Positions 1 through 64,000 of a stretch of 64,000 bases of DNA are shown here, piece after piece. Both the position numbers and the translations under genes were made by a program. Numbering within the stretch: position 1 is the stretch's first letter; every line of letters begins with the position of its first letter. Under the pieces are notes generated by a model that did no database searches, was not told the DNA's origin, and saw only the letters and a program-made list of their open reading frames with translations. Source of the stretch: Octopus vulgaris (taxonomy: Eukaryota); assembly GCA_951406725.2 (NCBI GenBank), contig OX597818.1, positions 69,688,001-69,752,000 of the forward strand. The letters run 5' to 3'.

Positions 1-1337
1 TGTCAATTCTCCATCCCCCTTCCCACTCCACCCCATCATTGCCTGATAGCGGAATAATATTTTATGGGATATGGACTTGTCTTTTCTGTTGTTCATTCAT
101 AGGCTTGAAGACGAGGTGAATTTTTCACTAATTCTGGCAGCTGTGACTGGTGTCAGTCTGGAAACAGCAGATTCTAAATCCGGCTGCTTTTATCTGTTTG
201 TCTATTGCTTTCTCTCTTCTTCTGCTTTCCCTGTTTCTCAGGGCAGAAAACCCTCAAATGACTCTTATTACGTCACATGTAACACCATGACTTTCTATTC
301 TGCTCCACCAGTTTCAATGATTTTGTTGTTAGTGTTGTTTCTACCTCACAATAGAAAAGAAGACAAGTAACCAAGTGGGTCCTGTATTGGACTCATGATT
401 GTTAGGTAAGGGTTTTGTTTCATGGGTCAGACAGCACAAGTCCATAAGCATGACATTTCCTTTCACATTGTTCCAGTTTGCTCAACCTAAAATGCACACC
501 AGAGGTAACTGTAAGTTTAAATCGTGATAGACTGGCATCACATTCAGGATGGAGTCCTGTATCTCTCAGTTGTTTCCATGAATGTTTTGAGAAACCAGGA
601 TAAGCTTGGACTTGAATGAACCTGTGGACATTTGAGGCAGTATTTAACTTTGACAAGGAACACTTCTGGAATGTCTCTATGCTCTTGGAGGGATATTAAG
701 ATCCAGATATCCATTGACATTCTACCTAAACTACTTCACTTCAGAATAATTACATTAAAATATTTGCAGGTATTTTTAATCATTCTAAAGGTGTAGCCAT
801 GTGGTTTAGAAATTCTGAATGTAATCCCAAGATTCAAGGTTCCATATTTCTATATGGCACTCTGAGCAAGTGTTTTCTATAATGGCCTTAGTTTGACCAA
901 AACCCTTCTGGCATAATTTGGTATGTGGATACAGAAAGCTTTCAGGTGTATGTGTGTTTGTATGCATATAATTCATGGGTATATATCGGGGCAGGATGAG
1001 AAAACTGATGAAAGAACCCAAAAACCAGTATTTTTAAAATGAAATTCCTTGAAATATTTGTTCTGCACCATGTGATAGACACTCCACTTGTTCTTATTGC
1101 ATTGGGAAGTGCAAACTTATGAGTATAGCATGAAAAATCTACAACCAATGAAGCTTTTGTTCACTAAATTCCATCCAAAACCAATAAAAGACAAATGATG
1201 TGATTCCAATATACAATCAGTTAAACGTTAAACACTTCAAATAAAATATTCTTAAACAAAGTGTTTGGATGCGCTTCCAAAACAATTTATCTTTAAGCTG
1301 GATGCTTTCGTTATTCATTCAGTCTATTGATAGTCAT

Positions 1338-1415
1338 ATTATTATTCATATTATTACTATTATTATTATTGTTATTATTATTATTCATATTCATATTACT
1401 ATTATTATTATTATT

Positions 1416-1456
<41 letters not shown>
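1338..1456. repeat. (ATT)n-(GTT)n compound microsatellite
   Basis: Directly visible trinucleotide runs; explains the poly-I/V/L ORFs. Confidence 0.95.
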
Positions 1457-1457
<1 letters not shown>

Positions 1458-2001
1458 CTCTCCATTAGGTAATAAGAAATGTTTATTGCCATGCCTTTTG
1501 ACAGATGGCTAATAGTGTAGGAGTTGAAACGAAATATATATCTTTTCTAACGAAAACATCTGTAATTAACGGGAAGGAAAAACAGTGTCTCTTTTCAATA
1601 ATTAAGTTTGTCGAGCGATATTGCCAGTGTCTCATGTCAGTTTAATGTCAGTATCAAATACTGATATGACCTCCATGATATCTAATAAATATCATTTGTT
1701 CAAAAAGTATATATTTCAAATGAAAATATGCTCTGTGATGTGAAAAGCAGATTCTATTTAATTAGCAACACATGTAAGCTTCTTTTATTGTTTCTCTGTG
1801 GTTTATGATTAGCAATGAAGAGGAAGTCGGTGAACAGTTTCTTATCAGAGATGGAAATAGATTCACAGTTAACAAGAAACCAATCTGGATAATGAAGAAG
1901 CTGGACTTTAAAAGTGTGAAGATATAAAACTATGGCTTTCTCTCGGTTGCAATCAGCTATAATTGTTGTTTCTATTTTAGTCACCTGGTCAAGAGTTCTG
2001 A

Positions 2002-2140
2002 GAGGAGGGAGTTAGTTGATAATATTGAACCCAGTATTTAACAGGTATCTTATTGATCCAGGAGAGGTAAAAGCCTAAGAGACAAGGTTGACCTTTGATA
2101 GGATTTGAACTCAGAACAATCGAGAGTTAAAAGAAATATT
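2002..2140 (-). mobile_element. Degenerate tRNA-derived SINE (family A), host of two later copies
   Basis: Contains aaggttgacc...ggatttgaactcagaac, the reverse complement of the B-box region, shared with other family A copies. Confidence 0.65.
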
Positions 2141-2353
2141 CTTTTCTGCTCTAGGCACAAGGCCAGAAATTTTGGGGTAGGGGCCAGTCGATTAGATCGA
2201 CCCCAGTATGCAACTGGCACTTAATTTATCAATCCCAAAAGGATGAAAGACAAAGTCGACCTTGGTGGAATTTGAACTCAGAACGTAAAGACAGATGAAA
2301 TACCGCAAAGCATTTCACCCAGCGTGCCGATGTTTCTACCAGCTCACCACCTT
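2141..2353 (-). mobile_element. tRNA-derived SINE family A (Meta/Sauria-like central domain, tentative)
   Basis: Minus strand reads ...ctgagttcaaattccaccaaggtcgactttgtctttcatccttttgggattgataaattaagtgccagttg...; B box present; flanked by 16-bp near-identical repeats. Confidence 0.85.
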
Positions 2354-2369
2354 AGTAAAAAGAAATATT

Positions 2370-2565
2370 CTTTTCTGCTCTAGACATAAGGCCTGAAATT
2401 TTGAGGGAGTGGGGGCCATCAATTAGATCAACCCTAGTATGCAACTGGTACTTAATTTATCAACTCTGAAAAGATGAAAGACAAAGTCGACCTCGGTGGA
2501 ATTTGAACTCAGAATGCAAAGACATCTTGCCCAGTATGCTAACATTTCTGCCAGCTTACTGCCTT
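2370..2565 (-). mobile_element. tRNA-derived SINE family A, tandem second copy
   Basis: Colinear with 2141-2353, with substitutions and a short deletion. Confidence 0.85.
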
Positions 2566-2694
2566 AGTCAAAAGAAATATTGGCCATATAATTTTTTTTT
2601 CCTTTTTCTTTATCAAACTGTTCAGCCAATTGACTCCCATAACTTTGGTCAGTAATAGTATTTCTTATAGATTTAGTGTCAATATACTTTTGTC

Positions 2695-3120
2695 ATACAT
2701 ACACACATGCATATATACACACACATACACACAAACATAAATACATACATGCATACTAACACTCATACATACACACATATATACAAACATATACGTGCAC
2801 ACATACATACACTCATGCATACATTCATACATATATAGCCACATACATACATACACACATACATGCACACATAATACATAAACACATATATGCACACATA
2901 CACACATACATACAGATATACAAACACAAAGTCAAGTATGTATATACGTAAACAGACATACATACCTACCTTCCTACCTACATACATACATACATACATT
3001 CACACACATACCTTCCTATCTACATACATACATGCATACATACATACATACATACATACATACATACATACATACATACATACATACATACATACATACA
3101 TACATACATACATACATACA

Positions 3121-3152
<32 letters not shown>

Positions 3153-3180
3153 CAGACATACATACATGCATGCATTCATA
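2695..3180. repeat. (TACA)n/(CA)n microsatellite
   Basis: Directly visible. Confidence 0.95.
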
Positions 3181-3439
3181 CAGTCTACTAAATATTGGTG
3201 AGGCAAAATACATGAATGGAGCTACGAAAGCAGCATTCATCAGAGAGGAGCAGGTGATTGCCTCCAGAGACATCAAAAACACGATCTACAATTCCTATTG
3301 TCTTCTCTATGATAAATGTCACTTGGAACACTGGGCAAAATGTTTGGCAGTGTTTGTTCAGATATTTTGTGTTTTGACTTTAATTCTCTCACCATGCTTA
3401 ACTTTAACTGTTTCTTCTTTGTGAGTTGGTAAAGAACCA

Positions 3440-3580
3440 TATTCAGTGGCAGACTGGTGGAATTGGTTGAGTTCAGGATTAGATGCTTTGCTAGATTTAT
3501 TCTGGAATCTTGCATTCTGAGTTCAAACACTTTCCATATCAGTATTGCCTTTTATCCTTCCAGGGTGAACAGATAAAGCC
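3440..3580 (+). mobile_element. Degenerate SINE family A
   Basis: ttctgagttcaaac...ttgccttttatccttccagggtga matches the family core. Confidence 0.6.
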
Positions 3581-4184
3581 CCACCCTAGCAAACTGGACT
3601 CTCAAACTCAATGCTTTCCAGCATTTGCTCTGACATTCAGCAACCTAAGTTCAAATCCTGCTGAGACCTACTGAGTGGTGAACTTAAGCCACTATTCAGT
3701 TTAAAACAGCTATTCAAATCCATGGATACATTTATCAAAGTCTTTTCTGTTAGAAGTCTTCAGGCCAGGTCTGGTTCAACCACAGATCCTTTCCTTCCAA
3801 CAGCCATTAAGACCATGTAAATGGTCATGTGCTTTGCTCTAAACAACTGGGATATGATAACAGCAACTTAAATATAAAACAATATGGTCTTTGATTGTTG
3901 GGGGTTTTATTTTACAAGGTACCATGCTAGCTATTCCAGGTAATGATACCGGTTACATTTATATTAATTAAAGGATTATATCTCTGGAACATTATCAAAA
4001 GTATTAATCAGTGTTAATCATTACTCACTGGATAAATCAAAACCAAATAAGGATAGCTAGACCCATCAAACTTACTTTGATGTTAGTAAGACATTTCAGT
4101 TAGTTTATAGTGGTCTCCGTTTCTCCCTAACAACTGTCAGTCAGGACCTGAACCCTGATAAACTTGAGCAGAGCTTTTGTCCAC

Positions 4185-4364
4185 ATAGTAGACATAACTA
4201 ATAGAGTAATAACTAATATAGTAGACATAACTAATAGAGTAATAACTAATATAGTAGACATAACTAATAGAGTAATAACTAATATAGTAGACATAACTAA
4301 GAGAGTAATAACTAATATAGTAGACATAACTAAGAGAGTAATAACTAATATAGTAGGCATAACT
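4185..4364. repeat. 33-bp minisatellite, about 5.5 copies
   Basis: Unit atagtagacataactaatagagtaataactaat repeats head-to-tail with no spacers; ORF track shows an 11-aa periodicity. Confidence 0.95.
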
Positions 4365-4848
4365 CATGGTTCTATGACTTTTGATGGTGTTTATAAAACT
4401 AGAATCTTTTGTGAAACCAACCAATGAAATATATGCAAAAACAAGCATTATTTCCTGGGACGATTTGAAACTAACAGCAGGAAATGATGGATTTTATGTT
4501 GATAAAATGTGTGTGTGTGTGTGATGCACGTGCATTAAAGATGATTGTATAAAATATAAGATTTTCTCTTTTTTCACAATTTTGTGCTCAACATATCGTT
4601 TTTGAAATTGCAAAAAAAATATAGAAAATAGTTATCTATCATCAATTACAAACATTTTTGTTAATATGTAGTTTTACTGAACGATGGGGTGGCCATGGAA
4701 CCTGGTAAGCCTTTTCAAAATCTCACTTTAAATTGAAAAACCTATTTCAACAAAATCTTACTGAATGTAAAAAACAAAGAGATTCCACATTCAGAAATTT
4801 CAAAAGTTCCTGTCAAGCCTCCCAACCCATGACAGCATAGAAAATGGA

Positions 4849-5044
4849 TATTATTTACATTATTTACATTTGACAGATATTTGTCCTCATCTTGTTTGTT
4901 GTTAACGCAATGTTTCAGCTGATGTACTCTCCAGCCTTCATCAGGTGAATGGGTTCTCATTCCTAAGGTATATTTCCGATGTTATCATTATTAATATTAT
5001 TATCATTATTGTTATTATTATCATTGTCATTATCATTATTATTA

Positions 5045-5102
<58 letters not shown>

Positions 5103-5143
5103 TATTATTATTATTATTATCATTATTATCATTATTATTATTA

Positions 5144-5195
<52 letters not shown>

Positions 5196-5311
5196 TATTA
5201 TTATTATTATCATTATTATCATTATTATCATTATCATTATCATTATTATTATCATTATTATTATTATTATTATTATCATTATTATTATTATTACTATTAT
5301 TATTATTATTA

Positions 5312-5381
<70 letters not shown>

Positions 5382-5421
5382 CATCATTATTCAGGTTACA
5401 GCCTGGAATCAAACTCGGATT
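4849..5421 (-). mobile_element. tRNA-head/(AAT)n/hammerhead SINE-like element, copy 1 (5'-truncated, expanded AAT tract)
   Basis: Matches 8703-8930 and the reverse complement of 23261-23504; about 400 bp of (ATT)n at 4983-5390. Confidence 0.85.
4904..4947 (-). ncRNA. Degenerate minimal hammerhead ribozyme
   Basis: Minus strand reads cac-CTGATGA-a-ggctg-gagagtacat-cagct-GAAAC-att-gcgtt; CpG-type substitutions and partial loss of stem I. Confidence 0.55.
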
Positions 5422-5669
5422 TCCTGTTCACCATGTGGTATTTTCCAAGTAATTGTTGTTGCTAAAACGCCAACATCAGACTGTTATACCACGTGACCTT
5501 TTTCGACCAATCACAGGCTAACGTCCATCTCTTCAGTCAAAGTCTCATTCAGACCCCAATGGCTAAAGACTAGCGATATGCTTGAAACTCAGAGTACCAA
5601 GGAGTTTAAATCAAACTGATTTAATCTATACATGTAACTCCCAATAAATGTGTTGAGTTTGTCTGCTCA

Positions 5670-5758
5670 TACATATATATATATATATTGAGAGAGAGAG
5701 AGAGAGAAAGAGAGAGAGACAGAAAGAGAGAAATAGAAAGAGAGAGGTAGATAGATAA

Positions 5759-5813
<55 letters not shown>

Positions 5814-5821
5814 GATAGATC
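5670..5821. repeat. (TA)n-(GA)n-(GATA)n microsatellite
   Basis: Directly visible. Confidence 0.95.
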
Positions 5822-5929
5822 AATGCTAAATATTGCAAAATAAAATGTTAAGTTTTATCAATCGATAAAGTTAATGTTTGAAGTTAATTTCCACATTTGC
5901 TCCAAATTTGAAATTCTAGAATTTCTTCA

Positions 5930-6845
5930 ACACAAAAACTGAGAATTTTTGTCGAAAGAAGTAAGTTTATTTTCACTTCTTCATATTTGGATCTGTTTTT
6001 ATTTGTGCTCAGAGTACAATTCTAATCTTTCGATTCCTTTAAAGCTGTCAAGCATAATAACGATCTGACCTTACACAAAAATAAAGAAATTTCTGGTTTG
6101 GGTGCAAGGCCAAGGGAGGGATTTAGTCAATCCAACCAATTCCAGTTCGTGACTGGTACTTTGTGTTATTGACCCAGAAGCGATGAAAGGTGAAGTTGAT
6201 CTTTGTAGGATTTGAACTCAGGATGTAAATAGTCATGGTTAAATATCAGTAAGCATTTTGTCTGATGTTCCAAACAACCCGGCCAACCCATAGCCCTTAA
6301 AATAACTAAATCTAATGCCTGCTTGCTATTTTAATAATCTGTCGTCTGTTAACTCTGTATGTTATTTAATTTCAAATGGAGAATTAATTCCCAGTTTAGA
6401 ACTCCTTTAGGTTTTTGAAGAACTCTCAAAATACTAAATAGCTTCAATGGGTGTGTGGTCTTTTGCCTACTTTCCCAAATCAAACCCTTTCTTATCTTTG
6501 AAAACTATGCTATCAGCAGTATAGATTTCCCTCTGCATGAGACCATTTTGATACCATTTTAAATTATCCTAATCAAGCAGTTGTGGAGTGGGAATGTCGG
6601 TGAGAATTTGTCTTTTACTGTTGGAGCAGATGTTACTAGTGCCAACTGTTATTGTACCATGGTTATCACAAGATGGTAGACTTTCTCAAGGTTTCTAAAT
6701 AATCTCTTACTACACTGTCGAAAAAGTTATAGAAACTGTGAGAGAATGGAAACATTTAATTTGGTGACAGATCAAAGGTCCATTTTGACAATAAAAGCCA
6801 TGATAAAATGATAAAATCTTACACTAAAGAATCGAAATTCTCTCC

Positions 6846-6901
<56 letters not shown>

Positions 6902-7620
6902 AGCTCTGTAACCTATAAACATGGCTTGGAGAATCTTTCAGATTATCATACGTCTCCTGCTTGTGCTGGTACTTCGACAACTATAAATTTAGAATTACTG
7001 CATCATTTCTTAACTCATCCTTGTATAAGAAGTTATAAAAGTGTGTAACGAAACATTTTCTGTCGAAGAAGTATAACGAGTCTGCACCAGTTGTCATGGA
7101 TGTAATAAAACTTAACATAACTTGTATTGTCTAAAGATATTTCTCTAATAAAAACTATCCAGCCATTTGAACGCTTGTCAAAAGATTTTTAAAGGAGCTC
7201 TTCCACATCCTATTAATTCACATGTAAACATACATACCATAATCGATAAATGTTCTCGTTTTCTAAGTGTCCATACATGTACTTCTATTGTTGGAGACTT
7301 ATTGAGAAATGCCATCATCCATTCATTCAAATAGAGTATCTTCTTTCTTACCTGTCAATTTAAAGCAATTCGTAAATAGCCAAAGGATTTCTTCCAACTG
7401 TACGACCTCTGATAAACTCTGAGGAAATCTGCTGAGTGGAAAATATAAAGAAATTATTTGATTAACCCTTGAAAGTGAGAACGAAAACAGAAATAAACAC
7501 TTTTCAATGGAAGACCGTGCTATTCGGTGCTCTACAATCATTGCTGAGAATAATCTCCAACAGCAGACATCATGAAATGCTCTTCTGCTTTTCTACAAAA
7601 ACTTATTCAACTCACCAGTT
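5930..7620 (+). mobile_element. Decayed Ty3/Gypsy LTR retrotransposon pol (RT-RNaseH-integrase), interrupted by a SINE and (CT)n
   Basis: Hand translation across frameshifts gives, in Gypsy order: YLD (5984), YLISNGELIP, GLFAYFSQ, LSQDGR, TVEKVIETVREWKH, FNLVTDQRS, NDKILH*RIE, LHHFLTHP...CTSCHGC (HHCC), LIKTIQPFERLSKDF, IIDKCSRF, MPSSIHSNR, QWKTVLFGALQS. Confidence 0.85.
6088..6298 (-). mobile_element. SINE family A inserted in the Gypsy RT
   Basis: gatgaaaggtgaagttgatctttgtaggatttgaactcagg family core. Confidence 0.75.
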
Positions 7621-7989
7621 GACTCACCAAACCTGGCATGGTTTGTCCACATCATCGCACACACAATTAAAAATTGGATTCACCTGTGGAACCCATAAAA
7701 CTCTGAGAGGCTGATTGTAAATAAAACTCAAAACCAGAGGAAGAAACTGTTTCTACAAGAGATCCGGTTCTCTGAAGATGAGAGGAACATAAAACGAATG
7801 CAGATTGTCATAATGTGTGATAAGTCCAAACTGAAATGGTAAATAGATCGAGCATAGTTCAAGAGAATCATGAAATAAAACAAAAGCCATGAAGCACGTA
7901 GTGGGACTGGAACCTAAAATCCTATGGTTATAAAAATTAATTTTTTACCACACGTTCAATACCCTTGACCACACGGTCATTCTTATTTT

Positions 7990-8700
7990 AAATTGCTTCA
8001 AGGATAATCTTTGCACTTTATTGCAAAGGATTCTTTCAGACTGTCTTACACTAGTTCTGCTAAAATAGACAAAAGACTAATGGTAGCTTGGCATCGTCAC
8101 AGAGTTTATTTAAAGCATCAATGATGAAGTAGTTGACAACTTTTTCAGTGGGAATTAACATCAAGACAGTAAGTTCTAACCTCACAGGAATACTTTATGT
8201 AATATTCCCCTTGGAAGGGGGATATTTTATTATATTTTTTACATCTTTTTTATCATTCTTTTAAAATCACTTTTTTAAAATCTTTTTCATCATTTTCCCC
8301 CCTTTCATTTCATCCTAAGCTTCTTACTTTTTATGCTCATTCATAAAAAAAAAAATAATCTGAAATATTCCATGGAATATCGATGAGTAGGTATGTACCC
8401 TATCTTTTCTTTATTGTTGACCAACAAGTGTATGCACCAATTGGTCACCGGCTTCGGAATCTTTTCTGTATTATCAAGCAATTTAGCAATGATGTCTATG
8501 GACAGGAGCAATATAAGATGATTGTCCGTCCAACCCATGCTAGCATGGAAAACTGACATTAAACGATGATGATGATGAATGCAACAAAACAGATTGGTAA
8601 GTGTGCAAATCATCTTGAACTTCAGTGAAAGAGAATAATACAGGAACTGGACAACCCCACTTTCTATAAATATTTTGACAAAAATAAAATTAAAAATGAA
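7990..8700 (-). mobile_element. Possible highly decayed Penelope-like RT fragment
   Basis: Weak motif echoes on the minus strand (IIAKLLDN..IPKPV, CLDVNS/IPTEKVV); by-eye resemblance only. Confidence 0.25.
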
Positions 8701-8702
8701 TG

Positions 8703-8862
8703 TGTACATTATTTACATTATTTACATTTGACGGATATTTGTCCTCATCTTGTTTGTTGTTAACACAACGTTTCGGCTGATATACCCTCCAGCCTTCATC
8801 AGGTGTCTTGGGGAAATTTCAAACCTGGGTTCTCATTCCTAAGGTATTTTTCGATGTTATCA

Positions 8863-8893
<31 letters not shown>

Positions 8894-8930
8894 AGAAGTC
8901 ACTGCCTGGAATTGAACTCGGAATCTTGGG
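8703..8930 (-). mobile_element. tRNA-head/(AAT)n/hammerhead element, copy 2 (5'-truncated, inverted arm)
   Basis: Reverse complement of about 8965-9210; retains B box, AAT tract, hammerhead and AATGTAAAT tail. Confidence 0.9.
8762..8807 (-). ncRNA. Minimal type I hammerhead ribozyme (intact core, Penelope dimer type)
   Basis: Minus strand reads GACAC-CUGAUGA-A-GGCUG-gagggtatat-CAGCC-GAAA-CG-UU-GUGUU: stem I GACAC/GUGUU, stem II GGCUG/CAGCC, palindromic AACGUU in place of stem III, predicted cleavage after GUU. Confidence 0.8.
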
Positions 8931-9005
8931 CATATGGCATAGTGGTTAAGAGCGCAGGCTACTAACTCCAAGATTCCGAGTTCGATTCCAGGCAATGACC
9001 TGTAT

Positions 9006-9052
<47 letters not shown>

Positions 9053-9245
9053 TAGCATTGAAAAATACTTTAGGAATGAGAACCCAGGTTAGAAATTTCT
9101 CCTAGACACCTGATGAAGGCTGGAGGGTATATCAGCCGGAACGTTGTATTAACAACAAACAAAATGAGGACAAATATTCATCAAATGTAAATAATGTAAA
9201 TAATGTAAATGATGGACATAATTCCTCATCTCTTAATTATAGAAC
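8928..9245 (+). mobile_element. tRNA-head/(AAT)n/hammerhead element, copy 3 (full-length)
   Basis: A box tggcatagtgg, B box gagttcgattcc, (AAT)n, hammerhead motif, (aatgtaaat)n tail. Confidence 0.9.
9105..9150 (+). ncRNA. Hammerhead ribozyme with core mutation (GAAA to GGAA)
   Basis: gacac-CTGATGA-a-ggctg...cagcc-GGAAC-gtt-gtatt; probably inactive. Confidence 0.6.
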
Positions 9246-9329
9246 AATATGGAAATTGTTCAGATCGGAATATAAAAAATGAGTATTTGCCCAGAATTAT
9301 CGAAATATTTAAAACACACCTCAGTAACA

Positions 9330-9477
9330 AATTATTTACTTCATTATCCTATTTACTGTGAAGGGATGAAAAGCAAAGTCGACCTTGGTGGAATTTGAAC
9401 TCAGAATGTAGCGATGGGTGAAATACCACTGAACATTTAGACCGGTGGGCTAACAATCCTGGCAGCTCACTGCCTTA
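9330..9477 (-). mobile_element. SINE family A (head and core)
   Basis: ggatgaaaagcaaagtcgaccttggtggaatttgaactcagaatg...gctcactgcctt. Confidence 0.8.
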
Positions 9478-9570
9478 AAACTCTAATAATAATGCATCAT
9501 AAAATGCCCAAGTCTATTAGCTTAGAAGAGAAAGTGGTAGGAAACTATTGAGTGTTAGGGAGTAGTTGAA

Positions 9571-9790
9571 CACTTTGGCATTTCAACTGGCCTTTTCCAG
9601 CCTAAATATTCAATTTGCTTTATGTTCCAATGGGCCAGATCTGGCCTCTCACACTTACCCTTCAATGTTATTCTAAAAATAAATGATAATATCGTTGTAA
9701 TCTTGGAGATTCAGGATAATGAATGATTAATTCAGAATGACGTGAATGAATAAGCATTTACGTTGGACAGAATAATCTGCATCGAATGGG
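9571..9790. mobile_element. Degenerate piggyBac-type MITE
   Basis: tgaa|cactttggca ... atcgaatggg|ttaa resembles decayed CCCTTT..AAAGGG termini with TTAA-like flanks. Confidence 0.45.
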
Positions 9791-10082
9791 TTAAGTGAGT
9801 ATTTGCGAATGTTGATGTTGTTAATGAAGGTTCCTCTCACGCTCTTTGCAGATAACAGCATGGCCTAGTGTGTTGTTCCTGTGTTTGATATAATTGCCCA
9901 AAAGAGCAAGCCAATTATCACCATAGCAACAGAACTTCCACCTTGTACTGACAATGATGCTTCTATGGGGTTACTAGATCTGCTTGAAATAGCAGTGAAA
10001 TCAACATCAATTCTCGCTATTTTTTCTAGGATAAAAAGGAGTGTAGTCCAAGATGCACAATGCCAAAAAGAGAAAAAAAAAC

Positions 10083-10205
10083 AGTGGTAGTGAATTGACA
10101 AAGTCATCAGAGTGCCAGATAGAATGCCTTACAGCATTCTTTGCTCTGAGTTCAAATCCCACCAAGGTCAACTTTGCTTTCATTCTTTTACAACAGATGA
10201 AAATT
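10083..10205 (+). mobile_element. SINE family A fragment followed by (GGT)n(GAT)n at about 10232-10311
   Basis: ctctgagttcaaatcccaccaaggtcaactttgctttcattc. Confidence 0.7.
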
Positions 10206-13200
10206 ATCTATCTGGGAAAGCTGATATAAAGTGGTGGTGATGGTGGTGGTACTGGTGGTGGTGGTGGTGGTGGTGGTGGTGGTGGTGGTGGTGGTGATGA
10301 TGATGATGATGAAGGGTAGGAGTGTGTTGAGGTCAGCCATTGGAGTATGATCAGTTTTCAAGTATTTTAACTATTTATATCAGTCAACTTGGCTACAGCT
10401 TTTCCGTCCAGTTCAAGAGGAATGGTGGGATCAGGGGATCAATTTGCATGCTCACTCGATACAGCATTGGTGTCAAGCTGCCTCTGAACAATAATGGCTG
10501 AACGCCTCTAAGCTGGATTGCAGGCTGAAAGACAACAAAGTGAAGGTGGATATAAGAAGACAAAACTGTGTCACAAAGCACTTTTCTTTGATACTTTCAT
10601 GTTTTCTCTCATCTCTGTGAAGTTTTTGGTTACCCCTGGGCTGCATAATTAAATCTTCTTAATCACATTCCCTTGCTTGCTTTCTTTTAAATTTCTGAAG
10701 AGAGAAACAATCGAGTATTATTGACATTGGAAGACAATTTGTCAGAGAGGCGACTGCGTGACAATGTAAATTCCAATTTGTATTTGTATTTTCTTTTACA
10801 TGAAAGTACAAGTTTTCTGCTGAGCTGGTCATGTTCTAAGATTCACAGACAACCAGACAACAGCTGGACCTGTGCAGTTGCTAAGTGGTATACAAGAAAC
10901 CAGAAAAGTCTACTTAGAAGGCCTTCATAGCAATGAGAAGATGATCTAGTTAAGTAATTTGGGTTAAGATGGAAAAGGATGGCACAATCAAGACAAAATT
11001 AGAAGTGCATTGTGACCAGTGGTGTATAACTGCTTGTGATGGTCTGACTAATACTGTGATACTGAGATTTTTTTTACTTACGCTGGCTTTGATTGAGTAG
11101 ATAAAATATCCTGATTGCAAGCTCATGAATTGTAAGTTCAGATTAGCTGCATGACTAGAGTTTCTTTGTAAGGTAGAATACTTTATTTTACATTGTCTTA
11201 AAGGAATTAGTTCTGGTGGAGAATTAAAAGATCATCTAGAAAGCCATTTGCAGCAGACTGGCATTGATACAGAGGAAGATTTATCAGTCCTACATTTCGA
11301 ATCCTGAACAGTGGAACTGAATGACTGGTCTTTGATGAAACCTTGTCAAGAGTTCCACAAACATCTACATTTACATTGATAAAATCCTTTGGAATAGCAT
11401 GAATATCACAACACCTCTTTCTTCTCTCGTTTCAGATTGTTCGACTCATTATCCTCATCATCCTTTAACGTCCATCGTCCATGCTGGCATGGGTTGTTAG
11501 AAGAAATCCATCGACAGTTCAAGTATTGTTACCACAACCATTTTCATAATTTATTATGTCAAGATTCCTCACTGTATAGAATTTACGACCAAGTTTAGTC
11601 CCCCTCACTGTTAATGGGGGAGTACGGTGTGTATAGCTAACTGCTGTTGAAGTTCAATGGATTGTAGGATTGGATTTCAAGGCTCTATGGATATTTATTG
11701 TCTGGAAAAGATTAGTTTAATGACCTTATGCTTTGTGGTTAATTGTATAAAGAGGGAATGTGTCTAATAAAAATTATGATGAATTACATTGACGAGATTT
11801 GGAAAACTAAATATAAAACCAGGAACACATTTGCTTTTAATGTAAAAAGAAAGAAAAAAATGAAAAAATTTTAGCTGTTTAGAATGGTTTATTGTGTAGA
11901 GTTTCTTTAGTATGGTATAATATAAAATAGTATAGTTTAGTAGGGTTTAGTAGAGTATAAAATAATGTAGTTCAGTAAAGTTTTATTCACTGACAATGTA
12001 ACCAATTCTGTTTATTTATGAAATTTTCTGGCGATTATTAAAAAGCTGAATTAACCTCGATTGAAAAAAGCAAATAAATTTCAGCAATCTTAATTGATTT
12101 ACTGAGTTTTTCAAAACCATAATTGTGCATCACAGCTTGTGGAGTGTTTATTCCAGTTGCCAAAGTTTTGTGCTGGAACTTTCCATGCATCCTCACACCT
12201 AAAATATCTGCTTGGCATAATTTGGAATTTGAAATTGCACATGAAGAAAGACAAACAAACCAGGTGAGTCAGTTGGATTTTTTTTTCCTATCTTCCTGTA
12301 CTTTTTTCTTTAGATTTTTTTTTTAATACTATTTTTGCATGTAACATAAGCTGGGCAAGCCAGAAAATTGAATATTTGCACAAATTGTTAAAATAACATG
12401 GTATGATCCCCTTCCTAAAATGAGTCATTCAACTCTAAAATGACAGTGGTAGCTAGTTTTAGTGAGGTCATCCAGGATAATACAGTAAGCCTGGATCAAT
12501 ATCAGCGGCTAGGTTAAAATGGTTGACCTTCCAATTAATGGCCTGGAACTTTAAACCTTCAGCTGTCTGCTTCCACTGAAAAATCGTTATTTATTTATCA
12601 AATATTTCTTGGCATAAATATTTATTTGGTTAGAAGTTGAGGAAGAAAATAGTAATTCCAGTGTCATTCATAGAAACTGGTAATAGAGGAGGACCTGTTT
12701 GTTTGTTATTTTCCATAAGAGTAACCAGAAATTTGACAGAGGTTAATGAGTTATTTAATAAATGAATCCTACTCGTTAGAATGTTATGTTCTCCACCTCC
12801 TCTCCACCACCTCTACGTCTTACTGTCAGGAAGTCAACATACCTTTATTAACATTCAGCTGAACTCTAAATTAAACATTTCTCTCCACAAATTAAGCTTC
12901 TAACAAGACAAATGGTTTTCTTCCTTTTCTTTCACATTAAATATTCTACAACATAAGGAATTAAGCCAAACTTCCTAATCAATATCTTTGATAACAGAAG
13001 AAGCTAATTTATCAACTGATAAAGAACTGCATATTTACCATTTTCTCCTAAATTTTATGTAACTTAACAGTAAACTATCAACAGAGGAACATCACAGTCC
13101 TGAGTTCAAATCTGCTTAAATATTGAGTAAAATATCTTTCCCCATGGATTTTTACATCCCACATAAAACATGTAGAAAAACTGATAAGAATTAGACTTGC

Positions 13201-13904
13201 ATTAGCATCTGAAGATAATGAAATGATTAAAGTTTCTGTATTTATGTAATTGTACTATATATAGAAACGGTAGAAAAACAGTCTAATACACAATATAGAG
13301 AGAGTAATAAAGATAAGACTTCAATCTGAATGAAGGTGAAATGATTAAATTTACTTATTTCTTCCTTTTTCAGCCTATTTTCACTAATAGCAGAGATTAG
13401 GCAAATGCGTTTATTATTGAAACACTGTATTACAGGAAAGTGTCCTTCTTGTCATTAACCCTTAGCTGCTATGTTTTTTGAATTAGGAATCTCTTACTTC
13501 ACACACCTACAAAGGTTCGAAACCAGTTGATGGGAGAAATAAAAAAAGTATTGCCACTTGTAGCTCATGATGCCCAGTAAACACACAAACACACATACAC
13601 ATAGACAATATACACGTATTCACACACACATACACATATTCACACACACACACACACACACACACAACCACTTCCAAATATAGCAATCATTTCCCCCTCT
13701 CATTACTAAATACGCAACTATTTAATCACCCCCCCCCCAAAAAAAAAAACCAATCATTTTTGTCTATAAATAATAATTGCATTGTTTAATTAACAACAAA
13801 TTAAAACATGCTTTAACTTATTTACTTATAATTAATAATTGCTATGTATAATTAACAGTTGTCATTATTTTTATTATTTATTAAAGCAACACCACACAGT
13901 CACT

Positions 13905-14060
13905 TAGTTTGCTTGAAATAGCAGCAAACTAGCCCTCTGAAGATGCCTTCTTATTTTAAAAATTTGAAGAACACACTGGAAATGTATTGGGTATATAAAA
14001 AGACTGCAACATTTTGATGAGAGGTCTCCTCTATAGGGACTGACTTGGGGTTAAACAATC
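13905..14060 (+). mobile_element. Old unclassified interspersed repeat (relatives near 9975, 18990-19160, 62710-62800, 63440)
   Basis: Recurring motifs tgcttgaaatagcagc and gactgacttggggttaaacaa / gacctggggctaaacaac. Confidence 0.4.
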
Positions 14061-15905
14061 GCATCCTCCCCACCCCATCAATTACTCAATCACTATCACT
14101 CTGTGAATGATGAATGATCTCCTTTATGTTAATCTTAAGAATATTGAAAATATGTGTTGAAACTCTGACAGTCAATTCGGTGATCGCAAACTCTCATTAA
14201 TTTTGATTTTAATCCAGAACACTTTCCATGGAAATCTTTATAAATATTTTAAATATTTATAACAATGGTAAAGATTCTACAATGAATATTTTATCTAATC
14301 TGAAAGGCTGACTTAGTCTAATTATATCTACCTAATTCCAACATAGATAAATGGATAGAAACATTCTTTTTCTTTCCTAACTAGAATGGAAAGCCTTATT
14401 TCTTAGTAATTTATTTTGTTTTGTTTTTTCTCTTTTTCTTTTCTGTTCTTCAAAGCATTGAAGAAAAGAAAAGAAGAATTTCTAGTTAAATTCCTGCTGT
14501 TTATATTGTTTCTGAGAACAGTCTTCGAAGTATGAAAATAGCTTCCAGCTTTATTTTATGATAAGGTAGTTAGTGCTAGAGAAGACATCCGACCGTAAAA
14601 TATCTGTTCCAAGCATTCATGCAAATACCTTAATTTTCAAACCTGTTATATCCTGCCATTGGCATATCAAAATGATACCAAAAAGAGAATGGAAAAAGTT
14701 TTGAAGACAAAGAAAACCTTAGAATTTCTTTCCTTAGTTCGTTTTCTTTATTTTTTTCTTTAAAAGATCCCAAACATGTTTCTTTTTTAATAAATATAAT
14801 AATTGTGATAAAAAGAAATTTTTAGTTGAATGCGTTTAGCTATGAAACAAATTTTGAGTCATATTATCCTTCAAGATTCTTAGTATCAAATGGTAATAGG
14901 CTAGAAGAAGGCAGTGGAGTGAAATAGTGTTTAGAAAAAGAGTAATAAAACAAAGCCTTTAATGAAATACACCATGAACATGTTAAAGATTAAGAAGGCT
15001 CTACATGACATTAGTTTTTTCACAACTAAGATTAAGTTTTTTTTTTGTTTTAAACCAGTTTGACCGTATTTATTTGAGACAGTTCTTAATATTGGTTCTT
15101 TTGCTAAATTTCTTTCATTCTATCATAAAAATCAAACCTCCATCTGTGAGTTTACTCTCTTTCACACTTCATTTGCTGATTCACCCATTTTGTAGACAGT
15201 TTTTTCACACCATTAATTCCCAAGCCTGGACATTCCTAACATCTTTCAAGCATCAACAAAGATTAAAGCTACTTCCTTTAGATTTCTTCTCAATATTTAC
15301 CATTTTGTTTTGCTTGTTTTTCCTCTTCTTTAATGCCTCCTATTTAATCTCTGGCAAGAAGTTTTCGATGAAACCTCAGCAAAATTTAATGATCAAGTCA
15401 CGGCAATGTCATTTTAGTTCTTCAATAAGCACTGACGCTATATTATTCCAATCGAGGTCTTTTAGTAAACTCATTTAGATAACTGGCCATAAAGTAATTG
15501 CAACGCCAACAAATGGTTGCTTCTAAATAATTAGGAACCACTGAAGACAGTGTCAGCGGAACGGTAAATTCTGGACTAGAATAACTTGGAAAGTTTGTTT
15601 CTTTTCTTTCATACAACTTTGACACAGTAAATACCAGTGATATATTTGGGTTTGTTCAATCAAACCTACCTCTGTCTGCAAATGTTGTGGTTGTTATGAC
15701 AATTCATATGCCATGGTGTTGTCACCACAGCTTTTTCAATGGCCTTGTCATTGATTCACTGCCCTTTTGATGGTGGGAGATCAGCAGAAGCGAGTGGGGG
15801 AAATTCAGTGGAAAGGACTTCAATGAAAGAGTAACTTCTTTTTACTGCTGTTTTATGTCCTTTGGCAACATACAGCAGTGAAAGATACACACACACACAC
15901 ACATA

Positions 15906-15951
<46 letters not shown>

Positions 15952-16042
15952 ATGGCATCTTGGGCAAGTGGCTTCTGCTATAGCCTCAGGCTGATCAAAG
16001 CCTTATGAGTAGAATTGGTAGATGGAAACTGAAAGAAGTCTA

Positions 16043-16081
<39 letters not shown>

Positions 16082-16395
16082 GAGAGGGGGAAGAGAGGAG
16101 AGAGAGAGGAGAGAGAGAGGGAAGAGAGCGAGGAGAGAGAGAGGGAGAGAGAGAGGGGAAGAGAGAGAGATGTGCATGTCTTTGCACCTGTGTTTCTCCA
16201 CCACACCACTTGACAACTAGTGTTGGTGTGTTTATGTCCCTGTAACTTTGCAGTTTGGCAAAAGTGCCCAATGCAACAAGCACCAGGCTTAAACAGAAAA
16301 CAAGTCCTGGCATCAATCCATTTGACGAAATATTCTTCAAGGTGGTGCTTCAGCATGGCCACTGTCAAAGGACTGGAAAAAGTAAAAGATAAACA
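15952..16395 (+). mobile_element. tRNA-derived SINE family B (5'-truncated, internal microsatellite)
   Basis: ttgggcaagtggcttctgctatagcctcaggctgatcaaagcc...gaaactgaaagaag is colinear with 52937-53337. Confidence 0.8.
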
Positions 16396-16399
16396 ATGT

Positions 16400-16469
16400 G
16401 TGTATGTATATATATACATATATGTGTATATATACGTGGTGTGTATATATATATATCTATATATATATC

Positions 16470-16503
<34 letters not shown>

Positions 16504-16906
16504 GATAGATATAGATATACATATGTGCATATATATATATGCACATATATATATTTATATATATATATATATGCATATATATACATACATAAATATATAT
16601 ATGTACATATATATATATATACATATATATATATGTATATATATATTTGTGTATATATATATTTATGTGTGTATATAAGCAAACAGACAGACAAACAGAT
16701 CGATCGATAGATAGATATAGCTTTATATATATACATATATATATATATATATCTTTGTTTCTCTCCTTGTTTTTTCTGTGTCCCTTTCTGTAGAAGAGCG
16801 TAGGCTCGGAACAATAAAGACATTTTCTATTCCTTAGCGTTATACTAATACATCTGTTTGTTTTGTACTCCACCTATCTTCGTCTTTTGTTTTTTTCGTA
16901 AACTCT

Positions 16907-16948
<42 letters not shown>
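16400..16948. repeat. (TA)n-rich compound microsatellite with an embedded unique insert
   Basis: Directly visible. Confidence 0.9.
16753..16911 (+). mobile_element. Penelope-type terminal-repeat fragment with a degenerate hammerhead-like motif (16784-16819)
   Basis: cttt-CTGTAGA-a-GAGC-gtag-GCTC-GGAAC-aat-aaag; stems I and II pair, core has substitutions; flanked by (TA)n. Confidence 0.5.
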
Positions 16949-16950
<2 letters not shown>

Positions 16951-17740
16951 TCCTCATTTAACGCTTACATTCCATGCTGGCATGGGTTGTCTGGTTTGAC
17001 AGGAGCTGGTTAGTTAAAGGGCTGCATGGACTCCATTTGTCTGTTTTGGTAAGGTTTCTATGACTGGATGCCCTTCCTAATGCCAAAGTCTTTACAGAGT
17101 GTTCTGAGTGCTTTTAATGTGGCCCAGCACTGGCGCTTTTAGGTAGCACTGGTATGAGCACTTTACATGGAACCTATATGAAAACTTTCACATGGCTTCA
17201 GCATGGCCACTTTTACAAAGCACTGACAAAGGCACTTTTATGTGACATTGGCATGGGTGCTTCTATGAGGCCCCAGGACCTACAAGCCTGAAATGCTTGG
17301 GTACCTCAGCTGAGAGAGGAACATAGAGTGCATGCTTGTATGGCCGTGATTTTACTTAGCTTTGCTTGTCTTTTCAAGCACAAAAAACTGCCAGACTTCT
17401 CAGCCCCTTGTCATGTCTTTTGTGAGGTCCAATATTTGAAGATCCTTTCTCACTACTTCATCCCACATCTTCCTAGGTCTTACCTTTCCACACATTCCCT
17501 CCACAATTAGAGATTGGCACTTCTTGATGCAGCTGTTCTCATCCATATGCGTCACATGACCAGTGAAGCCTTCTCTCCGGCACACTACAGCTGACGCCTC
17601 ATTTACCCGCGTTTTCTCTCAACTCATTTATACTCTGTCGCACAAGCACACTGACATTGCACATCCAGGGAAGCACACCAGCTTCATTTCTTTCAAGCCT
17701 GCGCATGCCCTCTGCAGTCACAGCCCATGTTTCACTGCCT
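16949..17740 (-). mobile_element. Diverged RTE-clade LINE 3' end
   Basis: Minus ORF 17400-17585 (GHVTHMDEN..KKCQSL.VEG..GKVRPRKMWDEVV.KDL) is homologous to 46679-47101; same 3' UTR tail. Confidence 0.85.
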
Positions 17741-19617
17741 TATTTATATGTACATGTTAAGGTATGTACATAAAAACATATATCATATCAGCATGGAAAA
17801 CAGATGTTGAATGATGATGATGTATACATATATATATACACACATATATATATACATCATCATCATCATCGTTTATATATATAGCGAGAGAGAGGGAGAG
17901 AGAGAGAAACACACACACACATGTATATATGCATACAGATATATACATACACACACATAAATTACAAAATCAAGCAAGTTGTCTTAGATAACATAAATGT
18001 ACCTAGTTTGAGAGTAAGATGTATTGACCCTAATGGGATAACCCCCCCAGTGGTGGTTGAGTGATTATCAAAAATACCAACAAAGTTTGTGTGAGAGAAA
18101 TGGTGGTAAACCACAGTTGCTGGTCCTGTGGTATGTTTACTTGTATGAAATTTGATAGCAGAAAACACCAGGTCATTTTGGTGTAATGGTTATCCTGATC
18201 AAAATAATACGAGAAATACAGGTTTTATTTCTCGTAGGCAACCATCGCCACATTATTCTTTTTTACACTCATCTCATGAATGTATTGAGATCTTAACCAT
18301 TTATATTACACACACACACACACACACTCAAAAGTTTGTGCCTCTTCAAAGGCAAACAACAATCAATAAGTTGTTATACTGAGAATATTTATTAACATTA
18401 TCAATGCTTGTAAAGTGGGTCTCTTTCACCATTATGTTAAATGAAAATGTTATGTTTCCAAAACACTTTAGAAGTTTTTGGAATTAACTGATGAGAAAAA
18501 AAAAGCTGTGAAGAATTATTTACATTTCTCTGTTCCAGATTGTCTAAAAGCTGTATATTATAAAAGAAAAAGAAATTGATTAAAATGTATATATTCCAAA
18601 TGTTTCTGGTTGCACTAGAGTATGTGATATTAAGCTGTTAAACAACATCACTTTGCAATAATTGGAAAGAAAGTAGTTTTAAATTTCTTTTTATAATTTT
18701 TCTGAAATAAAATGCTATGTTTTTTTTTTCAGAATTAAATTTAATGAAAAACAGAAATTTGCCAGAAAAATGATAATTTCTTCTTCATGGTGATTTATTT
18801 TGTTTCAACACAAGAAAATGGTGCTGAACTGGTTGAAATAATACAGAGGCACTTGAGATTAAATTAGGACCTTTTTTACCGATATTTTTTATGATTCCCA
18901 TGGAGTAGAAACCGTTTTTAGTTTAAAGTCAGTAAAGACCCTTTCTTTCTTCTTTTTTTTAATTTTTATGGATGCATGTTGCAGTTGGGAGCAGAGCTTC
19001 AACATACTAAGATATCCTCAAAATGACATTTGATGATAGGTCTACTTATTTAGGGATAACCTGGGGCAAAACAACAATTACAACAACAACAGCTACAATC
19101 AGCACAAGCTAAAGTGGAAAAACTTTAAGTAATCGATTAACCTGCTAGAAATAGCAGCTATATCACCATCAACTCATACTCTTTCATAGTCATCATAAAT
19201 TAACAAGGCATTACAAATTGCGTAATGTAATGCTAGATATAATATGGTGGAAAATAAGAGGTGATGGTCATGGTTTGGATGCTGCAGATGTAAGTAAACT
19301 TAATCAGTTTTCATTGTAAAAATAAAGGTTGCTCCCATTGATAGATCAAAATGGGCAAGATACGTGTTTAGTGCATGGAATGAACCCCAGAATATTTTCT
19401 GTAGCAAGACCATCTCAACTGTTGCTTGGACAAGTTTAATTTTGGAAGATTTACAAACCTCGTTTTATAAAATGTTTCATGAAGAAGAAAATTAGGAATT
19501 ACGAGTTTAGGAATTGTTTATTAAGATAGACATGCTAGAGTATACGTATATAAAATATATATGCTAAAATAAGCAGTTCAAATACAGCATCAAAGTTTGG
19601 AAGTCTGTTATTAATAT

Positions 19618-20040
19618 TGTAGTGAGGGACAAGAAGATAGCACCATTTTGTATGAAATCTCGTCAGTAGCCATTACCATGTTTGAGACAGGAGCAAGATC
19701 TCACCTGCAACCATTTACCTTGCACAAGATGACCGTGAGACTATCATCAACAATGACTATTTAAGCAGAAGAATTAAGACTTTCTTTCTCTTTCTTCCTT
19801 CCCGCTTACTCTGAGAAACACTGCAAACCTGGCAGCTCACGGCAGACTCTTATCCCGCTCTAACTTCACCTGTTATCTCCAGAGGTAATGAACCTCTTGT
19901 GAACAGAGCTATATCGAACCACGTTCTGCCATAAAGATGGTCACTGGGAGTGAACCACTTGAACAAGAACTAAAAATAAATAACTATTGAATTGCACTCT
20001 GCTAGTAAACTTCTTTGAGTTCCAGATCCTTAAGACTACA
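19618..20040 (+). mobile_element. Candidate solo LTR
   Basis: TGTAGT...ACTACA inverted termini, TATA-like tatttaa (about 19758), AATAAA (19975); no clean TSD seen. Confidence 0.5.
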
Positions 20041-20119
20041 GAAATAATGGTAATGGGAGAAGGAGATATGCTACAGGTGTCACAAGCCTTCAATTCCCTT
20101 ATAATATAATTATTTTAAA

Positions 20120-20530
20120 ATGTTGGCACAAGGCCAGTAATTTTGAGGGAGGAATAAATTATATCAACCCCAGTATTCAACTGGTACTTTATTTATAAAT
20201 CCCAAAAGGATGAACGACAAAGCAGAATTTGGGCTCACAATATAGAGATGGACAAAATGCTGCCAAGCATTTTGGTCTGCATGCTAATGATTCTGACAGC
20301 TTGCCATTCTTTAATTAATATAATTATGAGAACAGTGAGCTTCTAGAATCATTTGAGCATTGAAATTATTTGAATCTTGTGGTATTTCTTCCACTTCTTT
20401 ACACTGAGAGTTCAAATTCTGTCACAGTCAGCTTTGCCTTTCACTTTTTTGGATTCCATGAAATGAAGTGCTGGTCAAGTGCTGTGCTTGGCGATATTGA
20501 CTTACTTCCTCCACTCAAAGACTGCTGGTG
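20120..20530. mobile_element. Two decayed family A SINEs, head-to-head (20120-20290 minus; 20330-20530 plus)
   Basis: Family core motifs present in opposite orientations. Confidence 0.65.
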
Positions 20531-20639
20531 AACTGTCTAAATCAAGCCATTAATGCAATTCAGAGCATTAAAAAAATATTTCTTGAATTCCTGGCACTGA
20601 TTTCAACAGAGTTTATTTTACAAACACACAAACAACTGA

Positions 20640-20769
20640 ATCCTGGTGCAGCTCTCTGGCTTGCCAGCTCCTATCAGCCCATGTCAGCATGGAAAATGGA
20701 AGTTAAATGATGATGATGATGATGATGATGACGACGACGACGACGACGATGACGATGATGATGATGATG
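20640..20769 (+). mobile_element. RTE 3'-tail fragment with (GAT/GAC)n tail
   Basis: cctggtgcagc...cccatgtcagcatggaaaatggaagttaaatgatgatgat. Confidence 0.75.
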
Positions 20770-21436
20770 AAACACATTAGAAGAGGGTGGAAGAGAGTAT
20801 GTTTGAAGGGTGGCATCGATGTAACAAATTTTCTCCTAAAAAGTTAAAGAATGTAACCATTAAAACAAATTATGAAAAGTGCCTTTTTTTCTATTCTTGG
20901 GCTTAGATCTGCAAAATGTTTACAAAAAACTTTCTGCTTTTATCCTTCAGACAATATTTTGCACAAAATTTCCAAACAACCATCTTTATAAAAGCTTTAA
21001 TTATTTTTAAAGCACCTCTGTGTTTGCCCTGATCGCAACTATTCATATCCTAAATGTTATTCTTAACAAAACCCACAAATTTGCTGAGACATTCTCTAAA
21101 TATTTTACTCTTGATGATTCTTACAGCTTCACTCACAAGTTCTTACTCCATCAGGAAATAAATGCAACATTTACTTCGGTCAAGAAATCAACCTTTAAAT
21201 AAGTTCAAAGAGTTTTCACATTTTCTTTCCATCTTATTTTAGGAATCAGTTTTGTTGTAATCATCTTCCATATTATCATTATCATCATCTTCATCTTCAT
21301 CAGTGTCATCGTCGCCATCATCATCGTCGCCATCATCATCATCGTTGTCATCACCTTTAATGTACAATCTCCATGCTGACATGGCTTGGTTACTTCAAAA
21401 GGATCTGCATAGTTGGACAACAATGTCTTACTCCAG

Positions 21437-21670
21437 CATCATCATCATCATCATCGTCGTTTAACGTCAGCTTTCCCTGCTGGCATGGGTTGGACGGTTT
21501 GACTGAGGACTGGTGAGCCAGATGGCTGCACCAGGCTCAATCTGATCTGGCGAAGTTTCTACAGCTGGATGCCCTTCCTAATGCCAACCACTTTGAGAGT
21601 GTAGTGGGTGCTTTTACGTGCGACTGGCACGAGGGCCAGTCAGGCAGTTCTGGCAACGACCAGGCTCAAC
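21437..21670 (-). mobile_element. RTE 3'-UTR fragment
   Basis: (cat)n-cgtttaacgtcagctttccctgctggcatgggttggacgg...ctacagctggatgcccttcctaatgccaacc. Confidence 0.85.
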
Positions 21671-22617
21671 ATCTAAGAATATTCCTGAGAAATTTCTGAA
21701 GAAATTTCCAATGTAGAGTTGAATTGGTTTGGATTTCATTCTGAGAATTTGTTTTCATTAATGCCATTCCAACTTGGTTGATTGAAATTCTTGTTACTCA
21801 TAAATCTCCGGCTACCAACCAACTTAACGATCAATTTTATTTACCATATTTAAAGAATTATAATTTTTAAAATGAATCACACTCTTGACAGAGAAATGAT
21901 TATTTTACAAGAAGAATCTTAATGTGTTCCGATTGTAATTCGGTAAAGTTTTCTCTTTTTTTTTTCCGGTAATAAGAAGAGATATAAATATTTTCAAAAT
22001 CCAGAATCAATGAATGTTTTGTCCATACAAATTAATCAGGAGAAGAAAATAAAATCAATATTTCATTTATTTTAGTTTAGCCTGATTAATTTTTTTTTTC
22101 TTTTTGCTGGTTTTATTTTCTCTTCAATCAAGGAAAATCTTGCAAATATCGCCATATTCCTGTGCACCTTTTGGCATTTTAGTGAAGATAATAAACAAAC
22201 TAACGTGAATCAATAAAGATGCTTGTCTAAAGTTATTTCGTTTCCCCTCTCACTTGAGCCACTCGAGTCACTTGAACAGTTTTCAACAATTTTCTCAAGA
22301 CACAAATGATAAAAAAAAAGCCAATGGGTAATTGACTAAACATTGATATTGTTGGAATATTGGAAGGAAACGCAGCTGAATAGAAAGATTTTAATTGATA
22401 GAGAAGCAAAGTCGCTGAAAGCTGGTTTTCTGTTTAAATTGCTCTTTATGCAAAGCATGGTTTCAAACCCTGCACAGACTGTAATGCTATGAGGCAGGAA
22501 GATCTTTCTATTTTGGAATGGTTTCAGAGAAGTGAAAGGAAATCGATTCGGAAGTGATATTTACAGCAAAAAACATTGGTATTAAAAAGATATCTTGGGA
22601 AAAAGTAATTTTTTCGA

Positions 22618-22830
22618 ATTTAGACTTGAAGCCAGCAGTTTTGAGGGGAGGGGTTTGTCAGTATCAGTGAACCCAAGGACTTGACTGGTATTTTATTATA
22701 TAGGCATTCAAATGATGGCAGATGAACATGTCCTTGGTAGGATTTGAACTCAGAACATTAAAGAGGCAAAAGAAATACTTGCAAGGTATTTTCACATGTT
22801 CTCTAACAATTCTGCGATTCACCACCTCAT
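22618..22830 (-). mobile_element. Decayed SINE family A
   Basis: gactggtattttatt...ggatttgaactcagaac. Confidence 0.65.
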
Positions 22831-23260
22831 TTTGGAAAATAATAATTAAAATAATTAAAATAATAATTAAAATAGCAGAAAAGAAAAGCAAAGAAATACA
22901 AACAGGTATTGATGTTACTGAATTGGCTTTTAAACTTTGTAAAATATTATTCTTTGACTGCCAAGTGGCTAACAGCAATCAGCTTCTATATTCTAGTAAT
23001 TTCAAAGTTGTTACCAGTTCAGACATGCTTGAGGCATATTCAAACCCATAAGAAAGTCTTTCACTGTAGTTTGTCAGGAAGAAAATTGCATGCTGCTTCA
23101 GGCCAGCCTAGAAATCTGTTATTCTTATAGTATTTTATTGTACATGGCATCAAATGTTGTCTACCTTATTTGTGATACCACAGATCCGTTTAATATCTGT
23201 TTAATGAATGTCTCTATTATTAGATTTATAAGCCCTAGAAATTCATTCCATAATTGCCAT

Positions 23261-23504
23261 GGGCATATGGCATAGTGGTTAAGAGTGCAGGCTACTAACA
23301 CCAAGATTCCGAGTTCAATTCCAGGCAGTAACCTGAATAATGGCAACAGCAACAACAGCAACATTGAAAATTACCTTAGAAATGAGAACCCAGGTTTGAA
23401 ATTTCCCCAAGACATCTGATGAATGCTGGAGGGTTTATCAGCCGAAACGTTGTGTTAACAACAAACAAGATGAGGACAAATATTTATCAAATGTAAATAA
23501 TGTA
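23261..23504 (+). mobile_element. tRNA-head/hammerhead element, copy 4 (full-length, short spacer)
   Basis: A box tggcatagtgg, B box gagttcaattcc, aat/aac spacer, hammerhead at 23411-23456, aatgtaaataatgta end. Confidence 0.9.
23411..23456 (+). ncRNA. Minimal hammerhead ribozyme, core intact, stem II base mismatch
   Basis: gacat-CTGATGA-a-tgctg-gagggtttat-cagcc-GAAAC-gtt-gtgtt. Confidence 0.65.
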
Positions 23505-23698
23505 TCTTCTCTATTGGTTTTGCTAATTTATAATTTTCTAATGGGTTCAGATGGTGTTCCCTTCTGAGATCCAACATGATTTCTGTGGAAAATTTAGTGA
23601 GATTTGCACTAATCACTAAATATCATCAAAAGCAGCTGCTGGGAACTTGCAGACAACTAAATTTAATCAATAATTTTAACCATAACAAGTTTTTTTAA

Positions 23699-23749
<51 letters not shown>

Positions 23750-24032
23750 TATTGCACAAAACATTAACAGATTCTAATGACATAGTTTCAATGGTTGTTG
23801 GTGCTGATGATGTTACTCTCGTTATTGAAGGTGTTGTCAGTGATGTTGCTGTCATTGATGGTTGCAACGGTGTTGATGTTGCTGGGTGACAATTTGCTAT
23901 TAAAGAAGAGTTGGCTTTTTGTTTGGGACTCATGGCCATATCTTATACAGAAATATATGCATGTGCACAGGGGGTTTGTGCATGCACTTGTGTACCTGTA
24001 TGGGTATCTGTTTATATATATATATATATAAA

Positions 24033-24270
24033 TGCGCTCTTTTTAAAGCCTAGCCAGGTTCATGGGCCTGGTTTCAATGGTGTATGTGTTCCCCAGCTGG
24101 ACGGGACGCCAGTCCATCTCAGCATTACTCATTTTTGCCAGCTGAGTGAACTGGAGCAACATAAAATGAAGTGATTTGCTCAAGACTACAACGCGTCGCC
24201 CGGTCCAGCAATCGAAACTACAATCTTACGATCATGATGCTGGCACACTAACCACTAAGCCACATGCCTC

Positions 24271-24272
<2 letters not shown>
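24033..24272 (-). mobile_element. CORE-type tRNA SINE, tail variant 1
   Basis: Minus strand: tRNA-like head, then cttgagcaaatcacttcattttatgttgctccagttcactcagctggcaaaaatgag (CORE-like). Confidence 0.8.
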
Positions 24273-24315
<43 letters not shown>

Positions 24316-24342
24316 ATGCAAATATGTATATGTGTGTGTGTG

Positions 24343-24375
<33 letters not shown>

Positions 24376-25509
24376 CCAGCCATCAAAACTATGTGAAAAC
24401 AAACATTGGAGCTTGACGCAGTCCTCTGACCTGCTGGATCCTGTCAAACCACTCCGCCCATGCCATCATGGGATGTGGACACTAAGAGATGGTGATGGTG
24501 ATGATTTGCAGTAATCTTATAGCAGAGAATGTCGATGCAAGAATCATATTTCTTCTCTACATATAAAATATAGAAGAATCCTATTGCTCCAGATATAAAA
24601 CTGAAGAAAGAATTTCAAAACACAATCAGACTCCAAGGAGGGATCCAATTCCTTTAATACGCATAGAAACGTTTTTTGTCAGTGTCTGTAAATGATGTTC
24701 TTATTTCAGATACAAGTGGCTGTGAGAATCGATATAGCTTGACATTCCAGAACCGTGCCATAAATAACAGAGTTAGTATCAAGACAATGTTACGGCATAT
24801 GTATATTATTTCAACACTTTATATATAATCACCAAACTTAGTACAAAATATAAAAAAAAATATGCAGCGAATATATTTGGACAATAGATTGTATCTTTTG
24901 TTTCAGAGCTTGAGATCTCAAAGCAGCTATGTAGAGACTAAACAGTTTTTTATGACAAATTTCAAGAATATTTTGGATAATTCTTCACATGAAGTTCCTT
25001 AGAAATGAATGTTTCGTGCCCATGTTAATCAATTTCCTGCTGACAATCCTTTGCAAAGATGAAACCAATTTTTGGTCCAGTTTTCGGTGTGTAATAAAGA
25101 ACATATTTATTCTCTACTTCGTTGTAGTGAGGCCTGTAACTTTTTAGCATAATATAGAATACATGCACTGAGTATATATATTTTAATGTATTATGTACAT
25201 TAATTTCTTTTTAGACTTAGAAATAGTCCTCTATAATGGAAACAAAATATGTTATAACAGAATGTCGATTCAAATTCTTTTATTTGCGACATTACAGTAG
25301 AATGGCAAGTGATTCTGATAGTCATAGCAACCATCTTCCAAACTAAGAGCATTATATATATATATATATACCAACCACACTGATAAAATCCATTTTTCTT
25401 ATAATAAAGTCGGATTTCCTTTAAATCCAAAAATATATTTTTTAAATTTTCCTTCTAAAACAATGATAAATGTGATTCTTGCACTGTTATTTTATGTAAT
25501 AAAATTCTA

Positions 25510-25755
25510 CACACATAAACACATATGTATACATATGTGTGCGTGTGTGCTTTTACATGTATGTATATACACATACATACCTATATATATATGTATATGT
25601 ATATATATCTATATATATATATGCATGTGTATATGTGTATATATATGTGTATATATATATGTATATATATATATATGTATATATATATATAGAGAGAGAG
25701 AGATATAGATATATAGATAGATAGATAGGTAGATAGATAGATAGATATGTATATA

Positions 25756-25816
<61 letters not shown>
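25510..25816. repeat. (TA)n/(GATA)n microsatellite
   Basis: Directly visible. Confidence 0.95.
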
Positions 25817-25818
<2 letters not shown>

Positions 25819-26153
25819 CATGGCTCAGTGGTTAGAGCGTCGAGCTCACGATCGTGAGGTTGTGAGCTCGAATCCCGGACCGGGCTGCGTGTTGTGTTCT
25901 CGAGCAAGGCACTTTATTTCACGTTGCTCCAGTTCACTCAGCTGTAGAAATGAGTTGTGACGTCACAGGTGCCAAGCTGTATCGACCTTTGTCTTTCCCT
26001 TGGATAACACTGGTGGCATGGAGAGGGGAGGCTGGTATGCATGGGCGACTGCTAGCCTTCCATAAACAACCTTGCCCGGACTTGTGTCTAGGAGGGTAAC
26101 TTTCTAGGTGCAATCCCATGGTCATTCATGACCGAAGGGGGTCTTTACCCTTT
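25817..26153 (+). mobile_element. CORE-type tRNA SINE, tail variant 2, inserted in (TA)n
   Basis: A box tggctcagtgg, B-box-like gagctcgaatcc, CORE-like tgtgttctcgagcaaggcactttatttcacgttgctccagttcactcagctgtagaaatgag; CpG-rich, so relatively young. Confidence 0.85.
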
Positions 26154-26466
26154 ATATATATATTACTTACATAGGTATGCATGTATGCATGTGCATGTGT
26201 GTGTATATAAAGAGCAATCGTGTCATAGAATATAGATTTATGTGTGTGTATAACATGTATAGACAGATATATATAAATATATTGATCAGTAGTTCATATA
26301 TCTTAAGAAGTAGCACAGTAAATCATTAGGGCAGAAATATTTAGAAGGTTGTTTGTTGTGACCAGTAGGAAAGTGACCATTGGTTTCACATCTATACAGC
26401 TAAGAGCTTCATAGATGCGAAACCAGCAGTCACTCTCTGACTGGCCATAACAAATAACTTTTACAT

Positions 26467-26467
26467 T

Positions 26468-26501
<34 letters not shown>

Positions 26502-26504
26502 TAT

Positions 26505-26569
<65 letters not shown>

Positions 26570-26601
26570 CAGATAGATAGATAGATGGATAGACAGACAG
26601 G

Positions 26602-26669
<68 letters not shown>

Positions 26670-27020
26670 GATAGATAGATGGATAGATAGATCTGACCTA
26701 TGCAGATTGGTGTTGCTATAGTAACCAGTCTGCTTCCTGTAGTTCTTCCCTGTTGTTTATGGCTGATCTCCAGAATATGTAGCAATTTTCATTTCTACTT
26801 GTTAAATGTGAAAAAAAAATCATTACACACACACATATACATACATACATACATACATACATACATACACACATACATACATACATACATACATACATAC
26901 ATACATACATACATACATACATACATACACACATACATATATAATAACTACTTGTATATATATATATATATATATATATACAGATACACATACATACAAA
27001 CATACATACAAATATATGAA
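26467..27020. repeat. (GATA)n (26467-26692) and (TACA)n (26825-27020) microsatellites
   Basis: Directly visible. Confidence 0.95.
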
Positions 27021-27406
27021 TACAGTTGTGTAGTGTGATTTGAAGTGCAGAATGACACACATAATCTTATATAGCGAAAGATAAAACTGCAAAGAGAACT
27101 CCTAGTTTATAATCCAATTTTCCATTCATTGGCCTCCATATGTAGAAAGATCATGAAGAATCAGTTTATAAATAATTTACTTACAGCCTCTTACATCAGT
27201 GGAGATAATTGTCGAATTACACAATCTAGGTCAAGTAAATTTTCTAGATCTTCACTTCGTCAGAGATAGATTTGTACTGAATGAACATCTGCTGAAGTGA
27301 GGACATAGAAAACCTATCTGGCCTGGATTGCATGATTTGACCATTACCTTCACTGAAACACGTGTAAGATGGCATAATTAAATGATTTATGAAGTGCGTT
27401 TCTAGT

Positions 27407-27407
<1 letters not shown>

Positions 27408-27489
<82 letters not shown>

Positions 27490-27575
27490 CCTATCTATCT
27501 ATCTATCTATCTATCTGTCTGTCTGTCTATCTATCCATCTATCTATCCATCCATCCATCTATCCATCCATCAAGT
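27408..27575. repeat. (TATC)n/(CCAT)n microsatellite
   Basis: Directly visible. Confidence 0.95.
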
Positions 27576-27585
27576 TATCCATCTA

Positions 27586-29115
27586 AAAAGCAGTTAAAAA
27601 AATTCCCAAATTGGAAGAGTCCAGGACTGGATGTGGTCCAAGGTTAATGGATGAAGAAGCTGAGAACGCTCCATGAAAGGATATCAAAACAGCTAGATGA
27701 GTACTTGCAGGAAAGTGCAGTACCCAACCGGAGGACAAAAAGGAAGACATCGTTATGTACCAAGGATCCTGAAAAGGGAAATGTTGCATCCAACTTTCAA
27801 CCAATAACATGTCTTTTGATAATGTGGAAGCTAATGTCAGGTGCTTTGGTCAGTGGTCTGTATAGATACTTAGAAGAATATGGACTGCTGCCTATTGAAC
27901 AGAAAGGGTGCCGAAAGAGGAGCCGGGGAATGAAGGATCAGCTCTTAATCAATAATCTAATTATCAGAAACTACAAAAGAAGACACACAAACCTGAACAT
28001 GGCATCGGTTGACTATCACAAAGCATACAATATGATACCACACTCCTGCATAATAAGAACAATGGAAAGGAATGGAGTAGCAGAGAATAGGAGAAGCTTT
28101 ATATGGAATAGCATGAAATACTGGAGAATAGAATTGGCAGCAGGGAAGCAAGCACTAGGAGAGGTGAAAATCAAGAGAGGAATCTTCCAAAGAGACTGTG
28201 TCCCCATTGATATTCATGCTGGAAATGATCCCCTTGAGTGAAATACTTCAGAAAATAAAGCTGGGATATGATCTGGGAAGAGGTAAGGGAAAACTAAACC
28301 ACTTGCTATTCATGGTTGATCTGAAGTTATTCACAAAAACTGAGGCAGAACTGGACGGCCTAGTCCAGTCTGTGCAGATTTTCTCCAGTGATATTAAGAT
28401 GGAGTTTGGACTCTCAAAATGTGCTACGTTGGTGATGAAATGAGGAAAGCTTGCCAGGACAGAAGGCATATGGTTGCCTAGTGGTGAAATGATGAAGACA
28501 ATTCATCCTCAAGCTAGCTATAAATACCTGAGAATACTTGAGGCCAATGGAATCAAACAGCACAAAATGAAGGAAAAAACAAAAAGAGAATACCTGCGGT
28601 GAGTGAGAAAAATATTGACTTCAAAGCTGAATGCCAGCAACATTATTTCGGCAATAAACTCAGGGGTAGTCGTAGTAGTTCAGGATGTCACTGGAATCCT
28701 GAAGTAGACAAAGAAGGAGCTAAAGGTGATGGACAGGAAGTCAAGAAAGCTCCGAACAATGCATGGAGTCCATCATCCACAAACAGACACTGATTGTATA
28801 TACATGAAGAGAGCAAATGGAGGAAGGAGACTGACAAGTGTGGAAGAATGCATGCATATCGAATTTGAGAGCTTGATAAGATACCTCGCCCAGAGTAAGG
28901 AGTGAGAGAGAATTGAGAGCAGAGAAAAAAGGGAAAATAAAGGAAGAAGTACAAAAAAGACATGAAGAAGAATTACATTAGAAGGGACTACACAATCAAT
29001 TCCATGTAGCCACAACAGAAGTTGCTGGAAAAAATAGGTGGAATTGGCTGAAGAAAGGAACCCTAAAAAAAGAAACTGAAAGCACTATACTGGCAGCACT
29101 GGACCAAACTTTGGC
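27586..29115 (+). mobile_element. R4/Dong-like non-LTR retrotransposon RT region, pseudogenised (element 1)
   Basis: [67 protein letters not shown]; frameshifts and stops. Confidence 0.9.
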
Positions 29116-30203
29116 CATGAGTTGGAGGGTCAACCTTCAGAAGGAAGGAAAACTGATACAAATAGCGGCAAAACACGAGCAAAACAAAAAACTGTTCTCA
29201 GTATTTAAGGAAGCTGACAAATACAAACAAGAAATCATACCACCTAATAAATATGAAAAAGAAGAAGAAGATGAAGAAACAACAAAAGCTATAAAACAAA
29301 TGAAATCCAAACTAAAACTAGAACAACAAAAAACCATGATAAAACGATGGCAAGAAAAGCCCCTTCATGGTAAATACTGGACTAAACTAAATGCAAAAGA
29401 AATAGACAAAGAAAAATCCCAGCAATGGTTGAGAAGCTCAGGACTCAAAGCAGAGACAGCGGGATTTTTAATTGCAGCACAAGACCAAAGCCTCCCCACC
29501 AGAAATTATCAAAAACATGTAATGAAAAGAAATATAACAAGTAACTGCAGAATATGTGAAGATGGACAAGAAACGATAAATCATATTATTTCTGGCTGCC
29601 CAGTCCTGGCTAAGAAGGAATATATTCACAGACATGACAGAGTTGGAACTTACATACACTGGAAGCTATGCCAACATTATGGAATAACAACAGAAAAAAG
29701 ATGGTATAGGTACACACCAGAAAAGGTCACAGAAAACGAGAAAGCAACCATACTCTGGGATATGTCGATATACACAGATAGAGAAATTAAGGTCAACAGA
29801 CCAGATATAGTTATAAGAGATCATGAAGAAAAAAACGTTTTCTAATTGATGTATCAATACCAGCAGATGACAACGTGTCTCTAAAAGAAATGGAGAAACT
29901 TTCAAAATACAAATACCTGGAAATAGAGGTAACCAGAATGTGGAATCTAAAAACAGAAACAATTCCTATCATAGTAGGTGCATTAGGTATGATAAAAAAA
30001 TATTCAGACAAATACATAACAAAAACACCAGGACTTACAAACACATATAACATACAGAAAATTGCACTACTAGGCACTGCACACATCCTATGCAGAACAC
30101 TTTCCATACAATAACCATCAGAGCATCACAACAAATCACAACACATACCCAAGGCACACAGAGCTGCGCTCGGTAGTGAAAGCACGCTATAAAGATAAAA
30201 CTA

Positions 30204-30243
<40 letters not shown>
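29116..30243 (+). mobile_element. R4/Dong-like element 3' half with CCHC finger, RLE endonuclease and (TAA)n tail (element 2, near-intact)
   Basis: ORFs 29111-29845 and 29875-30114: AAQDQSL.TRNY, CRIC..ETINHIISGC, RHD, RPDIV, IDVSIP, KEMEKLSKY; one frameshift near 29830; tail at about 30207-30243. Confidence 0.92.
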
Positions 30244-30245
30244 TT

Positions 30246-30752
30246 AACTTTAGACAAAATCATGCCTCCTCATCGATATGACTGTCCCATTCGATGTAAA
30301 TGTATTTGTCAGAACCTACCAAAAACTGAGCAAGTATAAAGATCTTGAAATAGAAATTGGCAAAATGTAGAACCTGAAGACTAAAACAGTACCTGTTGTC
30401 ACAGGTGCTCCAGGAATGATAGTAAAAGGGGCTGATTGCTACCTAGCTCAGATACCAGAAAACCCCAAAATGGCAGAAATTCAAAAGATAGTGCTCATGG
30501 GAATTGCCCATATCCTACGTAAAATACTGTCTATGTAACCTAAAATTTTAAAACAAACTTATAATATCCTTATATTTTCATTGAAATTCTCTAGAACTTT
30601 GTGCAAAACCAAGTATATGGCACCCTAGTCTTAACACCAACTTGAACTTCTAACTTGTTGTCTCTTGGGATTTCTGGGTGAGACTTGGGATTAACTTGTA
30701 CAAATACAAGACAAAAGTCAAACATATAATGATAATAATTATAATAATAATA
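30246..30752 (+). mobile_element. R4/Dong-like element 3' end (element 3)
   Basis: LIDMTVP, KLSKYKDLEIEIGKM*NLKTKTVPVVTGA; ends in a degenerate (TAA)n. Confidence 0.85.
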
Positions 30753-30789
30753 TGGAGAAATATAGCAACATCAGTTCCAGTTATGTCAG

Positions 30790-31650
30790 GTGAAGTCAGG
30801 GTATGTATGGGGAGTATTTTAAGGTGATACACTCTCACTGATGCTTTCTGTTGTTGCTCTTATCCCTCTTACAATGACCTTTAGAGGGGCTTAATTATGC
30901 TAAGAATTTAGCAGTGGGGGAAAAATAAACCACGTCCATTGTATGGAAGACCTGAAATTATTTGCCAAAAGTAAGAAAGCTTTTGTTTCATTGGCCCTGA
31001 CTGTCAAAGTTGTGTGTGGCACGGTGTTTGAAATAGGTAAATGTGCGGCGCTAGTAATAAGGAGAGGAAAATATCCAAGTCAGAAGGAATTAAACTCTCA
31101 AATTAGACATCAATCCAAGCAATGAATAGGGGTGACTGTTGCAAGTACCTGGGTATATTGGATACAGATAGAATCCTCTGCCAAGAAATGAAAGAGAAAG
31201 TGAGAAATGAATATCTTAGGAGTGTAAAAAGTTGCTAAATTCAAAGCTGAATGGCAGGAAAAGAATCTCTACAGTAAAGCAATGGGTGGCCTCTCTAATA
31301 AGATATTCTGATGCTTTCCTGAACTGAACAAAGGAAGAACTAAGAGACATGATCTGTGAAATGAGAAAGCCATGTATAGGTCACTACATCCCAGGGACAG
31401 TGTTGGTAGATTTTACCTATCACAGAAGGAGCATGGGATGGACTGATATCAATAGCAAAATGTGTAGAGATGGCAAAACGGGACGTAGAAGAGTTTGTGA
31501 GAAGCAACTCAGAAAGACTGATTTCTGCTGCCAGAGGAGATGAGAAAGAAATTGTGGAGAGACTGCAATGGATGGCAAGAAGAAAACAGGAAGGAGAAAG
31601 AAACATCTGAGGAGAAGAACTACATGACCAGCATCTCAGACAAAAACACA
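30790..31650 (+). mobile_element. Decayed R4/Dong-like RT fragment (element 4)
   Basis: KINHVHCMEDLKLFAK, FEIGKCAALVIRRGK, KYLGI, SKLNGRK; parallels 28200-28900. Confidence 0.8.
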
Positions 31651-31721
31651 GGACATCGTGGTGGTAATGATGCTGGTAGTGAAAGTCTGGTAGGACAATG
31701 GTAATGTTAGTTTTGCTTCTA

Positions 31722-32040
31722 ATGACATGTGGTTTAGGGTTTAGGGTATTTGGCTCACGATCATAAAGTTGTGAGCTCAATACCCAGTAGTGCATCTTAT
31801 CCTTGAGCACTTTATTTCACATTGCTCCAGTCCACTCAGCTAAGCAAAACAGAGTAGCACTTGTACTTCAAAGGGGCCAGGCTTGTCACATCCTGTATCA
31901 TGCTTAATGTCACTGAGAAGAGTACATTAAAGGTGCACATGCCTGTGGAGTACTCGGCCACTTACCCTTTAATTTCACGAGCTGGCTGTTCCGTTGATCG
32001 TATTAACTGGGACCCTTGTTATCATGGCCGATGAAGAGCC
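31722..32040 (+). mobile_element. CORE-type tRNA SINE, tail variant 3
   Basis: ggctcacgatcataaagttgtgagctcaatacc...ccttgagcactttatttcacattgctccagtccactcagct, then an unrelated tail. Confidence 0.75.
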
Positions 32041-32344
32041 AGTTTGGTGGTGATGACGGTGGCTATGATGACAGTGGCACGATGGTTGTGGTAGCAGTTA
32101 TGGCAGTGGGAGTGACAGATGGGGATGTGGGTGGAAGGCAGAGAAACTGGTAGTGTAGTGGTAGTTCGTAGGTGATAGTAGGATGATGATGGCCACGGTG
32201 GAGGTGGTGCCACAGGTAATGGAAGGCAGGATTATAATGGAACCAAAACAGATGCTACCAAGGAAGCTAATGCTAATGAGTAAATATATTAATGAGGATG
32301 TAGTGGTGAGGAATATAATCTATGATTAATGATGTTAATCCTTC

Positions 32345-33420
<1,076 letters not shown>

Positions 33421-33785
33421 AAGCACACATCAGCTTTTGATATAATCAGTGATGTCATGTCGAATACAATGTGTGTTTTGTGTAACGCAGTCAGTAGACA
33501 GCATAAAGGAAATGTTAATAGAGAAATCTGTACAACTGTATGTCTTTATTGTTCTACAGCTTTACAACAGCAGCCAATGTTTCATACAAGATCGTTGTCA
33601 CAGCCTCCTCTTGTTTCTGTGAATTGCTACCAATAATAAGGTCAGTGATATTTTAGCTGAACAAACTGTCTTCATATACGTATAAAAGTATACGTATATG
33701 AATATATACATATATACATGTCTGCATGTAGGTATATGTGTATATACACATAAATGCATCTATGAATAAACAGATATAAGTTTAG

Positions 33786-33786
<1 letters not shown>

Positions 33787-33820
<34 letters not shown>

Positions 33821-34000
33821 ATCATCATCGTTTAACATCCGTTTTCCATGCTAGCATGGGTTGGACAGTTCAACTGGGGTCTGGGAAGCCAGAAGGTTGC
33901 ACCAGAACTCCAGTTTGATCTGGTAGTGTTTTTACAGCTGGAGTCCCTTCCTAATGCCAACCACTCTGTGAGTGTAGTGCATGCTTTTTACACTGGCACA
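33787..34000 (-). mobile_element. RTE 3'-UTR fragment
   Basis: (cat)n-cgtttaacatccgttttccatgctagcatgggttggacag. Confidence 0.85.
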
Positions 34001-34021
34001 TTTAGATATATATTAATATAA

Positions 34022-34238
34022 TGAGGAGGCAACCTGGCAGAATCGTTAGTGCAACGGGCAAAATACTTAGCAGCATTTCATCCATCTTTATGTTCAAAGT
34101 CTAAATTCCACTGAGGTCAACTTTGCATTTCATCCTTTCGGGGTAGAAAAAATAGGTCCTAGTTGAGCACTGGGGTCAAAGTAATCTATTTACCTGCTCC
34201 CCCAAGATTACTGGCCTTGAGTCAAAATTGGAAACCAA
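34022..34238 (+). mobile_element. SINE family A, near full-length
   Basis: ggcaacctggcagaatcgttag...aaattccactgaggtcaactttgcatttcatcctttcggggtag. Confidence 0.8.
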
Positions 34239-34633
34239 TTTTATATTATATTATATCAAAAATTTGACTGTATATTTGAAGCTTCTCCCTTGGTTTTTTA
34301 TGAGATTTGTAAACAGCCAAGAGGGAAACCCAGAGTTTGCTGAGAAGATTCTCATGCTGTAAATATATCAATCTCTTCCACTCGACGTATTAATTTCTAT
34401 GTTTGATGATATTGCTACTACTATGTGAAATATTTTACCAAATACTTTGCAACTCTTACGTAAAGATAGACATCATCAAATATCAATTAAAATCAAGTTA
34501 CAATACATATATAAAATTGCATTTACTGTACAGATTACATATTCACGCACACACAAACACAGCATGCATTCATGTATATACACGCATGCATTCATATATG
34601 TAGGCACTCATATATATATATATATAAATATAT

Positions 34634-34860
34634 CATCATCATCATCATCATCGTTTAATGTACACCTTCCATTCTAGCATGTGTGGGACGGTTTCACAAG
34701 AGCCAGTCAGGCAGAAGCCAGCACCAAACTTCTGTGACTGTTTTGGCAAGATTTTTATAGCTGGATGCCCTTCCAAACACCAATCACTTTACAGTGTGGC
34801 CTAGGTGCTCTTCAATGGCACCTGCACTGACAGGGTCACCAAGTACTTGCAAGACAAAAA
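34634..34860 (-). mobile_element. RTE 3'-UTR fragment
   Basis: (cat)n tail plus tagctggatgcccttcc motif. Confidence 0.75.
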
Positions 34861-35229
34861 TACTTTCAATGTACCGATAATATATATATATATATTATGG
34901 GTACATTGCACACACAAATACACACACACACACTCTCTTTCTCTCTCTTTCCCATATATACTCTTTCTCACATTCATATAAATACAAATATAAGACCTGT
35001 AAACTAGGAGACAGACAGATCTGAAGCAAACATGGAGTAGAGAAGCCAGGTGACAAATGGTGATGAAATGATTTGGGCAAAGCTACCTGGTGATTGATTC
35101 ACCAGCAATTCACCTAACTAGTGATTTGTTAATTGGTTAAATTGTAACAAATTAACAAATAATAACAAAAACAATAATTAAAGTGAAATATATGGAGCAT
35201 GTATTTACTACTGACATGAATTCTTGTCC

Positions 35230-36650
35230 ATGGTTCACGTTTTTAAAGTAGTAAATTTTGATGAATTACATCAAAAGTTTCATATGTTTATGAACTGAAA
35301 TGTGAAGTAAAACTGTCATTTTCCTTTACTTTTTCATGGTTTTAAAATCACGAATGTCAATTAACTTTGTTCTTTATCATTTTAAATTAATGACGATGGT
35401 TAACGTCTTTCCTTCCACATATCTTTCACTTCATTTTGTCCTTTCTTTCACCTGCTTGAATTTGTGTTGACAGTACAAACGTATCTTTAAGCTGGATTGA
35501 ATGTAAAAATGATTTCCACGTGTTTTGGATGGTTTAAAGCAAAAAGTAAATATTGTATAGAGTCTTTTGCTTTATAATAACATCCTTTTTATCTTATTCC
35601 CAGTTTTTGTAATCAGTTGTTTAATTGGACACGCTATATTTGCTGTATTCTGTTGTAAGTTGGATTTTATTGGTTACTATTTGATATAAAGGCACTAAAT
35701 TTGAAAACTCTACCCAAATCTTCCCATATGATATATTAGCCATCAAAAGACCATTTCCAGCTTTCATTTATTTAATTGCAAAAAGCTGTCCATACTTTTT
35801 CTAAGTTTCTTATCTGTATATAATTTTATCTCAAGGCATCCCATTATTCTATTTGCATTCAGTGGTGCTACATTTGTTACCATTGCTGTCCCAAATTTTT
35901 CTCATTATGTCACTTGGCAAAATTTTAAAAAGTTTTTCTGTAAAATAAATTGAAGTCTTCTAATAAGATATTCTTTTCATAAGCAGACAGGTAATTCATG
36001 TGAACCTTACTAAGTGAAACAACTATTACTGCTATTCAAAGATGATAGTATATATTTTGATAATGGGTTTGGTTATCTACATCAAACAAAACTATAAAAG
36101 ATTCACCATTCACTGAACACGGAAGGATATTTATCCAAGTCATCTCTTATGCTGCAAGTATTGTATCTGTAATGGGTCTAAAAATTATTCAGTCAATGGA
36201 TATCACAAGATAAACTTACAACTAACACTCTAATTTTACATAATTTGAGTGAAGAACATTAAAATAAAATGATGGCAATATCTATAGTGGATATTTGTGA
36301 TATTATGTCTATGGACTTTTGTTTATCTGTAAAAGCAACTTGTTCTTACATTTAAAATTACTCTTATAACCACATACCTTATCGGTTAAGCCTTTCGTGC
36401 ATAAATTACTTGAACAGTAAATCTTGATATAATTTCTGCTGCTTATAATTCTTGAGTTATTCATTACACAAGTGTATTGTAAGGATTATGAATGGCTATT
36501 TTAAAATTATTTGTATATTTAAGTATTTGTCTGCAATGTTGTCAATTTGAGAGTAACGTTATTTTTCCTGTTCATCTTCGATCAGGTTAATTATTTTTCT
36601 TCATGTTTTTGCGTATTGATTCAACTGATGTCATACTCTGATTAAAACAC
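35230..36650 (-). mobile_element. Decayed Penelope-like element RT
   Basis: Minus-strand hand translation, in PLE order: TSCFYR*TKVHR, IVLFDVD, LQFILQKNFLKF, GTAMVTNVAPLNANRIMGCLE, WKWSFDG*YIIW, IQLTTEYS, YYKAKDSIQYLLFALNHPKH. Confidence 0.75.
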
Positions 36651-37107
36651 ATTTGCTCTTCTTTTTCTTAATAAATATATTTGGGGGAGTGTATGTGTGT
36701 GCATATATAGACATATAACGAAATATGAATCGAAAAGTCAATGACACCTACTTTTTCTGTAACATGGCGACTTCTTCATTAACACATAATATTACATTAT
36801 TATATAATCACACTATGTTTCCCAGGTTGACAAATGAGTGGTTGATTCAATCTCACCACTCATTGAATAAATTCATTTTCTAGCAAAAAGTTTATCAATG
36901 CTTCCTCCAGTAATAAATTTTTGAACTGACAACACTAGGGATCTTACAAGTAATATGGAACAACTCGAAAATATAACATTGTTAACCCACATACATGGTA
37001 CATTTAACAATAATACAATAGAGAAATAGAAACAGTCATGGCATGTACAAAATAGAGTATGCACATATACATATATATAAATCGTATCTAAACGCATACT
37101 CACACAT

Positions 37108-37157
<50 letters not shown>

Positions 37158-37212
37158 TGGATTAAGTCTTTCTTTGTTTGATTTGCAAAATAGTGGTTTT
37201 GTCTCTAATTAA

Positions 37213-37254
<42 letters not shown>

Positions 37255-37264
37255 TACATATATA

Positions 37265-38070
37265 CAGGGGTTGGACAAAATAATGGATACACCTTAAAAT
37301 TTCAAACAAATTTATTTTAAAATGGAGTAGGACCACCTTTGGCAGTAATCACAGCTTGAATTCTACGAGCAAGGACTCATACAAAGTCTGAATTGATTCC
37401 AAAAGAGATTTTGTCCATTCTTCAGCTAAAAGTCTCCAGTTCTTGGTTTTCTAAAATGCACCATAAATGTTCAATAATATTGAGATCTGGGGACCGTAGT
37501 GGCCAGATAAGATGTTCAACTTTGCTAGAATGTTATTCATGCCATTCAATAACAACTTTAGCTGTGTGAATTGTGTTTCCCTCCAGGAGCAGTTCCTCAA
37601 CCATAGGATGAATTTGATTAGATGAAATATTTAAATAGTCTTGACTGTTAATTCTACCATGAAGGGAAACCATTGGGCCAGTGGATTTCCAAGATATTTC
37701 CATCTTTCTCAAAGGCTGTCATTACTTTTGAGACTACTTCTTGATACACCAAACATTTTGACTGTTTCCATTATGCTAGCACCTGCCATATGAGCCCCAA
37801 CAATTTGACCTCTTTGAAAGTCCGATAGATCTGTCATTTTAATGAATTTTAATGAAATTTACTTACCTTTTCCTGATATCTGAAAAGATATCTGATATCT
37901 GATATTTTCCTGATATCTGAAAGGAAAATGCTATTTTAGCAAAACATATTAAGTAACACTAATAATATATCAAAACGCATAAAAATAAACAAGCTTTTGA
38001 CAGTTTTATAGATATTTAAAAATTATAATCCTATGATGTTAGGTATTTCCATTATTTTGTCCAACCCCTG
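37265..38070 (-). mobile_element. Internally deleted Tc1-family DNA transposon
   Basis: TIRs caggggttggacaaaataatgga / tccattattttgtccaacccctg; left TA; minus-strand MTDLSDFQRGQIVGAHMAGAS and WPLRSPDLNIIEHLW. Confidence 0.92.
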
Positions 38071-39244
38071 CTAGCATGGAAAATGATGTTAAACGATGAT
38101 GACGATGATGATGATGTTTATATATATATGAACTTACGTAAACACACAGATACATTCAAATATTTGTGCAAGACTTCACGCATGGTTCAAAGAAAGAATT
38201 TATACAAGCTTATACATACACACATTCATATACACACTTAAATATATGTATGAAAAATGAGAACAATAATCAAACGTAATGGAATAAGACATCGTGAACT
38301 ACAATAAAATAAGGTGAAAACAAATTAAACAGGTAATATAAAGTGAAATATTAAAAAGTTAATAAATTAAAAGTTAACAAGCACATACTTTTAAACATAC
38401 TTATACGTATGCACACAACTACATATACACATGCACATAAATAGGGGACAGAAGGGATCTATATAGGCAGACACAAACACACATACATACATCTACAGTA
38501 AAAACTTATGAAATGAAATCCTAAATAACAGATCAAATAAGATGAAATAAGCAAAAATAGAACATAGAAATATTGTAGTAAATTTAGACAAGTAAAATCC
38601 TTTGAAAATTAAAATGGTACGATAAGGCCTGCTAATTAGGCTTACAACAATAGGAAGTAATTAATACAAAATACCGTCTTTGCCTAGTGGTAGGATATAT
38701 TACCTGAAAAGCAGCAAAACTAAATTCACCTATTAGATTGTAGCAGGAATATTTAGCAATTGAATCCAGATCACTATATCTGATGCAGAAAAGAACAACT
38801 CAAGAATATGATCATGATTCGCTAGAATATTACAGACATCATCAAAATCTCGGAAAATTGAAGACTTAATGTAGAACAGGAGCTAACAACAATTTCATCT
38901 TTGGCGCACTTTTTCTGAGTAAGACCACCACTATATATTCAGTGCATCTTAGTCACTACCAAAAGATGGTGGATAGCAGATGGCAGACAGCTGCTATCAG
39001 ACTGTACACAGAAAATGGCAGTCAGCAGACAAAAACAGAATCAGCTACAATGGACAGATGGTGACAGCAACACACAAGGATCAGCTAACATCCAGGAAAC
39101 CACGACAGTGACTGGTATCATACCTAATCCAAGAACAATAACCTTTGACCTATTTTAATGCAGCAGTGACAACAATTTTTTTGTTTACGATAAAAATGAA
39201 TGTTATTTATCAAAAATCTTAAACAGATTTCAGTTATCATAACA

Positions 39245-39485
39245 AAATATCACCATCCGATCGTGGCCGTTTGCCAGCCTCGTCTGGCACCTGTGCCGGT
39301 GGCACGTAAAAAGCACCCACTACACTCATGGAGTGGTTGGCGTTAGGAAGGGCATCCAGCTGTAGAAACATTGCCAGATCAGACTGGGCCTGGTGCAGCC
39401 TTCTGGCTTCCCAGACCCCAGTTGCACCGTCCAACCCATGCCAGCATGGAAAGCAGACGCTAAACGATGATGATGATGATGATGA
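39245..39485 (+). mobile_element. RTE 3'-UTR fragment with (GAT)n tail
   Basis: ggttggcgttaggaagggcatccagctgtagaaac...gtccaacccatgccagcatggaaagcagacgctaaacgatgat. Confidence 0.88.
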
Positions 39486-40039
39486 CAGCAGTGTGTCAGA
39501 AAGCTTTGCTTAATTTGTGGAGGACATCTCATTCAAGTGTTATCCTTGCATTTCATAATCTGCATTAATGTTCTCTTCCTGGGCACAGTTAACCAAACAC
39601 ATGTTAGAGCACTACCAACTGCTAGTTTCGTTTAGGTCCACATTACTTCATATGCAAGTGTGTGTGTGTGTGTGCGTGTGTGTATTCATGTATATAAACA
39701 TATGCTATACTGTGCTACAAGGTATAACAAAAGATTTTTATCCAGCACTGTATGCGATAAAACTTTGTAGACATTTTATATACAATTATATATAAAGATA
39801 ACTTCAGGAACAGAGAAGAAAGAGAGATCAGCCAAATTAGTTTCAATGCTGTGTTGGAATTTCACAGTAACTGACTCCCCACTTTAATTGTGTAATGAGA
39901 GAACATTGTCAATTAACCAACTCTTTCTAAGAGTTTCACTAAAATTGATAGACTTGGTTACAACAAATTCTTAGCAGCAATTTCATTTAATAAACTACTG
40001 GTGTGCAGAAGAGTGTTGCTCCAAACCTTTATTATATAT

Positions 40040-41522
40040 CAACAGGCATTCCTTCTCTCTCCCCCTACACTTGCCTCCCCTTTCACCACTCTTATCACTC
40101 TCTTTGCTCTTCTTTTTACTTCTCTGTAGCGATCACCAGCCTCTCCATCCCTTTTCTGCAACCTCTTTTCAAAGGCCCTTTTCTTCTCTGACACCGCATC
40201 CCTTACCTGCTCATTCCACCACCCACTCCCTTTCCTCACACCCCTTCCAACCACTCATGTACCACACACCTCAGAGGCACATCTCATTACTGCCTCTCTA
40301 AAGGCCTCCCACCCCTCCCCCTCCACATCTCTGACCTCCTGCTTCTTTACCTGTTCGTATTCACCTCTCAGTTTCTCTTCATACTCCTGCTCCTCCTCTC
40401 TCCTATCCAGTTCACTCACCTTCACAACTTCTCTCCTACCTGTCACTCGTCTAGCATTCCATTTTGAGCTTACCTGTCATCTTACCTTGTATTAAGAAGT
40501 GATCTGATACTCCTCCACCTTCACCTCTCATTACCACCAACCTCCCTCCCACTCTCTTATCAATTAATACATAATCCATCAAGGCCCCTTCGACCATTGT
40601 TCCTCTCCCCACTCTCCACCATGTGAACTTACTCTCCCACTTTTCAAAAAGCCTATTCCCCACCACCACCACCATCTCCTGCTCCCTCCACATTTCCAAC
40701 AACCTCCTCCTTCCACTCTCATCCCCACCATGGACTCCATAGTGTCCTCCCCATATTTTCTACTTCCTCATTTCCCACTCAAGCATTCAAATCACCCAAC
40801 ACCACCACATAACCACTTTTCTCCACCCTATCCACACACTCTGTCAGTTCCTTCCAGAACTCCTCTACTTCTTCCTCGCTCCTTTCACTCCCTGGACCAT
40901 AAGCACTAAAAGACACCCACATCTCTCCTCCTCGCCTCACCTCAACTCACATCAATCTTGAAGACACTTTCCTCCACTCCATCACATTCTCCTTCAAATG
41001 CTCACTCACCAGGAATGCCACTCTCTCATGAGCCTTCCTCCTCCCATCCCCAAACTGACACCCTCCCTTACCTTTCATCTGAGTCTCATTCAGTGCCGGC
41101 ACATCCATCCTTCTCCTCACCCTAACCCTAACCCTATCTCTCTCCTCTTTGTCTCACTTGTACTACACCCAAGCACATTCCATGACCCTAGTACTAGGCT
41201 GAGATTTAGTATTAAGCTCCTCCCACTCCCTTGCTTTTTTCTTGCTGTCTTTTAAGGAATATGAAATTACTAGGAGTAATTTTTAGTCACTGCTTATGCC
41301 ATGCAGGGAATGCAGTGACTGTATTCGACCGATCCCCACTTCCCAGTCGTAGGGTGCTTTGCTAGCTAACCCAGAGCTGGGACCCTTACAAGTGCTACCA
41401 CTCCGGGCCAGAGTAGACCTGGGAACAAAAGTGGCTAAGAGGTGGTTCCACACTTCTCAATCCCTGAAACGAAGGCCCCAGGGTCCCACTACCGAATGTA
41501 GCTTACAGTTATACCCAGGCCT
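40040..41522 (-). mobile_element. 5' part of an APE-type (RTE-like) LINE: 5' UTR plus decayed endonuclease domain
   Basis: Minus ORF fragments VGNRLFEK..KFTW, MDYVLI, SDHFLI, GWWNEQVRDAV; purine-rich coding strand. Confidence 0.8.
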
Positions 41523-41700
41523 GAAACTTTATTATACTATAGAATATATCCATAAACCTTAGTCAATAACATTGGATACACAAAACCAAAAGTGTCATCT
41601 TTAGTCATCTTTTGAAAGCTATGCTTGGATTTTACCAGCAACAAATCACCATTCTTTTAACCATCCAGGTTTGGCTAGCACTTCATATAAATTCATTATT

Positions 41701-42925
41701 ACAAGGGTGGGCTGAAAAGCTTATAGGCTGACAATGAAGGAGTGATGCTAGAGCTGTGAAATCATGTATGCATTCGGTTCCACTTTTCTTATTAATAACT
41801 GCTTTATTTTTCCCAGGTAAACTGACATCTGACTGTTGAAACAAGAATTCAAAAGTAACCAGTAGCGACTCCTCTTGAAACTGGACAAGATTTGAGATTG
41901 TGCTGTTATCAAGTGACTGCAGAATAAGGTTTCAGCCCTGAAGGACTAAATTCACACTGATGTGGTTGCTACATTAGGGGATGACACTCCAGCTTTATCG
42001 ACAGTGCAAAAGTGGGATGCTGAATTTAGAAGGGGAAAGGAGAGTCTTCAAGGTGACCCAAGGTCAAGACATCCTGCAACTGCCACCACTGAGGAAAACA
42101 TTGATCGTGTCCACCACATGCTGATGGATGACAGGTGATTGACTACAAATTAAATAGAAAATGCTATTAGCATATACTGTGAGAATGTTGAGATTATTCT
42201 GCACAATGAACGAGGCATGACGAAGATTTCTGCTTGGTGGGGGCTGCATCTTGATATTTAATCTATTTCTTTATTGCCCACAAGGGGCTAAGCATAAAGG
42301 GGACAAACAAGGACAGACAAAGGGATTAAGTCGATTACATCGACCCCAGTGCATAACTGGTACTTAATTTATCGACCCCGAAAGGATGAAAGGCAAAGTT
42401 GACCTCGGCAGAATTTGAACTCAGAATGTAACAGCAGACAAAATACCGCTAAGCATTTCGCCCGGTGTGCTAACCATTCTGCCAGCTCGCTGCCTTTATT
42501 AATATTTAATCAAGAGCACACCAAGCTGATCGCTTTACAGGAAAATCTGATATTGCTTGAGGCAGATCCAGCTGGTTTCTTTGAGTGTTTCTTAACCCCA
42601 GATGAGTGTTGGGTTCATCAGTTTGAGCCAGAGACAAAGAAATAATCCATGCAGTGGAAACGCCCCTTCTTCAACTGCCCCGAAGTAGGCAATGGTCGTT
42701 TCATCTACAGGGAAGGTGACGGTCTCCATTTTAAGTGATGCAAAAGGTATTGTATTTACTGTCAATCTTGAAAACGGTCATGCCATCAATGGAGAATAGT
42801 ATGCCAACTTGCTGAAGCCGATACAAAAGGTTATCAAGACCAAACACCGGGGAAATTTGACAAAATGAGTCATGTTTCATTAAGATGACATTCCAGCACA
42901 CAAGACCTTCGTTTGAATGCTTATA
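41701..42925 (+). mobile_element. Decayed mariner transposon (3'-truncated), interrupted by a SINE
   Basis: TIR-like acaagggtgggctgaaaag; IHTDVVATLGDDTPALSTVQKW..EFRRGKESL..DPRS, TPDECWVHQFEPETK. Confidence 0.88.
42264..42498 (-). mobile_element. SINE family A (alternative 3' tail) with about 13-bp TSD
   Basis: TSD ttgatatttaatc (42251-42263) / ttaatatttaatc (42499-42511); well-preserved core. Confidence 0.9.
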
Positions 42926-43689
42926 TCCATCTCATGTAGATATGTTGGTTGAAATATTTAGACATATTTTGTTGTGCAACATAACATTCAAGCAGTGTTA
43001 ATGCACATGTAATTCATGAATGAAGCCATGTGACCAGAATTGGTTATTAATGCAAATTGGTCAATCCAATGAAATTAAGTCCTTTATAATTGTGGTTTTA
43101 TATGCAATGGCTCCATTGACAGTTGAAATTGAGTCTCAGGCACAGATGAAATCTGAGTGGAAGCATGAAACCTTCTCAGTTGATCTCTTTTTTCTCTAAA
43201 ATATTGTGATGGGGATTGCATTTGCTGCTACACTCATTATTGACCAAAATCTATAGATGTAACCCTGAAACAGATTATCACTGGCACATCAACAATTTAT
43301 ACAATTATATACATACACACACACAGATATTATGCATACATACATGCATACATTCATACATACATGCATGCATACATGTATGAGTGCTTGAGAGAGAGAG
43401 AGACAAAAAGAGAGATAGAGTGTGTTTGCAGGTATACACAAATGCAGATTTATTCAAGTATATAAACTCAAATATATAAATAATCATAAACAGCCATTTC
43501 AACCATAAGTTTTGACGGGTGTCGAAACTTGTGTAATGAATTTGTTTGAATAAATGTGTGTATAGAGATGCTATAGATTCTAAGTTTACTTCATGAAATA
43601 TGTATTGAGCAATAAATTTTAAAATATCTGCTTCGTTTTACATCGGTTGACAAAGAATATAACACACATGCATATTTACATATCTATAA

Positions 43690-44126
43690 ACAAATCAAAA
43701 TTGCTGGTAAGGCCAATGACAGTACCACCTGATTGCCACTTGTGCCAGTGGAATGTTAAAAGCACATCCGAGCGTGATCATTGCCAGGGCCACAGATTGG
43801 CTCCTATGCTGGTGACACGTGAAAAGCACCATTCAAGTGTGATCGTTGCTAGCGTCGCCTTACCGGCACGTGAAAAACAACATTTGAGTGTGGTCGTTGC
43901 CAGTGCTGCCAGACTGGCTCCCATACATGTAGCACATAAAAAGACATGCAGGTGGCATGTAAAAGTACCAACTCTTGGAGTGGTTGGCGTTAGGAAGGGC
44001 ATCCAGCTGTAGAAACTTTGCCAGATTAGATTGAGTCTGGTGCAGCCTCTGGCTCACCAGTCTTCAGTCAAACCATCCAACCCATGCCAGCATGGAAAGC
44101 AGAAGTTAAACGATGATGATGATGAT
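43690..44126 (+). mobile_element. RTE 3'-UTR fragment with internal degenerate repeats
   Basis: Repeated (g)cacgtgaaaa...gtgatcgttgc modules, then the standard tail. Confidence 0.85.
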
Positions 44127-46037
44127 ATATACTTGTATGTGTATATATGTGTGCAGATATGCATGTGTATATGTATGTACATGTGTTGATTGGAATTTCA
44201 AGTTTCACACGATGGCTAATTGACCTTGGATCGTTATTTTCTTGAATCATTGCAATGTGTAAACTACACAAATGTTTGAAAAAGTTTTTGAACGTTGCAT
44301 GTGAAAAGTAAGGCAAAATATTTAAGGCGATGTCAATAAATGACAACAAAAATAAAGCACTAAAATGATTTACTGATAACAACACATTATTCCAAACTCT
44401 TTGGCTGTTTTCTTTCTTTTATTTGAAAAGGGGAATCTTTCCTGAAATATTTTAGGATCATTAAACAACCTGTGTAAGGTAATAAAATGTCTTTTCTTTA
44501 TGCTTTCCTTTATCACCATCACATTACATACTTTGCCATATTTTTCACTTGAGTTGCTTAAAGCTTTTTACAGTATTTACTTCATTCACCTTGAAGTAAT
44601 TTTTTAACTACCTGCCTCCTGCCATTTACTTTCAGACTTATTTTCTGACTTTTAAACTATCCTATTAGATTTCTGTCACCAATAAATTTCATTTCCTCCT
44701 AATTTTTACACTGAATGTAAACTGCTACATAAACATCTCATCTTTAACATGGCTTACCTTCTGTTTTCCTTCATAAACACCTGAAACCTATCTTACTTCA
44801 CTGGTTGAATAAGCTGTCAGGCGAAACCGAAAGTCCCTGTCACAGTGATATTTACAATAAACTTGACTCTACTCTCATTGGGAAATGTTCCCATGTTATT
44901 CTTAAACTAACTTTAAATAATAGCTTCAATTTAGCGTTTATGTATGTATACATGTATACACATTAACACAGAGAATATTATTTGATACAAACACACATAT
45001 ATATAGCCTTTACATTACATTTAATTGACAAATTCTTCCATTAAAACTTTCTCCAGTCTGAAACTTCTATCTTCAGCAAGAATAACCATTGAAAATTTTC
45101 TGTGAGTCCATTCCAGAGCTACTGCTGCCCATTTAAACTGATTGTGTCGCTTGATAATGTTTTCTTTAGTATTGATAGTGTGGAATATAATTATGAGATA
45201 CAATCATTATACGACACACAATGCTGTTTAATTTGAAAGAGCAAACTGTCACTGTGTGTGTTTCAGACTCAACAGAGACATTTCTGCATCGCTCTATGGC
45301 AAGAGAGTTTACTTAGCGGAAATTAATTATATTTAGTTCTTAATTATAGGAGCGAATTAATAAAAACAGAATGGAACTGAAACAGAAAAGAGTAGAAGAG
45401 AAAAGAGGCGAATATTCTTCAAGGAAACTTTAAATTAACCATTTCCCACCCACTCTCCATATATTTCGTTCTTTCATTAAATTCTGTATCCGTGATTTTC
45501 ATCCTCCTGGCAGAGGCTAGGGTTTCTTTGGTCAGATGCCAGTCCTGTAGCTAATCTTATTTTTTCAAATAAGGAATATTTTATTCCCAGATTATTTGAA
45601 GGGACAATACATCGACAGAGAAAATGGCATCAACGTCACTGCTAGTAGCTGAGTAACTCCCAGAGATACACAAATCTAAGCAAATACACAAAAGTAGGTG
45701 TGTCCACACTCACAGACATACATACATGTCTACCCACCCACCCACCCACCTGGGTAAAACCATGGACAATGTTGCAGAGAAATGTCTGCCTCGGATGAAT
45801 GTGAATGGCAACTGAACCGACTGAATGCATGCAAATGCTGCATGAAAGGACCTGGAGGACACTTATCCAGGAGAAACACATGTTGGATTGGAATTCAAAG
45901 AGAACAATACTGGGAATAAGTAAATTTTGAAGATGTATAATTCTACATTCTTTTTTATGACGTACACACACACATACACACACACATACACACACACATA
46001 CACACACCCATACATATAGACATATATATATATATAT

Positions 46038-47213
<1,176 letters not shown>

Positions 47214-48764
47214 CATGATGGACTTCTTTCAATTTCCATCTAGCAAGTTCATTCACCAGTTTTTAATTGTGTGTGTGTGTGTAGCTGCATTTGTAATTTC
47301 TTATCACTCTGGGCATTGTTAAACTTGTCTATGTCCTCTGCCTTCTCCTTTTCCTCCTCCTCTTTCTCCTCCTCAACCTCCTTCTCTTCCCCTTGATCAT
47401 CATCATCAAACACTACTATATGATTCATCATCAATGTCATTGTATTCTTCTTCTGTGAGGGAATGCAGGAGTGAAATGAAAATATAGATACATAAGTGAA
47501 ACCCTACAGCAGCCTTCAGTGCATCTGATGTTTATCTTTCATATGTTGAACAGTGAAAGCTTGTGGGAAGTTTCACTCCGTCTGCTGCTTATTGTCTCCA
47601 TTTTGATGTTCATTAAGTATACAATGGTGGGAAATGAGAGGGAACCAGATTAATATTACAGAAATACTTAATGCTCATCTAACTCCCTCAGATTATCAGA
47701 GAGATATTTGCCACATAAGAATATCAACTTTTAAGAAATACTTCTTGCATATTTTCTTTTGTAAAATTCCAATTTTGAAAAATTCCACAACAAATCATTT
47801 GGAATAAATATCAGAACATCAAATAATCTTGTTCAGTTTGACACTGATGTAATATTAGTTCTTTTAGACAAGTTGATATTTACAAGTTACCATAGAGAAA
47901 CTATCCAGAGTTTTCTAAAACATGAGAAATTATCAGTAAATTGAGATCTAGTAATACTGATTAAAACTAGTGGTAAGAAATTTTCAAGAGAGTTGAACAT
48001 CAGAAGACCTTCAGAGAAGAATCCCCACCCACTCAGTCACGTGTTTTGGATCTTAACCTCTTATCTTCCAAGAGGACTGGGCCACATCTAGGTCATGACC
48101 CCTAGGTACCATTCTACTGACACTTTTTAGCCACTTGGATATCAGAGACTTGTGCATTGAAACCACTTGGAGATTTCCTCTAGTTGTAACTTCTCCCCAT
48201 TGACTCATCTCTCGAACTCATTCTTAAAGAAGAAATAATCTTGGTTGCCATGTTAGTGGTGAAACTTAAATGCTACCACAATGACTCACTCAGACTTATT
48301 TGTCTTAGCATTGAAATATGAAAATTGCCTTCAAGCAGTATGGAGGTCGTTTCTGTTCCAATTTGACCAGATCCAACTGGAACAACTGTCTCTGATATTG
48401 CCTTTCAGAAAACATAGCTTCTTTTTATTTTTTTTTGGCAAACTCTAGTGATGAATTTCAAGGAAGACAACCTGAAAATTTTATCTTTTGTTTACAGCAT
48501 TGAGTGAGTAGATTTCGAGCACAGAAAAAATCAAATGCATGCTCCAGCCTTATCAGACCTCATTTGGGAATGATTATCTTTGGCCTCAGTTTACCATTGA
48601 CTTGCTTTACTCAGGCTCTCAAGTCAGATGCAAGCAAATGGATGCCATTGTGGTTTACAGCATGTCTTGGACATATTTTTAGACCAGCAGATCTTCTCAT
48701 TCCTTTCAGTCTCTTCTAGAAATGGAGACAACAGACAGACACACAGACTGTCAAGAATCGACTG

Positions 48765-48910
48765 CAGTAAAGGATTGAAGTTTTATTTATTGAACCAGAT
48801 TGACTGAAAGACAAAGATGACCTCAGTTTTATTTGAACTTGGTGTACAGAATGCTACAGCAAACACTGCCAATTATTCCATCCAAAATTCTAAAAAATTG
48901 GTTGCCTTAG
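48765..48910 (-). mobile_element. Decayed SINE family A
   Basis: tgaaagacaaagatgacctcagttttatttgaactt. Confidence 0.55.
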
Positions 48911-51384
48911 TTTGTCATGATATTTTATAGAATTCTTTTAGATTCAGATTTTCTATGTAAAATTGGCATAGACTATTTCTGCTTCTTGTAGCATCTTAAT
49001 TTACTGTGACACATCTCATTGCTATGACATATCGGAAGGTTAGTATGAAGGAAAAATTCTGTGGTTTTGTTTCATTTGTAAGTGATAAATTAAAACATAG
49101 ATTTAAGTGAAACCTTGCTGTAAGTTTTAATTCATCTGCAGCTTATCTTTTCAACTATGAATCACAGCAAGTATTTAAGAAGGAAATGAAAATAAGCAGA
49201 TAACAGAGACTATATTTTAAATCCATGCACTTATATAACCAACACAGAAATGGTGCAGAGAAGCCAATAATACTGGTGATGCTAACAAAAAGAACGAGAA
49301 AACTCTTGTAATATTCTGTTTGGTAAAATTAATTATAAATTGTGGATTTTGCAGTCAATGGTTGTAACCTTCAGTGATATGGTACTGATAATCTTTATTC
49401 TAATCTTAGATATATTGCTAGAACAGTTAAAGCTTCTAGATAATTTTTTTATTTATTTTATATACGTTTTGCAGAACAATTGATAAATGAATAACATGGC
49501 AACCATTCTGCAACCATTCAGCAACTTTGTGGTGGTAAATCTATGTCAGTTGTCAGTAGATATGAATTGTTTTCAGAGCAAATAATCTTTTATTAATCAC
49601 GGCAATTTAATTAGGGTTACAATAAATTTTATCTTTTCTGATAATTATGATTGTATTAGCTTCCAATATGATTAAAAACAGAAGCAAAAGTTAAAAAAAA
49701 GAAACAAAAAAATTATTTTTCCATATTCCATTACTTAAAAATTCTGATAGTTAAGAATACAAAATGATAAAGATCGCGTACACTTCACCTGTCAGCATTT
49801 ATTGTGAACTTTAATATTTTCCACAAGGTATTTAGTTATAAAATTTGTAAATATTTTTCTTCAGTTTGTTTGAAATCATTCAAAACCAGTTCATTTATTC
49901 TCAAAGCAGAATTACCGAATATAACAAATGACATTTGATATTAGTTATTTTTCCCAGAAGTAAAAACCTCATTTCAGGATACAAATATTCAGATAGAATT
50001 TAGTTCCCTAAAGCAGGAAGACCACAAAAGAGGTGAAAAATAGTTTTCTGTTACTTTCTGGTTCTTAGTTCAAAGATAATATTTATCACCTGTTCCTTCT
50101 CATCCATTTATTCTATATCTATAGGTATTTCCATAGAAACAAACTGAATGAATGAGGACTCACAACCAGATGGGCAAAAACACCATCTTTTTTTAAAAAA
50201 TTGTGTTATTTCTCTGGTACCATAAGTTTCTTATAGAGTTTGTGATGTGAATGACACAGTGCCCTCAGCATGCTGCAAGTATCAATCTCCTGAAATTAGA
50301 GTTAGGGCCTTATTTATTCTTTTCACTCCGGTTCAATAAATGGGTTCCCCTGCAAGAAACCTCTGGAACCAGTGAAATGATGTTATTCTATTAAAACATT
50401 ATACATACCTGTTATGTGTGTGTGTGTGTGCGCGCGTTTATATGTGGTGTGTTTGCGTGTGTGTGTGTGTGTTTGCGTGTGTGTGTGTGTGTTTATATGG
50501 GATGTGTGTGTGTGAAAATAGTAAAAAACATACAGTAACTACGGGGAAGGACAAAATGCAAACACATATAAGCCGACTTCATCAGACGACTTTATTCCCG
50601 AATCCCTAAGCTTTCGGCACAAGTATTTCAGAAAAAGTTTGTATCCCCTCCCTGAAAAATGCCAAGTTCTACAGAAAACAGAATGAAGGCATGTCTTGCA
50701 ATTAAAACCACAGGTGATATTAGAAAAGTCTGGTGACTGAAGACAGAGGAGACCAAAGACAAATCCCAGCAGCCATAGGATCCAATGATTCACATCATTT
50801 TTGTTCCTCAGAGAAGATGTTGTTTCTAATGAGAAAAGCATCTGTGAGTTCCATTTGGAGAGATGTACAGGTTTGGTACATTGTTGCAAGGCACATTATG
50901 GGTCTGCAGTTCTTATGGGGTTTCTTGTGTCAACATTTTTAGGGAGCAAAAGGTTATACTATTGGCCAACTATTCTGGGGTCATCAGCAGTTTCTTCATA
51001 ATTGCGTTGTTACAAATCAGTTCCTTGTGTGAGTTTGTAGACAGAGCCAATAGTTTGGGATCTTTTCCATACCAGGTGACTTCCATTTACTGGACGTTTT
51101 TTACTTATCATTATACTGGCCTAAGTACCTGGCATTGCTCAGAAGTTCAAAGAATGTTAAAGGAAATAAATATATTTATTCTGATTCAAAAGATATTTGC
51201 ATAAAAATTCTATCAGATGACGTATAAACAAAGTTATTAAAACAAATCCTGAAATCAATCACAGTTTAATGTTTTCAGTGTGTCCTTTAATTGGTGTACA
51301 AAGAAAAAGAGTTTTAGGACTTCCAACTCATGAACATCTTACATATAATTGCCCATGAGAGAAGTAAGGAGAATCAAGGTTAAG

Positions 51385-51875
51385 TCCAACAATGTTGAGA
51401 GATTGTGGTTCAAATTTTTTTATGGACATAGTAAAACTTAGTTTCACTGGGAACTGGATCCATTTAAATTTAAAGGAGGGGTTCGATAGGATTAATGGGA
51501 TCCATGGAATGAAGACGTCATCACCCTTATATTTCCCAAGAGAAATGAAACTTGGCAGTAAGGACTAAACCTCTTGTTTCATTATCACAATTAAAACGTG
51601 TTTATCTTTACTTTTAAAAAAAGACGTGGGTCGTAGACGTATGATGGAGAATTATTCAATGTCGTGTTTGCTTCAATCAGAATAGTTTACCTTTAAAGCA
51701 TAAAAACAAAACCAACTTGTACGACAGGTGTGTAAAAAATATTTATGTTTCCGAAAAAAGTTGAAAATTTAGTGACCCCTACCCACACACCCACCCCTAG
51801 AACGTTCCCCTAGTGATGAAAAACCTTCATGCCAAATTTGGTACAGCCTGATCCAGCAGTTTGGCAGTGCCACTC
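51385..51875 (+). mobile_element. Helitron/Helentron-like non-autonomous fragment
   Basis: aaatgaaacttggcag and aaccttcatgccaaatttggtacagcctgatccagcagtttgg resemble DINE-1/Lep1-type core motifs (recalled, not searched). Confidence 0.45.
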
Positions 51876-51985
51876 ACTAAAAAGAAAAGATGCAAGAAAA
51901 ACTAAATAAATAAAAAAATTTAAGCTATCACTCTCCCCCTCCCCTATTTCTCACACACACACACACACACACACAGCAAGACACA

Positions 51986-52019
<34 letters not shown>

Positions 52020-52284
52020 AGTCAGTCATACACTCACCATAAAAAGATGTGAAAAAAGTAAATAAATAAAAAAAATTTACACTATCACTCTCTCTCTTTC
52101 TCTGTTTCACACACCTCTTTCTCTCTTTCTCTCTCTCTCTGTCACACAAACACACACACACACAAACACTCACTGTAAAAAGATGCAAGAAAAAATAAAT
52201 AAAAAATGTATGCTGTCACTCTCTATCTCTCTTTCTTACACACAACACACACTTTTTGTCTCGCATCCCCCATCAACACATACT

Positions 52285-52836
52285 GAGTGAGTGAGCAGTG
52301 CATGCCATCATTTGACACTGGGATAAAATATACAAAGCCCAGTATACCCATCATGACTACCCATCTGGTAAGGGTACAACAGACACATGCATCACAACCA
52401 TATGTGCATGACATGGGGATCTCATATCAAGGTAAACAGCGCATGACATTGCAGGTGCGGCCCAGTTAGAATTTTCTTCTGATCAAGTAGCCCATCCCAC
52501 TCAAAAAGTCCTTGAATAAGGGTTGTTTGAGGATGTTGAACAAAACACCTACGTCTCCAAAGGTGAATTAGCCAAACTCCAAAGCATTCCCCTCAAAATA
52601 TGGCTATGATGCTCTCCCACTACTTCTGCTCGTGATCAGAGATGCACATATCATCAACCACTACGGGACATGCTCAATTGGTTAAGGTCAAATAATTGAC
52701 AAGCAAATCTGTGGTATTCAGCAGAATATTTGCTGTAGCCCATCTTTTATACCAAGACAAAACAATGTACATGATAACACCTCCAATCAGTTAAGATCAG
52801 ATGCCACGAAATTCACTGCCTGGTACTGCATTGGGG

Positions 52837-52892
<56 letters not shown>

Positions 52893-52905
52893 GTTGTTAT
52901 TATTG
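52285..52905 (+). mobile_element. Unclassified interspersed element ending in (ATT)n
   Basis: GC-richer block with an abrupt (ATT)n tail, like a retroposon 3' end; single copy in this window. Confidence 0.4.
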
Positions 52906-52936
52906 ATGAGAACTATTATTCATTTATAATAGTTAT

Positions 52937-53337
52937 AGGTGCAGGAGTGGCTATGTGGTAAGTAGCTTGCTTACCAACCACATGGTTATGGATTCAGTCC
53001 CACTGAGTGACACCTTGGGCAAGTGTCTTCTACTATAGCCTCAGGCCGACCAAAGCCTTGTGAGTGGATTTGGTAGACGGAAACTGAAAGAAGCCCATCG
53101 TATATATGTATATATATATATATATATGTATATGTCTGTGTTTGTCCCCCCAACATCGCTTGACAACCGATGCTGGTGTGTTTACATCCCCGTAGCTTAG
53201 CAGTTCGGCAAAAGATAATGATAGAATAAGTACTAGGCTTACAAAGAATAAGTCCTGGTGTCGATTTGCTCGACTAAAAGGCGGTGCTCCAGCATGGCCA
53301 CAGTCAAATAACTGAAACGAATAAAAGAATAAAAGAG
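52937..53337 (+). mobile_element. tRNA-derived SINE family B, full-length
   Basis: Head ggagtggctatgtggtaag...ggattcagtccc, CORE-like ccttgggcaagtgtctt, internal (TA)n, (gaataaaa)n tail. Confidence 0.88.
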
Positions 53338-54494
53338 GACGGAAAAGAGATATATAACGCTTTGCAACTATTTCCTGCACAGAAATGAAGACAAAGTCAC
53401 AACACATCACAGCCATTTCCAAATCTTACAGCAAATATTTTCTGCCAATGCGAAAATGTTTAAGATGATCTGAAGACTTATACAGTATTAGTTTAATAAA
53501 TGCAGCAGACTCTGCAACACTGTAATCAATTTGATAACAGCCTGCTGATAGCAGCTTTTAAGAACTGTAATTCTGTCATTTTCCCAGAATTAAGCAAGAA
53601 ACTCAATTCTTATCTTTCACCATCCGCTGACATGTGCATTAACTTCACAGAGTGTCTTGGTTATGGAAATGGTTGCTATTAAGGAATGCTGCTATGCTTT
53701 GGGAAATGGGTACAAGACAATAATCTGTTAGAAGAACTTGTTAACGTTTGGTTTGGTTCTAGCCATTCAGGTATCTGCAAGAATTGTTTTAAAACATTCA
53801 TTAAATGTTGAGGAAAAGTGGCCTCTCTGAAAACACATCAAACAGTGCTTCTAACATTACTTTAGATGTGTGTATATGCATGTGTGTGTGTGGAGTGTTT
53901 ACCACATGCAGTGAGATATGCTATAGACAGAGATATACACACATGTAGCTGAGATGCATGTGTGTTTGTGTGTGCCCATGTGTGTGTGTATGGATGGATG
54001 GATGGTTAGGTTGCAGCAGATTCAATAAGGAGGATCCAATTGTTCTATCGACAGAATTCTCCACCCATTCCACAAGTGCATTGAGTATTTCAAGACACAG
54101 AAGTAAATAGACACCACTATAATCATTAAAATTCATTTAAATCTGAAATTTATACATTCACATTATATATTAATTATTATAATGTGATTATATAGTATTT
54201 AGTAGACATGCTCTTTACATTTTTCAATGCAAGGACCCTATTAGGCATGTTACTGATCAGATGAGAAATATTCTCTTGACGAATTTCTTGTCAAGTTTCA
54301 TGCAGTAATTTCAAAAGAGCTGGCTTTGAGGATGTCCTGTCCATTATGCCCGTAATCGCATTATCTTTAATCATTTTTGCTAAAGCTTCTATGGTTTCCA
54401 TTTACATTTCTGTGAAACAGCTTGAAACATTCTTTAAAATTATCAAGTAAATTTCAGTTGCCTTTTCCACTTTTTGTAGAGTATTGTCATCAAT

Positions 54495-54701
54495 GCAACG
54501 TCCACTTTCCAATGCTTGCATGGGTCAGAGGAATTTATTGAGGCAGTTTTTATATGGTCAGGTGGCCTTCCTGTTGCCATCACTAGTCTTTTTCCAAACA
54601 AAGTAATATTACCCCAGGGCATGGAAAACTGGAAACAAACAACTTTGTTGAATGATGGTGATGATGCTCGTTTACTAAGATAATGTTCTCCAAAAATAAG
54701 G

Positions 54702-54741
<40 letters not shown>

Positions 54742-54890
54742 CACGCTTCTTGTTTATGTCTACAGAATCCACTCACAGAGATTTCGTTGACCTGGGCTAC
54801 AACAGAAGACGTTTGTCCCAGTTGTCATGCGGTGGGATTGACCCTGAGACATCATGATTAGGGAGTGGGTGTCTCACCCATTGCCCATGC
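54495..54890 (-). mobile_element. RTE-tail-related fragment plus decayed family B SINE head
   Basis: aacgtccactttccaatgcttgcatgggtc; tctacagaatccactcacagag...ggtgggattgaccc. Confidence 0.55.
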
Positions 54891-55193
54891 TTTTTATGCA
54901 GAAGTGGAGGCTGTTTCTTTTTTCAAAATATCATTCATCAACTCACAATCACAAATCACTTGATACTAAAACGTGGATTACTTTACGAGTGATATAAAAT
55001 AAGATCTATTTCATTTTAACAGTTTTTTCTGATGTTAATTTTAATACCAAAAGATCAGAAGAACTGCAAATCCCATATTCTCTTCACAGACGTAACTATT
55101 TATATGACTTTAGCTTGCTTTCTCCAAAGAAAATACTAAAAGTCACAAGCTTGTCTCAAACTACAGAAATATGTTGCTTCAATATGGCCTCAA

Positions 55194-55443
55194 CCCTTTC
55201 GTTACTGTATTTCTGTTGAGATGCTCTATTGAGATGCTCTGTGTTTCTTTCGGCCGGGTTGGAATCAAGTAATTTTAAATATAACAAAGAATTTAGTAAA
55301 ATAACTTGGTTATCATTAAGCTAGTGTTAGGAACATAAATTGTGACTAAGGTTTGGTGGAAGATTTTAATTTGATACATATGAAAACAAGACATTTGTAT
55401 TATAGAGCCAGAGGCGGTTTCGGCCAGGTTGGTATCAAAAGGG
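55194..55443. mobile_element. piggyBac-type MITE with TCAA flanks
   Basis: TIRs ccctttcgttac / gtatcaaaaggg; TCAA on both sides; degraded relative at about 63040-63190. Confidence 0.75.
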
Positions 55444-55530
55444 TCAACTTGGTTCATGCTGTGAAAAGACATGACTACAACTGCACTTGCTTCAGGTCAT
55501 GGCAAAACATGCATCCAATAAGACTAGTGC

Positions 55531-55679
55531 TTGCTTCATGTTGTAGGCAGATATGGCTATAATCTACCTGAGTTTGCTTCATGTTGTAGGCAGATATGGA
55601 TATAATCTACCTGAGTTTGCTTCATGTTGTGGGCAGGTATGGCTATAATCTACCTGAGTTTACTTCATGTGGTGGGACA
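55531..55679. repeat. 43-bp tandem repeat, about 3.4 copies
   Basis: Unit ttgcttcatgttgtaggcagatatggctataatctacctgagt. Confidence 0.95.
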
Positions 55680-56563
55680 TCTCTATTTAATGAATCTTTT
55701 GCATGATTCCAATCAAGGTAACCAATTAATTGCATAAACACTTTCGTTTGAACATTCACAATTAAAATCTCTTCAAAGAAACAGAAAGTTGCATCTCTAA
55801 TAATTGAATATTCTAACCATTTTTTGAATGATTATCCAGTTTTTATTTTTCAGATTGAAAATTGGATAACTAGGTAACTTGTTAATTTTAGATGAAGATC
55901 CTGGAGCAGTGGTAGAGTCTTTCTTGGAGTATAATTCTGACAAGAACATTTGTTTAAGTTCGATGGTATTTAATATTACTACAGCAGTAATGGACTTTTA
56001 ATTTTCTTTTATATTTTGTTACAAATTTATCCATAATCTAAATGAATTTAAAGAAATTATTAGTATAAACAGAACAATATTGTTGTTGGTTTTTGTTAAA
56101 TGATTATAAATTTATATAAATTGGTTGATTTTTGTACAATAAATTAAAATTTATGTAAATAAATATTCTTCAATTGAAATGATTTTCATTGTTTTACAAA
56201 CTTCATTATTTGATCAAAAGAAAGAATAATATTGGTAAATATAAGAAGAAAATATGTGCATCCACAAAGATGTCCGTTTCTTTTCTTGAGAGAAATAAAT
56301 TCAATTATTGATGTTTACTCGTTTATTTTTTCTCTCATTAATTAACAAGTTCATCTTACATTGGTGTTGGTTTAAAAGAAAGATATTTGTATTGTTTGTT
56401 TTTTTTAAATTGTCTTTAATGTTAAATGACAAAAAGCATGTTATGAAGTCCATTATCACTAATTGAATCTTACATCTCTATTCTACATGAAACTGCAATA
56501 ATTTTGAAGAACATTATTCCTGATAGTGTTAGTGTAGTACTTTATTATAATCCAAATAATGTA

Positions 56564-57813
56564 TCGGGTCAGCCCATAAATAATGTGTTTTTTTTGTACT
56601 TCTTTTGTTTTTCAAAATTAAGATAAACAAAATTCTTTTATAATCTAAAATATACTCTCCTTCATTTTCTACAATACTCTTCCATCTCTCTGGTAGACTC
56701 ACAAGGCCCCTCTTCCAAAATTCAGTTGTCCATGAAGAAATATACTCCTCCAGGAATGTTCTGATCTCATCAACAGAATTCATATTTTTTTTCATTCAAA
56801 TGATTTTGAAGACTGCCCAATAAATGATAATCAGATGGGACAATATCAGGCAAATATGATGAGTGGAGCATCATTTCCCATTCAAACTGATCCAGCCTTT
56901 GGAATGTCATCCTCTCTGCATGTGACCAAGCATTATCCTGAGGGAAGAATTCTTTTCATCTTGAAACCAAAGATGGTCGTTTTTCTTCCAGTGCTAACTT
57001 AAACCACTCAAGTTGCTTTCCTTTGTTATCATTTGGTTTGGGTTTAAAAGTTCAAAATGGACTAAACCTTTCATATTCCACCAAACAGATAACAACACCT
57101 TACATAGGTGAAGACCTTCTTTAGCCTGGGGTGCCAATGTTTCTCCTTTCCCTATCCACTGTCTTCAGCACTTTACGTTTTTATAGAGAACCCATTTCTC
57201 ATCACCAGTCACTGTTCAGTCCAAAACAGGTTCATTCATGAGATGTGACAGCAAAGAAGAGCACACGTTCACACTCTGGAACACATTGACCCAATTTTCT
57301 CACTTTTCCAATGGCACACAGGTGTCGATGAATCTTGGATGATCAAATCCAAACGTTTCTACTAGTTCTTCAACAGTTACAATGGGATTTTGTTCCACCA
57401 GGATTTTGCAGGACATCCTTGTTGAACTCTGCAGATCTTTCAGAATGAAGCTCGTCTTCTAGGCTGTAGATTCTGGTTCGGAATTTCTGGAATCACTGTT
57501 GGCACTGGTTTACACTTATTGTCCTATCCCCATAGACTGCATTAATATTCCTCACACTTTCTGCTGCGTTGTTGCTTTTATTGAATTCTTAAAGCAAAAT
57601 ATGCCAAATATACTCCTTTGTCACTTCTAATATAGCTTTGAAAAGATAACTGTTAAAACTGAACTGCACTCTTCAAATCTTGCACTAAGAATAAGTACAA
57701 GGTAAAATTACTACCTGCTTTTATTGGAAGTTGATGCAGGTAGTTTATCCCATCTGACTCCGACTTTTGGTTCATGTAATTGAAAAAACCACATTATTTA
57801 TAAGATGACCCAA
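56564..57813 (-). mobile_element. Full-length but decayed mariner transposon
   Basis: TIRs tcgggtcagcccataaataatgtg / cacattatttataagatgacccaa, TA on both sides; minus VTGDEKWVLY, HSSYLPDIVPSDYHL, FWKRGLVSLPERWKSIVENEGEYI. Confidence 0.92.
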
Positions 57814-57947
57814 TATTTCATAAAGACAGAAATTATATATGATCACCGTAAATATTATCTGAATTGGTGTGCAATATCTATGACCCATGGACAGATGTGT
57901 GTGTCTTACTGCAACAGTCCTTTGTAACTAGCATGTATTGGTTTCAG

Positions 57948-58037
57948 ATTGTTTTAATAAACAGTTTGGTCAGAAAACTATTCCAGAAATGTACATTTCC
58001 CGTGAATTTCCTCTTCACACTCACTTCAAGACATGTC
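57948..58037 (+). other. Candidate internal exon (90 nt) of an unidentified host gene
   Basis: tttcag acceptor, gtaagc donor, length divisible by 3, open in two frames, non-repetitive; no homology recognised. Confidence 0.3.
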
Positions 58038-58879
58038 GTAAGCATAAATTTGCACTCAGCAACAAACAAAAATAGCCGATGCTATATTAGGAAAGTAAAA
58101 CTGGCTAAAAAGAAACCCGTAAATATAGATTTTTCAAATGAATTGAAATAGATGATGGTTAAATAGTTGAATTTCCCAAACGAAAATTTTAATGGAATGT
58201 TTCAGATTTTAATGCTTTTTTTTGTTTTTGTGACTAATTCTCTGAATCTGAGAATGCTAGATGAGCGTTAAGGCATTAAATATTGTAATAATATTTGTCT
58301 TGCTATCCATTTCCATTTGCCACCACATTAAAAACTGGATGAGCTTCATAGTCGAGCAGATCAGTTTCAAATGTTCTGAGATCCTCAACATTGCTTTAGT
58401 GATGTTTCTAGACACACTCTTATAATATATACGACAAGACATTTTAAACAGACGAAGCAAAAAAAAAAAAAAAAAAATCTGCTGCAGGGTTTCATGTCTT
58501 TATTTATCTGTTTTAGTTCACTTGTAAATCGTTTTCTGACTCAAGAAAACAGAAAATGGAGATGCAGTTGACGAATAACAATTGATTTACATCAATTATC
58601 ATTAATTAATTAATTACCAAAAGACTGAATCTCAACTTACAGCAGTTTCTTGTCTTAGTTAGAGGAGGAGAAACATTGATTAAGATCTCGTTAGGGGTTT
58701 CTGAGACATAATGCCAGACTGGAGTCCAAAGTGAGCCAAAATGGTTACAAGAATGTGACTTCTACTAAATACACACAAGTTCCAGTCGAGCTGTTCAACT
58801 GGGCAATAAACTCTTCCACCCTTTATAGAAATTATGTTCTTCATTGAAGAACAGATTAGCTTGAAATGTTGTAAGCTCA

Positions 58880-59440
58880 ACTGCAGGATTCAATTTATTA
58901 CATTTTACTTTTGACAAATTACAGCAGCAGGACTTGCACTGGATACATACCCACTTGGAAAAAAAAACTGCCCTGGAATAAATACAGAGAACCCCCCTGT
59001 TGTTGAATATATTGAATATATACACAAACATCAACACAAGGAATATTGTAGAAACATTCCCATCAAAACATCTGTCAAGTATAAACATAACAGGCCAGAT
59101 ATTGTTATTTGGGACAGACGAGTAAAATTATGTATCCTTACAAAGGTTAGCAGTCCTGCTGATGTAATTATCTCTTTTGAAAATCAAAGACAAAGAGCAT
59201 AGCTATGGATAAGTGCTTCGAAACGTCTAGCTTCTTCGATATCCAGATTATAAATTCACATTTACACAGGCAATAATAATTGGTGCAATTGGTTTTGTCA
59301 GTAAATACCAAACTGACAATCTGGATAAGCCTGGATTTTCAGAAAAACAAAACAGCCAACTAACTTGCACATTGCAAACACAATTTGTAAGTGGAACAGT
59401 AAATTTTTAAAAGTTTTAAAAGAATCTGACATTGTTTTTG
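58880..59440 (+). mobile_element. RLE-type non-LTR retrotransposon 3' end (decayed)
   Basis: EYIHKHQHKEY..NIPIKTSVKYKHNRPDIVIWD..V.SPAD. Confidence 0.8.
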
Positions 59441-59517
59441 ATATCTACATTGTGTCTTTGTTAGAAACTCACTTCCTTTCCCAGAGGAAGAATTTCAATA
59501 ATTAAAAACAGAAGAGA

Positions 59518-59671
59518 ACATACATACAGATGTACATACATACATACACACACACATACATACAGGCATACATACATACACACACACACACACACATACA
59601 TACATACATACATACATACATACATACATACATACATACACACATACATATATACATATATACATACATAT
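59518..59671. repeat. (TACA)n microsatellite
   Basis: Directly visible. Confidence 0.95.
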
Positions 59672-59689
59672 GCGTTTGTAATCCAGGAA

Positions 59690-60412
59690 CAGGAGATTGC
59701 CACAAAGTACCTGGTGAATAAGAGATGCAACCACAGGTGTCGGCTGTGTCATGTTTCTGTGGAAGACATTACGCATGTGATAAGCAGCTATCTTAATATG
59801 TCGTCACACTACTACTACCCTATTCAGCACGATACCATTGCTAAAACAATTTACAATGCCATCACAAAATGTCTGTCCTGAAATAAACTTAGAATATTCC
59901 TCTGTTATGGAATACATTCATAAACACCAATTCAAGGAATACTGGTGGAATACTCCCATCAAACCTTCTGTCAAAAGTAAGTGTAACTGGCCAGATATTG
60001 TTGTTTGGGGCAGAGGGGCAAAGATATGTACCATCATAGTGGTTAGGTGACCTGCAGATATAAATATCCCTTTGAAAATCAAAGAAAAAGAGGATATCTA
60101 TAGACAACTGGTTCGAAATTTCCACCTTCTAAATCCAGACTATAAATTCATATTCATACAAATAATAATTGGAGCTCTAAGTTTTGTTAGTAAATGCTTA
60201 AAGGAGAATCTGGATAAACTGGGATTTTCAGAAAGAGAAATTGACTGGCTGATCTGTACATTACAAGTGCAATCTGTGAGTGGAACAGTGAAAATATGCA
60301 AAACTTTTCTCAAGTTCCAAGTGTGAATTTGTCTCAGTTAACTACATCCCAAAGATGGAATCTTTGTTGGAAACCAGTTCCCTCCACAGGGAAGACTATA
60401 ATAAATAAAAAA
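59690..60412 (+). mobile_element. RLE-type non-LTR retrotransposon 3' end, second copy
   Basis: CRLCHVSVEDITHVISS (finger), HDT, WWNTPIK..NWPDIVVW, KIKEKEDIY, IIIGAL; A-rich end. Confidence 0.85.
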
Positions 60413-60435
60413 CAGAAGTCACATACATACATAGA

Positions 60436-61157
60436 CACCCATGCCAACCCCCCATGCTTGCGAAGACATGTTGGGGCAAGCGAAATCGAAACCGAATTGA
60501 ACCAGCCAGGATCCCTGGCCTGGTGGTACGTAAAAAGCACTATCCGACTCGTGGCCGTGGCACGTAAAATACTCCAATGCGACCGTACGACAGGCACCCA
60601 TGCCAACCCCCTTTGCTTGTGAAGACATGTTGGGGCAAGCGAAATCGAAATCGAATTGAACCAGCCAGGATCCCTGGTCTGGTGGTACGTAAAAAGCACT
60701 ATCCGACTCGTGGCCGTGGCACGTAAAATACTCCAATGCGACCGTACGACAGGCACCCATGCCAACCCCCTTTGCTTGTGAAGACATGTTGGGGCAAGCG
60801 AAATCGAATTGAACCAGCCAGGATCCCTGGTCTGGTGGTACGTAAAAAGCACTATCCGACTCGTGGCCGATACCAGCACCGCCTCGACTGGCTTCCGTGC
60901 TGGTGGCACATAAAATAAACCAATCTGACCGTGGCCGTTGCCAGCCTCGCCTGGCACCTGTGCAAGTGGCACGTAAAAAGCACCCACTACACTCACGGAG
61001 TGGTTGGCGTTAGGAAGGGCATCCAGCTGTAGAAACATTGCCAGATTAGACTGGAGCCTGGTGCAGCCTTCTGGCTTCCCAGAACCCCGGTCGAACCGTC
61101 CAACCCATGCTAGCATGGAGAACGGACGTTAAACGATGATGATGATGATGATGATGA
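60436..61157 (+). mobile_element. RTE 3'-UTR element with internal 159-bp tandem repeat (about 2.7 copies)
   Basis: Units start at 60436, 60595 and 60754; the standard RTE tail and (GAT)n follow. Confidence 0.9.
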
Positions 61158-61202
61158 TACATACATACATACATACATACATACACACATACATACATAC
61201 AT

Positions 61203-61233
<31 letters not shown>

Positions 61234-61366
61234 TACATACATACATACATACATACATACACACATACATACATACATACACACATACATACATACACAC
61301 ATACATACATACATACATACATACATACATACACACACATACATACATACACACATACATACACAC

Positions 61367-61399
<33 letters not shown>

Positions 61400-61404
61400 T
61401 ACAT

Positions 61405-61435
<31 letters not shown>

Positions 61436-61511
61436 TACATACATACATACATACATACATACATACACACATACATACATACATACATACATACATACAT
61501 ACATACATACA

Positions 61512-61545
<34 letters not shown>
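61157..61545. repeat. (TACA)n microsatellite
   Basis: Directly visible. Confidence 0.95.
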
Positions 61546-61546
<1 letters not shown>

Positions 61547-61729
61547 CTCATTATCCTTGTTGTTTGACATTTGTCTTTATGCTAGTATGGGTTAGATGGT
61601 TTGACAAGGTCTAACAAGCCAGTAGACTGTGTTGAGCTCTAATACCTGCTTTGATAAGGTTTCTATGGATTGATGCCATACCTAACACCAATTACTTTAC
61701 AGGGTATTCTGGGTACTTTTTTCATGAAC

Positions 61730-61799
61730 CAGCTCCTTAGGGATGTAAACACACCAACATCAGTTGTCACGTGATAGTGGGGGGACAAACATATACATG

Positions 61800-61851
<52 letters not shown>

Positions 61852-62070
61852 TAATAGTGGTTTTATCTCTAATTTATATTTTATATATATACATATATAT
61901 ATATATATATACATGACAGGCTTCTTTCAGTTTCCGTCTACCAGATACACTCACAAGGCTTTGGTTGGCCTGAGGCTATAGTAGAAGACACTTTCCCAAG
62001 GTTCCATGCAGTGAGACTGAACCAGAACCATGTGGTTGGGAAGCAAGCTTCTTACCACACAGCCAAGCCT
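61730..62070 (-). mobile_element. SINE family B with expanded internal (TA)n
   Basis: Reverse complement of the 52937-53190 region. Confidence 0.85.
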
Positions 62071-63249
62071 GTTGCTTGTATGTTTGAACTAATCTTAGTA
62101 TGTGTAAGTAAGAAAGAGAAAGAGAGACAGACAGACAGACAGAAAAACAGGCAGGCAGACAGACAGAGTCAGAGATCACAATGTTTTAGCAAGTCTAGCT
62201 TAATCTTTTGGCTGGACATATTAATGTTAATGCTGGGTTTGAAATAAATCTTATCTATTGACACAATGGAGCAACTATAAAAATATAAGCCCAAAGCCAA
62301 TTTAAATCCATTTGGTCTGTGAGTGTGTGTCATTTCATTCTGTCATCATTTTAATGCCTTCAAAAAATTTTGTTGGTTCCAAGAATAATTCATGAGACGT
62401 GTGGCAAAAAGTTTACCGTCTTTGGAACTGGAATGAACAAAGTAAGGCTTGAGGAAGTGAGAACATCACAGGTTGTCCAAACAGTGAGAGAGAGAGAGAG
62501 AGGGAGAGAATAAAAGGTGAGAAATGGGAAAGAGAGAAGTGAAAAAGAAAAAGAAAAAGAAACAGTGCAAAAAGAGAAATGAGAGAGAAGGAAAGATGAG
62601 AAAAGCAAAGCAAGAAAGAGAGAGAAGCGTTCAAAATGGTGAAAAATGAAATGTAGTCCACGGTCACAGAGAAATGGTAACCAAATCTTTGTTAAAGAAC
62701 ATTATGTATTGGATAATAACTGAATAAGAGATTGGCTGATCAAAGCTGGAATGTTTTTATTTATAAGCTTGCTCTATCAGGTCTGACTCGGGGCTAAACA
62801 GAATTGGTAGATTAATGATGGTTGTCTGTTGGCATGGAATGAGTTGGAAATGGAAGCAAACTAACTGCATATTAGTTTTCCTTGGGGTGAAATGAAATTG
62901 CAAATACTAAGCAGAGACTCTGTCTCCAAGCATCTTTCTTCGTCGCTGAGAGAAGAACGCATGCAAAATATTTTAATCTTTCTTTCTCTTTACATTATAC
63001 CCACACACACCCATGCACTTCATTTTCCTTGATCTTTTTATTTAGATATATTTGTTGAAATATATTGTTGTTGCAATAATTAATTTTGAAAACACAGAAG
63101 AAATTATCAAAATAGTTTTGATATTATTAATCTGATGTTTAGAATATAAATTAACATGAACTTTTCAAGAAAGATTTTAATTTACATTAGTTAATCAAAG
63201 AACAATAAGAAGACAGAGAACATGAAATAAAAGCACAAGTTGGAACAGT

Positions 63250-63410
63250 AAGGCCAGCGTTAAAATCATTCAATATCATGTGAGGCAAAATAATTAGCAG
63301 CATTCCGTCTGTCTTCACATTCTCAGTTCAAATCCCACTGAGGTCTACTTTGTTTTTCATCCCTTCCAGGGTTGATAAATAAGTACCAAATGAGTACTGA
63401 GATCGATTCA
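63250..63410 (+). mobile_element. SINE family A
   Basis: ctcagttcaaatcccactgaggtctactttgtttttcatcccttccagggttgataaataagtacc. Confidence 0.75.
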
Positions 63411-63593
63411 ATTTCAGAATTACAACTATTAGTGGTTTGAGTTTGGCTGCTCTTTCTAGTGAGTCGAATGTCCTATTATGGCCATTCCTTATATTGTTGA
63501 ATGTATATTATATAGTCTTTGACTATCTTTCCTTTCTCGCTAGACCACTGGTAGCGGAGAATTTTTTCTAGAATTTTTTGCTACCCTTATATT

Positions 63594-63631
<38 letters not shown>

Positions 63632-64000
63632 AAAATAAGACTAGGTAGAAAATGCTAAAATAATTTTATCATGAAGAACACTTTAGTACCAGTTTCAGTC
63701 TTAGAGTAAAGCATGAAAAACAATTAAATTGTGGAAAAATTAAATGAAATGTTTTTTAAAAATATTTCCATTGTTTTCAAATGCAAGAGACATTTTCTAT
63801 TTTTCTGCCTGTCTTTGTCTCTCTTTTTTGCTCTTGTGGGTTCTAGGTAGTTAGCAGCAGCTAGTTCCATATGAATTCTTGTCTTTGATTGTTTAAGCAG
63901 CAGTAGTAGTAAAGGAGGTAAAGAAGAAGAAGAAGAAGAAAAAGAAGAAGAAGAATGCAGGAGTGGTATGACAGTAGCAGAATGTTGGTGGAATCCTCTT

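What the first reader, a model, noticed from the sequence alone, without database searches (positions are those of the whole stretch)
8703..23504. Family of tRNA-promoter short elements carrying a Penelope-type dimeric hammerhead ribozyme (SINE/retrozyme hybrid)
Seen: four copies (4849-5421 minus, 8703-8930 minus, 8928-9245 plus, 23261-23504 plus) share one architecture. It runs: tRNA-like head with A and B boxes (loosely tRNA-Ser-like), variable (AAT)n spacer, GACAC-CUGAUGA-A-GGCUG-loop-CAGCC-GAAACGUU-GUGUU, then an (AAUGUAAAU)n end, with no obvious TSD. Established: Penelope-like elements and animal retrozymes carry minimal type I hammerheads whose stem III is replaced by a palindrome (here AACGUU) and which cleave as dimers. 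Schistosome Sm-alpha is a precedent for a tRNA-derived repeat with a hammerhead. Inference: this is a Pol III-transcribed, self-cleaving non-autonomous element mobilised by Penelope RT rather than a LINE. Four copies in 64 kb suggest high genomic abundance. I know of no description in cephalopods but cannot exclude one.
Basis: partly seen in the sequence, partly recalled or inferred. Interest (0 to 1): 0.85.

Follow-up and report, generated by a model that had tools for sequence, protein, structure and literature searches.

The report
Penelope retrotransposon with built-in tRNA promoter
The repeat is the end piece of a Penelope-type jumping gene that has a tRNA-like promoter sequence just ahead of its hammerhead-ribozyme motif, and most copies that reach this sequence begin right there, so the promoter likely turns the end piece into a short SINE-like element copied by the Penelope enzyme.

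Summary
The repeat is real, but it is not a free-standing SINE/retrozyme. It is the pseudo-LTR (pLTR) of a Penelope/Poseidon-type element (RT plus C-terminal GIY-YIG-type domain). The tRNA-like head lies 29 nt after the ORF stop (28 of 30 ORF-end loci). In tandem copies the hammerhead and 'tail' run in frame into the ORF (12 of 30 loci). Copies show PLE marks: inverted upstream partner 57 of 86, optional 3' tail 57 of 86.

The new part: of 31 tail-selected copies reaching head position +4, 25 start within -12..+4 and 6 go further upstream (about 3 expected). This fits Pol III initiation at the captured A/B boxes, giving SINE-like RNAs that carry the PLE priming region. No TTTT is shared by copies over the ~2.9-kb unit.

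A hairpin at the same place is a rival cause. Pol III transcription and self-cleavage were not shown. Of the four window copies only one has an intact ribozyme, and it lacks the A box. About 42,000 loci (19,000-80,000), ~6% diverged.

The parts
8701..8929 (-). 5'-truncated pLTR copy (starts at head +38), inverted partner of the 8928-9246 copy
8762..8807 (-). Intact minimal type I hammerhead motif: 5-bp stem I, core with extra A after A9, 5-6-bp stem II, ACGU palindrome; predicted cut between 8767 and 8766
   Evidence: features as in PMC4209133
8701..8836 (-). Start of the PLE reading frame (ATG 8836-8834), running through the hammerhead and the AAUGUAAAU repeats
   Evidence: same frame continues into the ORF in tandem copies
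8928..9003 (+). tRNA-like head, +1 = 8928; A box 8935-8945, B box 8980-8988
   Evidence: alignment to genomic tRNAs
9004..9054 (+). (AAT)n run between head and ORF start
9105..9150 (+). Hammerhead motif with core A13 changed to G (predicted inactive)
9076..9246 (+). First 57 codons of the PLE frame (one stop in this copy), ending with the optional ~28-nt PLE tail (about 9219-9246)
23218..23260 (+). Last codons of the PLE ORF, stop TAA 23229-23231, and 29-nt UTR ahead of the head
   Evidence: same junction in ORF-end loci
23261..23504 (+). Head (23261-23335), short AAC/AAT run, hammerhead 23411-23456 with G10.1 changed to T, repeats
4850..5419 (-). Decayed copy: head +45..+75 only, long (AAT)n, hammerhead 4903-4949 with broken palindrome, internal deletions

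Best explanation
The repeat is the pLTR of a Penelope/Poseidon-type retrotransposon that carries a tRNA-derived A/B-box sequence 29 nt after its stop codon, and most head-bearing short copies likely come from Pol III transcripts starting about 7 nt before the tRNA-like head, which the element's own RT/endonuclease would copy from priming sites just past the hammerhead. Shown: the layout is ORF stop, 29 nt, head, (AAT)n, ATG, hammerhead, repeats, tail, rest of ORF; PLE-type insertion marks; a sharp pile of 5' ends at the head start. Inferred: Pol III makes the RNA. Two cDNAs primed on opposite target strands join at their ends, often through the self-complementary TGCCC-AC-GGGCA, giving head-to-head pairs such as 8701-9246. 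The two 3' ends correspond to the two internal RT start sites described for Poseidon_Ac. The hammerhead would cleave only as a dimer or with protein help, and uncleaved RNA is the main template. The family looks old; no whole ORF was found.
For: Head follows the ORF end in 28 of 30 loci picked by the endonuclease C-terminus. L081 has a 569-aa open frame (RT, thumb, GIY-YIG-type end), then head and tail, with an inverted partner. RVT_1 hits on 2 of 4 fragments. The tail leads straight into the ORF in 12 of 30 N-terminus loci. L095 reads 206 codons from the ATG through the hammerhead, 39% identical to the N-terminus of an 847-aa homologue, hammerhead-coded residues included. 5' ends in 86 tail-selected loci: 36 end in or before the AAT run, 19 at +5..+75, 25 at -12..+4, 6 further upstream (classed by hand). 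End rate is 0.10 vs 0.0067 per nt, binomial P 6e-20; P 6e-7 counting only ~14 that are not fold-backs. In 30 head-selected loci only 3 reach the UTR/ORF. The short copies share no upstream flank. Hairpins as strong or stronger lie all along the element, and the hammerhead hairpin has no pile of ends. No TTTT between +1 and the 3' end in 4 of 4 copies. Inverted partners and the optional tail are PLE traits (PMC8557442 passages; PMC11167929).
Against: A hairpin (-14..+10, -5.7 to -11.6 kcal/mol in four copies) sits exactly at the peak, and roughly 10 of the 25 peak junctions are fold-backs on it. The -12..+4 window was chosen after seeing the data. RNA-seq shows no piled starts or ends, and depth follows the genomic copy profile (unstranded libraries, species match not verified). 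A and B boxes are no better kept than the rest of the head among copies. 19 of 50 head-bearing copies still end inside the head. Rfam and ARAGORN do not recognise the head as a tRNA.
Confidence: 0.7

Rival explanations
1. All copies are ordinary 5'-truncated PLE insertions from long Pol II transcripts. The tRNA-like piece is a passenger (an old SINE head in the UTR), and the pile of 5' ends comes from RT stalling or cDNA fold-back at the -14..+10 hairpin.
For: Hairpin and palindrome at the peak; fold-back junctions are common (joints at 2196-2206); short and long copies are one family of similar divergence; PLE copies are normally truncated.
Against: About 14-15 peak copies join unrelated DNA or an inverted tail rather than folding back (by eye). 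A stall would be expected at the 3' foot of the stem (+10), not at -7..+4 (inference). Comparable hairpins elsewhere show no pile.
Confidence: 0.2
2. A long transcript is cut at the tRNA-like structure by RNase P or a similar nuclease, and the 3' product is the template for short copies.
For: 11 of the 25 peak copies start at +1..+2 or -2.
Against: Many start at -5..-9, upstream of an RNase P site. The head does not fold as a cloverleaf in 3 of 3 copies.
Confidence: 0.06
3. One reading: a separate non-autonomous SINE/retrozyme family that replicates through hammerhead cleavage and circular RNA.
For: PLE-type hammerhead; short copies outnumber ORF-linked ones (6 of 86 reach upstream of -12).
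Against: The unit is the pLTR of the coding element. No fixed differences between 78 short and 49 long copies. No tandem arrays of the short unit among the loci read. Only 6 of 289 copies start at 94-98 around the cut site.
Confidence: 0.04

Closest known systems
Penelope/Poseidon PLEs, e.g. Poseidon_Ac of Anolis (PMC11167929, parts 1-2 of 4 read)
   Same: Single ORF with RT then GIY-YIG-type endonuclease; hammerhead in the pLTR overlapping the ORF start; optional 30-40-nt tail; tandem and inverted copies.
   Different: No tRNA-derived A/B box is described there. Here the ATG lies ~30 nt before the ribozyme, and 5' ends pile at the tRNA-like head.
Minimal PLE hammerheads (Cervera and de la Pena 2014, PMC4209133, parts 1-2 of 4 read)
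   Same: Extra nucleotide after A9, G10.1-C11.1 pair, short stem I, palindromic 15.2-16.2; most genomic motifs are single truncated copies.
   Different: Nothing in the ribozyme itself; no tRNA head is reported in the parts read.
Schistosome Sm-alpha / Sj-alpha (review PMC6765202, passages)
   Same: Pol III promoter followed by a hammerhead in a short repeat.
   Different: Those are tandem multimers liberated by cleavage. Here copies are single or inverted, and the unit is part of a coding PLE.
TRIMp3: Cassandra, Helenus, Ajax (PMC10886601, passages)
   Same: Small-RNA-derived Pol III promoter placed in a retrotransposon terminal repeat, possibly from a SINE insertion.
   Different: Those are non-coding LTR elements with PBS, PPT and TSDs, and that paper expects the autonomous partner not to share the Pol III LTR. 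Here the coding PLE itself carries it.
Animal non-LTR retrozymes (PMC7229834 passages; bioRxiv 10.64898/2026.07.22.740005, parts 1-3 of 5)
   Same: Related to PLE pLTRs, type I hammerhead.
   Different: Defined as tandem head-to-tail repeats giving circRNA, which was not seen here; no tRNA head reported.
Octopus tRNA-derived SINEs OK, OR1, OR2 (Ohshima and Okada 1994; not read, citation seen)
   Same: tRNA-derived repeats of octopus; OR1/OR2 being tRNA-Arg-related is recalled, not checked.
   Different: OR2 is listed as a CORE SINE (PMC4758252), whereas here only (AAT)n follows the head. Identity with OR1 or OK could not be tested.

Membership tests
EN+ Penelope-like element (Penelope/Poseidon clade) | One ORF with RT followed by a C-terminal GIY-YIG-type endonuclease | tested here: met
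   569-aa frame in L081; RVT_1; GIY-YIG-type and CCHH residues read by eye, Pfam GIY-YIG does not hit this family but is listed for 3 of 120 homologues
EN+ Penelope-like element (Penelope/Poseidon clade) | pLTR formed by partial tandem; inverted 5'-truncated partner; optional tail | tested here: met
   12 of 30 tandem; 57 of 86 inverted, 57 of 86 with tail
EN+ Penelope-like element (Penelope/Poseidon clade) | No Neptune/Nematis Cys linker between RT and EN; placement in RT tree | tested here: inconclusive
   Linker absent by eye, present in the control family; no tree against named Repbase elements was built
Minimal PLE hammerhead | Core, extra nucleotide after A9, stems I/II, palindromic stem III | tested here: met
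   14 distinct motifs in 79 related loci keep the core with different stem II sequences, 12 of 14 with CG (pairing was required by the filter)
Minimal PLE hammerhead | Self-cleavage as dimer or with protein | not testable with these tools
   The double-hammerhead fold (-22.1 kcal/mol) is less stable than two monomer folds or the MFE dimer (-30.6)
tRNA-derived SINE | tRNA-related head with A and B boxes at the 5' end of copies | tested here: met
tRNA-derived SINE | Pol III transcription | tested here: inconclusive
   Indirect only: 5'-end pile and no TTTT; RNA-seq uninformative
tRNA-derived SINE | Separate non-autonomous family, LINE-type tail and TSDs | tested here: not met
   Same sequence as the coding PLE, no fixed differences, no TSD in 11 copies
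Non-LTR retrozyme | Head-to-tail tandem short units each with a hammerhead | tested here: not met
   Copies are single, inverted pairs or followed by the ORF
Non-LTR retrozyme | Circular RNA | tested here: inconclusive
   No back-joint among the joints shown; 72 rows hidden, library unsuited

The most novel reading that the evidence does not exclude
The whole coding retrotransposon is built for Pol III. The captured tRNA promoter in the upstream pLTR drives a transcript through a ~2.9-kb unit purged of TTTT terminators, so one promoter yields both SINE-like short copies (primed in the first pLTR) and full-length copies (primed in the second). That would be an autonomous retrotransposon that is its own SINE master.
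Probability: 0.2. Interest if true: 0.85.

Novelty: new variant of a known kind. Interest (0 to 1): 0.6.

Why it matters
SINEs are taken to depend on LINEs, and Pol III promoters in terminal repeats are described for non-coding LTR elements (TRIMp3). A tRNA promoter inside a PLE pLTR that yields tens of thousands of SINE-like copies would show a SINE can be born inside, and be spread by, a Penelope element. It would also mean some 'unclassified SINE' sequence in such genomes is really PLE ends. The pile of 5' ends gives a natural read-out of PLE template ends, supports joining of two cDNAs for the inverted pairs, and suggests uncleaved RNA is the template in vivo.

Tried and rejected
Rfam on the window and on two short stretches gave no hammerhead or tRNA hit. 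ARAGORN found none. The first tRNA comparison used only 50 nt of each gene and was redone.

5' ends at the cleavage site: 6 of 289 at 94-98, about twice background, not convincing. No diagnostic subfamily: differences at P<0.02 are frequency shifts confounded by how loci were selected.

No RNA holder was listed in the run index. RNA-seq laid 10,333, 7,685 and 7,071 reads of about 12 million records each, on both strands, with no piled ends; this does not test a short Pol III RNA.

No intact full ORF among the 150 scored RT hits (longest 569 aa, of 6,398 candidates).

TTTT depletion as proof of whole-element Pol III transcription was not accepted: single copies are not significant against codon shuffles, and two close relatives also have none, L334 with no A/B box after its stop.

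Earlier findings of this scan: nothing returned. Ten literature searches showed no paper on a tRNA promoter in a PLE. The library lacks most subscription papers, and Repbase, Dfam and SINEBase could not be searched. No supplements were read; the repeat library of PMC13282606 may hold this family under another label.
Full report
Observation. The motif at 8807-8762 (-) has the hammerhead core, a 5-bp stem I, a 5-6-bp stem II, an extra A after A9 and a CG between A15.1 and U16.1. These are the marks of minimal PLE hammerheads (PMC4209133). It is the only intact one, and that copy lacks the A box. The other three carry core or stem changes, and two of the four form one inverted insertion. The window lies in a 2.8-Gb genome of 227 contigs; I did not establish the organism and used octopus papers only as a lead from the finding.

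What it is part of. Two of the first 29 other loci (L027, L030) and the 23218 copy continue upstream into the end of a reading frame. Searching with that peptide gave 3,442 candidates. In 28 of 30 loci fetched the head follows the ORF end, 29 nt after the stop. Walking upstream gave RT motifs (RVT_1) and one natural copy, L081, with a 569-aa open frame ending in a GIY-YIG-type domain, then head and tail, with an inverted partner. Homologues number 2,989; full-length ones are about 810-855 aa and the best is 68% identical. In 12 of 30 loci picked by the N-terminal domain, the tail leads straight into the ORF (the listing was partly cut). L095 reads 206 codons from an ATG just after the AAT run, through the hammerhead. 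This aligns at 39% with the N-terminus of P0003, including the ribozyme-coded residues. So the repeat is the pLTR: 3' UTR plus first codons, as in Poseidon_Ac, whose ORF also begins in the hammerhead (PMC11167929). The AAUGUAAAU unit is three codons.

Insertion marks. In 86 tail-selected loci (90 fetched; three window copies and one duplicate dropped), 57 have an opposite-strand partner within 900 nt upstream, and 57 carry the optional ~28-nt 3' tail (simple tests). Both are PLE traits. No TSD was seen in 11 short copies. Sixty evenly placed 10-kb stretches held 9 loci, about 42,000 per genome (19,000-80,000). Copies differ by ~6% (tail) and 6-8% (head) from the column majority. A run labelled as another organism covers all 30 bins of a reference copy with contigs mostly 90-99% alike, so the family is probably shared among related species.

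The 5'-end pile. Of the 86, 36 end in or before the AAT run and 50 hold head sequence. Of those, 19 end at +5..+75, 25 at -12..+4 and 6 further upstream (classed by hand; L279 aligned to -17 through the palindrome and was counted in the peak). The end rate is 0.10 per nt in the peak against 0.0067 in the head; P is 6e-20, or 6e-7 for the ~14 that are not fold-backs (window chosen after inspection). Among 30 head-selected loci, the window's own included, only 3 reach the UTR or ORF. In the random sample 4 of 6 head-bearing loci start at -14..+3. The copies share no upstream flank, so the template itself appears to start there. The G at -6 follows a T and lies 13 nt before the A box, where Pol III would initiate (established knowledge, inference). 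Against this, a hairpin spans -14..+10 and fold-back junctions are common. But hairpins as strong occur all along the element, and the hammerhead hairpin shows no pile. Short (78) and ORF-linked (49) copies have no fixed differences.

Terminators. No TTTT site is shared by more than 13% of copies over three overlapping natural references that span the unit. Nine open frames hold 5 runs in 9,213 nt, against 13 expected from codon shuffles; they are not independent and none is significant alone. A young Neptune-like family in the same genome has 6-7 per 2.2-2.3 kb (7 copies). 38 of 79 related metagenome loci with long frames have 396 runs in 79 kb, and only 1 has none. However, that one (L334) and L336, two of the five closest checked, lack runs in the matched region, and L334 has no A/B box after its stop. 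This fits but does not prove read-through by Pol III.

Ribozyme. Among 318 copies the core decays like its flanks, as expected for dead insertions. The one shared non-CpG core variant is T to A at the free position 7 (34 of 252), which is also a conservative Asp/Glu change. Fourteen distinct motifs in related PLE loci keep the core with different stem II sequences, 12 with CG (pairing was required by the filter). The double-hammerhead fold is not the predicted minimum; PLE hammerheads are reported as weak in vitro or protein-assisted. Only 6 of 289 copies start near the cut site, consistent with uncleaved RNA as template. RNA-seq shows the sequence on both strands, depth following the DNA profile, with no piled ends; it cannot test a short Pol III RNA.

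Mechanism. Inferred: a tRNA-derived head with an (AAT)n tail became fixed between the stop codon and the ATG/hammerhead of a Poseidon-type PLE. Pol III transcripts from any intact head then contain the ORF-start region that PLE protein binds and primes within, and they were copied in trans in large numbers. Pairs primed on both strands joined head to head. I put this at 0.7, hairpin-driven truncation at 0.2, nuclease processing at 0.06 and a separate retrozyme at 0.04. That the repeat is a PLE pLTR is near certain.

Novelty. PLE hammerheads, pLTR-derived repeats and Pol III-hammerhead repeats (Sm-alpha) are known. A tRNA promoter in the pLTR of a coding PLE with SINE-like 5' ends did not appear in ten searches. 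Repeat databases and the 1994 octopus SINE paper could not be checked. Papers seen: parts 1-3 of 5 of the bioRxiv preprint; parts 1-2 of PMC11167929, PMC4209133 and PMC13282606; passages of PMC8557442, PMC10886601, PMC7229834, PMC4758252, PMC8967140 and PMC6765202. Verdict: new variant of a known kind, interest 0.6.

Noticed in passing
L303, L304, L312, L313, L316, L321, L325 (e.g. G000:C16:33683235-33686594): A young Neptune-like PLE family: many 781-aa open frames at 96-99% identity, Cys linker, Pfam GIY-YIG and RVT_1 hits, 3' UTR with ~80-nt repeated units; 9,837 candidates. Possibly still active.
   Followed up: partly
tail columns 94-96 (cut site): An in-frame 3-nt deletion that removes the GUU triplet is in 13 of 39 ORF-linked but 4 of 64 short copies; may be a ribozyme-dead lineage, recurrent slippage or a selection artefact.
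   Followed up: no
window 23247-23270 and ORF-end loci: The 12 nt before the head are an inverted copy of head +1..+10 with a 2-nt insertion, suggesting the head was itself acquired through a fold-back junction.
   Followed up: partly
L010, L011, L097, L247, L278: Several copies start in an (AAT)n run that follows the same other repeat, suggesting insertion into, or fusion with, the AAT tail of another abundant family.
   Followed up: no
window 27648-28238 and 28982-29842 (+); 46682-47239 (-): Broken non-LTR retrotransposon RT fragments, read by eye.
   Followed up: no
window 60337-61128: Tandem repeat of roughly 150-nt units giving repeated open frames.
   Followed up: no
L126 (G000:C12:25267077-25270148): Cluster of six tRNA-Cys-like genes and one Ser(ACT)-like variant within 3 kb.
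   Followed up: no
L334, L336 (metagenome loci): Close PLE relatives (48%, 45%) also lack TTTT in the matched coding region; L334 has a T-rich 3' UTR and a hammerhead but no tRNA-like head.
   Followed up: partly
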